Translations under genes and position numbers: made by a program
From: Camelus ferus
Lineage: Eukaryota
Direction of reading: 5' to 3'
Assembly (NCBI RefSeq): GCF_009834535.1
Contig: NC_045696.1
Coordinates: 86,802,001 to 86,866,000, forward strand
Length of the DNA: 64,000 bases
The notes under the pieces: generated by a model
Told to the model about the DNA's origin: nothing
The model's database searches: none
What the model saw: only the letters and a program-made list of their open reading frames with translations
Part shown: positions 1 to 64,000 of the stretch, piece after piece
Numbering within the stretch: position 1 is the stretch's first letter
How the letters are laid out: each line of letters opens with the position of its first letter

Positions 1-559
1 ATTCATAAAAATTTTTCTGTAAAAGTGTTTCAGTAGCAGAATTCATAGTTACAAAGTCAATTTGTAAAAAAATTAAACAAGAGTGATTTCAAATATAAGA
101 TATAAAGTAAGTGTCATGAAATATGAAGATACGCATTGAGACTATATGATCTGTTTCTAATATGTAAACACAAAAGATCACATGTCTGGAAATAAATAAT
201 CAGAAGAGATTAATTTATTGAAAGTGTTTAATATTTCTTCAAGCAATGCAAGGAAGCTAGAAGTTGTAAGATGGTAATATAAACAGGTATAGGAATCTGT
301 TGAATTTCTACTAGTTACATCTAATTTCTGCATCCTGATGATGTAGACATAATCTGAGTGCTAATTTTTAAAAGTAAGATAGATCAAGTAGCATCATACA
401 TCAAGACTCCAAATGAAAAAAAAAAATCACCAAGAAAAGAATTCCTCAAGAAGGAATGTGGCTAATTAAAGATGATTGCTTCAAACTTTAAGAGAAGTTA
501 AAAAAAAAAAAAGAAGAAGAAAGAAAAGAAAACTATAAGCTACCTTATTTTGGGGAAAT

Positions 560-730
560 GGGCTGACTGCATTATCCCTTTAAACCCTTAAACAATCCAT
601 GAGATAGATATTAGAATTCTCATTCATGTGTTACAAGATTTGATATATAAAAAGCTCAAATAACTTTTACCAAAAGTCACACAGAAAGCTCATGTCGAGA
701 TAAAATTGCTACTAAACTCTGTATGCCTGC
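560..730 (-). mobile_element. MIR SINE fragment (very diverged)
   Basis: AATAACTTTTACCAAAAGTCACACAG resembles the antisense MIR core (AAGTAACTTGCCCAAGGTCACACAG); boundaries approximate. Confidence 0.4.
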
Positions 731-1664
731 TATGTTACCCAAATAAGTAGAAAGTGCTAATATATGTGGAAATATTTAGATAGAAAGGCATAATCCTAGG
801 AAATAACTGATCAGTTCCTTTAGTATCTATCAATAATTCTCAACCAATAACTGAAATAGTATATCTTAAAAGCCAACAGCACATTTATAGCCATTTTAGA
901 CTGATTATTTTCTTCTCACTACTAAAAGAACACATTTGTTTATTATTTGGAACATAAATAAAACTATTTTTAACATTTAAGTAAAAGTATTACTGAGGAA
1001 AGAAAACAAAGAGAAAAGGTACATATCCAATCATGTATAGCATTTATTGAATTTCCTAACATGTGTCTGGAACTTTAAGTATACAAACTAGAAGCCACAA
1101 CAATATGATCATCGGGTCAGCATCTATTTTATAGGCTAGTCAACAGCAGTTCAGTGAGTCTAGACATATCATAAAAACATCTACAAACAGAAAATTTGTA
1201 AAGGAATGTTCCTTTACTTTGCATTATTACCAACAGTGATACCAATTAATTTTATTATGATAGTCATAATTTTTAATGCTTTCCTATATCTTCCTCAGTT
1301 TTCACCATCTTGGTTTTGTGCTTTTTGTTGTACTTAAATTCAATTGCCCTGTCCAAATAAATGCTTTAATTTACTTTTAGTAAAATATTTACTTGGTTTT
1401 TTAATACATAGCTGATTAATTTTTTCACTGAACAAATTTAGAATTGGCATTTGTCTTTCAAAATTTATTTATAAATTTGAGTTACTTTTAATATATGTCA
1501 AAGTACAAATTTGACAGAAATTAGTACACCATGTTCTAATGAATCCTAATCAGATAAAATAAATTTAAAATATTGAAATACATTTTAGATACGAAAAGTT
1601 TAGTTTTATCTAAAGCCACATGAAATCTATTCATTCTCAAGTCCCAGATCTATGATTATAAATG

Positions 1665-2170
1665 ACAAAGGCTAGATCATGTTGGACCATATAAGTTATT
1701 TTTTTTTAACTTAGTTTTAAATCCAAATGAGATGTGAAGCCATTAGACAGTTTTGTCTGAGTAGTGGTAAGATCTGACATATTTCAATGGAACCAATCTG
1801 CTAATATATTTAGAAAAGACTAAGGTGAAGAAGGGAGGAAGAAGACTGACCAAGTAGGGTTTTACTGAAATTTTCTAGGGAGAAATAATAAGGTTAAAAT
1901 AGAGTAATAACTGTGGAATTGGTAAGGAATAATCAAATTGAATATGAAGGTTACTTTATTAATTGATCTGATCAATGGGATCTGTGATGTTAAACTAAGG
2001 AGTTAATGAAATGAGACAAATATAGTTTTTTATTTCTGTTTTTGCTTTATTTCATTTTTTAAATTTTGTTCTATTTTGTTTCTCGGAATGCAGAAAGATG
2101 TCATTAACTGTGATAGAGAAAACTTGTGGCTAGACCAGCTTATGAAGAAAGGTTCAAGAGAGCAGTAAGG
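1665..2170 (-). mobile_element. L2 LINE fragment
   Basis: Purine-rich run with L2-type motifs (GCTAGATCATG, GAAGCCATTAGACAGTTTTG, AGATCTGACATATTT), similar to the L2 copies at 37.4 and 52.6 kb. Confidence 0.55.
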
Positions 2171-4284
2171 TGTTTTAAGATTTTTTTTTTTGTCTAGTAG
2201 GGTCTTCAGTTTCTATAAAATATTTCTACATGAGATTTTATTCTTACGTATTCTGCCTTATGTCTTAAGAGAAATCTGTAGGGTAAAACAGATGTGAAAA
2301 CTCATCACAGATTATGAATAAAAATGAAGAGTGCCTGAACACTGCAACATTCATTGTTAGAATGCATATATTGCAAATAGGTAAATCATATTGTATTAAG
2401 ACCTTTACTTTTTTCTAATAGAGTTCTTTAAGGAAAAAAAACTAATTTGTTGAGCTTTCTAATTTTTTAAAACATTTCTTAAATTATTAGATTATTTTGT
2501 GATTAGATTTATTTACAAATAATTTAATTTATTAAAAATCAGAGCTTCAGGAAAGAAAGAATATGTGCCATTCAAAAAATATATCTACAGAAAACGTAAC
2601 CCAAAATGATGCAGCTGACCTTTTTCCATTTCTCTTCTCTGGATCTTCCTACATTTATTTAGTCTACCATTACAAACAACTGAATTATAGGTATCTTTAA
2701 GTATATGAAAATATTTATAAGACAGTCCAATATGGAAATATTGGCCTGTGAGTTTCTATAAACTTCTAAGCTTGTGTCTCTGCAGACAAAACTCATATTT
2801 GGAGGAGTGAAATCTAACTAGTTCAGAGGGGCTAGAAAGCAGTCTACAGTGATGAAAGCAATAGGGTGATGGGGCATTTAGGGTGACAATTTTGCTAAGA
2901 AGAAAATGTAAGTAAGGAGCAAGTTATAGAATCTTTAGTGTAAATTATAAGCAAAATCATTTTACCATAAAATAGTAAAAACATAATTTATTGATTAGCA
3001 TACAAATAGCCTATTTTAATACTATTTTCAGAGGCAGTATTGGTTATTAATTGCCATTGTTTGCCTTTTTCATTATTTATTAATTCCCAAATGCATAACT
3101 CAGAATAGTGCTTACCAATGACATATTAATATCATTCTGAAGACATGAATATTTGAATTGGTACCACAGAAAGGTTAATTTTTCAGGTTGTTAAAAAATG
3201 TGAGCTAAATTTCTTCAGCCATTTTTTGAGTTAAATCAACTGTAAAATAATTATAAGTTTCTCCAACTTCCTATAGGAGTTTTTGCTGGGAAATAACTTA
3301 AAGTGCAAAAGGTATAAAACTGAAGACATTTCATGCACTATTTCTCTCTCAGCAATTGTGCATATTTAGAGAAAAATGCTACAGCAATATTGAGTCAAAC
3401 ATTGACTTTCACACATATATTCACAACAAAAGTCATCTACAAATAGTACTTAATACTTGTAGAATGCTAACCTAAAAATTACAAAGATGTCTAACAATCC
3501 CTACTTTTGTGTTATAAACATTAAAGTTATCATTATAAAAATTAATGCCACAAAAATTATACTGAAATGTGGGCTTATAGCAACATAAACTTTCATTATT
3601 ATTGCTTGAAATTCTGTTAGTAGCAAATTATTAATACATTATGTGTCTAGTTTTATCAGTTATAAACTTTGAATTTTGCTTTAAAAAGGCACAGATAATG
3701 TTGACATATAGCTTAGTATTTACACTAATGTCTTTTTATCACAATTTTCCACTTGTTTAAATTGTATATGCATGGTATATATCACATAATTAATGTGAGC
3801 TTTATAGTCAGTTTCATATATATTTGTCCAGATTGTCCAGAGAACACTCATTCTCACACTTACAGATTTTTTGAATTTTAGAGTCTCCAATTAGATTATT
3901 CCTTTCTGCATTCTACTATTTATTGTCATCAACTACAACAAAATAAAAAGATAAAATCATTTAATCTCACTGACTATTGTATATCTCAAACATTCCTATT
4001 CTTTAGTTGACAAATCTCTTAAAGTTGGTTTCCTTAACTTCTTTAAATCCAGGTTCAGCACCTTTCTAGGCACATATTATTTAACTCAGATTCAGATTTA
4101 ATTCATCATTCAGATTCATGTAATATTTGTTGAGCACTTACTTTAAACCTTATGTATATAATATTGTCCTAAGTCTTATAAGAGGTTTTATTATTCCTGT
4201 ACCTATTAAACAGAAGAGTAAATATCTTCAGCAATTTGAAAGCACTTAGCCAAAGCAAAGCTGTGTATTTAATTTAGGTTTTAA

Positions 4285-5159
4285 TGTATATCAGTCAGCA
4301 TCCAACCATGAGATAGAAACCACACAGTAACTTCAATAGAAAGTTTAAAGAATCATTATTGGTAATAAGAGATTAAAGTGTCAAGGAATTGGCTAGTAAG
4401 AAGTAAAGTGAACTCTAAAAGTACAGAAATAGCAGATATAAATAGCAATCACTGCCCCTACAGCTATGACAGAGCACTCAAGGCAGAGACACCCTGGACT
4501 AAGAAGCCAGACCTTACTGGAGAGGACACTTGCAGCTCATTAAACAGCAAAGAGGTCACTGTGGTGCCATGTCAGTAGAGCTTGCTGAAAAGCACAGCTG
4601 GACTTTGCTAGAAACCTGTTCTCCATGGTGCTTAAGAAAGATGTTTAAGGAGTAGTGTGTCACCAGAGATACTCCACTATAAAACTGTCCTGAGGCAGAT
4701 GTGGAGGAAAGCTACTGGTCACTGGGCACTGCTGTGGTCCATGCACTGCAGGAACCAGGAACTGGAGTAGTTGTCAGTGCTTCAGGAGCCTGCAGCTAGC
4801 CAAGATGTACTAACTGCACGTACTCCTCTATGAAGCTGCCCATGGTGAGTTCTACCAGGAAGCTGTTAGCCTGAGTACTGCTGGCCACCCTGCCCTGTCT
4901 AAGCCAAACAATAGAAAAGCTGAGAGTATTTTAGGAATCTGGTGCTGGAGAAAGCTACACACTGCAGGAGCCTGCAAGTGAGCATGCCCAAAACAGGAAG
5001 CAAAACTCCTTCCTATTGCCATTTCTCTCCAGCACTCTCTATTAGCAAAGCTTCAGCTAGAGAAGGAAAAAATATTTGAAAGATCAAGATTCATTTTTAT
5101 ATAGCAAGCCAAATGGGGTAAATTTAGAGCTGGGGAACAACAAATTGATAATTAGCATT
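4285..5159. mobile_element. Ancient ERVL-type solo LTR (LTR41/LTR33-like)
   Basis: Begins TGTATATCAGTCAGCATCCAACCATGAGATAGAAACCACACAG and ends TTTAGAGCTGGGGAACAACAAATTGATAATTAGCA; GC-richer than flanks. Subfamily from memory. Confidence 0.55.
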
Positions 5160-6239
5160 ACTATACAAACCCTAAATCTTTATTTTCAGGTTAGATATGA
5201 ATTTTAATTTTTCATCTCCAATTTCAGATTTATGTATATGGGAACTTCCTCCTACCACTACACTCAATTCTGCTTTGTGATAATGTTGAACAAATACAGG
5301 AAAATAACCTGACTGAGCCCATACCAGGCCCCAAGGATCCATAATTATTCAGGAAAGTTAATATACTGAGGATTAAAAATGGATGTGAAGTCCCCCAGTT
5401 ATATTTTATTTTTAAGTCAATACAGGGAAATCTAGTAGGGAAACAAGACTTGAGCTATGGAAGTTTAAACTGCATATTGAAGAAAGTACCAGCCCCTCCT
5501 TCCAAGTGAGATATCCAGCATCTGTATGATGTGGCAGAAATTTGGCTCCTGACATATTAGCCAACTTAGCTTTTATGTCCAACAAAGTCTTCCTCTCTGG
5601 CATAACCAGGAGGTTGGAATCCAGCTGCCCTATTGACAAGTTCATCCTATCAGGACCTGTGGCCTGGATGGATGCCTCAGCAATCTACCAAACCGATAGC
5701 CTTAACCATTACCTGTAATCATTATCGGGGAGATTTTCAGGAGGCCAAACTGCAAGGAATAAAGCCTGGTCAAGTAGGATTTAGGGGAATTCTGCTTTTC
5801 ATACTGACAACTACAACTTCAATTTCCTTAGAAATTTTAGCCAAGATTTTCAGTTTTCTTGGTGGTCATCTTTTCTTCTTCATACTTATTACTGAAACAT
5901 TTGTATAGTTTTGAAAATATTAAAGCTCTACTATTGCTGTGGACTCCAAATAGTTATTTATTACCTACTGGATTCTTAGTTTAATAAGATTCAACTGAAA
6001 TTATTTTTATTTTATAGTAGAGGAAATACTATTGAAAACTAAGGATAAAAAAGTCTTGCTTATGAGTCTTAGTTCTGTCATTTGTATATCATGTTACTTT
6101 AAATAAATAACTTTCTCTTTCCAGATTTTAATTTTCTCCTCTCAAAATGCATCAAAGATCAGTATCTATGGCACTTCCAATTTTTGGTAGGAAGGTAAAG
6201 AGAATCAGTAGATAAACTCATACATACTATTACTACTCT

Positions 6240-6575
6240 ACAATATTTCTAGTTCTCTTTCCCATCTGGGCACATCAAAGGACTGAAGTTTCTAGTCACT
6301 TTGAAGTTAGACATAGCCAGATGACTTCATCGACTAATGAAATGTTATCTGAAGTATGAATGCCATTTCTAGGTGAAAAGAAAAGTTAAGATGATTCTTG
6401 TCCTGCCACTGTGATCTTACAAGTAAGCATTCATATAGTGTCTCCCAGATCAAAGCAGTCTGAAATAATAAACCAACATAGGGGACAACTGCTATAACCT
6501 CAGTGAACATTATGTAAAAAAAAAAAAATGAATTTTGGTTTATTTTAAGCAATTGGCTTGTTTGATACCACCACA
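6240..6575 (+). mobile_element. MaLR LTR fragment (MLT1I/J-like)
   Basis: CTTTGAAGTTAGACATAGCCAGATGACT...CTAATGAAATG...GAAGT...CATTTCTAGG is typical of old MLT1 LTRs. Confidence 0.5.
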
Positions 6576-7402
6576 TGACACAAAAACAAAAAAGAAAGTA
6601 ATGTAGTTAGTTAAGTAAGAAATTAAAAGTATAGTTACATAGGCAAAGAGAAGGTAACACTTTCTAGCACATACGGTTATACTTAAATTATCTCGTAAGC
6701 ATTTATCCTAAATACTTCAAAAGGTGAATTTATAAGAAACCACTGAGAACCAGCATAATTAAAAAATTTTGAGTCACAGATTATAAAAGGAAATTAAAGG
6801 ACCCATACTCAGAAAATACAACCCTTGCTCTTAGCCACTGATGGATAGATAGCCAAAGAGATAGGGATTTCTCTAAAGAAAATTTCAAGTAACATATTTG
6901 AGTGATAGATCAAAGGAATTTATTTTGGAAGTGGAAAAGTTTCTCATCTGTCACATGTCATGAGTTTAGCTAAAAGTATGATAGTGAATCACACTATGTA
7001 TCATCAATATATGGTAAAGTATTTTTCAATTTCCAACATCTCATCTATTATGATGAAACTACTATGTGAGAAGATAAAATAATTTTCTTTAAAGTAGTAA
7101 TTTAGTAAAAGAAATAATTTAATACATAATAAATGATATTCTTGATTGATTGACTGATTGAATGATCTTTCATTTCAATTTTCCCTCCAACAATTATATT
7201 TCAATACTCAAAGTACACAAAGTTGACAAAGGCTTAGTAAATTTAGCCACATCTACTAACCTGAAATAACAAACTAAGAACAATTAAGCTGAAAGTCAAA
7301 CCCAATTGAAAAACATGTTTATGAGGGGTATGTTGCAAATTAGAAATTATTTTAAATTTAGAACAAAAGTTGTTTTGGGACTAGAAAATCTAAGAATTTA
7401 GA

Positions 7403-7520
7403 ATCTTTCTAACCATTTACAATGAAGTTCATACTAAGTATTTACATCTTTCTAAGTATTTATAGTGAAGTACAGTATCTTTCTAAATTTTTGTAAGTAT
7501 TTACAGTGGAATACAATATA
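7403..7520. repeat. Degenerate tandem repeat, about 3 copies of ATCTTTCTAAGTATTTAYAGTGAAGTACAGT
   Basis: ATCTTTCTAA occurs three times and TAAGTATTTA three times within about 120 bp. Confidence 0.6.
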
Positions 7521-8104
7521 CCATCATCTTAACAGAAATTGTGCTACATGAAATCAGTTGTAACATTATGCAATGTCAGAGCTCACAGTAGAATAACCTT
7601 CTATTAATTGATTATACAAACAAGAAACAATACTTTTTGACAAATTATCTCCTTATGTTTCAACATAAGAGGTGTAAAAGCCTAAAGAAAAGTTTTTAAA
7701 AGGTTAAAAAAAAACTTTGGCAAGTTGTATTGCAAGTACTTAGAGCCACTTTGAAACATATATTTTGACAATATATCATTTTTTGTCACTTTCATAAAAT
7801 TAAATGCAGAAATAAAAATTGATTGGGGGTCAAAGTGGTAGCAATGATAGAATGACAAAAAAGTACCAATAATTACCAAAGATATTGTTAATAGTAGTAA
7901 AGGAGTTATGCTGAGGACAAAATATTTGAGGTACCAACTTTACAGTTCACAGTTTCTTAATGGGTTAAGTTCAGATCAGTTGTACTCTACAATCAGAATT
8001 GAGTAGACTACAAAGGACTCATCATTATTGAATACACTCCTGCAATCTTTGCTTCCTGATAAATAGAACTTCAGTAGTGAAACACGCACTCACACAGATA
8101 TACC

Positions 8105-8138
8105 CACATGCGTGCGTGCGCGCGCGCACACACACACA
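8105..8138. repeat. Compound (GCGT)/(GC)/(CA) alternating purine-pyrimidine microsatellite
   Basis: CACATGCGTGCGTGCGCGCGCGCACACACACACA read directly. Confidence 0.9.
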
Positions 8139-10299
8139 TTTACACCAAATATATATCCTTCCAAGTTGTCTTAAGAGAAAACCTATAAATGTTTTAAAGA
8201 ATCTAAATATACACAAATAGTCATCATTCAAAACATTCTTAATTGGCTTATGAGATCACTTCCTTAGATTGTTAAAAATGCAGATTATTGTAATAATGAT
8301 GAAATCTACCTCATAAAACATAACTGGTAAACAGGAAAATTGATAAAGAAAATGCTATATTATTTCCATGTAGAATAAAGTTAGAAGTACAGAGAAAGAC
8401 CAATGTTAAATAAAAAATTCCGTATTTTTCAAAGGAATATCTTTGAAGTTGGGATTGATGGAAATATTTTCATTGAAAAACTGTTTTCCTACATAAAACA
8501 TATGAAGCAAATATAAGGACAAAATAGAAGAGAAAATAAATAAAAATAGAGACAGAATCATGGATGCAGTAGGTAAATTCAATTTTCTAAAAGTAGTTTA
8601 TTTAGCACACGTATTTTCCTCCTCCTCTCAAAATAAATTTGGAAATAATAAGAAAAAATATTAATATCACTGGGACATAGGAGAGAATGTCTTTAATAAA
8701 CCAGAATTTTAAGGAATTTCTGGAAGACATTAAACAGATGGGAACAGACGGAGGACAAAGCTATTCAGTGTAAAATAGCCTTTGACTCAAAGCAGGCAAA
8801 GGGGGAAAACCTGGAAGAACAAGCAGATTTTCTAAACTGAGCCCTGAAAACAATCAAAGCTCAGAACAGAAGGGACTGGAAACAAGGCAAGCTGGGTAAT
8901 AAGGCAGAAACTGAAGGGATTTAAATTCTGAGCTAGCTTTTCCCATACAAGGTGCCTGATACAATCCCAGTTGCCAGGGACTGTTTAAAAATGAACTGAG
9001 GAATATGGCACTGAAATCTGTCAATGTGGGCAGCAGAGACAAAGAGAGGAAAAGACTTACCACAGCAAACATTTGGGTGCCATTAATAACACTTGAAATA
9101 AAAAAAGTGATTTAACATAGTTGGAAAATATCCTGAATCATCTGGTATTTTCTTTCCTATTGGAGTACTAAGACTCTAACTGGACACAAACAATTCTAAC
9201 ACTTTAGAGTATGGAAGATTGGGTAGCTTGGAAAATAGAAAGATCAAACACAGGACATTAGGGATCTCCTCCAGTAACCAACACACTATACAGCTAACCA
9301 CAAGCTATACATACGCTTCGGCTTTACTTGGTGTGAAAAACGACTTAAAAGAAATCATGCCATTTAAGAACTCTACAGTCAACCTCCTGATTGAAGGAAA
9401 AAATTCACCTTCTCCTGGAAGTCTTCCAAACAGTCACCAAATCTTGTGTCAAACACCCCAATTAACCAACATGCACATAAAAAGTCCTGTTGGACAAAGC
9501 CCTACGGGATTAGATAAATAGAATGGATAGGAAAATGATCTTTTTCATAGACTTGGAAGGATGATGAAATAGGTAAAAAAAATTTAGTTTATATTTTAGT
9601 TTTTTAAAGTTGTTAATATGAGTTTTTAAAAAAGATAATGTAAAAGCTTTGTACCTAATATAACCCCAGTAATATGTAACTTCTTTTTCACTAAGTTATA
9701 TAAGGCAGTCAGGCAATTATTTAGGTCTGCATAACTGGATGGACACTAAGATTGATTAAGCATTTGAGAAGAAAGCACCAGTAAGAATTGGATTGGCTTA
9801 CTGAACATTCTGCTCATTTTGATGATGTCCTTCAGAATTAGTGTGTCATTTTTGCTTTCTGGGAACAAACACATTTGATAGACACAAAATGTCAGCATAT
9901 ATGATCCAGGATGTGCAATTAACCTTCTAACTGTTGATCACCTTAATCATCCCAATGGAAAATGCCAGAAAAATAAGAGTATCCTGCCTTAGGAACGTGG
10001 TGTGACACCAACACACTAGATATTTAACACAACAGCTCTGCTCACTTTGTCACCAGCAGTTAATAAGTCTAATCACAGTTATTATGTTAAGCATATTCTA
10101 TTTCCTTTCCTCTGAAGGATTTAGGGAGATAGAAACAAGATTTCTTACCTATTTCTTTTCAGCTTACACTTGAACCAATTGAAATAGAAAATGTATTCCT
10201 GTCCCAAAGAATCCTGAACAGTGACATGATTCTTGAAGGATGCTGAACAAGCCATCAGTACATATCACTCTAGGCTTTTTCCCCTAAAGGGGACAGATT

Positions 10300-11110
10300 T
10301 GAAAAAATAATAATCAGACATACTAAGGAAAAACAAAATTTTCAAAAGAGTTGTGATATTAGTTGATTAATTAGGGCAATAAGCTATAGATTAAAAAAGC
10401 CAAATACAGAAAGCAAGATAGGACTTAGTGGTCAAAACAACAACAACAACAATAACAAACTCCAAGTACTTTTCTCAAGAAGCAATTAATGAAGAAGCTT
10501 GGAAAAAAGTAGTATTTGAGGAATAAAATGCATAGTGGTCAAAATAATGAGGAAAGCTCAGAGAAACTGAATGAATAATACTGAATATTAACTGCGATTT
10601 GCAAGATCAACTTCAGATAATCCATTGGAATGCAGAACAATACACAAAGAAGAAATTAAAGTATTGAGCGCAAAGGCAAGACACACGGGATGTAGAACAT
10701 GGAAGTCCGTATAAAAATAGTTCCAAGAGTATAATATTGAGTAGACAGGGAGATATAAAATAATAAAATTAATAAAATAAAAAATAGATTAAAAAAATTA
10801 AATAAAAAATAGTCAACTTTTTAATACCAAAAAGGTCACTGAATAATGGACAACACTGAAAAAAATTACTCAGTGAAAAAGTGATGTATTCTAAGAATAA
10901 AAAGGAATCCTGTAAGCTTCCTGATTTGGGGAGATGGTTACAAAGGAAAAGAGAATCACCTTAGTATTAGAAAGATCTTCCAGAACATTCTGGAAGATTG
11001 TATAAAAGAAAAATCAAAAGGTCTTTAATGGAAAAGCACTGTAACTTTTAGATTCCATATTGGAGTAAATGGAACAGGGTGTAGAAAAGATCTGATATTC
11101 AAAGACTCAA
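10300..11110 (+). mobile_element. Ancient L1M/HAL1-like ORF1-region relic
   Basis: A-rich strand with ORF1-like motifs (AAAAGGAATCCTGTAAGCTTCC, CAAAGGAAAAGAGAATCACC, TTTTAGATTCCATAT); no open frame left. Confidence 0.5.
10977..10996. promoter_or_regulatory. Perfect four-pentamer heat-shock element motif (cTTCc-aGAAc-aTTCt-gGAAg); function unproven
   Basis: Four contiguous alternating nGAAn units within the palindrome ATCTTCCAGAA-CA-TTCTGGAAGAT. Confidence 0.4.
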
Positions 11111-12099
11111 ATATATATGTTCTATAACTGCAGCTTTTATTCTGTTCTTCATTGTAACCAGTTCTTCTGGTACAATTTTGGAGAGAGGGAAATTCTTCTA
11201 TTCTACTTCAGTCACTGGTGTGTTGGGGAATATTATCTCATTACCTGTCCAAAAAGTTTGTCAGCCAAACCAAGCATATACAATTACACTAACAAAATTA
11301 CCTGGGCAGATAACCATTCCAGGGATGAACAAGAATTCATGCCGAGCTAATTAGATCCACTCTCCAGTAATTTTCTCATTGATTTGATAGAGATGTAGTC
11401 TTTTAATTTTTGTCCACAATATAATATTGCCAATACAGAAATCATGGTTATAACTTTGTGGTAAATCTTAAATTGAAAGAATAAATCCAATGAATAAACA
11501 GAAGTAGAAAACAAAATAACACACATTATTGGTAGGTAGGTGATAGATAGACTAAATAATTTCTGTGAAAAGCCTCACCTCTGGTATTCCAAATAATAAT
11601 GTATTAAATTTCTTTTTTTTGGTTCTCTCTTACTTCATGGTGAATTCTCCACCCCTTACAACTGAAATATTCTTGACATGTTTAAAAATATATTTAAAAA
11701 ATTAATTTAGTAAACCAAAAAGTAAATAATAAAATACAAATCAAGAAGTGGAATATATAGTATGCAGAAAAAATGGGAAAATGAAAGCAACAAAAATTAT
11801 ATGTAAGGCTCTAGTTGATAACATAATTTTTAAAATTTAATGTAAAAAATTAAAGTAAATTTTAAAATTGAGATGTAACTTACATATCTTAAAGCAAAGC
11901 TTTATACTGATAATAAATATGAATAAAGATTCTATATGATTTTTGCAATGTACCTATTTAATAATTATTTTAAAATTATGATCAAATATGATTGATAAAC
12001 ACTTCTGAGTAACTGATGTTAGAAAATACAGTTAGATAAAACGTTCAAAGCAATAGAAACAATAAGCAAAACCATTTGATCAATAAAAATACCAAATTA

Positions 12100-12600
12100 A
12101 AAGAAAAAAACTACAAAAATAAAAAGTAAAAATTGCAAGAAAAAAGACATTTATAAATACATTTATCATGAATGCATTAAATCAACAAGTTAAATGACAG
12201 AATGCACAAACTGTGTAAGCAAACCAAATACAGATGACTTAAACTAAGCATTAGTAATGAGTTAATGCCACAAAGAGTTGAAAATAATAGAATGGACTAG
12301 AATATACAAAATATATGCAAGCAAATAAAACCCAGAAAGAGAAATATTATCATTCAAAGATTACTTCAAGAAAAACTAGTTATTTTTAAAAGATAAAAAA
12401 ATTGTCTTGAAATAGTACTCTAACAAGAAGATAAAATAATAAAGGATATATATGTATATAATATATATACACTAACTTTAATGTAGAAGTATAGAGATTT
12501 TGACAAAGCGAAAATTATAATGAAAAAGTCTTCTTTGACAAATCAAGCTATGCATTTCATAGGGTTGATAAAAAGTAGTCAATATAATAATGAACGAATA
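12100..12600 (+). mobile_element. Ancient L1M ORF2 endonuclease-region relic
   Basis: ATGAATGCATTAAATCAACAAGTTAAATGACAGA, GAGTTGAAAATAATAGAATGG, ATATATGCAAGCAAATA and CAAGAAGATAAAATAAT follow the order expected at the start of L1 ORF2. Confidence 0.55.
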
Positions 12601-12609
12601 AATGATAAA

Positions 12610-14690
12610 CAGACCCAATAAACTGACTCAAATCTAAATGTCTTAATGAAAAGACATCTTGCTTATGCTATATTAACAACATGGTTCCATTATGCAGCTT
12701 GTCAGTTCTTAGTTATTTAAGACTCAAAACTGTTATCTTAACGTAAATTTCTGCTGTTGAGGCAGAAAGCGAGTATGTTAATAGCGCACTGTCCCTCAAA
12801 GAATCTACCCTGAAGTAATAAACTTCACTACCATTCTCATATTTCATTGTCTAAAAGCAATTTCCAGGGCCAAAGCTAATTCCAAGAGGGCACAAGGGAA
12901 AATTTAATTTGTCCTGAAGGCAGAGAGCTATAAATAATTCATAAACAACACTAGTGACTAACACACTCCATCTTTTTGATCATCAAAAAGATGTCTCACA
13001 CTCTATTCTGAAGACAAAATACACTCAACTCTCCCTGAACAATATAACCCCAAAAGTCCATCCAAACATTCTATCAAGCTCAAAGTTCATGTGCCCTGAA
13101 CTACAGTCTCTTAAATGGCAGTGATACATGGTGGTCTTCAGACCGGTGGAGAGAAGGCTTCTCTTGATCCAGAACTCTATGAACTAAGAGGACAAGTATT
13201 CTGCAACGTAAGCAGCCTGCGTAAGATGGTGCAACAGATATTCTAACTGCAGAAACCATCCCTAATTGTAAAGGTGAAAAATAGGACACACATGTTACAT
13301 TTGCAGCAATTCTCAAATCCCATTTAGCATTTATTGATAGGCCTCTTCACCAGGGGTGAGAAAGCTATTTAAGCAAATTTTCACATTTGCTTCATGACCA
13401 GTGGCTTCACTTCTTGGTGAACGTTCCTTTCTAGTCGGATCTTTGCCCATACTAGAAGTTGGTATCTAGAAATATGGCCTGGGGCTGATCAGTTTTCTCA
13501 GCCCATACTCCGCATGTTGATGTGTGTGGGTACTAGTCTTCTATTTCATTTAGTAAAGGATTGTGCTGCTTAAGATGGTACAAATATCCTTATCTTATCA
13601 ACTTCTTATCTATTTGAATTAAGTCAATTCTACATATTAAATAGCTATAAGACTAACACAGAGTTCCTTTCTCAACACAATTATTCTGTTTACTGTATTT
13701 CTTTGCTTTTTGTTCCCAGACTCTGCTCTTTTTCTCTTTCTCTCTTTATTTAATGTGGGTAATATGAATTTATTAGACTTTGGTAGGAGAGTTATATACC
13801 CTTGGGTTCTTTTCCCATGAGCTATTTTTGTCTAATTGATATGATTTAATGTCACCTCTTTCATTCATTCATACAAGTGAATGCCTTGGAATTAATCTTT
13901 CACCTAATTCTAAGTTTTCATTAGCCTTTGTAGCTCAAAGTCCTCCTCAGTTTATTTTTTTCCTCTTTAGGGGTTGAGCAGAATTTGTCTTTTCCAACCC
14001 TGCAAGTCCCTACATTTCGAGCCTCTCTCTTTTCTTTTTTCATTCTTCTTCAGAATTGCTACTATTTTATTCTGCAGCCATCTTTTTTGAAATAATACTT
14101 AATCTGTTGAAACCACTGATAACCCATACAGCCATACTAAGGTTATATTCTTTAACATCTTCCCCTATAAACACAAGTTCAGTAGTACATTGGTACACTC
14201 CACTTTATCACAGGGACAGTTTTACCAAATGTTCTGTCATTAGATAATATTTATCATTCTTCTTTTAGACTCCAGTAGTAATTTCTTCTAACCCTTAAAC
14301 CAACTGATTCTTAAACCACTGCTATGCTTTTTTGTGTGTGTTTTGCTTTTGTCACTGTGGCACCTACTTCAAAGTATCACTTTTTTATATCTTGCTGCAG
14401 TAACAAATAAGCCTAAATGCACCAAATATTTAATTCATAATCATACTCCCTTGTCATGGAGGCTCTGCTCTTCTTAGTTGACTAGTTAACAGGAGAGCTT
14501 CCACTTTGACATATGTGCCCATAATCTTCAAAGAAGGAAAAGGCAATTTGGCTTTCAAAGCTTCTGAGAGACAAACAGCACATGTGATCTCATTTCATTG
14601 ATTTAAGGAAGTCTCACAATTTGACCAATATTGTTTAAATGTGGTAGAGAAATTCAATTCTTTACATGGCTGGCATTATGGTGTCATTTG
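12610..14690 (-). mobile_element. Provirus-like MaLR (MLT1J/K-like): 3' LTR about 12610-12964, internal about 12965-14385, 5' LTR about 14386-14690
   Basis: Two same-orientation LTR-like blocks. On the minus strand a purine tract AAAAAGATGGAG precedes TGTGTTAGTC, and the internal start reads GTGATACTTTGAAGTAGGTGCCACAGTGACAAAA, like MLT1-int. Confidence 0.65.
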
Positions 14691-14930
14691 GTATTTGGGT
14701 GTAAGTAAACCAAACAGAAAAAGGTTTTAGTATCTTTGAAATATTATCTTTTATTCAAATGAAGGTACATTTGGTTTGTTTTTGATTTTCTAATGATGTA
14801 ATTTTAGAATTTTAAAATTTTTCTTATATTTTGCTTCCTTAAAACTTCAAATTAAAAAAAATTTTTCCTTGGTTCAATATACCACAGAGACTGCAGTGGC
14901 TCATTACCTACTTTTAAAAATGTATTACAA

Positions 14931-15566
14931 AGTATAGTAATTCTCTATTTCTATATAACGAACTACCACAAGCTCAGCAGCTAAAAACAATCCACATTTA
15001 TTATCTCACAAATTTCTGTGGGTCAGGAGACAGGGGCCTTCAATCATAGTCTTAAAAGGCTACAGTTAGGTACAGGCTGAGCTGCAGTATCATCAGAGGC
15101 TTAAAGGGGAAAAAATCTGCTTCCAAGTTCTCTCAAGTTGTTGGCAGAATTGGTCTCCTTGCTGCTATAGAACTGAGGGAACAGTTTTCCTACTGGATAT
15201 CACTGGCTGCTGCTGTCAGCTCCCAATGACCACCAGAAGTTCCATGCCACCTGTCACTATCCACAGGTCCTCAGAGAACATGGTGTTTTAATTCTTCAAA
15301 GCCAACAGGGAGACTCTGTCTGTTCTCCAGGAGGGTCCACTTCCCCTTTTAACATTTTCAATCGATTAAGTCAGGCCCAACCAGGAACATTTGATTAACA
15401 TAAAGTCATCTGATTTGGGATATTAATAACATCTTCAAAACCCCATCATCTTCCCCCTATTCCTTTGGAGAAAAGAAAGTCACAGGTCCTGTTCACATTT
15501 AAGGAGAAGAACAGGAACACCAGGAAGTGGGGACCATGGGCAGTCAACGTGAGTGTGTTCACTACA
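14931..15566 (-). mobile_element. MaLR solo LTR (MLT1E-like)
   Basis: AACTACCACAAGCTCAGCAGCTAAAAACAA...ATTTATTATCTCACA...TTCTGTGGGTCAGGA...CTGCTTCCAAG...GTTGTTGGCAGAAT, ending CACTACA. Confidence 0.8.
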
Positions 15567-15865
15567 GGATGATGTTTACATTATTTAAATTATTATTACT
15601 TACCTCTGATGTAGTTAAAATGCTGAAACAGTCTTTGTTTTTTTCATTGCTATCATTCTGTTTCAACATAATTCCTTTTGTATGAGAACTGTGTTTTCTC
15701 TGATTATTTTAACCTCGATTTGATGAATTTATGTAGCATATTTCCAATTCTGCCTTTGGTTCTGCTGACTTATTTCACTTTATTTGGCCATATATTTTTA
15801 ATTTATGGGAAATAAAAGTTAAAGTGCATTTTCTATAATCTCTTTTAGAGAAATTTAAAATTGAG

Positions 15866-16403
15866 GTATACTGGCATTCATTCCCTTGTGTGACACCCTC
15901 TCTTGTGTGTTGGTTCAGTCTAATGATTGGCTTCTAACAAACAGCATAAGGCCCAAAGTAATGAGATGAGACTAGGTTACAAAAGATTGTGACTTCCCTC
16001 TTGATGATACCATCTCTTGTTCTAACTTGCTCATTCTGATAAAGCCAGTAGCCGCGTGGTGAGCTGCCCCAGGGAAAGGCTCAAGTGGCAAGTAACTAAG
16101 GGATGCTTCAAGCCAATAGCCGGTGAGAAACTCATGCTCTCTGTTCAAGAATTCCTCAGTACAAGAACCCATGAAGAACTGAATCCTACTAACAACCACA
16201 CGAATGAACTTGGAATTGAATGGTCCCTCACGTGAAACCCAGCAGTTACACTGCCTATAGCCTGGTGAGAGACCCAGAGATGGAGGAGTCAGTTTTATCA
16301 CACTGAAATTTCAAAGCCAGAGAAATGGAATGAAAAATAAATGTTTGTTTTACTAACTCTTTACATTTTGGGGTGATTTATTTCACAGCTGATAGATAAC
16401 ACA
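15866..16403 (+). mobile_element. MaLR solo LTR (MLT1E/F-like)
   Basis: GGCTTCTAACAAACAG...GAGACTAGGTTACAAAAGATTGTGACTTCC...GAACTGAATCCTACTAACAACCAC...AATAAATGTTTG...GATAGATAAC. Confidence 0.8.
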
Positions 16404-16965
16404 ATGTATGACTCGATTATTTTCTTCCAAATATGGGTCAACATATGTTTTCCTTATTAGTTGTTTCCAATAGCATATATCTCTCAGTCTGTCTACAGTG
16501 CAATCTTGAAAATTAAGTAGATGAATAAACAAACTAATATCTTAAATGCTTCACTGAACAAGCATCACGAGTTTCAAAAAACAACGCATGTAAATGAATT
16601 CATTACATTTAATAATTATACATAGAGTAGGAATTATTTTAATCTTAATATTTAATAAAGAAAATTGTATGTGTATATTATCCCTGAAATACTTTTTAGT
16701 TCTGAATAAAATTATAATAAAATAATGAACGTTGATTTAGAGACATAAAATGCTTAAGTACAAAGACCAAAATTAATCTGATTAACATAATTGAATTCTT
16801 AAAACTAAATGAAGAAGGATATTTAAACATAAGTCAAATTGTTCTAATAAGCCCAGTAGACATATAACTACTTTAAAATGCAAAGAGTACTCAATTAGTA
16901 ATAAGGAAACATTATTTAATCTGATGTTATTAAGCCCAGGTTTTTCTTAGAGAGTAGAAGTATGA

Positions 16966-17008
16966 GAGAGAGCACCGAATCCTAACCACTAGATCACCAG
17001 GGAGCGTC
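16966..17008 (-). pseudogene. Tailless retropseudogene of the 5' half of tRNA-Glu(CTC)
   Basis: Minus strand 17003-16968 reads TCCCTGGTGATCTAGTGGTTAGGATTCGGTGCTCTC, 34/36 to mammalian tRNA-Glu(CTC) as recalled, stopping at the anticodon. Flanked by AGAAGTATGA (16956-16965) and AGAATTATGA (17009-17018). Confidence 0.85.
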
Positions 17009-18508
17009 AGAATTATGAATTTAAATTTTATCCTTGATTCATTCATTGAAACTGGTTTACTATATCAAGAATTCCCTCAGCCCGGTTAGGTTTATTTCAC
17101 TCTATTAAATACTTGTGCTGATTTCATCTGACATTTAATTCTGTGCAAGCTCTAACAGCTTCTCAGTAACTCATACGAAAAGTGCAATTGCAAATATCCA
17201 AAGAGTGGAATTTGCCATGATTCATAAGAGCAAATATTATATGTCACTGAAAATATAGGAACATTGCCAAAACAATACAGCTGATGACTACCCTTGTTTC
17301 CATCTCCTATAAACTGCCTACTATAAGAATTACTAGCAACACTCACATTTTTATACTCAGTGAATATTACTGTGTAAAGTTCAAGAACTGAGAAGTAAGA
17401 AAGATACAACCTGGCATAAATATTATAAAGCACTGTTTGTGAAATTATAGGGAAGATTTTGTGTATGATAATATTCATAAGAAAAATGGTAGGAAACTAT
17501 TCTGTGCTTAATATCAATCCATGCTGAAAATGCTTTTTGGCATATTTACAAAACTATTTCACGTATTTAATTGACAATACATAAGATAAAACTAGAATAA
17601 TACGAACATATGTTTATACCTTTTGAGATTTCCTTAAACTTATCAATATGTATGCAGAATACTGAATAATATATTTAACATAATCATATTCAAGAATCTG
17701 ACATACAATGATAGTTATATTTTGCATGTTATCTATTTCATGTATTATGCATCATTGTATATATTATATATTTATCCATGATTTACTTTATAAAATCATA
17801 AACTAACACTCATAAGTTCCTTTATTTCTAATAAATTATTTTTCATTCAGATGATGATTACAGAACATAATATAGGAATAAATTCTACTGTATTTTTTTC
17901 CTAAATGTTTAATATGATTTAAGTTTAAAAATGTGTCTCTGGCAAAGTATGGGTTTGGTAGATCCTCATGGGAAAATATATAATGCTTCATTTTCAGGTT
18001 ATATTACACCAACATGACAAATGTATCTAGTTTAAGTATAAATACTGATCATTTATTTTAAGATGATGCAATATATACTATTACATAAGTATGAGCTGCA
18101 AGATGATTGGAGATGAAGGCAAAAGCATAATTATTTAAACAGTTAAAAATTAAAAATCTAATAGAGAAGCATGTCATATTTATAAAATACACATCAAATT
18201 TAATATTATAAAATGAAATATGTTTATCATTACATTTCTTGTTTTCTACCATTTCTTCTCATGAATTTGTATGTTTAGGAAAATGTTTTTACCTCAGAGT
18301 TCTCTCAATAATTTTTATTCTTCTACTAAATCCAATACATGGCTAAAATTAGAGGTTGGTTGAAAAAATTTTGAGGGTCAATTTGAGGGTCAGTGTAGAT
18401 CTGAGATTCTTTCTACAGAAGGAAAATGCTGTTAAAATAGATCATACATACTAATCACTAAAATTGCAACATTTTATTGAAGTTTCCTCAATTAATCTCA
18501 ATATTACA

Positions 18509-18667
18509 GGGAGGGAGGTATATACCTCAGTGGTAGAGCACATGTTTAGCATGTACGAGGTCCTGGGTTCAATCCCCAATACCTCCACTAAAATAAATGA
18601 ATAAATAAATAAACCTAATTACCTCCTCCTCCTAAAAATTAAAAAAAAAATTAAAAATTAAAAAAAA
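18509..18667 (+). mobile_element. tRNA-Ala-derived SINE, camelid Vic-1-like
   Basis: tRNA-Ala-like head (CTCAGTGGTAGAGCACATGTTTAGCATGTACGAGGTCCTGGGTTCAATCCCC, with A and B boxes), then (AAAT)n, AACCTAATTACCTCC and an A-rich tail. TSD CTCAATATTACA (18497-18508) / CTCAATATTCCA (18668-18679). Confidence 0.9.
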
Positions 18668-19546
18668 CTCAATATTCCAAGAGCATTCATATTTGACCCT
18701 AATATCCTTTCAACCTAAATTATATTAAGATAGTATATTTTATAGCTAGATTTTACTTAAGGTATGTGGAACATAAATATTCATTCATAGCCTCAAATTG
18801 ATTTTGTGAGTCTCGGACTACATTGGATAGATGTCAGTCAGTTTTGGGGAAATGGTGATGTATACATAATTTCTAATAGTTTTTTTTTTCCCATAGAAAT
18901 TGTCATTTTTTTAAAGCATTTGCTCAGTTCCTAGAAATCAGCACATAGGTTTGAAAAAAAAAATAGCCATTATTTTAACTTTTACTATTACAGTATAAAG
19001 TTGGCACTATCATTTTCCCTTCTGAAAATCATGCAAAAGCAATAAGGAGAACAGGAAATATAAACACAGATCTGCTTTAGAAAAAAAATTAGTAGACAGT
19101 GAATATTCAAACCTCAACATAAGTGAAAGGACTCCTAATGTGTATTCATATAGAGAAGCAAAGAGAGGATCAATGAGGAACCAACCAAAGATCTGAAATT
19201 CTGTATTGGGAAGAGGGTTTTTCTTCTGCAAAAGTACTAGGTGCTACAGAAAAAAATGTAATTTTTCTTGTATAGTTCAGCTAAAAGAAGTTTGGAGCAA
19301 TTGTAGGTGTCCAGAAAAATAATTTAAATGTTCTAATCCAGAGCATTAGTTGTGATTCACACGTAGGGCTCAGTAAGAATGGAGCTCCTCTGGGAGCAGG
19401 TACAAATATTTGCACTGGGGTTAAAAGCTGGGCTTTGACCCAGTTGCAAGGATGTATGTTTAAGGGGAGATGGGAATGAAGCTGGAACTCCATCACTAAT
19501 CCTGAGAAATGAGTAGAACATGGGACCTCATGGGAACATGGGGACA

Positions 19547-20402
19547 ACAATGAGATACCTCTATATACCCATTAGAATGGTCAAAACATAAAACACTGAC
19601 AACACCAAATGCTGGAAAGGATGTAGAGCAACAGGAACTGTAATTCAGCCATTTCCATTAGACAGTCTGGCAGCTTCTAACAAAACTAAACATATTCATA
19701 TGATCCAGCAGCACATTTTTTCATATTTACCAAAAGGAGTTGAAAGCATATGTCCATACAAAAATGTGCCATCAATGTTTAGAGCAGCTTTATCCATTAT
19801 TGCCAAAACTTTGAAGCAACCAAGATGTCCTTCATTAGGTCAACAGATTAAATAAAAATAAAAACAACAACTATGTTACATCCATACAATGAATTATTAT
19901 TCAAACCTAAAAAAAAATGAGCTATCAAGTCATGTAAAAACATAGAAGAAACTTAAATATGTATTACTCTATGCAAGAAGTCAATCTGGAAAGGTAGCAA
20001 ACTATGATTCCAACAAAATACATGTAAGGCAAAAACTATGGAGACAGTTAAAAGATCAGTGGTTGCCAAGGGTTTGGGGGGAGAATGAAGAATGGATAAG
20101 TGGAATACAGAGAATTTTTAGGGTACCAAAAGTACTCTGTATACCTTAATGGTGACACATGTCCTTCCAAACTGAACATGAACCTAGAGAGAATCCTGAG
20201 GTAACCTATGGATTTGGCTGAAAATGATCTGTAAATATAGGTTCATCAATTGTAACAAATATACCACTCTTGCGAGGCATGTTGATAATGGGAGAGAGTA
20301 TTCATGTGTGAGGGCAGGGGATATATGGAAAATCTTTGCATCTTCCACTCAGTTTTGATGAGAACCTACAACTTCGGTAAAAAAATTAAGTATTTTTTAA
20401 AA
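19547..20402 (+). mobile_element. L1MC1/2-like LINE 3' end
   Basis: ORF2 C-terminal remnant (CCCATTAGAATGG...GACAACACCAAATGCTGG...GATGTAGAGCAACAGGAACT), then an L1MC-type 3' UTR (AAAAGATCAGTGGTTGCCA, GGTTCATCAATTGTAACAAATATACCACTCT). Confidence 0.85.
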
Positions 20403-20859
20403 ATATAATTTAATTAATTAATTACATCCCTAATCTATTCTCAATTGGTATACATGTGAGAGGGCAAAATTATTTAAAACTCAACATGTATATACATTTA
20501 TAATAGATTTAGATACAACTACCATGAAAGAACATCAAAAAAGCAGATGGTATAGCCATTATTTTTAGAAGTTTAGGATGCCTATGATTTGAGCCTTAAC
20601 ATGGATGTTGAACTTATATTGACATACACTGAAGACTTTGGAAACTCTGCTGACAGCCAGAGATTATAAAGAGGCCTGGGGTAAGCAAAAATAACAAGTT
20701 TGGGACTTCAGATATTTTGTGAAAAGATTTAGCTGCTGAAACAAAACTTTTCTTAGAATATATTTCATTTTAGTAATATAATAAAAATCAAATTCCATAA
20801 ATAAACGGGCATCATCTCTTTTATTGCTCTTTGCATTTATCATGTGGTGTTATCTGCCA

Positions 20860-20925
20860 TGAAGATATTGTATGCAAAAGAATCTATCACAGTGCCTGGC
20901 ACACAGAAGTTACTCAAAAATGATT
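20860..20925 (+). mobile_element. L2 3'-terminal fragment
   Basis: TCTATCACAGTGCCTGGCACACAGAAGTTACTCAAAAATGATT matches the L2 tail. Confidence 0.6.
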
Positions 20926-21031
20926 CTTTTCTCTGCCTTTTCCAGTTTTTCATCAGTCCCCAGATTTTGGTCCCTCCTGTTAGATCTTCTTTTGCTAAAA
21001 TATACGTCTCAATATTAACAAATAATATTTC

Positions 21032-21232
21032 AGTCACCTTTATTGTGATATTATTTACATATAATAAGCTTCATCATATTGTAGTGGACAAATTGATGAC
21101 TTCTGAAAATGTGAACAGTTATGTAAACATCACGACAATCATACTTAAAACATCTGGACTGCCTCAACAGTTTTCATCATGTCGCTTTGTAGAAAAACAC
21201 TCTCTGATCCCCGACCATTCTCAGGCTTCTGG
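21032..21232 (-). mobile_element. L1M 3'-end fragment
   Basis: CTTTATTGTGATATTATTTACATATAATAA...GTAAACATCACGACAATCA is a typical antisense L1MB/MC tail. Confidence 0.65.
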
Positions 21233-21234
21233 GG

Positions 21235-21586
21235 TTTTGTGTCAGTGGAGCTCTCCCCTCTCTGGGACTCTGTTCTGTGACCTTTAGCCACCTTTGCCTC
21301 CCAGAACTCCTAATTTCATCACCTTAACTCAGGAAGTCTGCAGAAGTCAGCCTGGGTTTCCCTACTTTCCCACTCCCTACACCACAACATGGATACCCTC
21401 TCAGGACAGTCATCTGGGGCAACTATAGGATTCATTTACCCCTTTACTCCTCATCCCTCAAGAATCACTTTCTATCATTGCCTTTTGTCTTAAAAAATAT
21501 TGTGCTATTTATTTTGTCAGTTTTTTGGTTGTTTCATGTAGGAGGGCAAATCTGATTCCTGTTCTTTTGTCTAAGCTAGAAGTAAG
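21235..21586 (-). mobile_element. L1ME-type 5'-end fragment
   Basis: Ends GTAGGAGGGCAAATCTGATTCCTGTTC...GCTAGAAGTAAG, like the antisense 5' terminus of L1ME elements. Confidence 0.6.
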
Positions 21587-24304
21587 TAGTTTATCAAACA
21601 GGCCAGAGAAGGCTAGCTTTCTCAGGAAGGCAGAAACACCATATCTAATATCACAGTTCTTGCCACAATTTTAAAACCCTTCATGATAACTCAAATATAA
21701 ATATACAAAATGGACAGTTTGTACCATGGCCTATTAGGAATAGTTTGGAAGTCCATGATGGTGTCTAAAGGAAAAGAAAAAGTGCTGAACAAAGCCCCTG
21801 CCCCAACCCAGCCTAATATATATAAACTGAGTTCTAAAGAGGGCAGGGATTTTCTGAAATAAGTTAACACTGGTTGCTTCTAAAGAGGGTAGTGAGAAAA
21901 TATTTTTCCTAAATTATGTCATTTTGGGTTTTTTCTTCTTATCATCTATGCCAGGAGTATTTGTCTGTATCATTTCTGTTATACTTTTTTTATTTAGTTA
22001 TTTTTATGAATTTTAAAGTTAAAAAGTTTATTATCTCTATGCTCTTTGCTTTCTCCCCTTTTGTTTTTGTATTTGATCCCTGCAGTCTCTCTCTATTACT
22101 CTATTTTCCTATGGCTCAACTTTGAACCTTACTCACTTGCAGCTGATCTCTAGTACATACTCTTGTTTATATGTGAATATATTTATAATGCATTAAAATA
22201 TGTAGAGGGTTCTAATAGGATCAATAACATTGCTTATATTTTCAAAAGCTAACATGCTGTACTACAGTGATATGCAATTTGTATTGCATATTACAGGAGT
22301 TAAAAATACAGCAGTTTTAGTCACACTGTTTTATATTGAAAATAAATGCTCTGTAACATGCAAAATGCCCAATAGTATTCTACAAGAATCATTTATTGGG
22401 AGGGACATGTGAACTATAACTAATATACCTCTTAAATACATAAATAACTAAAATAGCTCAAATAGTATTTTATAGATCAACTCACTGAACTAATAGAATT
22501 TTTAATTATCACTTTCTTTTATAGTCCATTCATATCATATGCATTATTTCCTCAGAGTAAAATGCTAAATGCTACCATAAAGTATTAGCTAAGGAAAATG
22601 AATAATTATCTTATTTGGGTCTATTAAAGCAATAGGCAGCTACATATCAAAAACATTGACAAAGATATTTGCTCTGGAACAAACCTTTTTTTTTACTGAC
22701 AAAAAATAAACCCAAGAGGAAAAAAAATAAAAGATTCTTTCCTTAAGAAGTTAAAATATTGTGAGCCCTAAATTTGCATTCATAATACCCCATGTTAAAA
22801 AAATCCAGACTTACTCATGATTGGTACGTGAAAATACGGCTTTTAAAGTAGTACAAAATAATGTAAAAAGTCAAATAAAATAGTCTCCACTTTAATTTGT
22901 CCTTGCCATGCTTAATACACATTGATTTTGCTTTAGATTGACAAAATGACTTAGTGCTATTGATTCTCTCTGCCTCTGACTTAATCTATTTTTCTGATTC
23001 TTTAATGTTTCTGTCTCTTGTTCAGTCTCTGGGTTATGAAATTCTGTTCTCTCAGTATCACTTTTCTTTTTCTGTGCCTGTATCTATGTGTGTCTCAGAT
23101 GCTTGTACGTCATATTTAATACATTAAGTGACTTAGTTTCTCAACATGTGGTTTCTTGGTCTGTATGTTAATAATCTTTGTATCACATTTATATTTTACA
23201 TTGGTTGACCATCTGGATTGATGTCCCATATCTTTTATAACTTTATCAGCTGGCTAAGAAAAATCCATTTTGATCCCTTAACTTATTTTCTAGAAATCTT
23301 AGATTATCCCTTTGTTAATAAATTAAATATAAAAATGATATAGACTTAAAACTAACCACAAGAAAGTGTATGTGTATATATATATATATACTATAATATT
23401 GTTTATATGATATATACATATATATTCATATATAAACAAATATATATCAGTATGCTAACTACTGTCTATATGATACATTGGTTATGTTTAGAGGTTGTAA
23501 GTTTAAGATTTCACTACTCCAGTGATTTTCAGAGGAGTAGAGAATTAGATTTCTACAGAGAGGTTAGAATGTGGATTTGAGGATAGTAGAAGAGGCAGAT
23601 AACATAGAAAAATTAGCTTTTTCCTTGAATAGGAAAAACTAACATGCAATTTATAGGTAAATTATAAGACTGGTTAAATTACCTTAATTCAAAGCAACCT
23701 TTGTATGAAGAGATGGAGTCAGCCATTTATATAGTGATTTTTGTTAACACCACCATTACCGTGAAATTCACATTTTCTCAAAAGTAATGGACACATTCAA
23801 AACTGAAACAGTTAATTCATTTTGGCATAAATCATTTTAAAATTATGTGTTTTAAAATGCTTCCCTGTCAATGATGTAAAAATGAAAGATGTTATTTAAG
23901 TGAATAGACAAATTTCTTATGAAGGACATATAGAGAGGATGACTAATATGTCAGAACTGATAATACTTTCCATAGAGGTTGAAAATTACTGAGAAGAGCT
24001 ATCATAATGGTGTTTTCATACATATGAAATATTCCAAGACTTAAAGCACCCATTAACCTAAAATCTTAATATTTTACTTTTATAAAGATAGCCATCAGAA
24101 AAATAACAAAAATGTTATTTTGATTCATTTTTCATTACTGTTTTTTTTTTTCATCAAATTGTTCAGTACCCTCAGTGAACAGTGAATTTAATTCCTACAT
24201 ATTTGATGGAAACATTTTGTGTCTTCTAAGGGTAACTTAATGACCGTTTCTCTTTTTCAGTTGTTACCTGACCCACATTAAATGGCCTGTTTTTTTATTA
24301 GGTG

Positions 24305-25880
24305 AGTGAAAATCTGCCACTGTCACTTTGTATATGTTTATATTTTCATTTATTTCTATGAATTTTTGGTTTACATTGATTAAGACTGTTACTAAATGCA
24401 ATCTAAATTAGAAATTTTATAACTTTTTTTTTGGATAAACCCTACTATAATTATAAAATATTTCTCCTTTTCTGTAGTATGACTCCTGCCTTAAAGTCGA
24501 ATTTGTCTGGTATTAGTAGACTTAGCAGTTTTTGTTTTTATTATTGCTTGTGTTATATATTATTATTCATCACTCTTTTTGAGTCTTAGGTTTTATCTCT
24601 GTCATAATCCAATCTGACAATATTCCTTTTGTAACTTGAATATTTAGTTTATTTATATAAGTATAATAACTAATATAAAATGTACTTGTATAATATTTGA
24701 CACCATTGTTTAATGTTCTGTTGTCCATATTCCTTGCCTTTTGGGGGTTAAACAAATATTTTAATACACTTCTCTGTATTAAATTGTTAGTTATGTATTA
24801 TTTTATTGGTTATTTTAGACATTATATTATTTTTTCCTTCACTTATTATAGTCTTAGGGTGTTCCTGACCTTACTATAACCATAGAATGCTTCACCAGAA
24901 ATATCATTCCTTGTTTTAAATTATTTCAGCTATGGGTTTTTATTTTCCATACATTTCAAACTTTACAAAGCATTACATTTTTTAACACTACCAGTGATCA
25001 CTTACATTAGCCCACATATTTACTCTCTCCAGTATTATTCATTCCATTTTTCATTTCCATATTTCTATCAGGAATCATATTCCATCTGACAGAGTTTTCC
25101 TTTTAATACATACTTAAAATACTTAAATATTAACTATTTAAATAATCTTTCCTTTTAAAATTTATTTAATATTTATTGGACTAGCCTGACTTACCATACA
25201 TCTTTATCAGTTTTAGGTATGTCTGAAAACTTCATTTTTGCAGCATAGGTTTTTGATTAGAGGCTGATTTCTTGGCAGTAAATTTTCCTATACTATAAAG
25301 ATGTCTCTATTTTCATTTGGCTTTTTGTTTTTCTTTTCTGTATGGAAGTTTTTAGTTGCTTCTTTGTAGGTAACATGTAGTTTTTACTCTAGCAGCTTTT
25401 TTAGATTTTCTTTATAACTTCTTTAAGTTACAGAGTTTTGTTACAATATACCTAGCTGTGGTTTCATTTGCTTTTTTACTATGGTGTTTCATGGAACATT
25501 TTGGACAAAAGTTGATATCTTTCATAAGTTTTGAATATTAATGGTTATTAACTTTTTTCAATTTTGCTTCTAACTCATTGTCTCCACTGTCTCCTTCTGG
25601 GACTATAGTTAAATATTTATTAGAATGTTTGAGTCTGTCCCATGTGTGTCAGAAATGCTTTTCCTCCATTTTTTTTTTCTTTATCCTTCAGTTTGGATGT
25701 TTTCTGTTGACTTATGTTTTAGTTCATAAGTCTTGTCCTCTGCCTTGTCTAATCTGCTCTACAATTCTTAACCGCAGTTCTTGACTATATAGACTGCTTT
25801 TTTTAATTTAAGTAGAGTCAATTTCATAATATTACACATTCCAAAATTTTGTTGAAATTCTTATCTTTTATATATCTTGT
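24305..25880 (-). mobile_element. L1ME-like ORF1/ORF2 junction relic
   Basis: T-rich strand with CTGCCTTAAAGTCGAATTTGTCTGGTATTAGTA, GTATGTCTGAAAA and CTCCTTCTGGGACT motifs. Confidence 0.7.
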
Positions 25881-26809
25881 CTAATTTTCCATCTTTATTT
25901 CATTTCTATTTTCATCATTTTCATTTTCTTATTTTCTCTCAAGAAAGATTTTTCATTTTAAATTTGATTTTAATGCTAAAATACAACAATAGAGATAATG
26001 AGAATGAGAAATTTTGAAAGAGGCTATATAAGAGAATGGAAAAACAAAATATTGAATTATTTAGCTAGTACTAACAAGAAAATTCTTCAGAGAAAAAAAT
26101 TCTAGCAACCAGGTTAGTCAAATATATAAACAAGTTGATTCCAATTCAAGCAACACAATTATCTTTAGCCAGTATAGAAACAAAAGCTATTATATTTAAA
26201 TGTAAGTAAAATTTAGGATTCTATTTAAATTTAATTCCATTTGAAATTTAAACATTTGATCCTCTCTTCAATCCAGCCAACACATCTTGAATTAACCTAA
26301 ATATCACTGTCTCCAATTATGATATTTTATTATCAAAATATAAATTTGTATTCACCTTATCTAAAAACACATAAATCAGAAGAAAAAAAAAGAAATCCTT
26401 CTTCAGAAGACTGATGCAATTCTGACATTCTATGGAATAATAGGTAGTAAAAGATCTAATGTCTACAAAGCACTTCGTATTTTAAAAGTTCTAACTTAAC
26501 TTTATTCACAGAATATCTCCTATAAGGTTGATTAGCCTTACCCATATAACTAATGAGATTTTAAAGAAATATATTACCTATATCAAGTGGCCAAGGAACA
26601 GATTTTACTACATTAGAGCCTAAAGCTGCTGGGATTAATTTTAATTCTCAGTCTTTCACCCTTAACTTTGCAAATAATGCCTTTCATTGCATTGCCACAT
26701 GCTTTATTATTCTAGAATTAATTGTGTTTTCAAATCGTTTCACTCTGTTTTTCATGTCTACCAACCTCTTTCATAAGTCCAGATTTTTTACCTTTGAATG
26801 CTTTCCTCA

Positions 26810-27212
26810 GTGTTACATTTCACTTCATACAATTATTGGAACAGTACAGAGAGTTCACATGTACTCCTCACCCAATTTTCACTATTACTGACATCTTACA
26901 TTAGAGTGGTACATTTCTCACAATTATGATGCAATACTGATAAGTAAATTCCCATCAAATTTCCTCTGTTTTTCCTATTTACTCCTCTTTGCTTAAGGGT
27001 AACATTAGATTAAGTACTTTTACCTCCTTAAGCTTCTCTTGGTTATGACAGTTAATAAAACATGTCTTATTTTTGGTGACCTTGATAGCATTTGAGGATA
27101 CTGGTCAGCTATTTAGTAGAATGTCTTCAGTTGGAATTTATATGATGTTTTTCTCCTGAGTAGACCGGGATAGTGCATTTCTGGTGGGAATATCACTAAC
27201 ATAAAGTACCAC
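26810..27212 (-). mobile_element. L1MC4-like 3' UTR fragment
   Basis: AGTACAGAGAGTTCACATGTACTCCTCACCCA...GACCTTGATAG...TTTGAGGATACTGGTCAG...GTAGAATGTC. Confidence 0.7.
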
Positions 27213-27332
27213 AGATTCCTGTGGTTTATTGACCATTTAAATTATTTAAATGTGATTTGTCTCTTTTCTACTATATCTGTTATTCTTATGTAGTAGTTTA
27301 TATTACTGTTCTTAGTCCCATAAGAACTAATG

Positions 27333-27543
27333 TTGTGCCATAATTTGAGCATTTCTCATCTGCTTTTTTGTCCAGTTGAAAATCGATTTTGCAAGAAGAT
27401 TATCAAACGAGTATTTTGTGCCATAATTTGAGCATTTCTCATCTGCTTTTTTGTCCAGTTGTGCCATAATTTGAGCATTTCTCATCTGCTTTTTTGTCCA
27501 GTTGAAAATCGATTTTGCATGAAGATTATCAAACGAGTATTTT
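27333..27543. repeat. Complex local duplication A-B-A-A-B (A = 43 bp, B = 40 bp)
   Basis: A starts at 27333, 27416 and 27459 (identical copies). B starts at 27376 and 27502 (one mismatch, A27394 versus T27520). Confidence 0.95.
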
Positions 27544-30099
27544 CATTCGTAAGTATCCAAAGAATACTTCAGTTTCTTAATCTCTGGAATCACTGCTTTT
27601 CGAAATTCATGTAGTTACAGAGATAATACTGAATTAACATTTATAACACATTCTAAAACATATTGGTAAAATAACCATCTATCTCTCAGTGCCCCTGAGT
27701 GGTTCTTCAATTGGCTAATGATGAACTAGATGGCAAGTTAATGAAGATTCACATTGCACTCACTGCATATCCTTACATTAGTGAAAATTAAGAAGATCTA
27801 GAAATTAGAAAGTCTGTTTTTTCTGTCTTTACACTATTTTCTGGTCTCTGAGGCAATGTGATAGTATGAATCTAAAGTTTGCTCACTTATTAGCAAGTTA
27901 ACTAACACTAGACCTTAGAGAAGTTAATTGACCTGTCTTTTAGTTGAAGCACACTAAAGTACCTCATTGAGTTTCTCAAGGCTAGTTACAATGGATTCCT
28001 TCTGTCTCTGTCTCTCCTTCTTCCCTGTCTCTTAGGAACGATCACCTGCTATTTGTCTTATATGAGAGAGAAACTGACATATTTGAAGAAAAGAAAAAAA
28101 GAAATTCATAAGAGCTAATGGCTGCTGTTAGTGACAAGTGAAATTAGGATGAAAGTTAAGGACATAGAATGTTTTTCTTCAGGTGTACTAATTAGTAATT
28201 TGGTAAGGAAAAGTTGTAAAATATCGGACCTCTTTTTAAGCATGATGACATTTAGAAAAAAATGTACTCACCATGGCTGGTAATAGGAAAAAAAAAAACC
28301 AACAGTAAAAATAACAGAATTGGAAATGGAAGAAAAGACTGAAAGCAGAAAGAAGAATTTACAATCATGTTTATTGACAGAAATATGCATCATAAAATAG
28401 AACTTGGCTTTAACAAGGTGGTTCAATCACTTCAACACAATGCACATAGAAATAAAAGATTATGTGATGTTGGCATGAGGACTGTGTGTAAGGACAGCTC
28501 GGCACTGAGGAAACTGACCCAATTTCAGAGTCTAAATCTGCACTTGGAGCATTGACATTCAGGCCAAGTGATTAACAGGTAAAGCATCCTCGTTAAGAAC
28601 TTTCAATATAAGTGAGCTTCTAATTTTTCAGCAGGAGCACAGTGATGAAAAATTGGAGGCACGGGGGAGAGTGGCGCAGGCAATACTTTGGAGCCATATA
28701 GAGTCCAAGTTGTCATTACTGGAATATTTCTATAACAGATAGAACTCCAAAGAATAGGGAGGCTGATGGAAAGAGGAAAGCTGTCAGCCTCTCTTGTATG
28801 CCCAGTAAAACTGGCAAAATACATAAGCTTGATCATGTAAATGTGAATTCTGAACAGATGATCTTTGAGTATCCATATTTCATATAATCTAAATTTAGAT
28901 TAAAAGAAATGTTTACCTTTGTATCCCATTGTGATAAGTTCTTTTTTTATTATTTAAAAGAAAGGGGAATAGGTATGATGCAATTATACAGATTGTAGAA
29001 TTTCCAGTTATTCTGCTGTCTTTTTTATTTTTTAAATTATTTTAAAATTAATTTTTAAATTAGACCTGGTCCCTTTTCTTCTAGAATTTATAGCCTTGTT
29101 AGGGAATCTTATAAATAAAGAGGAAAATAGCAATGAACTATCATTGTTTTTATATGAATAATTATGTCTGGCAAATATTAGAATCTAGTAAACTTTTTGT
29201 CTCTTTCAATAACTTTCAATTTCATTTAAAAAACAACAGGGTGTAACAGCATCTGATATGAAAAATTGGTGTTTCCCTGCCCTTCTTTATAGAGTATTTG
29301 TATTATATTTACCAGCAGTATATATTTTTAAATTAGAGTTTTAAAAATTAGGTAGTAGTCCCAGGAATCATAATTCAGAGAGAAACGGCCATGTGTTATT
29401 TAGAATAGCATTTAAAATTAAACACATATCTAAGATAGCAGTGTATTTATATCATACAATTCCACGTAGAAAAGGCTACTATGTAGTTTTAGGTAGTTTT
29501 GACTCATTCATAAAGGAAAGTTTTAATTATGAATAATAAATATTCAAAAGTGTTCCTAATAAGAGTTACAGATATATAGTTATAGAAAATATGGAAGCCC
29601 AACAGTCTAGGTAGGGTTATAACAAATGAAAATTGAGTAAGTGCTCTTTACTAATTCTTTAAGGCCTTTGATGCTGCCATTGAATTAAGTTAAACGTGAC
29701 ATTTACCACCAGTGTGCAGGTTCAGATAGTGCTATACATGAAGAATGTTTATAAAATCACATTAACAATGATGGCCCTAATATAATTATCTGAGAGAGCT
29801 TTCACGTTGTCTTAGGAAGAACAGACATGTTACATAAGTCTACCATGTACTGAGGGGTGTATAGTAAAGTCTCTAAGTGAAATGGATGTCTGTTGAGGCA
29901 ATAAAATTTTCCATTCATTATCTTATAAAATTTGACATAAATTCTACTGGCAAACAATTAGTACATATTTTTGCTCTTATGTCGTAAGAATTCAGCAAAG
30001 TTTTAAAAATCGCATAACCAAATGGAAAGAAAACTGAAAACAAATTCATATTTATAAGTCAACAATAATACAGAGAAAATAATAGCTTTAACTATAGAT

Positions 30100-30325
30100 A
30101 CTACTATGAGGGCACTTACTATATGTTGTACACAGTGATTTTTCCTTCATACTTGGTTTCCCTTCATTATTCTCACAACCATTTTTGGAATGCCTATTAT
30201 TATATCCTTTTTGTTTTTTCTCATATGAGCAAAAAGGCTAAAGAGGTTAAATCATTTACTTAAGGTCAAATAAGCTGAGAAATCCAGGACTGATTCCAAA
30301 GCAGGGGGATCTTAATCACTAGGTT
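30100..30325 (-). mobile_element. MIR SINE
   Basis: GGCACTTACTATATG...TTCTCACAACC...GGCTAAAGAGGTTAAATCATTTACTAAGGTCA...TCTTAATCACTA. Confidence 0.7.
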
Positions 30326-31689
30326 ACACTAGCTCCAGAAAGCAGAAAAAATAGACTCTGTGATGAAGAGTATAATAGCTTAGTCATCACTGAGCTGTTT
30401 TAATGTTAAAAAGCTAGTTAAGCTGTAAAAAATGACACAGACATTCATTGATCACTGACTGTTAAGTTAAAATTATGTAATACCAAACAAGTTTAACATA
30501 ACTGTCATAAAATCCTCAATATTTTTGCTTCAACAAGACTTTGCAGAGATTCATTTTTCAAAATACATTAATAGAAAAATTAAGTAGATATTTTAATCAT
30601 ATATGTTTATACAGTTATTTTAGATAATTAGGATCTATTTATTATAAGCATATAAAAATGTGTACTTTAACTCTATGGTTTAATTCCTTAGCTGTTTGGG
30701 GGGGGCTGTTATTTTCTATCTTTAATTTTTTTTAGTCCATTTTGAAAATTAATAAGAAAGTCAGAAACAATATCATAGTTTTACATTTATTTGAGACCCA
30801 AAAAACAGGAAACAAAAGTGGAAGTAGAATATACTTTGGAAAATCTCAAAGGCATTTTCTGATATGCCTCAGGCTCAAAAAGATATTCTAGAAAATCTGA
30901 AGAAAGAAAAGAAGGACTAATTCATGGATCTGAGGGGGTTTTTTTAATTCTAAGAAAATGATTAGTTTTGTTTCATTTCCCATTGATGATAATATGCATC
31001 TGTCTATTTTTAGTTTATAATTAGGTTAATTTATAATTTTTACTTTGATGTGTGCATTTGTAACTTAACTTTTATAAAGCTGGTAAAAGTTATTGTTGCA
31101 CATAAGCAAACTAGATAGATGAAATAATATCATTTAATTATTCCATGTGCATTTATAACAAATACTTATTTTGTAGATCCTAACAGTTTTAATTTTATAT
31201 ATTTCAAATTAGATATTGATAAAGCAGTTAAGTTATATTTAACTGCCCTAAAATTTGCCTTATTAGGTTATCATCACACAAGTAATATTAAATTTTGTTA
31301 AGACTTAGAAATTTATCTTAAATAATACTAAGCCATGATTTTAAACACATTTTAAGAAATTTCTACTTTCCAAATACATATGCAAATATAGAAAACTATA
31401 TTTAATCCCATCCCCATAATAGCTTAGACTGTGCATATGTGTCAGTTATTTAGTTTGAGTAATTTTAATTAAAACGAACAAACCAGTATTTACTATCTTT
31501 GGTAACTATGATCTTTAAAAATTACATTTCCATGGATTTATAAGTGACACCTTTTCCAATTTATTTTTAAAAGCAAAGAGAATGTGTATATGATCATTGG
31601 AAGCCTTAACTGAAGACTCTTTGTCTGTAGGACTCAATTTATCCTTTATGTCTTATTTCTTCCATCTGCACAGAACTTTCAGGACATTA

Positions 31690-31850
31690 GCTAATCAATA
31701 CCCACAACTCACCTCTAGATAAGGTCTTTATTGCTCAAGATGAGAAAGCTTAAGAAGAGTTAAGTAACTTGTACAAGATCAGTGTGAATTGGTGCCTGAG
31801 CTCGGCTTAGCATACCGATTGACTACCCCCATAGCTATTTCTACATTCTC
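31690..31850 (-). mobile_element. MIR SINE fragment
   Basis: AGATGAGAAAGCTTAAGAAGAGTTAAGTAACTTGTACAAGATCA core match. Confidence 0.55.
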
Positions 31851-34800
31851 TGAGCATAGTAGCTCCAGACAGTCCTCTGACAGAGAATCTTCTTTAAATG
31901 TGGATCTTCATTACAATGTTTAAACAAAGCTGTCAGCATATTTCTAATTGCACATTTCTACGTATTGCTGACCAACATTTTTCTTAGGGCAGATTCTAGG
32001 CTTTTTTTAATTAAATACTTGTTTTCCAGATTCTTATTTTATATACCATATATTGTTGGCTCAATTTTTCTTTCTTATGTTCACTCTATTCCAAAAGTCA
32101 ACTTATTACCATGTTTTGCCACTATGCTATTTCTGAAAGCATTAGTGTTAGAACTCATTTTATTTTTGCAATATAAAAATATGCTTAGTTGTGGGTCTTA
32201 ATTCAATTGATGGCTTTTTAAAATAACTCCAAATTATTAATTTCTCTGGATAGTTTCATAAGTATAGTAAAATGCTTATATAACATTTCCAATATTTCAG
32301 AAAACCTGCTGTTTCTTATTTTTAAGAAATTGGATATTTACTAACAAATTTATAATTTTATACCATGTGGTCTAGTTACATTTCAGTAGATAATTTCTAT
32401 TTCAACATATCTACTGTACCTTTATCTTTCTGAAAAGCAAAGACACTATTTTAAATATTACCTCAATGGCATTGTTTATTTCTATGCCTAGCACATGCCA
32501 TCTTCACTTCAATCTTCTGTATTTTATCCTCTATACCCTCGTATACTGGCTGTGATTTATAGCTCCAGTCAAACCTGTGAGTATCTGAGCTCCTTGGATG
32601 CCACATCCATTATTATATTGCCATGGGTTCTTATGACCATTTTGACCATGTTTCTGAAGCAGTCAACATTCATCCAGCCTACAAGTATTTAGCACTACTG
32701 CTGTCAGGAACTCTTTTAGTGCTTCTCTACTTTCCTGACTGATCTGTTCTTAATCTTTATTTCTTTCAGCTTGAATCTCTCATCTCACTTCCTGGACCTA
32801 TTTTAAATCATGCCTCTATTTTATATGTTTTATTTATTTCTTAGCTCAATTTTATGCCCTTTCCATTTTTCTTCTTTTTTATTAACACTCCTTTACCCTA
32901 TCTGGTGTGAAATAGGGTGTGTATATGACGTCTATTATCCCATTAGTGGATATCATAGTTGTTTTCTACTTATCGACTGACTTCAATGTACTCACCTAAC
33001 CTTAACCTCTGTGAGGTAATTCACATTATTCACCTTATATTATCACTTATTCACACATAAGCTATGTGTTCCAAATACAAGAGAGGAACATTTTTCCATT
33101 TGGCATCAATTGCATTTGTTTCACTTACTTCACCCAATACATATGCCAGCTTCAAGTTAATTTTTCCTGCTAATATTGAAAGATATATATTCTATGACAG
33201 TGCAAGTTCAACAGGTCATCCTGAAAACTACATGAGCACAATAGGAATTTTGTGTTCATCACCTTGTCATACGTTAGCATTACTTTAGGAAAAGTAGTTG
33301 TTACTTATTGATTACTCTCCAAAAAATAAAAAAAAATCCTTCCATATGTAGCATAGTATCAAATATAATGAAAATAACATACAGCATATATATACATAGC
33401 AGCTGATGCTGGATGAGTATTCAAAAAATGTTACTACTTTTCCTTTGCATGTTCCTCACCCATTTGTTGTAGCTGCAGGTACTCCAGCTCTGTGCTGATG
33501 GTTAGCACAGTTTTAAATGGGAGCCATGGTCAGAGAGCTAAGTTAACAATCATCCACTATGTCTCATAAAAGAAGACTCTCCAAGAGTACAGTTTAATTT
33601 AGAGTTTCATATTTTGAGGATACACATAGGACACGGCTTTATTCCCTACTCCCATTTTTGTCTTCTCTGATGTTTATTGACTTTTCCTAAATTTATCCTT
33701 GAAAAACTTTCATCATATTCCGTAGATTCTAGGAAATAAGTATAAGAATGATTTTTACATTTTTTAATGCACGCTCAGTTTTAATTACTGAGAAAAAAAA
33801 GTTGTCGCATTCTAGTCTAATTCAAAACTTTGATTCTGGATGTTTTTCAAAGCTCCTCTCACCCAAAATTAAAACCTTAATTTGGCTCTAGGCATCTTCA
33901 GGAAAATAATGAGGCATGGTCTATTCCTTAAATCAGTTTTAATTTCTTCCTCCTTTCTGGTTCCCCCAAGCTGGAGGCACAGCTGGGGTGAGTGGTTTAA
34001 AGGGAAGATTTATGTAGAAAGTTATATTTGAAGTTATCTTCTGGGTGCTAGAATCCTCTTTATGGCAGCTATCCAAGGATAACTGTAGGCATAGATTATT
34101 TGGAAGCCAAATGGAAAATGATAACACTTCACATGGCATGGCTGAGTTCCCTCAGGATGTACCTCCAGCCCTTTTGGTACACTCCTTGCCCTCTTACTGG
34201 TGATGATCCTACATTCTCTTAAATTGGGTTTTTTTCAGGATTCCATGTCTGACACCTGCCAGTCCCTGCTTGACTCAGAGAAGATGTCCATACCCTTGAA
34301 TATACCAATAACAGAAGGCCACTCCATCTCAGCCTCAACACTCTATTTTTGTGTCATTCAAGCCAACATCCGGACCTCTAAAATTTTCAGGGAAAAGAAA
34401 ATATCATTTATTTTTCAAACTCCACGGAAAATTTGTTAGGATCATGGAGGTTTTCTTTATCATGTATCATTTCTTATTTCTGTCCTGAGCAAAAATCCAT
34501 TTAGGGAGTAAGATAACAGCTTTCCTCTCCTGCAGGAAGGTTTACTCACTCTAAGTGGTTCTCATAGAACGCCATTTCTTTTTGACATTATCCTTCTATA
34601 TTTATTCTACAATCTAACTTCACAAAACGTTCTTACATCAATAAACTTCTTAAAATATCATCTTTTTATATAGGGTGATGGGTATAACTGCTTTGTAGTA
34701 AGGTTTAAGAGATATGCATTTATTTTTTGTAAGGAACTGGAAGAAATATCAGGAATCTCAATGTTACTCTCATTAGAATTTATGACCTATTTTCAATTTT

Positions 34801-37399
34801 AGAGATTTAGAGGAAAAAGTATGAACATCACAGATAAAATTAGGTTTAATACTCTGCTACACATATTTTATATCAGTCATTCATTTCTTGGTATGAGTGT
34901 ATTCTAATAATAGTCTAGTATAAAAATAATACTTAAACTCCAAAACAACAAACTTACAATTTTTAAACCTAACTTCTTATATCTAATAACCCTATTAACT
35001 TAATTGTGTAACATGTTTATATCAAAACTTAGAAAGCAAGATTACTAGCTAATAGAGTTGAGAAAAAAAGAAGTTAAAATGTATTTATTGTGTACTTAGG
35101 CACATATGAGAAACAAACAGATAAGCAAAATACTGCTATTTGAATAAAAAATAATATTTTTATGATAGCTTCTGCAAAAACAAATTAAAAGGATCTTTAA
35201 GTGTTCCCTGATATTATACACATTAAATCTTTGTGAAAAAGTCTCCAAAATCTAATAAACTATACAATATTGAAATGGGTTTCATATAATAACAGAAAGA
35301 ACAATTTAATTTGTAATATTCAAAGGTCCAAACTTACTAAAAAACAATTTATTAGTAAACATCTAATACTTCCTATAGAGAAACAATTTATTTCCCACAG
35401 AGGAAACAACATGTAAATGGAAACCTCACTAAACATACAATCTAGATGTAAAGAGTAGATGCTGACCAGTAATTCAGTATCTAAAAATCAAATGATAAGG
35501 AATTAATGGAAAACATTTATTTATGGAATAGTCATTTGTGTCATTATGTTTCATATCTGGAAAATAGAAAAATCCTACAACATGAACTATGTTTCTCAAC
35601 TTTCATACAAAGGATATGTGTTGGAAATTAGAGGATAACTGTCGACAAACTGAAATAAATGTAAATATATATTATTCACCATGGGGGATATTTTCATTAA
35701 GAGGAAACTCATTCATTACTTCCAAGTCCCAAGAACTCTTGGTGGAGAAACTATTTATCTAGTAAACTCTGCATGGTAATAAATAGGTAAAAAAAAAAAT
35801 CAGAGAATTGAAGAAATAAGTGAAATATTTTATCTTAAATTTTATCTTTCCAGAAATAAGACTATTAATAAAGACATAGATAATGATGATGATATAGTTC
35901 CCACTGTTTTTTTCATCTATTCTTGTCTCAATTTATATCTTACAATTAGATAAAATTTTTTAATAGCATGACCTTAACTCCCTCTAATACAATAGTAAAT
36001 TAAAATACAAGATCATAGCCTTGAGTTTATAATAGATCTCAAGATATTTTCAATTGTCTATTGTGGTAATTCTATCTTCATATCACACAGATATCTCCAT
36101 CTCAACATGGCTTGTAATGAATTTGTGTTTGACCTCAAACATTTTCCACCATGTAAGTGAATCATACAACTACATATATAAATCTATTTAAAGTGTCTTA
36201 ACTTTGTATTCTGGTCCCTAGCACAGAGGCAGTGAATGATATTTCATTAGACTACTAATTTAGACTTCCAACATTTAGACTTCTTTGTTTCTTTTCAGAT
36301 AATTAAGTGTGATATTAAGGGTAACCATTACATTCTTTGACCAATGAAAGACAAATGAAACTGATAAGTATCAATTCGAGGCTGAAAATTTTGATTTTTC
36401 CTGTGAAATTTTCCATGCACTTTTTCTCTTTCATGACAAAAATGGATACTAATTTTGAAAGAGACTCCTGGAATATTAACCTACTTCATGGACAAGAGCA
36501 TCATGAAGAGGACTTTGAACTGACAAATGAATGTTAATTCTGCTCTGCTACTAATATTTGGGAATGTTTGTTAAGGCATAACAACATAGACTATCCTTAC
36601 AGTTACTCTATTACCTACGTTAAAAGATAATTGTTAAATATTTGGATTAAAATTAACTTTGAAATCCTATTCTCTTTCCCTCCTCCATCAAATTGGCTTT
36701 TAATAATTGTTACTTTCATCTTTCAGTTATCTTTTGAGATTTGCTTTTCTACATCTCCTTAACATTATTTATTTTCACTATTAGCATCTTCAAAGCTTAC
36801 TTCACATCTTACATTCCTCCAATTTATTCTCCTTAATTTCACAGCAGTAACCCCATAAAAACAGGAACCTAGGATTATTCCATGACTGATCTCCTTCCCC
36901 CAACAAAAAGACTGAGGAGACTGTTACAGTTTGCCAGATCAGTGAACCATATGTCCAACAAGATACAATGAGTACCTATATGCTAGGGTTAATGTTCTTC
37001 TAGAACCAAAAAACCTATCAAAGTCCAAAAAACAGACCTCAGTTATAGAGTGAACTGAAGTTGATGAGTAAGGGGTGAGAGTCAAAATATATTGTCATTC
37101 TAAGATGCAAATAAGAAGCAGATAACTAAAGGACCAAAGATCCAAGGAGATGAGAACACAGGCCAATGAGTTCACTGGCCAAACAAAGAAACAAACAAAA
37201 AATACTGCAGTTTAGGTAAAAACCTAGAAACCTAGATAGCAATAACGGAGATAGAAGTTGTTACTCAAGCTTTTGCAAACTTTGCATGGAAAAATTAACT
37301 TATCTGTAAAGCTTTCACATTAAAAAAAAAGACCAAAACTCAAGCTGCCTATCAGGTTTCTACTTCTTTGTGGGGCCCAGTGTCCCTGGTTGGCTAGAT

Positions 37400-38330
37400 T
37401 TAGTCCATAAAAATTTATTGAGAACTTACTATGTGCCAGGCCATGCACATTGGTGATCATAATGGACAAATCACACTTGCCCATGTGAGGCTAACAGTAT
37501 AATAGGAGAAAACAGGAAATAAATAAATATAGTAAATAAGAAAGCTTTGTATTATGCTAGAAGTTGATAATTGCTATGGAAAAGAAGTACAACAGAAGTG
37601 TTTGTTGTAGGACAGTACACAATTTGTTGCATTTTCATAAGGTTGTATGGTTGAGGAAGTTTGAAGATGAATATAGTCATTCCAGGTGTAGAAGATATCC
37701 CATGTAAAGCAACAGCCAGAGCACAGGCATAAGTGTGCCTGCTGTGTGAGAAGAAAAGCCTAGGGCCACTGTGGTTGAAAGAGAGAACATATGGGTAAAA
37801 TTATTAGGAATTAATGTTACTGAGATAAGTAGAGATGAGATCATGAAGGATATCATAGTCTATTTAATGACCTTAATTTTTATTCTGAATGAAAGAGGAA
37901 AATGTTGCAGGGCTTTGAGAAAAGGAGTGCCATGATTTGACCTATTGTTTTAAAAAAAAATAACTACTTGGGGGAGAATAGATTGTGTAGAGATAAAGGG
38001 AGAAGTAGTGAGAACTGTTAAGAGGCTATTTTAGGCATCTAGGTGAGTGATAATGATGACTTAGATTTGTTACACTGGAGGTAGTGAGATGATGTCATAC
38101 TATGTACATAGTTTTAACTTAGAACTAATAGAATTTCTATTACATAAGAGGTATGAGAGGAAGAGAAAAGCCAGACTGGCCCCAAATTTCTTTGCCTAAG
38201 CAATTAAAAGGATGAAGATACTATCAACTATATTAGGGAGAAGACTAGGGTTCAAATTTGAACATTTTAAATTTGACATTAATATCGAAAGGTTGAGTAG
38301 GTATTTGGATTTGTGAGTCAGGAGCTCAAA
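37400..38330 (-). mobile_element. L2a-like LINE 3' portion
   Basis: Antisense tail ATTTATTGAGAACTTACTATGTGCCAGGC followed by the purine-rich L2 body (AGATCATGAAGG, GTTAAGAGGCTATT). Confidence 0.85.
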
Positions 38331-39035
38331 AACCATTCCAGAACATTTATTCAAGAAAAGGAATTCCTCTGGGTTGTCCTTCCATATGCTTATTCTATAA
38401 ACCTGATATTGTGTTAACAGTGTAAGTCAGTGTCCTATTCAAATATTAAATGTCTTTGATATTTTATTTATTCTGGACAAAATAACACAAATTAACTTTG
38501 TCATATAAAACTATGCTTATCATTTACATATATGTTAAATAAGACTCAGAACAAATTTATACAAAAGTTATATGTCTGACTATTGAGAATATCTGTCCTG
38601 GAACTGAGTTTTATCATTTTTTCTTTCATGTATTTTTCCCTACCACACAGTAACATAACATTTCAAATATTTTATAATTTCAAATCAAGCATACCTCTAA
38701 CTATTGATTTTTACTACTGCATGATAATTTTTTTCTCCATAGATTCCATGTATTGCCATTCCTTTGTGATTTAGCTATCATTCTTCAAGTGAATTCACAG
38801 TTTCATGTTTGTGCACTATGATCGTAGATGTTTAAAAAGCCGTTTATCATTTAATTCTGACATGTCCAGCATCATTATTTCTTGAAGCAGAACACTTTCA
38901 AGAAAGGTCTACACACTTTTCACAATAAATAAATCAAACTTCTAACATATATGAGCCTTACATAAAGTCACACAATATAAGTTAAGCTCAGTGATTGTTG
39001 CCTTCAGGCATGATAAAATTAGTACAATCTGAAGA

Positions 39036-39075
39036 CTCTATTCTTCTTTTATTATTCTTCTTATTTCAGGTAAGT
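39036..39075 (+). other. Candidate recursive splice site (polypyrimidine tract-CAG|GTAAGT)
   Basis: CTCTATTCTTCTTTTATTATTCTTCTTATTTCAG immediately followed by GTAAGT; motif only, no transcript evidence. Confidence 0.35.
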
Positions 39076-42000
39076 CCATTAACATAACTGTAAAGTTCAT
39101 ATCTGAATAAATGCAATGGGGACTTCTATGAATGTATGTGTATATATGTGCAAGAAGTTATCACATTAAGTAAGAGCTCAATATGGCTGTGTTCCTACCT
39201 TATTTACTGGCTCAAAGCACATATGCAAAAGTGTATCAAGTATGTCAGGCTTAAAATTTGTATCAAAGATTAAAATCTATGACTGCATAAACTGCATTTA
39301 ATTCAAAATTAACTTTAGTTTACAAATCCTAAAATGGCAAATCCCAAGATGTTTAAATGGCAAGACTAAGATGTCAGGATAGCCTCAGCCATTAACAGAG
39401 TATCTTACACGTAATAACCACTCAGTGGAAGTGCATTCAGTAACTGAATACATGAAAAGAGAATTTCAAAAAGTAACATTGGGGCTTATTAGAAATTATG
39501 CTAACTTCTTTTAGCTGTATTTGACTTTCTACAGTCTATAGATCCCCTAATACTTGTTATTAATTGAAAATACTGTTTTTAAAAATGAAGCAACTTAATA
39601 TTTAATAAAACATTCTGCTAATTTTCTTGATTGACTATATTACTGCAAAGTATCTCTTAGCTAACAAAATATCACCCAGTGAAATGCTTTATTGGTTATT
39701 TGGCAGAGGGAGAAGAGTAATACATAACAGTATCAGTATAATAAGGATAAACTATATGAATTACATCTAAAACCTGGTTAAATGTGAAATGGGTCAGACA
39801 ACCTCACATATTGTTTCTTCTCACGCTAAGTGAATACCTTAAATTTGTGTATTTAGCCAGTCTGGGAAGATTTGAGAAAATAATTTAGTGTGATTCCCTT
39901 AACAAAGACTGTTTCAAACTAAATAAGATGTTTATAATTTTACATATGAATACTGTTAATGAAAACAACCTATTTTTCTTTATCTTAATGTGATCCAATT
40001 AAAGTTTCTTAAAAATTAGTTTCTGTTTAAAAGTGTATTTTTCAAAGCATACAGAAATGTCAGTTCATACCATTAGGACAACTAAGGAAAACTAAAACAT
40101 GGGAAGCTTAGACTGTATTTGGTACTCACCAATCCTTAAATAAAGTTAGTGCTTGTAATTTCTGTAAACCATAGCTGTTTTTTAAAAATTTTAAACTTCA
40201 ATGTCCTATTATTCTATTGTTTTTATTATAAGTACATGCAGGATATCTGCGAGAATAATAGAGTATTTTTACCTGAATACTTGAAGATCATCTATCTCTG
40301 TCCAGACTTGAACAGGAGCTATCATTCTGGTGAGTCCAGCTGTCAGCACTATTGTGTTTGGTTTTGTTTTCATGCAATCCAAAGCTTCTATGTAAAGCTG
40401 TCTGTTCATTTTGTATCAAAAAAACTCTCTTGAGGTTTTCTATCACACTGAGATGTGCATGTCAGTAAGTCCAGATGATACAATATTTAATCTTTACTAT
40501 AGAACATATTTTGTGGAAGGATCACTATTGGCCAGTTTATAAAGCTCAGACGGAACATAGCTGATAAATTCAAAAGAGCAGTTGTTATTTATCAGTGCTC
40601 TTTAATCTCTCTAGAAAAGTTAACAGTAATACTATCATAAGACATCTTTTTGACTATGTTGGGGTTGTTGTCCACAGAGGAAACTGCATAACAAAACTAT
40701 TTTTGTATTAGTCACATCTCCTGTATCAGATAATAAATTGTATATATTCTTTCATGGAAATAGATGAAAGACAAACAAGCTTTTCTCTTTTTTTTTTCTT
40801 TTTTTCCAAAAGGAAACTTAGTATTTTAAACGAGGTTGTGAAGTCTGGAAATTCCTTCAGGTAAACATTTCATAAAACAGAAACAAAATAAAAACAATTA
40901 GGCTTAAGAGGAAAATAGCCTCTTTTACTTAGCTTTCAAGAGTTATTATAGCTGCTTATTATCCCTTAAAATGAGTTAAGAGTTAAACGTGAGGGTCCCT
41001 GATTCCTTGCTCCTCTACATTATCTGTATCTCAGAAGGTAAGTTTTAGAAGTGGATCTCTATGGGTTAAGAGAAAAAGCATTTGATTGCTAGTGTTTCTC
41101 ATGCTTGAATACAAAATTCTGAGTTGACTCCCCCTACTCACTGATTCAGAATTCTAACAAATATTAATAGCTATTTATCTCAATGCAAAAGTGAGTGGTT
41201 TTCATTTAAAATACTTCTAAATACATTCTTAAAAGAAAGTTCTGGTATTTTGTTAGTTGGATTGTTGTGTTTAGCCCTTAAATTCAATTTCAACTGACAT
41301 AACTGACTTCAAATAAACATACAACACCATACTTATGCTACTAGACCATATACTTTGTTTCTTTTTTTGTTTCTTAATCTATGCAGTGGGAATGTTAATT
41401 TAAAAAGTTATACAAATACACTATACATTCCTTCTTTAAATTTCTTAAACACTCAGACTTTTTATAAACTAGAAAGTTAAATTATCATCACATGCCTTTT
41501 GGAGTTAACTGTTTTGAGAAAACTTGGCCAATTGCATTGCTGAAAAAGTCTCAAAAACCTCTCCACATATTGAAACAACAATTTTAGCTACTCCCAGAAA
41601 AACTTAAACAGAAAGATTGCAGCAGTAACAATGTACCAGCAAAAGGAGATCCCACATTAATTCCCATCAGAAGATAGTCTCATGGCTTAACAAATTAAAA
41701 TGATTTACAACAGATTTTTAGGATAATACAAATATAAATCAGCAAATACTTTCACCACCACCTCAAAGCCTTCTAAATGAATTTAGCCATATTTTGCAAG
41801 ACTGCCATATCCTATTCCACCCCTTCAAAAACGTAATGTAGGGCTGAGTGAGTAACTGAAACAAGAACTGGGAGCAGCCAGGAAGATTGGGGTTGTTCTA
41901 AGGATAGATATTTTCAAAGCCTAAAACATTATATTTCATTCCAGTTTTATGGTTGGTTTTAGCAGGTGATCATGCCCAGCATCAGTTACTCTGTTATCCT

Positions 42001-42169
42001 CAGATCTAGAAGTCTTTTATGTAATTATTATTTTTAATTAGTTTTTTTTTCCTCTGTTTCCCTTCCCTGCCATATCCCTGTTATACAATTCAGTTTTCAC
42101 TTTACAACAGCATATCAAATGACCTTAAAATGATAACATCTGTATTTATTAATGATTTCATATATGAAC

Positions 42170-43600
42170 AATTTACTGTCAATCCCACTTGAGTACTAAT
42201 TTGGTGGCTTTAGAATTCAAGGATGTAATTCATACTTCCTCAGAACTCTGAAGTCTATTTGAATCTAGGTTTGAAGATACAAACTTATATACTAGTGTTC
42301 TTATTTTCCTCTGCAGACAATGTGTGTGTTTGTGTCTGAGAATTTGTATCATTTTATTCACTCTACTTGGGATCTTTGGGAATTTCTGCACTTGCTAGCC
42401 TTAATTTCTAATATGTATTTATATGGGTATGGATGTTTTCCATTCTAATTGCTATCCATTCTTTGGAAACTTATATTAATTGGAAGAATTTCAGTGTGCT
42501 TACTTCGTCTAGGACAAAATTTGTCTTATTATTTCTTTTTTTTTCCTCCAAACTTTTTGTGATACTCCCATGGGACAAACAGTTTTCAAATATGGCCCAA
42601 ACTTCTCTTTAATTTTTCTGAACTTTGTCCAAACTTTTCTCTTATTTTTCATATATGTTATTTTCTTTTGCAATGAAATCTAGAAGAATTACTTGGCTCT
42701 GTATTTAAGGTCATGAATACAAAATTACTCAATATTTAACCTATTTTTGGTTTTCATTGGGCATTCCAATTTCTAATTCAAAAATCAAATCTATATTCTT
42801 AATATTTGTAGAATTCTCATACTAGAAACCTATAGTTTTGCTTATCAGAATTTTCTTTACTATTCATCACTCTGAAAAAACTCCTCTGAGCCCCCTCCTA
42901 CCTCTTATAATCATTGAATTTGTGTATGGCATATCCAAATATGACTCCTTCCTTTAAAATAGTGCTCTCTTATAAGGTTTTTGAGCTACTGTTTCTTTGG
43001 GTTTTGTTTCTCTGTATATATATAAAACTCTTGGCTTTCTGTCATTCAATAATTATGTAAAATTGTTGCTCATTAATGGAGCTTGGTTTTCCCCTTGAAC
43101 TGTTAGTTATTTGTAATTTTCATGTTTTTTCTGTTATTTTACATAATCTATCATCTTGATCTATGTTCCCAGGTGTTATTTTAGTAATTATTTGACTTTT
43201 TAAAATTTGTTTGTTATTGTTTTGTTCAAGATTTTTGTATCTTCTCTATTCAATATTGGATATTTATAATTTCCTAAAAAGGAACACCTAAACAGAAATT
43301 TTCCAACTTATTGACATATTCCCTCAGCAAAAAGAAACCTGTTATTTATTTTTTTTAAATAATGGTCTTTTGGTGGTGAATTCTCTTTATTTTTGCTTTT
43401 CTTAATGAGTTTTATTTCACCTTCATTTCTGGAAGACTGACTGTAATATGTATTTAATTCTAGTTTGACAGGATTTTCCTTGGAAATGTTTGAAGATATC
43501 ATTCTACTACTCTTTGGTTTCCTTTATTTCACTTAATAAATATTATTGCTCTTTTAAAGGTCTGTTCTCCCTTCTTTAATATTTTTAATTATCTCCCTCC
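42170..43600 (-). mobile_element. Fragmented ancient L1M/HAL1-like relics
   Basis: T-rich strand with CCTCAGAACTCTGAAG, TTTATTTCACCTTCATTTCTGGAAGA and TTTGAAGATATCATTCTACT motifs; probably more than one piece. Confidence 0.5.
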
Positions 43601-44215
43601 TCCTGCCCCTAGCAATGTTCCTTTGATTCTTAGAAGTGTATGTGTATGCACTGTATCTGTTTTGTAATATATAGTAAAATACTTCCTGTCCCTAATCTTT
43701 CCTTCTTTCATTCTTATGAGGCTTTGTCTGTTTTCACTTCATCCATAATTGAGCTTTAGATTTAAGATTCCTACTCAAAGCCTTGGATGCTTACCAGGTT
43801 ATCTCCATCTTGTGGTGACTTGAAGTCTGATTTTTTTTTCCACCAGTCAGTATATTATAAACTCTACTCAGTATATGCAGTAAGAAAATATTCCAATGGG
43901 GGAAAAATGCTGCTAATTTGGTTTTATCTATTTAGGCTCTTTTTTCTCAGATTTTGGCCCAGAAAGTCTGCAATGCCTTGGCAGTATTCAGTTTATTCTT
44001 TCAGCATATATTTTTCAATATCTAATAGTCTCTAAATCATATTATAAATTTGTCATCATAAAGCACATATTATAGGGTAATTTCCTTATTAGGAATAGAA
44101 TATAATGCTGATGTAAATAAGTCAGAGAAATGTAGTGAAAGATTCCTGAAATGATATAAGGAGGAAGGGGCACAAATTAAACTGATATATCAAGGCAAGG
44201 GTGAGAGTGCTAGTC

Positions 44216-44254
44216 ATGCATGCACGCACGCGTGCACACACACACACACACACA
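44216..44254. repeat. Compound (TGCA)/(CGCA)/(CA)n microsatellite
   Basis: CATGCATGCACGCACGCGTGCACACACACACACACACACA read directly. Confidence 0.9.
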
Positions 44255-44289
44255 AAGAAAAAAAATAAGATCAAGAGAGATCAGAAGCA

Positions 44290-44405
44290 CATATGCCAAC
44301 ATGTTAACAGTTGCCATGGCTGAATCTGGGCCACAGATACATGAATAACTATTATTCTATTTTGTACTTTTATGTTTGAACTCTTTCAACATTTACTAAA
44401 AAATG
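44290..44405 (+). mobile_element. L1ME 3'-terminal fragment
   Basis: AACATGTTAACAGTTG...TATTCTATTTTGTACTTTTATGTTTGAA followed by an A-rich end. Confidence 0.45.
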
Positions 44406-44739
44406 AAAGAAAAGAAAAGAAAATAGCCCTAGCTATAGAAGACCTAACTCATATGTCATTGTTTCTGAAGAGTTTTGCATTGAAATAGAATTATTCTCTT
44501 TCTTTGCTCCAGTCTTTCAACATTCTCTTATATTCCTCTTTTGCTACTTAACACACTTCATCTTGTGTTAGTATTATTTGTGCATATCTCAATTCCTTAG
44601 AGATGTGGGGGAAAAAATCCAAGTCAAGTACAATGCAGAACCACCTACAAGGTTCAGAGCAGTCCTTTAAACATATTAAGCATTCAGGGCATATTTATTT
44701 TCTTAAATATAACTGATATCTTCAAAATGGAGTCAATTA

Positions 44740-47490
44740 GACACAAAGATGTGCCACTGAGGTCCAACTTCAAGGAGGAAAATGATGCCCACATGGAGGG
44801 ACTGTGGTTAGCAGAGAGCCACCAGCTATTAGCTCCTTTAGAGTCAGCCTTGGCTGTAGAGATATACCTATCCTGAAATCATACCCTTTCTGGGTGTGCC
44901 TATACTTGTGTCTGAGGCAGGTTGGGGTAGGCACTGTTGGCACCAGAGCTTCTTATTGACTAGGCTGAGGCTTTCCTGGACCTACAACAAAGTCTCACTT
45001 TTTACTTTGGGGCAAGTCTTTCTTTACATAAGTGATGATTCTTAATAATCTTGTACCCTGTTATAAGCTTAAATGTCTCCTGGCAAAATTCGTATTTTGA
45101 AGTCTTCAACCCCTATACTTCAAATATGACTATATTTGGAGATAGGGTCTCTAAAGAGGTAATTAAGAATAAATGAGGTCATTATGGTCGGCCCTAATCC
45201 AAGACTGGTGTCCTTATAAAAAGAAAAGATTAGGACACAGACACTCATAGAGGGAAGATAATATGGAGACACAGGAATAAGACAGCCATCTACAGGTCAA
45301 AAAGAAAGGCCTTCAGGGGAAGCCAGTCCTGCTGATGCATTGATCTTGGACTTCTAGCCAGAATGTGAGGAAATAGATTTCCATTGCTTAACCCACCCAG
45401 CCTATGATACTTCCTTAATGCATCCCTAGCAAATTAATACATACCCTAACTCTGTCTAAGAATCTGTTTTTTTTTTAAAGTTCGATATATGATATTTGGA
45501 ACCAAAAGTGGTCCAAGAAATTAGTCAATAAGATGGAATTTTGGATGACTCTCTGTGATTGTTTGGTTGGCAAAAAAAGACTCTATCACCGGTGGTAGAT
45601 ACAGCAAACCTCTGACACAAGCTGGCAGTCAGTTGTTGAAACTTTCACCTTTGGATGAACTGGGATTGGGTATAGATGAAAGGGATTGCAAAGTGGGTGT
45701 GTACAAGTCATCTGAGATGTATGAAATAAATAGTCACTGTAAGGCTAATGGTCTCAGATATCTACTGCTAAGTATTATTGATAAATAATAGAAAGTAATG
45801 AAGAACTGAGGGCTGATAACAGTGAACTGAAGCCCAGACATGAAAGCCAGAGGGACTTTTTGTTGCATATAAAGAAGCTCTCATCTCCTGCAAAGGGAGA
45901 GTGGAGAAAATGAAGCAAAGCCCAGTACTTAAAGAGTCAAACTGTCTATAAAGTTCAGCCAGTTAAATGCCCAACTATGGCAGGTAGTGATAACAGGGTC
46001 TGGTCTTGATTTTGAAAACCTGAAACTATGACACATGGAATGAAGGCATCTGGGTGAACACTCTCAAATATTTTAAATCTCTGACACATTTTAAAATTCT
46101 GAGCCAGACAGACTTCTTTCCTTACTGAGAGCACTTTATTTGATCTAGAAGACAATACAGAGGACTTTTACTCCCTCAGACAGCAATGCAACTATGTCCC
46201 TCTCAGAATTTTTTACCACCTCCCTTCAGGGTCACTTAGGACTATAACTAAGGGGTAAATTGTAGTTTATCCCAGCTGAGGACAAGCTGGAGCTAATTAC
46301 AGAATAAGGGAAATATATACCTTAAAAAAGCTGCAAGGTCTAACCAACATCTGATAGGAGATAGGGAATTATTCATGTGACAAAGTGTGAGGGTATTTGA
46401 TCAGACGGGCTGAAATTTAAAAATTAAAAGTCGGGAAAATTCTCAGGCACAAGCTCAGCAATTAAAATATTAAAATGATTGTGGTAGATGGTGATGAAAA
46501 AAATAAAATAAGGTTCAAAAAAGTGGGCATACTGGAATGGCTATACTCTCTACAGCCAGAGGATTCATCAGTCTATTAAGTTCAATGAGAAAGTTGAAGG
46601 ACACACCATTTACCAGAGGTTCTAGGAAAATTCTGCTAAGAGTGACAGACCAGCATCCCTAGATCACTGGTGTTTTTTCCCTGTAGACCAGGACTGATGA
46701 CAGGAGAAGCTGACATAAATTTGGCTTACTGGGGATGGTATGACCCTGCAACTATTAAAACCAGGCAGTGAGATTTCACCCAGAAGCTAAGGTCACAATT
46801 ACCGTATCAGGCATTAAAGTAAGAATGGTAGTGATGGGGACAGAGAGGGTGACTATTTATGGACCGAAGCATGACGTCTGTTTCAAAGGGATCTAGTTTC
46901 TGCCACTGTTAAATGTCCAACCGATCAACAACAGAGACCAGTCTGAGTTCCACACTATGACACCACTTCTCCAGCACATAAACTGCCCACTTGATGGCAA
47001 ATTTACTATGGTGTGATCATTTCAGTCTGTTAGAGCCAATAGTTTATTCTCAAAAGAATACAAACTTATGGCTATGGATTTCTTACCTGCTCACAGGGAT
47101 TCAGCAAGCATCTGACAGCACTAGATCTCACAAAAAAATTATGGCAGACAAGGGCAACTACTAAAGAACAGAGGAGTTGCAATAATGGACTAGTAACTAT
47201 AGAATCCACTGATCGTATCATATAGGATACCATCCAGAAGCTTCCTGCAAGATAGAACATCAGATCTACCAACTAAAGACACAGCTGAAGCAAAAGAGAA
47301 AACAAAGCCCGGTTATTTCAACCTGATGTGGGAAAACAACAAAGGGCACTGTCTGCAAAGGAATTGTTAGAATTGCATCACAGTTCTTTCTCTGTTTAAT
47401 CTTGCTTCCCACTTCCTTTCACAGATGTTAACCACTAACAAATGTCAAATAGCTGAAACTCTGATTCAGGGTCTGCTCCCAGAAACCACG
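44740..47490 (+). mobile_element. Deleted ERVL provirus relic: LTR16-like 5' LTR (about 44740-45494, interrupted), ERV3-16A3-like internal (about 45495-47380), partial 3' LTR (about 47385-47490)
   Basis: The LTR 3'-end motif occurs twice (AACTCTGTCTAAGAATCTG; AACTCTGATTCAGGGTCTGCTCCCAG). Internal start TTGGAACCAAAAGTGGTCC; gag-like decayed segment (TGAAAGCCAGAGGG...TAAAGAAGCTCTCATCTCCTGCA). Confidence 0.65.
45059..45441 (+). mobile_element. MLT1B-like MaLR solo LTR nested in the LTR16-like LTR
   Basis: TG...CA termini and a perfect 5-bp TSD TACCC (45054-45058 / 45442-45446); TATTTGGAGATAGGGTC, GGCCCTAATCCAAGACTGGTGTCCTTATAA. Confidence 0.9.
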
Positions 47491-47606
47491 TAGCGCACTC
47501 ATGCAGGGGGTGTCCAAGATGACCAAATACAGCAGTGTAGGAAGGAAATACTAGAATTTTCATACATCTTTCAACTCAAAATCTCTCTCACTCTCTCATA
47601 CATAAT

Positions 47607-47629
47607 TGTGTGTGTGTGTGTGTGTGTGT
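47607..47629. repeat. (TG)n microsatellite
   Basis: About 11 uninterrupted TG units. Confidence 0.95.
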
Positions 47630-47737
47630 ATAGATATTAGTATATGTATTGTGTGTATAATATTCATACAATTAATAAATATCCATATCATAGTTTTCGT
47701 GTTTAAACACATGTTCTTTCACTTCCTATATGCACAT

Positions 47738-48115
47738 CAGTAGGCATAGTGGTTAAGAAAGAGGCCTCTAGAATCAATCTAAAATACTGAATATAAACCC
47801 TGAACCTAGCTCTAACCCTGCACCTAGCCCTAAACCTGCACCAAGGCCTAACCCTGAATGTAGCCCTAACCCTGCAACTAACCCTAACCCTGCACCTAGC
47901 CCGAACCCAGCACACACACAAAAATGTAAATAAAAGAAAAGAAAAGAAAAGAAAATACTGAATATATTAATCTCCACTTTAGTAAGACAATCTTTCTGTG
48001 CTTGGTTTCTTCATTTAAAAAAAATGAGATTATCTAGTTTATAAAATTGTAATTGTTGATTAAATTAATAGCACACAAAATGATCTATCCAATAAAAAAA
48101 AAACTCAACAAGTTG
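47738..48115 (+). mobile_element. MIR SINE interrupted by the 47796-47951 insertion
   Basis: Head GCATAGTGGTTAAGA lies before the insert; core TCTTTCTGTGCTTGGTTTCTTCATTTAAAAAAAATGAGAT lies after it. Confidence 0.7.
47796..47951 (+). mobile_element. Retroposed telomere-variant minisatellite (about 6.5 x AACCCTGCACCTAGCCCT, then (CA)n and an A-rich tail) with 15-bp TSD
   Basis: TSD AAAATACTGAATATA at 47781-47795 and 47952-47966; units start at 47796, 47814, 47832, 47850, 47868, 47886 and 47904; AATAAA at 47929-47934, then (GAAAA)n. Confidence 0.85.
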
Positions 48116-51100
48116 TAATAATTATTTCCACATATTTCTTTTTAAATCAAGAGGTTCATGGCCCAGAAACCTTGTAGAATACTAAAAGATAGTAAAAGGA
48201 ATTTGCTATTTCCCAAATATTTTGGTAGAAGGAAATAAAGGGAAGCCAGTTAAGAAGAAATGTATTTTCTAGATATGACATCTGATGAAAGAATAAAACA
48301 ACTGTCTATTTGAGGGTGTGGCTAAGCACAATACAAAATATTAAATGTGATATTTCAAAGTCTCTGAGATGGCAAATTCCAGAAGAGCACTGACTTTATA
48401 TGCCTAGTTCTATCACCATAGTGTGTGACATGTATGTGTCAAAAAAAATACTAGCCAGATGACTGAATTAATTATCAATCAAGCTTAAGCTCTATATTCC
48501 CATGAACATATCAGTAGTTATACTTTTCAAACTCCATTAAGGGTTCTAAATCATCAGTGGGTCAACTAGATCACAAATATCTGGCATAATACAGAGTCTA
48601 AGGGAATATATGTGCAGAGTTACAAATGACCAAATTAACAGGACTTTTTGTATCTACTCAATATTAAGATGTGAGATTGCTTCTTAGAGTTTGTCAGTTC
48701 TTCCACACATATAAATATATACAAACGATTGCTCTCACAAATAATAATATACTCAGCCTCATTTTTAACACACGTCATATATGTATGTTGGAACTAAGTT
48801 TACATGTCTAATTTATTATTTATTTATTAAATAAAATACCCTTTTTATTGTAGGATATGTGCAAATTAACACATATGTTGTTTATGCTAAAAATCTTCAG
48901 GATTCTAGACTTCTTGTGAAAGGAATAGATCAAAAGTGACATTTCAGCCTTGAGCAGTTTGAAAAATGTTACACTTTTTATTCTTCATATATTTGCTCAT
49001 TTTATTTTCATTCTTATATCAATCTTTACCAATGGTTAATTTAAATGTTACTTTAAAAAAGCACTATTGGGAATCATAGAAAATACATTTCCCAATGCTA
49101 TATCATATGATCACCTACATGGTTTATTAAGGGAAATGAAGTAAACATCTGAATTATGCCTCAAATGGCCTTGAAAGAACATCTTGTCATTACAAAAACT
49201 CATTTGCAGTAACAAAATGGAAATGCCAATACCAATTTAAAATGAAATATTTTAATGAAAATCATATTTTATACATATATAGCATATAGTTCAAAATAAA
49301 TCTGAAATGACCATCTTCCACACTCCTAGAAGAAAACCAGGTGCTCCGATTTCTTCTTCCATTGTTAATGTGGCTGAACATTAGATTTATTAGAAATAGG
49401 GTTTTAGAGGATATCTTATAGCCATATTAAAAGTCATAGAGAGCTAGGACCAGTAATCCCTACATAAAATGGCTAATGAATAATATAGCTATCATTTATA
49501 TTTTCAGATTTTAGCTAGGGCTCAGGCAGTGATTTCCTCTTGCACTAATCCATCTCGTATCAGTGAATTCAGTTTAGTAAATTGCTTCAATTTTGAAAGA
49601 TTAATGCATTTCAAAACTAGTATGTCCCATCCTAATGCATTTTCTTTCCACAAATAACAGATTCTACTGTTGATTTTTTGGTTTGTTTGTTTTAATTTCT
49701 GACAATCTCAAATAATCTGGTGAAGTAGCAGATACAGTCAAACCACCCTAGTATCTCAAAGGGGCATATGTGAAAATGTACATTTCATGGCGTAAATTTA
49801 AAGAGTAAAAATAGTGCATGCATGTGTGTATACACATATAGTATATGTATGAATATGTGTATATATATATATGCATGTATGCATATTTAAGTATTAGCAT
49901 TTACTATTTTACTGTTTACACTCTTTAAATACATAGATACAGATAGTATTGCCTCTTTTGCTTTCTTTCTATAACTATTTTCCTACACCCAAAATCTACC
50001 TTCTTCAGGGTGCAATAAATCGAGTTACTTAGTTGAAAAAGACAGTAAGTCCAATTTTTATGAGTATGTACAGTGTGTCAAGTTGATTAACCCTTAGTAT
50101 AACATCAGGATCATTGGACCAATTTTTTGTTTTGAGTTTCTTTTTCCAGGAGCTCTGTTTTCAAGCATTCATATTTCTCGAATTTATTCTCTCTTAGAGT
50201 CCTTTCAAAGAACCAAAAGGTAATTTATCTATTTTAATAGAATATAACTATTTCTATCTTGCAATTACCATTTGGATCCACTGAATTCTGTCATAAATGG
50301 AAAATAAATTATGGAATTATAGTGACTTTATTTTCCCTGTATTATGAAATATTTTTCTATTTCATTATTCTAAGAATTGCTTTATCATTATTCAAGACTA
50401 CATTGAATATCCCAACTATGCTGAAAAAGAATAAGTAATAAGAAAACAAAAGAATGATGCAATGACTCAGAAGAATGATGTAAGAGTGAAATAAACTGTC
50501 ATTCTTTCATTTTCTTATTGTCTTACCTGAACTATTGCATCATCTTTTAAGAAGGAATTATAAAAGACTAGGACAGCATCTTTGTAGTCTGCTTTCATAT
50601 CCTTGAACACAGTTGAGAATTAGAAGTTTTAATTCTCCAACCATGATGGCAAAGAGAAGAAATCTGATATTCCATAGTTATAAGATAAATTCAATCACAA
50701 GATGCATGTAAAGAAAAACAAAGCAGCACTCAGATTCTAACAGTATGGTGAAATTTTTCATATTAATGAAATCTCAGACTATGTGTCTTCAGATGATAAT
50801 ATCTTAAATAAATTTTCTCAAACTTAAGAACTAATCATTAAACAATATATTTTCAAGAACAAGAATATAAATACAGTATTCTCCTCCAGTTAGTCATTTA
50901 AAGGAAAGTACATTACAAAATAGTTTAGAATAAGAATCTGAATGATCTCATGTTGTTAAAAGGATATATGACAGTATTGTTTCATCTCCAGTGATGTTTG
51001 TGCACAAAAATTCACTGATTAAAATAGTTTTACTGTGTTTGTTATTATGTATGTTTTATTTAATAAAGGTGCTTTTAGTAATTCTTTATTCTAATACCTG

Positions 51101-52011
51101 TAAGTTATTTGTAAAGTGACTTAAAATATGGACATAAAATTAAATAAAATTAAAAGATTTCATGCTGCCCAGAACATTGATGACTATTTTTCCTGCAATC
51201 TGAAGGTTAAACACTCACCTCATTAATTTTTCATAAAAATCCAATGAAAAATCAATTCCTTTGCATTTCCATGTTGAAACTGAGTTTACTTGCCTAAGAT
51301 TATACAGAATAAGTGAACATTAAAGGCAAAACTCAAAACCATATTTCCTAATTCTAACTTATACATTATTTTGTAATGTAGCCTCACTTCAAAGGAGAAA
51401 AAAAAAATCACCTAAGTCCTCTGACAATTCCCAGGAACTCTTACTAAAGAAATGGGACAGGGAAAATTTTAATATTCAAAGGAATAGTAATGAAATTGAA
51501 GTCTTCATTTCTTTATTATTTTCATGTTTTTGGTATTTACTTTCTGAAAAGTTTTCATATACTTGTGATAATGTGGCAATATTTAGACAAAGGAAAAGAG
51601 AAGCCATGTTTTGTCTGTCCTCAAGAAATTGTCCCTAATTAACAAACTCTGGCTTAATTTCTTGGAACATTTATAAGAGTTTAGAGGGTAGTTCCCAAGA
51701 ATAGTACAGATTAAACAATTAAAATTGTTACAAAGAATAGGTTAAAGTGGCTTTAAAATCATGCAGGGAAACATTTGAATATAAACCTCCCTTTACGTTG
51801 AAAAAATATTGTATTATCTTATTAGATTTTGGTTAATAGTATATGTAAGGTAACAAGTTAGTTTAAATTATGTTGCAAATGCAGCACACTAAGGGAATGA
51901 ATTAATATTTTAAAATTTGGAATAAATACATACATTGCTTTGATATTATAGGTTTTGTGCAAATATTTGCTGAATAAACTAATAACTCATTTAGAAAAAG
52001 ATTTCTGGTCA

Positions 52012-52470
52012 GGTGATGGTTAATTTTATGTGACAACTTAACTGTACTAAAGAATGTCCACATAGCTGGTAAAATATTATTTCTGGCTGTGTCTGTGAAG
52101 GTATTTCCAGAAGGCATCATCCTCACCAGTATGGTGGATATCATCCCATACACTGAAGCCTGAATAGAATAAAAGGGTGACGGAAAGGTGAATTTGCTCC
52201 CTGTTAGCCTGGAACATTCATCTTCTCATGCTCTTAAACTTTGGCATATCTGGTTCTTGGGCCTTTGGACTTGAATTGAGACATAAACCATTGGCTCCCC
52301 TGGTTCTTAGGTCTTCAAGTTTGGATTAGAACTACATCTCTGGCTTTCCTGGGCCTCCAGTTTTCAGGCAGATCATGAAACTTCTCAGCCTCCAAAATCA
52401 TATGAGCCAATCCCTAATAATAAATCTATTTCCATTTTAAATACCTATATTTATATGTTTGTCTTTATGT
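52012..52470 (+). mobile_element. ERVL solo LTR, MLT2 family (MLT2B-like)
   Basis: GTGATGGTTAATTTTATGTGACAACTT...ATAGCTGGTAAAATATTATTTCTGG...ACTTCTCAGCCTCCA...GAGCCAATCCCTAATAATAAATC. Confidence 0.9.
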
Positions 52471-52619
52471 GTATGTTTATCTGTATTTAAGAGAATATCT
52501 AGTGATAATGATACTATGATGATAACTAGTGTTTATTGTTTACTATATATTCAGCACCTTGTTAGGCACATAGTTTATTGAGTATATGATTCACAACATT
52601 AGAAATGTTAATGAAAGGT

Positions 52620-53955
52620 AGATAGATTTCAGTACTAAATAGGGTGGTCAGGGTAGGACCCACAGAAGAGGCAAGAGCTGGGCAAAGAATATAAGGAAGA
52701 GGGAACAAGCCTAGTGAATTCTCGAGCTAAGACTATTCAAAGCAGAGAGAACAGAGTGAAAGCACAGGCTCTGAGGTATTGTGTGCCTGCCTGCATGGGG
52801 TGTTTGAGGAAGACAAAAATAAGCCTATGTGATAAGAACAAAATTAATACAGAGAAGAGTGATGGCAGAAGAGATCAGAAAGGTAATGGGGCAAATTGTG
52901 AGGCACCTTAGCAGCAGGACGATGAAACATTCCAGTTGCCCAAGACAACGTTTTTTATGTCTACTGTTCTCTAACTCCTTCTTTCATTCTCTGATTGGTT
53001 TGAATCATGTATTACATGGTCACCCTACTTACAGGGTTTGTAGATATCTTACCTTTGGCTTTAACAACGAATGTAAAGAGTAGCCATGCAGAGTTTTAAG
53101 CTGAAGAGTGATGTAATCTGATTCATGTTCTAAAAGATTCACTTTGGCAGCTGTATATTTGGAGTTTAAGCTCTTGAGTATCAGTAGGGAGAACTCTTCA
53201 GAAAGCTATTATGGAAATCCAGGTAAGAGGTGATGGTGGCTGAGGCTAGAGTGGTAAAAGCAGAAATGGAAAGAAGTGCTTGGAATTTAACGCAGTTTAA
53301 AGAGAACTGACACAATTTCATATATATTTGAGTCAGCGTTTTAAAAATAATGAATTCTAGGATATAATAAAGATTTTTTTTTTTTGCCTGAAAAACTAGA
53401 AAGAATTCTCTATCCACTGAAATAGTAAAGCTTGTACATAGATCAGGTTTTTGTAAGATGACTGAGTCTATACATGAACATTTAAATTTAAGTTATCTAA
53501 AAGACAATCAGATAGTGGTGAATGTATGTTTTAAGCATGATAATTTAAATTATAAAAGAATTAGGGGTTAAAGAGATAAATTTGAGAGTTGTCAGCACAT
53601 AGGTGGTATTTAAGCCATGAGGACTAGTTCATTAAGAAATAGGCCTGGGGCCGCTTTAATTTTAAAAGTCAAGAAAGAGAAAGGTGCAGAAATAGAGGCC
53701 AAAGAACAACTCCAGTATATGGGAGAAAATCCAAGAAAGTATTCGGTCCTGAAAGTCAAGGGAAAAAAGATACTAAGGAGAAAAGAACTGTGTCAAATGC
53801 TTCTGAAAAATCACATTAAAACCAGGATGCAAATAGACCACTAAATTTAGGAAATTGTATATCGTTAGTGACACTGATAAAATCAGATTCAGTGGAGTGA
53901 TAAGAGGTCAAGATTGATTGGAATGGAAGTAAGAGAGAATGAGAGGAGTGAAACT
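52620..53955 (-). mobile_element. L2 LINE fragment
   Basis: GAGTGATGTAATCTGATT, AATCCAGGTAAGAGGTGATGGTGGCT, TTTGAGAGTTGTCAGCACATAGGTGGTATTTAAGCCATGAG, TGTCAAATGCT. Confidence 0.85.
52912..53028. mobile_element. MER94-like hAT MITE fragment nested in L2
   Basis: Pyrimidine-rich interruption of the L2 ending in ATGGTCACCCTA, the hAT-Blackjack-type terminal repeat; other end degraded. Confidence 0.5.
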
Positions 53956-55399
53956 AGAGCCCTCAAGTCCATCATCAGAAAAATAAAGCAGACCAATGAA
54001 AAAAGAAAAATCTTAATAGTAATCCATCAAGGACCAGACTGCAGTGAAGATAGTTTAAACCATTTATTTACTTCCTTGGTCCTTTTCCTATTGCCACCAT
54101 TCATTAGGTAAGTGACATTAAGGAAGATAGTAAATTCTCTAAATCTAAATTTATAGTAAAATATATGTACTATTATTACCCACTTCAGCACATTGATAGA
54201 GATGGTAGTGTTCAACAGAGTAAGGTAGTGTTCAATAGAATTTATTAGACTAAGGTCCTCTATTGAAAATTTCTAAAACATAGTAAGTTCTCAAAAGCAG
54301 TCACTTTTGTTTTTGTTGTTACTAGTACTGTTGCTGCAACTATTGCTACTACTATTCTCTTTAACTGCCATCAGTTTTTAGTTAATCAAGGGGTGGTGGG
54401 TAATTCTCTGAATCATCTTTCTCCATACATGTTTATACTTCTCTTATTCTTCCTGTCACCATCCTTCCTACATCTCTTTCTCTGAGGCCAAAATCAAACT
54501 AATAAATAAGCACACAAAGCAAACATCTTCTTGCTTAATCTTTGTAAAGAACTAGGTATTCCTATATTCTTCTTAAAAGTACATTCATGAAATAATTTCC
54601 TTGATTAATAATATTTTTCATATCTTGTAACTTCCTCCCAGGGTGAAGTTACAGCAGAAAGATAAATTTGAAGGCAGTAGATTTGTTAGCTGTGTCTCTA
54701 ATGGTCTACCCTTTCCTGGTTCCAGATCTTCTCATACCTTGAACACTATACTTAACATGTCCACCTCTTTTTTTTCTTCACTAATTCTTACTTGTTTTAC
54801 TCCAGGGTCCCACACTCCAGTGCCTTTCAAAGGCATCTGCATGCAAATTCTTCCTAGCCTACATAAACATTAAAGGTATACAGAACACTTATAAAACCTG
54901 TATTTTTTAAAAGTGGTAGTGGTGAGTGTAGGGGAAGAAAAACGATTTAAACATTTGTCCATCCTCCCACTGCCTCTCTTCCAGGCCTGGCGCACTGAGC
55001 ATTCTGACATTCTCATCTTTGGAATGAAAGAGAATCATGTTAAATATGACTCATCTTCACAGATTACAAACCTCACTGTTTCATCTCATTTACTTAAATT
55101 ATTAATCAGAATTGCAATTAGTTATCATTATCTTTGGTACTTCTACTGAATAGAACACCTAGATTCTAAGATATGATCTTTTTTATTTAACCTTGATGTT
55201 CTGAGTAGTAACATACTTACTGCTCAAAGTTCTCAACATTGTAAAAAGAACTACGAAAAATTAGGACAGCAGGTGAACTTGGAGTTATTTAAAGGCCATA
55301 GAAGTATCAAAATAACCAGGGACTACCCTTTACTCCAAATCAATCCCTAAAAATAAAACAAAGTGTTGTAAAGTAGCCAGAATGAGATTCTTTTTATTC

Positions 55400-56200
55400 T
55401 CCTTGTGAAGCTGAGAAGGGAAGCGCCCAACCCAATAACAAACGAATCACCTTGTCAAAGCTAGCTTGTTTCTTTATGGGCTGCTACATCAGAAGATTTA
55501 TGCTAGAGCTTTCAGTAAAAGGGGATTTGGTAGGATTATTCTCTGGAGACAAAGGAAATTATCTCCTAATATTTAGAAACAACCATGAACACAGAGACTA
55601 GTGCCTAATTCTGCTACAAAGATGAAAAATGTAACTAAGAGTTATACAAACAAGAAGAAAAGCATAGTGCTCATTCTATTGGAATTTAATTAGAGATTGT
55701 AAAAGATTTCACTAGTATCTGTGGCTCCTATGAAGAGAGAGCATTTTCCAACTCAGTACAGAGCACCAGCAACAAATAGAATCAGATGGACATTTGACCT
55801 GACCTGGGACATCTCTCTAAGATGGTCAGCAGCTGTTTTCGTAAGATCTTCCTGTTCCTTCCCACTCCGTATCTCCAGCAATAAAGGAGACTGGCCTTAA
55901 AGATGGGATTAGCTGCTGTCACAAAGTCAGATTTTTGCCTTTTTTCTCCCTAACTTCTATCACTATTAAACTAGAGAGGTATGGCTTAAAATCTGCATTT
56001 GAAGGAAGGAAAGATACAAATTTTCAAAATAAGTGTGAGATTGAAGTTTTAAACCAGACTTGACTTTTCATAAACAAAAGTGACCAGAAAGGTATAGAAA
56101 GTGTCAAGGATATTATTCAAGGAATGAAGAATGAGGGTATGACGCAGAACAGCTGGATAGGAAATACAAATAACATTTTAAGCATATACTACTTTTGAGA
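55400..56200. mobile_element. Possible very old LTR (LTR78-like)
   Basis: TGAAGTTTTAAACCAGACTTGACTTTT...AAAGTGACCAGAAAG motif; family and limits uncertain. Confidence 0.3.
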
Positions 56201-56283
56201 TTCCTTTATAGACTAGGTTATATCTAAATATAAGAATATAATACGTGACATATAGGGAAATAGGGAAAGAGAGGGCTGATATA

Positions 56284-56442
56284 TCTTCCAGTTTTATTGT
56301 GCTATAATTAATAAATAAAAATTATATTTATATATTTTAAATGTACAACACAATGATGGGATGAATATATATATGTATACACTGTGAAATGATTACCACA
56401 ATCAAGCTAATTAACATATCTATCATTCACAAACTTATTTTT
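56284..56442 (-). mobile_element. L1MA9-like 3'-terminal fragment
   Basis: CTTCCAGTTTTATTG...TGTGAAATGATTACCACAATCAAGCTAATTAACATATC. Confidence 0.8.
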
Positions 56443-56449
56443 TCCCCTA

Positions 56450-58877
56450 TGAAAGTGCAAAGCTACGAGATGAGCTTAAATTAACTCTTCAGGTTTAGGC
56501 AGAATTTAAAGGAAAGATAAAGGAGCAGACCTGTGTTTGAAACTAAAACTATCTCATTCCAAGCCTTTAAGTGATCAAGGTACTAAGTGGCTGTACGTAA
56601 TAGATTTAATCTAGTGTGACTTTAAATCCAATAAGGTGGCCTCTGAATCAAAAATATCAGTGGTGAATCTTGTAAAACCCTTTTCTTACACCTCAGGAAG
56701 ATTTAAGGGCATGCCTCACAGACTCACGCAGCTAGACAACTTTACACCTTGCAATTCACAGCTTTGTACTTTATCATAACAAGCCCAAAGAAGCCATTTA
56801 GTACCTGCAGCATTCTTCCTGGAATCCTCCGAGGCCACATCCACAAGTTAATTAGATATCATTTCTACTTTCCAGAACATCTAAAGTAACAGAATTGACA
56901 AGCATTATTTCACCTTTCTCTTTTACTCAATAACAGTATCATTGTCCTTCCAGCCTTCACCAATATTCCTAACATTCAGATTCAAAGCTAATTCCACAAG
57001 TTTTAGGTTTTTGTTTCAGTAATATACTGTTTCTAAAACCAAATTTTGTTGCAGCTGCATATTGTTGCATAACAAGCCACCCGAAAACTTAGTATCTTAA
57101 AACAACAGCCTCATAAGAGTGTTGTCCAAAAGCTGCCTCAAAGATGACCTAAGGTAGGGAAAGGACTTCCTTGGAAAGACGTGTGGGCTTGTTTCACATT
57201 TTGTCTCATTGAGTTGACTATAAATTGAATAAAAGGAACTCACAACATTTTCAAAAGATTAATCCACTGGACTGAAAGGGACAGGGACAGTTTAAAATGA
57301 AGAGTGGCCCCTACACTCTTAAACGTCCATGAACAGGATCCAAACTGAAAAGTTATGCAGCTGCAAATTTGGAATATTTCTAATGGGAAAAGGCAGAGCC
57401 AAGAGCTCAGAGAGTAAAACCAGGAGTCACAGAAAATCATTCCTGGGGCACAGGACTGAAAGCTAATCAAGGAACTGGCAATGAAAACCAGAGATTTCAG
57501 AATTGCTCTGAACTAATGACTTCTATGTGCCTCCCATTTCCCTCTATTTGTAAAAGTAAGTGTGCATTGTACTTTCCCTACCCATCATTTTATTTGGGTA
57601 TATGGAGGGCACAACACTTTGAATTCTGCTACATATTTTTTAGATCAATGGAAATCTCACTTTAAAAACAACCTCTGCACCTGCATCTCCTGATACACAG
57701 GAAATATTTCTGGTTTTGAGTATGATGATTATTGAGATAAATCTTTTGTGTCTTATAGGGAGGAAGGGTATTTTGTGTGAGAGTTACATAAGTAATTGTG
57801 GCTAGAGGGTGGAATATTGCAGATTAATTAATGTTAAGTGTAGATTCTTTGTCATTCCTCTCAAAGAAATGTGTAATCTATTTCTCTACCCTCTTGAACC
57901 TGAACTGTGTAACTGGATCGAGGACAGTTCAATAGAATGCAGTGGAAGTTACTCTGCCAGTTTTTAAGTGGACTGTCAAGTTCTTTGCCTCTCTCTCTCT
58001 TTTCAAAATTGTTACTCTTATCTTTTTATTGAAGTATAGTCAGTTTACAATGTTGTGTCAATTTCTGGTTACAGCATAATGTTTTAGTCATAGATATACA
58101 TACATATACATACATATATTCATTTCCATATTATTCTTTTTTTAGGTTACTATAAGATATTGAATATAGTTCCCTGTGCTATACAGAAGAAACTTGTTGT
58201 TTACGTATTTTATATATAGTAGTTACTATCTGCAAATCTTGGAACTCCAATTTATCCCTTCCTACTCCCTTTATCTCTGGTAGTTGTAAGTTTATTTTCA
58301 ATGTCTGTGAGTCTGTTTCTGTTTTGTAAATAAGTTCATTTGTGTCCTTTTTTTTTTAAGATTCTATATATGAGTGATATCATATGGTATCATTCTTTCT
58401 CTTTCTGGCTTACTTCACTTAGAATGACAATCTTCTGGTCTACCCGTTGCTGCAAATGACATTATTTTATTCTTTTTTATGGTTGAGTAGTATTCTACCA
58501 TATAAATATACCACAGCTCTTTTATCCAGTCATCTGCTGATGGTCATTTAGGTTGTTTCCATGTTTTCGCTAGTGTAAATTGTTCTGCTATGAACATCGG
58601 GTGCATGTTTCTTTTTGAATTCAAGTTCCCTCTGGATATATGCCCAGGAGTGGGATTGCTGGATCATATGGCATGTCTGTTTGTCTTCTCTCTTGACATT
58701 TAGCCTGCTACGCTATGGGAAAAAGCCAAGGTAGCCATGGGGAAGAGAATTTAGGCCCCAGATGATAGTACCAGCTGAGCATTCAGCCAACAACCAGCCA
58801 CTTGCATTTACAGTTTCTAGCCCTTGTCAGGTTACTCCACAAAGAACAGAGATGTGCAGGTCCCACTGAGCAGTGCT

Positions 58878-58908
<31 letters not shown>

Positions 58909-58982
58909 CAATGGCAAACAAATTGCTGTTTGAAAACTTACTATTTAGGGTAGCTTATTTGCAGCAGTAAATAACCAAAAAC
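56450..58982 (+). mobile_element. Rearranged MaLR (MLT1G/H-like) internal region plus 3' LTR (about 57812-58982, split by an L1)
   Basis: MLT1-int motifs, purine tract GGCTAGAGGGTGGAA, then LTR sequence resuming after the L1 and ending GCAGCAGTAAATAACC; 56735-57108 is in the opposite orientation. Confidence 0.6.
58000..58679 (-). mobile_element. Relatively young 5'-truncated L1 (artiodactyl/camelid-type 3' end)
   Basis: TTTTTATTGAAGTATAGTCAGTTTACAATGTTGTG...AATATAGTTCCCTGTGCTATACAG...GGATATATGCCCAGGAGTGGGATTGCTGGATCATATGG; imperfect TSD TTTGCCTCTCTCT / TTTGTCTTCTCTCT. Confidence 0.9.
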
Positions 58983-61911
58983 CAGCTCTCACCTCTTTCC
59001 CTTTGATGACAGTGACAGAAAACAATGTGTGTTAGAGTAAATTAGAATTTTAAAAAATCTTTCTAGTACTAATTTTAAATTAATTACACATGTGAGTTAC
59101 ATGTAATGCAGATATTCACTAAATGCTACAAATATATTTTCCCTCTTTCTTAAGTTGGAATGTGTTAATACCAAATTATTTTCATTCATTTGATATTTAT
59201 TTCAATTTGACAGTCTTCTAAATTTACTATATAATAAGTTTAATGATATTTGTACGTTATATTCATATAAAAATGAAATTGTGTTTTCAACCTTGCTGTC
59301 ATTAAATTGTCGTGACAAAAATAACCTTGAAACAAAGCCTTACATAATGAGTCATAATATTTTCATTGTTATTGTTACTTGAATTTGATGGTATTCTCTG
59401 ACAGTTTACACACTTGTGTTTATTTGCATTAATTTAATCTCATCAACTTCACAGATTCTTTATGTTTAAATTAGTATGCCATCTAGTGACAAAAAATTAA
59501 ATATAACAAGCATACTCAAGTCATCTTAGGAAGACAATGAATGATAGTACACATTTGGTTGACCTAGTACTGAAAATAAGTTATACCTTTTAAAATAAAT
59601 TATTTTCAATTTTGGAAAACCATTTAAAATGCCATCACCTTTAAGATACTCCATGTCATACATATCCAACATATCCATATCTGTTACAATCTAATGCCAC
59701 TGTCAGGAAAATGAGCTGATTCTTAGTATACTCTGTCAAACAGTCATATTTCTGTACTATAACACAGATAACAAGTTTATCATTTTATATTTGATATTCT
59801 GTTTTTTTAATAAAAGAATTTGCTAACTTGTTTTTTATCAGTTAACAAAAATATCTAACATTTTTGTCTCTACAGAGTGCTTTTTCAGATGAGGATATCC
59901 TTAATATTAATACACATAATGCAAATTATTTTTCCAAAAATAAAACATTGCTTCCATATATCTTATACACTGTCTATCTGGGCCATTTTACAAATGTAGG
60001 TATTGACACTAAGAAAGAGTATGTGACTTATCTCTGATAATAAGCGGCAGAAATAGTTTTTGAAAAGAGGTCTTCTCATCCAAAAATCAAAATTAAAACT
60101 CTGATAATAAAATTTCAAATACAAAATATAGTATAATATTTGACATAGAGTTTGTGGCTAAGGTTTTTTTTTTCATCCTTGTATTTCTTTTTTTTTTCCT
60201 TATAATTCTAAGTTCCCATTCCTTTTTATAACCAAAAGACTGACCATCTTTCATAGGAGTGACATAAAATATGGATATTCTATAGCTATTTCCCCAAACT
60301 TACCCTTTGTATTGTGACTTCAAAGAGTAAGCAATTTAGAGTTTATAAATCCTTTTTTTTGCCCTTTTTTTTTTAAAAGCTACTTTGAGATTCTAATAAA
60401 GTCTGTGGAAACTTTCTCTTTAAAAAAATCCTTCTAAAGTCCATCAAAGTGATCATTAGGGATACTGCATAAGGGAAATGTGCCATTAAGGATTACCTCC
60501 ATTTACTTGCCAATAGAAGCTTCTAAAACATTTTTCCTTTTTTAGCATATTTGACAAATTTTCCTTCAAATATGATTATTATCTTCTCTAAAAAAAATGT
60601 GCAGCAGCTGAGAATTCTGCTTTGTTTATATATCTATGTACCTGAGGAATATCTTGAAATACATACATATATGTATATGCATATTAATACTGAACTTATC
60701 TTTTGTAGTCTTAAATATTGTAAAGAAGCCACTAATTATATGCATGATTAGCATGTTTTTCAAGATGGCAAAAAAAAAAATACAAAATTACTTAGCTTTT
60801 AAATACAAAGCTTTATGAAAAATAAACTATTTTCAATATTCCTTATTATTTGCATTTATCATATCAAGAGCTAGGCCTTGAGGACCTGATCGAAGAGTTC
60901 AACCTAAGGGAATTCCCAACCAGGCAGTAAAAAGAAACAACACCTTTTCTAGTCCCAGGGGTTTGTACAGGAGAGAGCCACAGATAAAAAAGCAAGAATC
61001 TATGCAGATGTCTTAATCTGACTTGCACAGATTTCAAACCTGGGAGTAAATGCATTTTATACATCTTTAGACATATTGTATTTGAGATTTAGGAAGGAGA
61101 CACTCCACACAGTGCTATTCTCCAAAATCACCCCGCTCCAGTAAAGAAAAGAGAGATCAGCATTGCTGTTTAGCAAGAGGGATTAGTTGGCACTGTTGAG
61201 TATCTTTCAGTCTCTGTTTAGTGTGGTGAGACCCAGAAATCTCCACATGCTTTTTAGAGACTCAGTTTGGTTAGAAGTAACTAAACAGAGAGCTAAGAAG
61301 ACTTCTATAAATGTGATATAGCTAGAAAGGTAAAGGTCACTGTGAAAGGGAGGCTGAAGACAACTCCAGCAACAATCCAAGTATAGAATGTGGCAGGCAT
61401 TCAGAAATAAGGGCCAAAGAATAATGAAGAAAGGGTTACTAATAAGGACCACCAGCCTAGATTAATGTAAAAGAGAAATGAGATTCAAGATAATCAAGCC
61501 ACAAACATCAGACATACCTACTAGCTGAACGCTCAGGGATGGGATTGAACCAAACACATTTCAGAGCACACCAGTCCTAGAGGACATCTTACAGATTTGA
61601 AGACACCGTATTTCTTCATTGACACATTTCCTTTCTATCACAACAGTCTTTTTCAAATATTCCACTCCATAAACACGGGGCCAGGATGAGGAAATGGATT
61701 TTGTAAGTCATAGAAATTTGCTTGTATTTTCTGAGCAGAAATTGTATACAAAACATTAAAATAAATCTAGTGGATTTTTGCTTTACTCTTCCAATGTTCC
61801 CCAAATACTCCCATCCTATGCCTGCCACTGAAAACCAGTTAAGAGAAGAGAGCTCATGTAGAATAATAGATGAGCTAGAAATAAATGAAGAAACAACTTT
61901 CTGTTAATATC

Positions 61912-62234
61912 TGCTATACATTTTATATTTATGTTCCCCTAAATTCATATGTTAAAACTCAAATGCTAATGTGAGGGCATTTGGAAGTGCAGCCTTTGGG
62001 AGGTAACTAAGAATGGGATTAGTGCCCTTATAAAAGAGGTACCAGAGAGCTCCAGTGTTCCCTTCCATGCAGTGTGGTTAAAGCAAAAATACAGCCTTCT
62101 AAGGAAGCAGGCTTTAAGCAAACACTGAATTGCCAGCTTCCTCATATTGACCTTCCCAGTCTCCAGAACTGTGAAGAATAAATTTCTGTTGCTTATAAGG
62201 TATTTTGTTACAGCATTCTTAATGGCCTAAGATA
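61912..62234 (+). mobile_element. MLT1A-like MaLR solo LTR
   Basis: Perfect 5-bp TSD ATATC (61907-61911 / 62235-62239); AAATTCATATGTT, GAATGGGATTAGTGCCCTTATAAAAGAG, CTCCAGAACTGTGA...AATAAATTTCTGTTG. Confidence 0.9.
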
Positions 62235-62294
62235 ATATCTCAGATTAGAGTAAATTTTTAGACTCTACTAGGTACCTAAGAACTGTATGTTATG

Positions 62295-62454
62295 GTGCTG
62301 TTATTCAACAGGTATAAAGTTTTAATTATGCAAAAAGATGAAGTTCTAGAGATCTGCTCTATAACATAGTGCCTATACTTAACAATACTGTATTGTGCAT
62401 ATAAAAATTTAAGTGGGTAGTCATACTAACTGTGCTTGCCACAATAAAAAAAAT
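62295..62454 (+). mobile_element. L1MA/MB 3'-terminal fragment
   Basis: AAGTTCTAGAGATCTGCT...AACAATACTGTATTGT...CCACAATAAAAAAAA. Confidence 0.8.
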
Positions 62455-62749
62455 TATGCAATTGAGTACTAAATTGCAATTATTATCTAAATTAATGTCT
62501 GCTCCTCCAATACAAATCCTTACAATCAAATATTCAAGAAATAGACTTATATAAAAAGTTAGAAGAGTAGTCTTCAACAAGTTCTAAATTATGGACATTC
62601 ATGAATTAATAAGAACTAATTTGTAGACTTTCTGCTATATCATTTAGAGGTACATTTTCCTCATGCTTCTTATCATAAGATAAGGGTTTTCTAAATGCAA
62701 ACTATTGTTTAAATACTTTATATTCATTAAGTAAAAACTGTTAAAAGTA

Positions 62750-62880
62750 TATTATAATGTCCATTTCACAAATGGGGTAACTGATGCACAAAGAGGTCAA
62801 GCAACTTGGCTACATCACTAATATGGAGAAAATCCATATAATGTGGCTTCAAGCCCCACATTATTAAAACTATGCCATAT
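62750..62880 (-). mobile_element. MIR SINE fragment
   Basis: CCATTTCACAAATGGGGTAACTGATGCACAAAGAGGTCAAGCAACTTG core. Confidence 0.7.
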
Positions 62881-63205
62881 TGTCCCTGTCATTATGTTTT
62901 AGAATATAACTCTTGTTGTTGCTTCCTCAGTAGTTAGTCAGTACCCTTCTCTTCATAACTACTCAATTTTTTGTTGTATTCTAGTTATGTTTCTCTAGAA
63001 ATTTTGTGTAACATGCAGCTGAGGCTAAGATAAATAGAACCAGCAAAGTCTCATCCCCTGACAGTCATTATCTCAGGTATGGAGAGATGACAAAATTGAG
63101 AAAATGAGACATGAGAAGATGTTTTGTGGGAACTTCTGAAAAGAAGCTTCCTCATTTTTTAAGAGTTTCTCAAAGCAAAATTATATTGTTTCATTCATCT
63201 GGTAG

Positions 63206-63366
63206 TAAGATTGACAGATTTAGCAAATAAAATACAGATGGCCAGTAAAATCTGAATTTTAGACAAATACTAAATTTTGTATAGGACATACTTATGCTAA
63301 AAAATGTTGCTGTTTATTAGAAATGCAAATTTAACTGGGTGTTTTGTATTTCATCTGGCAATCTTA
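63206..63366. mobile_element. MER53-like palindromic hAT MITE
   Basis: Terminal inverted repeats TAAGATTGACAGAT / ATCTGGCAATCTTA (13/14 complementary) and inner arms AAATACAG...CCAGT / ACTGG...TGTATTT. Confidence 0.8.
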
Positions 63367-64000
63367 CCTTTTAGTACGAAAGAGTAAACGATGATCTAGG
63401 GGCACTCAGCAAAAATCTTGTAAGTATAATGGAAAGTCAGTCTTCAGATGAAATGGCAGATAGTAAGAGTGAGATGGGAACAAAGAAATAATAATAAGAT
63501 ACTTTAACTGTTGAAATAGAACAATCCATATGCCTACCTTACCTCCTATTTTTCACTAAACTGGCCAATATATTTCATTAGTGTCTTAGCTAGATTAATT
63601 TGATCATTATGTTAACTCTAATCAAGTATTATTTATTCTGATACACACTAAAGAATTACCATGGCATATTACTGATCTTATCAAGTTTTGCTGTTCTGAA
63701 CATGTTTCAGCCATGTACAGTTTACAAATTCCACCAATGGAAATAGAAGTGACTTGGGATCTATGAGAAGTGTTATGTCATATAATTGTTTTGCTTTATT
63801 TAACTACTAAGACCTCAAAGTTCGAGACAGAAAACCAAAGAGGTAATAAAACTCTATTTTAAGTCATGCAAGGAACCTCACAAATCAATTCCAAGACCAG
63901 CCACACTCAAATATAATATCTTAATGTTAGAATTGTGCATAATTTGTACCATCACTGCACATAAATGATGTGGTATTTTGATTGTTGCTATGTTCTCTCC

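Follow-up and report, generated by a model that had tools for sequence, protein, structure and literature searches.

In the window analysed here, a 64,000-nucleotide stretch of Camelus ferus DNA, a 156-bp insert of telomere-like repeats is, by a narrow balance of probability, a 5'-truncated L1 copy of a non-coding transcript. That transcript would have spanned a long array, C-rich and degenerate, of an 18-bp unit, and its tail was probably added within the array, at points that varied. The insert was newly found to have relatives, in the form of other 18-mer arrays and A-tailed ends at other loci. It seems to be one member of a small family of array fragments, telomere-variant and tailed, that are dispersed over several loci; the retroposition of the siblings is read from their tails, two of these lying at contig ends.

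The insert lies between two identical target-site duplications (TSDs) of 15 bp at 47781-47795 and 47952-47966 (15 of 15 positions matching), and the 15-mer occurs twice in the whole 64 kb, 171 bp apart. Between the TSDs, the forward strand carries the C-rich 18-bp array, with three telomere-like hexamers per unit and a longest exact telomeric run of 14 bp (47878-47891), followed by a decayed A-rich tail of 38 bp and 71% A (47914-47951) that comprises a short CA run, A5, AATAAA and GAAAA repeats. An L1 endonuclease-type nick site, 5'-TTTT/AG-3', is present on the bottom strand at 47779-47784. The flanks, with approximate bounds at 47738-47780 (including the tRNA-type A box region) and 47967-48115 on the forward strand, resemble a MIR, and we presume that the host element is one; it is in any case an interspersed repeat of some kind, since its right part was aligned by contigs from other loci in two of the sequencing runs described below (X14 and X17). 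The length, the coordinates, the identical 15-mers and the CT/AAAA site are all as given in the preliminary description of this DNA. The L1-type insertion proposed there is likewise borne out, with three of the four features of the class present (TSD, YYYY/RR nick site and A-tail) and matching the L1 hallmarks, the YYYY/RR nick rule and the TTTT/AG site of Table 1 in the consulted portions of PMC4859970. In simulation, 8 of 100 sequences of 64 kb contained, at any position, an exact pair of at least 15 bp at a spacing of 50-300 bp, so the TSD pair by itself is only moderately rare and its weight lies in its placement exactly around array and tail; a chance pair bracketing precisely these two tracts must be far rarer than a pair anywhere.

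The AATAAA noted in the preliminary description (47929-47934) finds no support as a real polyadenylation signal. It lies inside the A-rich tail, and two of the six other A-rich 30-mers in the window also contain one, suggesting that it is probably a product of tail decay and not necessarily a signal.

A tandem-repeat search (TRF) of the array at 47796-47913 returned a period of 18 with 6.6 copies, 81% matches and no indels, and the autocorrelation reached 0.80 at lag 18 versus 0.51-0.54 at lags 6 and 12; the repeat period is therefore 18 and not 6, in agreement with the roughly 6.5 in-register 18-mers originally claimed. With up to three mismatches allowed, the unit matched six times in the window, always within the insert (mean of 0.02 in shuffles), and no second copy of the array was found in the 64 kb. 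The consensus is identical to (CCCTAA)3 at 14 of 18 positions and reads TTAGGG-CTAGGT-GCAGGG on the G strand. A random hexamer-derived 18-mer comes as near to the telomere repeat with P 0.008, making a telomeric ancestry of the unit plausible on its sequence. The likeness is nonetheless degenerate: mismatches per hexamer amount to 1.6 on average over the whole array and to 1.0 over the best four hexamers, whereas short interstitial telomeric sequences (ITSs) are defined by at least four hexamers with fewer than one mismatch per unit (PMC7215372), so the insert is not a short ITS in the published sense. Of the earlier claim of three telomeric-hexamer variants, the 18-bp unit stands, while only one hexamer in three is canonical. 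The G strand of the insert contains only one TTAGGGTTA, from which weak TRF1/TRF2 binding is predicted, and this copy is most likely inert, with no evident function.

The units differ from each other, and the second-hexamer variants of the insert recur at other loci. Had all unit variation arisen after insertion, TSDs as identical as these would be expected with P of about 0.04. The variation is therefore probably older than the insertion and the source array was probably already heterogeneous, as had been suggested.

When public sequencing runs were searched with only the insert as query, 24 were listed; 20 of these contain at least half of 12 sampled words and the other four share 0.00. The 20 runs carry organism labels A, B and C, and 13 were flagged as a possible origin of the window DNA. 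Four of the 20 (X14, X17, X19 and X20, with labels B and C; X14 is genome-sized) were aligned to 47660-48300 at 80% likeness, and the listed alignments cover 24 of 49 pieces and 16 of 25 loose ends, with 30 letters per loose end. The contig records are filtered and run depth is not a copy number, so the depth figures given below are a hint only. The filled locus was seen under two organism labels: the left junction in X20 (record 13) and X19 under label B, and the right junction, with zero differences, in X14 (record 3, label C) and X17 (record 10), the left flank being without cover in X14 and X17. No joint skipping the insert, as expected of an empty allele, was present in any of the four runs, all of which had been picked for holding the insert. 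Both X19 and X20 carry six extra bases behind 47777, 3 bp to the left of the left TSD, so that the host repeat differs here between alleles or between species. Additionally, X19 holds just 0.96 million letters of contigs, yet the locus is present there in a single contig of 163 bp that has the array at its centre; the contigs of X20 are also short and array-centred, through library enrichment or chance.

In X14, one of 19 contigs was at least 99% alike and the other 18 were under 90%, with none between. On their likeness the 18 are other loci, most of them on the array; at least one matches the right flank, and true telomere probably accounts for some. The gap at 90-99% identity means that no near-identical master array was seen in X14, and the source is accordingly lost, absent through filtering or by now divergent. 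Depths of 9-13 were recorded for the listed array contigs, similar to the insert locus and thus at single-copy depth. One of them (X14 record 2, 657 bp, depth 10.3) carries array pieces at 83-160, 224-306 and 571-657, showing that arrays longer than 570 bp exist; related arrays elsewhere, on which the preliminary description had staked its reading, were thus found, some of them longer than the insert.

Three sibling tailed ends were detected. In X14 record 1 (6,993 bp, depth 11.8), about 250 bp or more of array is followed by A13 and then by other sequence, and this locus is also present in X17 and X20; the remaining two, an A-rich end behind 47908 in X17 (A23) and another behind 47834 in X14, reach the contig end, so that one of the three has unique flank. 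As in the insert, all three tails are on the C-rich strand, which upholds the proposed identity of the tailed strand, although the bias among siblings is weak (3 of 3, P 0.125); no T-rich lead occurred among the 16 of 25 loose ends listed. The sibling tails start at differing points of the 18-bp unit, with no AATAAA ahead of them in the listed letters. The preliminary description would have defined a family by dispersed copies sharing one 3' end; related copies are present elsewhere, but the tails listed do not share such an end. These observations fit a dispersed family of low copy number whose 3' ends vary. Seven of the nine distinct joints with known intervening letters hold the 18-bp register (P about 0.008 against a register of 6 bp only). 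The A23 end belongs to X17 record 11, a 98-bp array piece on 47848-47908 in an RNA library, which could be a polyadenylated transcript or a young genomic copy. The RNA-labelled runs were rejected as evidence of expression, as X17 covers unique flank to 48300 and can contain DNA.

The preliminary description had placed the source of the RNA in a subtelomeric or satellite array. A large subtelomeric or heterochromatic satellite of the 18-mer, transcribed antisense to TERRA in the manner of ARIA, is an unlikely source in our assessment, even though the telomere likeness of the unit speaks for it, subtelomeric ITSs contain many degenerate units (PMC7215372, in part) and the array contigs that end within array may be pieces of something long. 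A depth spike of 367-2106 in X14 (47858-47923) was considered as a high-copy 18-mer array and rejected, because it and a 35-bp contig of X20 (47864-47898) coincide with the stretch that fits pure telomere repeat, which is at least 80% alike only within 47860-47909. On the 18-mer-specific part, the X14 depth is about 89-119 versus 13 at the insert locus and, as far as depth can hint, is built of single-copy-depth contigs. No high-depth 18-mer contig or high-copy satellite was seen in the filtered records of the four runs, leaving a high-copy satellite source unsupported, and the searched text of a paper on alpaca satellites names no 18-bp unit (PMC13751797). A low-copy long array is more likely as the source than a homogeneous, high-copy satellite of chromosome ends.

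In the favoured reading, a germ-line RNA would have been made through such a long, low-copy, degenerate C-rich array and would have gained a poly(A) tract at variable points, without a fixed signal. L1 ORF2p would then have nicked TTTT/AG in an old MIR-like repeat and primed on the tail, about 120 nt of array would have been reverse-copied into the site, and the CA and GAAAA runs of the tail may reflect its later decay. The other tailed pieces likely go back to this source or to descendants of it. By the rules of target-primed reverse transcription, tails on the C-rich strand imply that the RNA was C-rich. A parent of this kind is supported by the existence of a polyadenylated C-rich telomeric RNA in a mammal: in CHO cells, ARIA derives mostly from interstitial arrays and about 50% of it is poly(A)+ (PMC13403905, in part), and human ARIA reads are reported at the chromosome 2 fusion site (PMC12242772, in part). 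The tailing of an array RNA without AATAAA is unexplained by the favoured reading and counts against it. The more specific proposition, that camelid germ cells made a polyadenylated, ARIA-like C-rich RNA from a telomere-derived 18-bp array and that L1 retrotransposed it repeatedly, can be put forward only tentatively.

Somewhat improbable, yet the main rival, is that the transcript belonged to a retroelement itself. This could be an active L1 that read through into an adjacent 18-mer array (yielding orphan 3' transductions) or an unrecognised non-autonomous element, SVA- or HAL1-like, with this VNTR as its 3' part, 5' truncation having left array and tail. L1 proteins act preferentially on their own RNA, and this cis-preference favours read-through; such a transcript also accounts for repeated mobilisation and the single strand, and X14 record 1 has 6.7 kb of unread sequence ahead of its array. 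Both 3' transduction and VNTR-bearing elements are established, as described in the available portions of PMC4859970 and bioRxiv 2021.07.12.451456. However, the tails start at differing points of the unit, unlike those of an element with a single 3' end. No one shared 3' end of the SINE, SVA or HAL1 type was found among the copies, for which part of the tail region was skipped, and the retroposon with one fixed 3' end that had been offered as an alternative is weakened by these variable joints. Among the 24 of 49 pieces listed, none from another locus passes 47908 into the insert's tail, which argues weakly in the same direction since 47921-47963 was skipped in the alignments. The 5' loose ends listed on the array resemble further array, the single-copy depth of the sibling contigs makes any family small, and no shared 5' head, promoter or ORF1 was recognised in the insert (ARAGORN and Rfam blank). 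The SVA/LAVA and HAL1 elements are likewise L1-mobilised with internal tandem repeats, and SVA has a C-rich hexamer (PMC4859970 and PMC5753468, in part); in SVA, though, the hexamer forms the 5' end and the tail follows a fixed SINE-R, whereas the array of the insert runs directly into its tail with no head or ORF1 seen.

Two explanations remain. One makes the insert a processed pseudogene of a coding mRNA ending in Asn-Pro-Ala-Pro-Ser-Pro repeats, with its stop inside the AATAAA, and is quite unlikely. The sense frame is indeed open across the array up to a TAA at 47931-47933, but 96.7% of random mutations of the unit leave it open, and of 11 changes 2 are synonymous where 2.35 would be expected. 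No protein was found for a second open sense frame or for the NPAPSP frame, the latter compared with, among others, a collection of 1.84 billion representatives in which 12 of 12 simulated proteins of 50-100 units would pass; short repeats escape such searches, as simulated 7-unit proteins were detected in 0 of 6 cases (E above 50) and five of six 20-unit proteins missed E 0.001. A Pfam hit to Trypan_PARP, in a search that included one reverse frame, was discarded as compositional (E 0.1; 13 bits, the cut-off being 100). Inspection by eye showed an in-frame stop in one sibling contig and frame shifts in others, and the 3' ends differ. The coding parent is therefore disfavoured by an open frame that chance would give (97%) and by the blank searches; no match was obtained to the coding mRNA with NPAPSP-type repeats that the preliminary description had named as a refuting find, at a power that is low below about 20 units. 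The other explanation, a short interstitial telomere written by telomerase and NHEJ, or a minisatellite grown in place, with the duplication from a staggered break, is very improbable. Of 66 ITS loci in the horse, 3 do show direct duplications (PMC7215372, Table 5). Against this, the mismatch level is above that of the ITS definition, and the A-tail and L1-type site are left unexplained, with neither a poly(A) nor a LINE-1 term in the main text of PMC7215372. Telomerase, moreover, cannot write an 18-bp higher-order unit common to several loci, and this shared 18-bp register has largely refuted the explanation already.

Compared with known systems, the insert resembles in anatomy the L1-mediated retrocopies of cellular RNAs, with which it shares the TSD, the YYYY/RR nick, the A-tail and the 5' truncation (PMC4859970 and PMC11727581, in part), but its cargo consists of tandem repeat alone, for which no parent gene is recognised, and the 3' ends vary among copies. 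With short ITSs it has in common a short telomere-like tract at an internal site and an apparently one-step insertion; those, however, are near-pure TTAGGG in the portions of PMC7215372 consulted, whereas the insert combines an 18-bp higher-order unit at 1.6 mismatches per hexamer with an A-tail and a 15-bp TSD. ARIA shares the C-rich telomere-like sense, can be polyadenylated and can come from interstitial arrays (PMC13403905 and PMC12242772, in part); the repeat described here is a variant 18-mer known from DNA, and the main text of PMC13403905 contains no retrotransposition term. The alpaca satellites VpaSat01-13 (PMC13751797, in part) are also camelid tandem repeats, some common to all camelids, but have kilobase monomers and no mention of an 18-bp unit; they were compared by description, so that a sub-repeat is possible, and six array motifs were absent from the spreadsheet supplement of that paper. 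No such element is described in the consulted portions of PMC8605555, PMC4233971, PMC3342881, PMC5753468, PMC11727581 and bioRxiv 2021.07.12.451456. Ten motif matches in the literature were judged unrelated from titles and the starts of abstracts, and no description of the 18-mer repeat or of an L1-retroposed telomere-like RNA surfaced in a search that had most subscription papers, Repbase and Dfam outside its scope.

If the tentative germ-line proposition is true, it would reveal a telomerase-independent route from RNA to DNA that seeds telomere-like repeats at internal sites, and would provide a fossil record of antisense telomeric transcription in the germ line of a normal mammal; the process would then be recent or ongoing, given that two siblings have pure tails of A13-A23. 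Short ITSs are attributed to double-strand-break repair with telomerase (PMC7215372, in part), and an A-tailed, L1-inserted telomere-variant family would add a second route beside it. Such a family would also show that L1 can act more than once on a repeat RNA whose poly(A) signal is not fixed. Should the source instead be an L1 read-through or a VNTR retroposon, the result would still be an uncatalogued camelid repeat family and a phylogenetic marker of modest interest.

Further searches were made with the array and across the window. Rfam gave 0 matches across the window, and two patterns gave 0 matches in viral contigs, lending no support to a herpesvirus telomeric-repeat origin in that collection. 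The pattern search also returned 24 metagenome loci and one prokaryote genome locus; all 25 were inspected and rejected as relatives, being telomere-like or chance runs without an 18-bp peak. Five of the metagenome contigs (L001, L007, L013, L015 and L017, 41-46% GC) have a conserved stretch in common, in which a degenerate telomere-like run lies between similar flanks; it looks like an interspersed repeat from a eukaryote and has no relation to the insert. The GC-rich metagenome contigs L003-L006, L008-L012, L014, L018 and L020-L024 carry internal degenerate CCCTAA runs in gene-like sequence, several of which stop just before a CAG.

Elsewhere in the window, ordinary repeats are presumably represented by the antisense 3' region of an L1 at 58400-58690 and by an MLT-type LTR at 45050-45450. 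ARAGORN predicted a tRNA-Ala at 18514-18588 that is followed by an A-rich tail; the whole of 18514-18650 is probably a camel simple SINE and not a tRNA gene, and we take it to be vic-1. A camel simple SINE of that name is given for SINEBase in the available text of PMC3531059. A young local duplication lies at 27332-27543, where 86 bp are repeated at 99% identity, 126 bp apart, a perfect 43-bp tandem pair being part of it.
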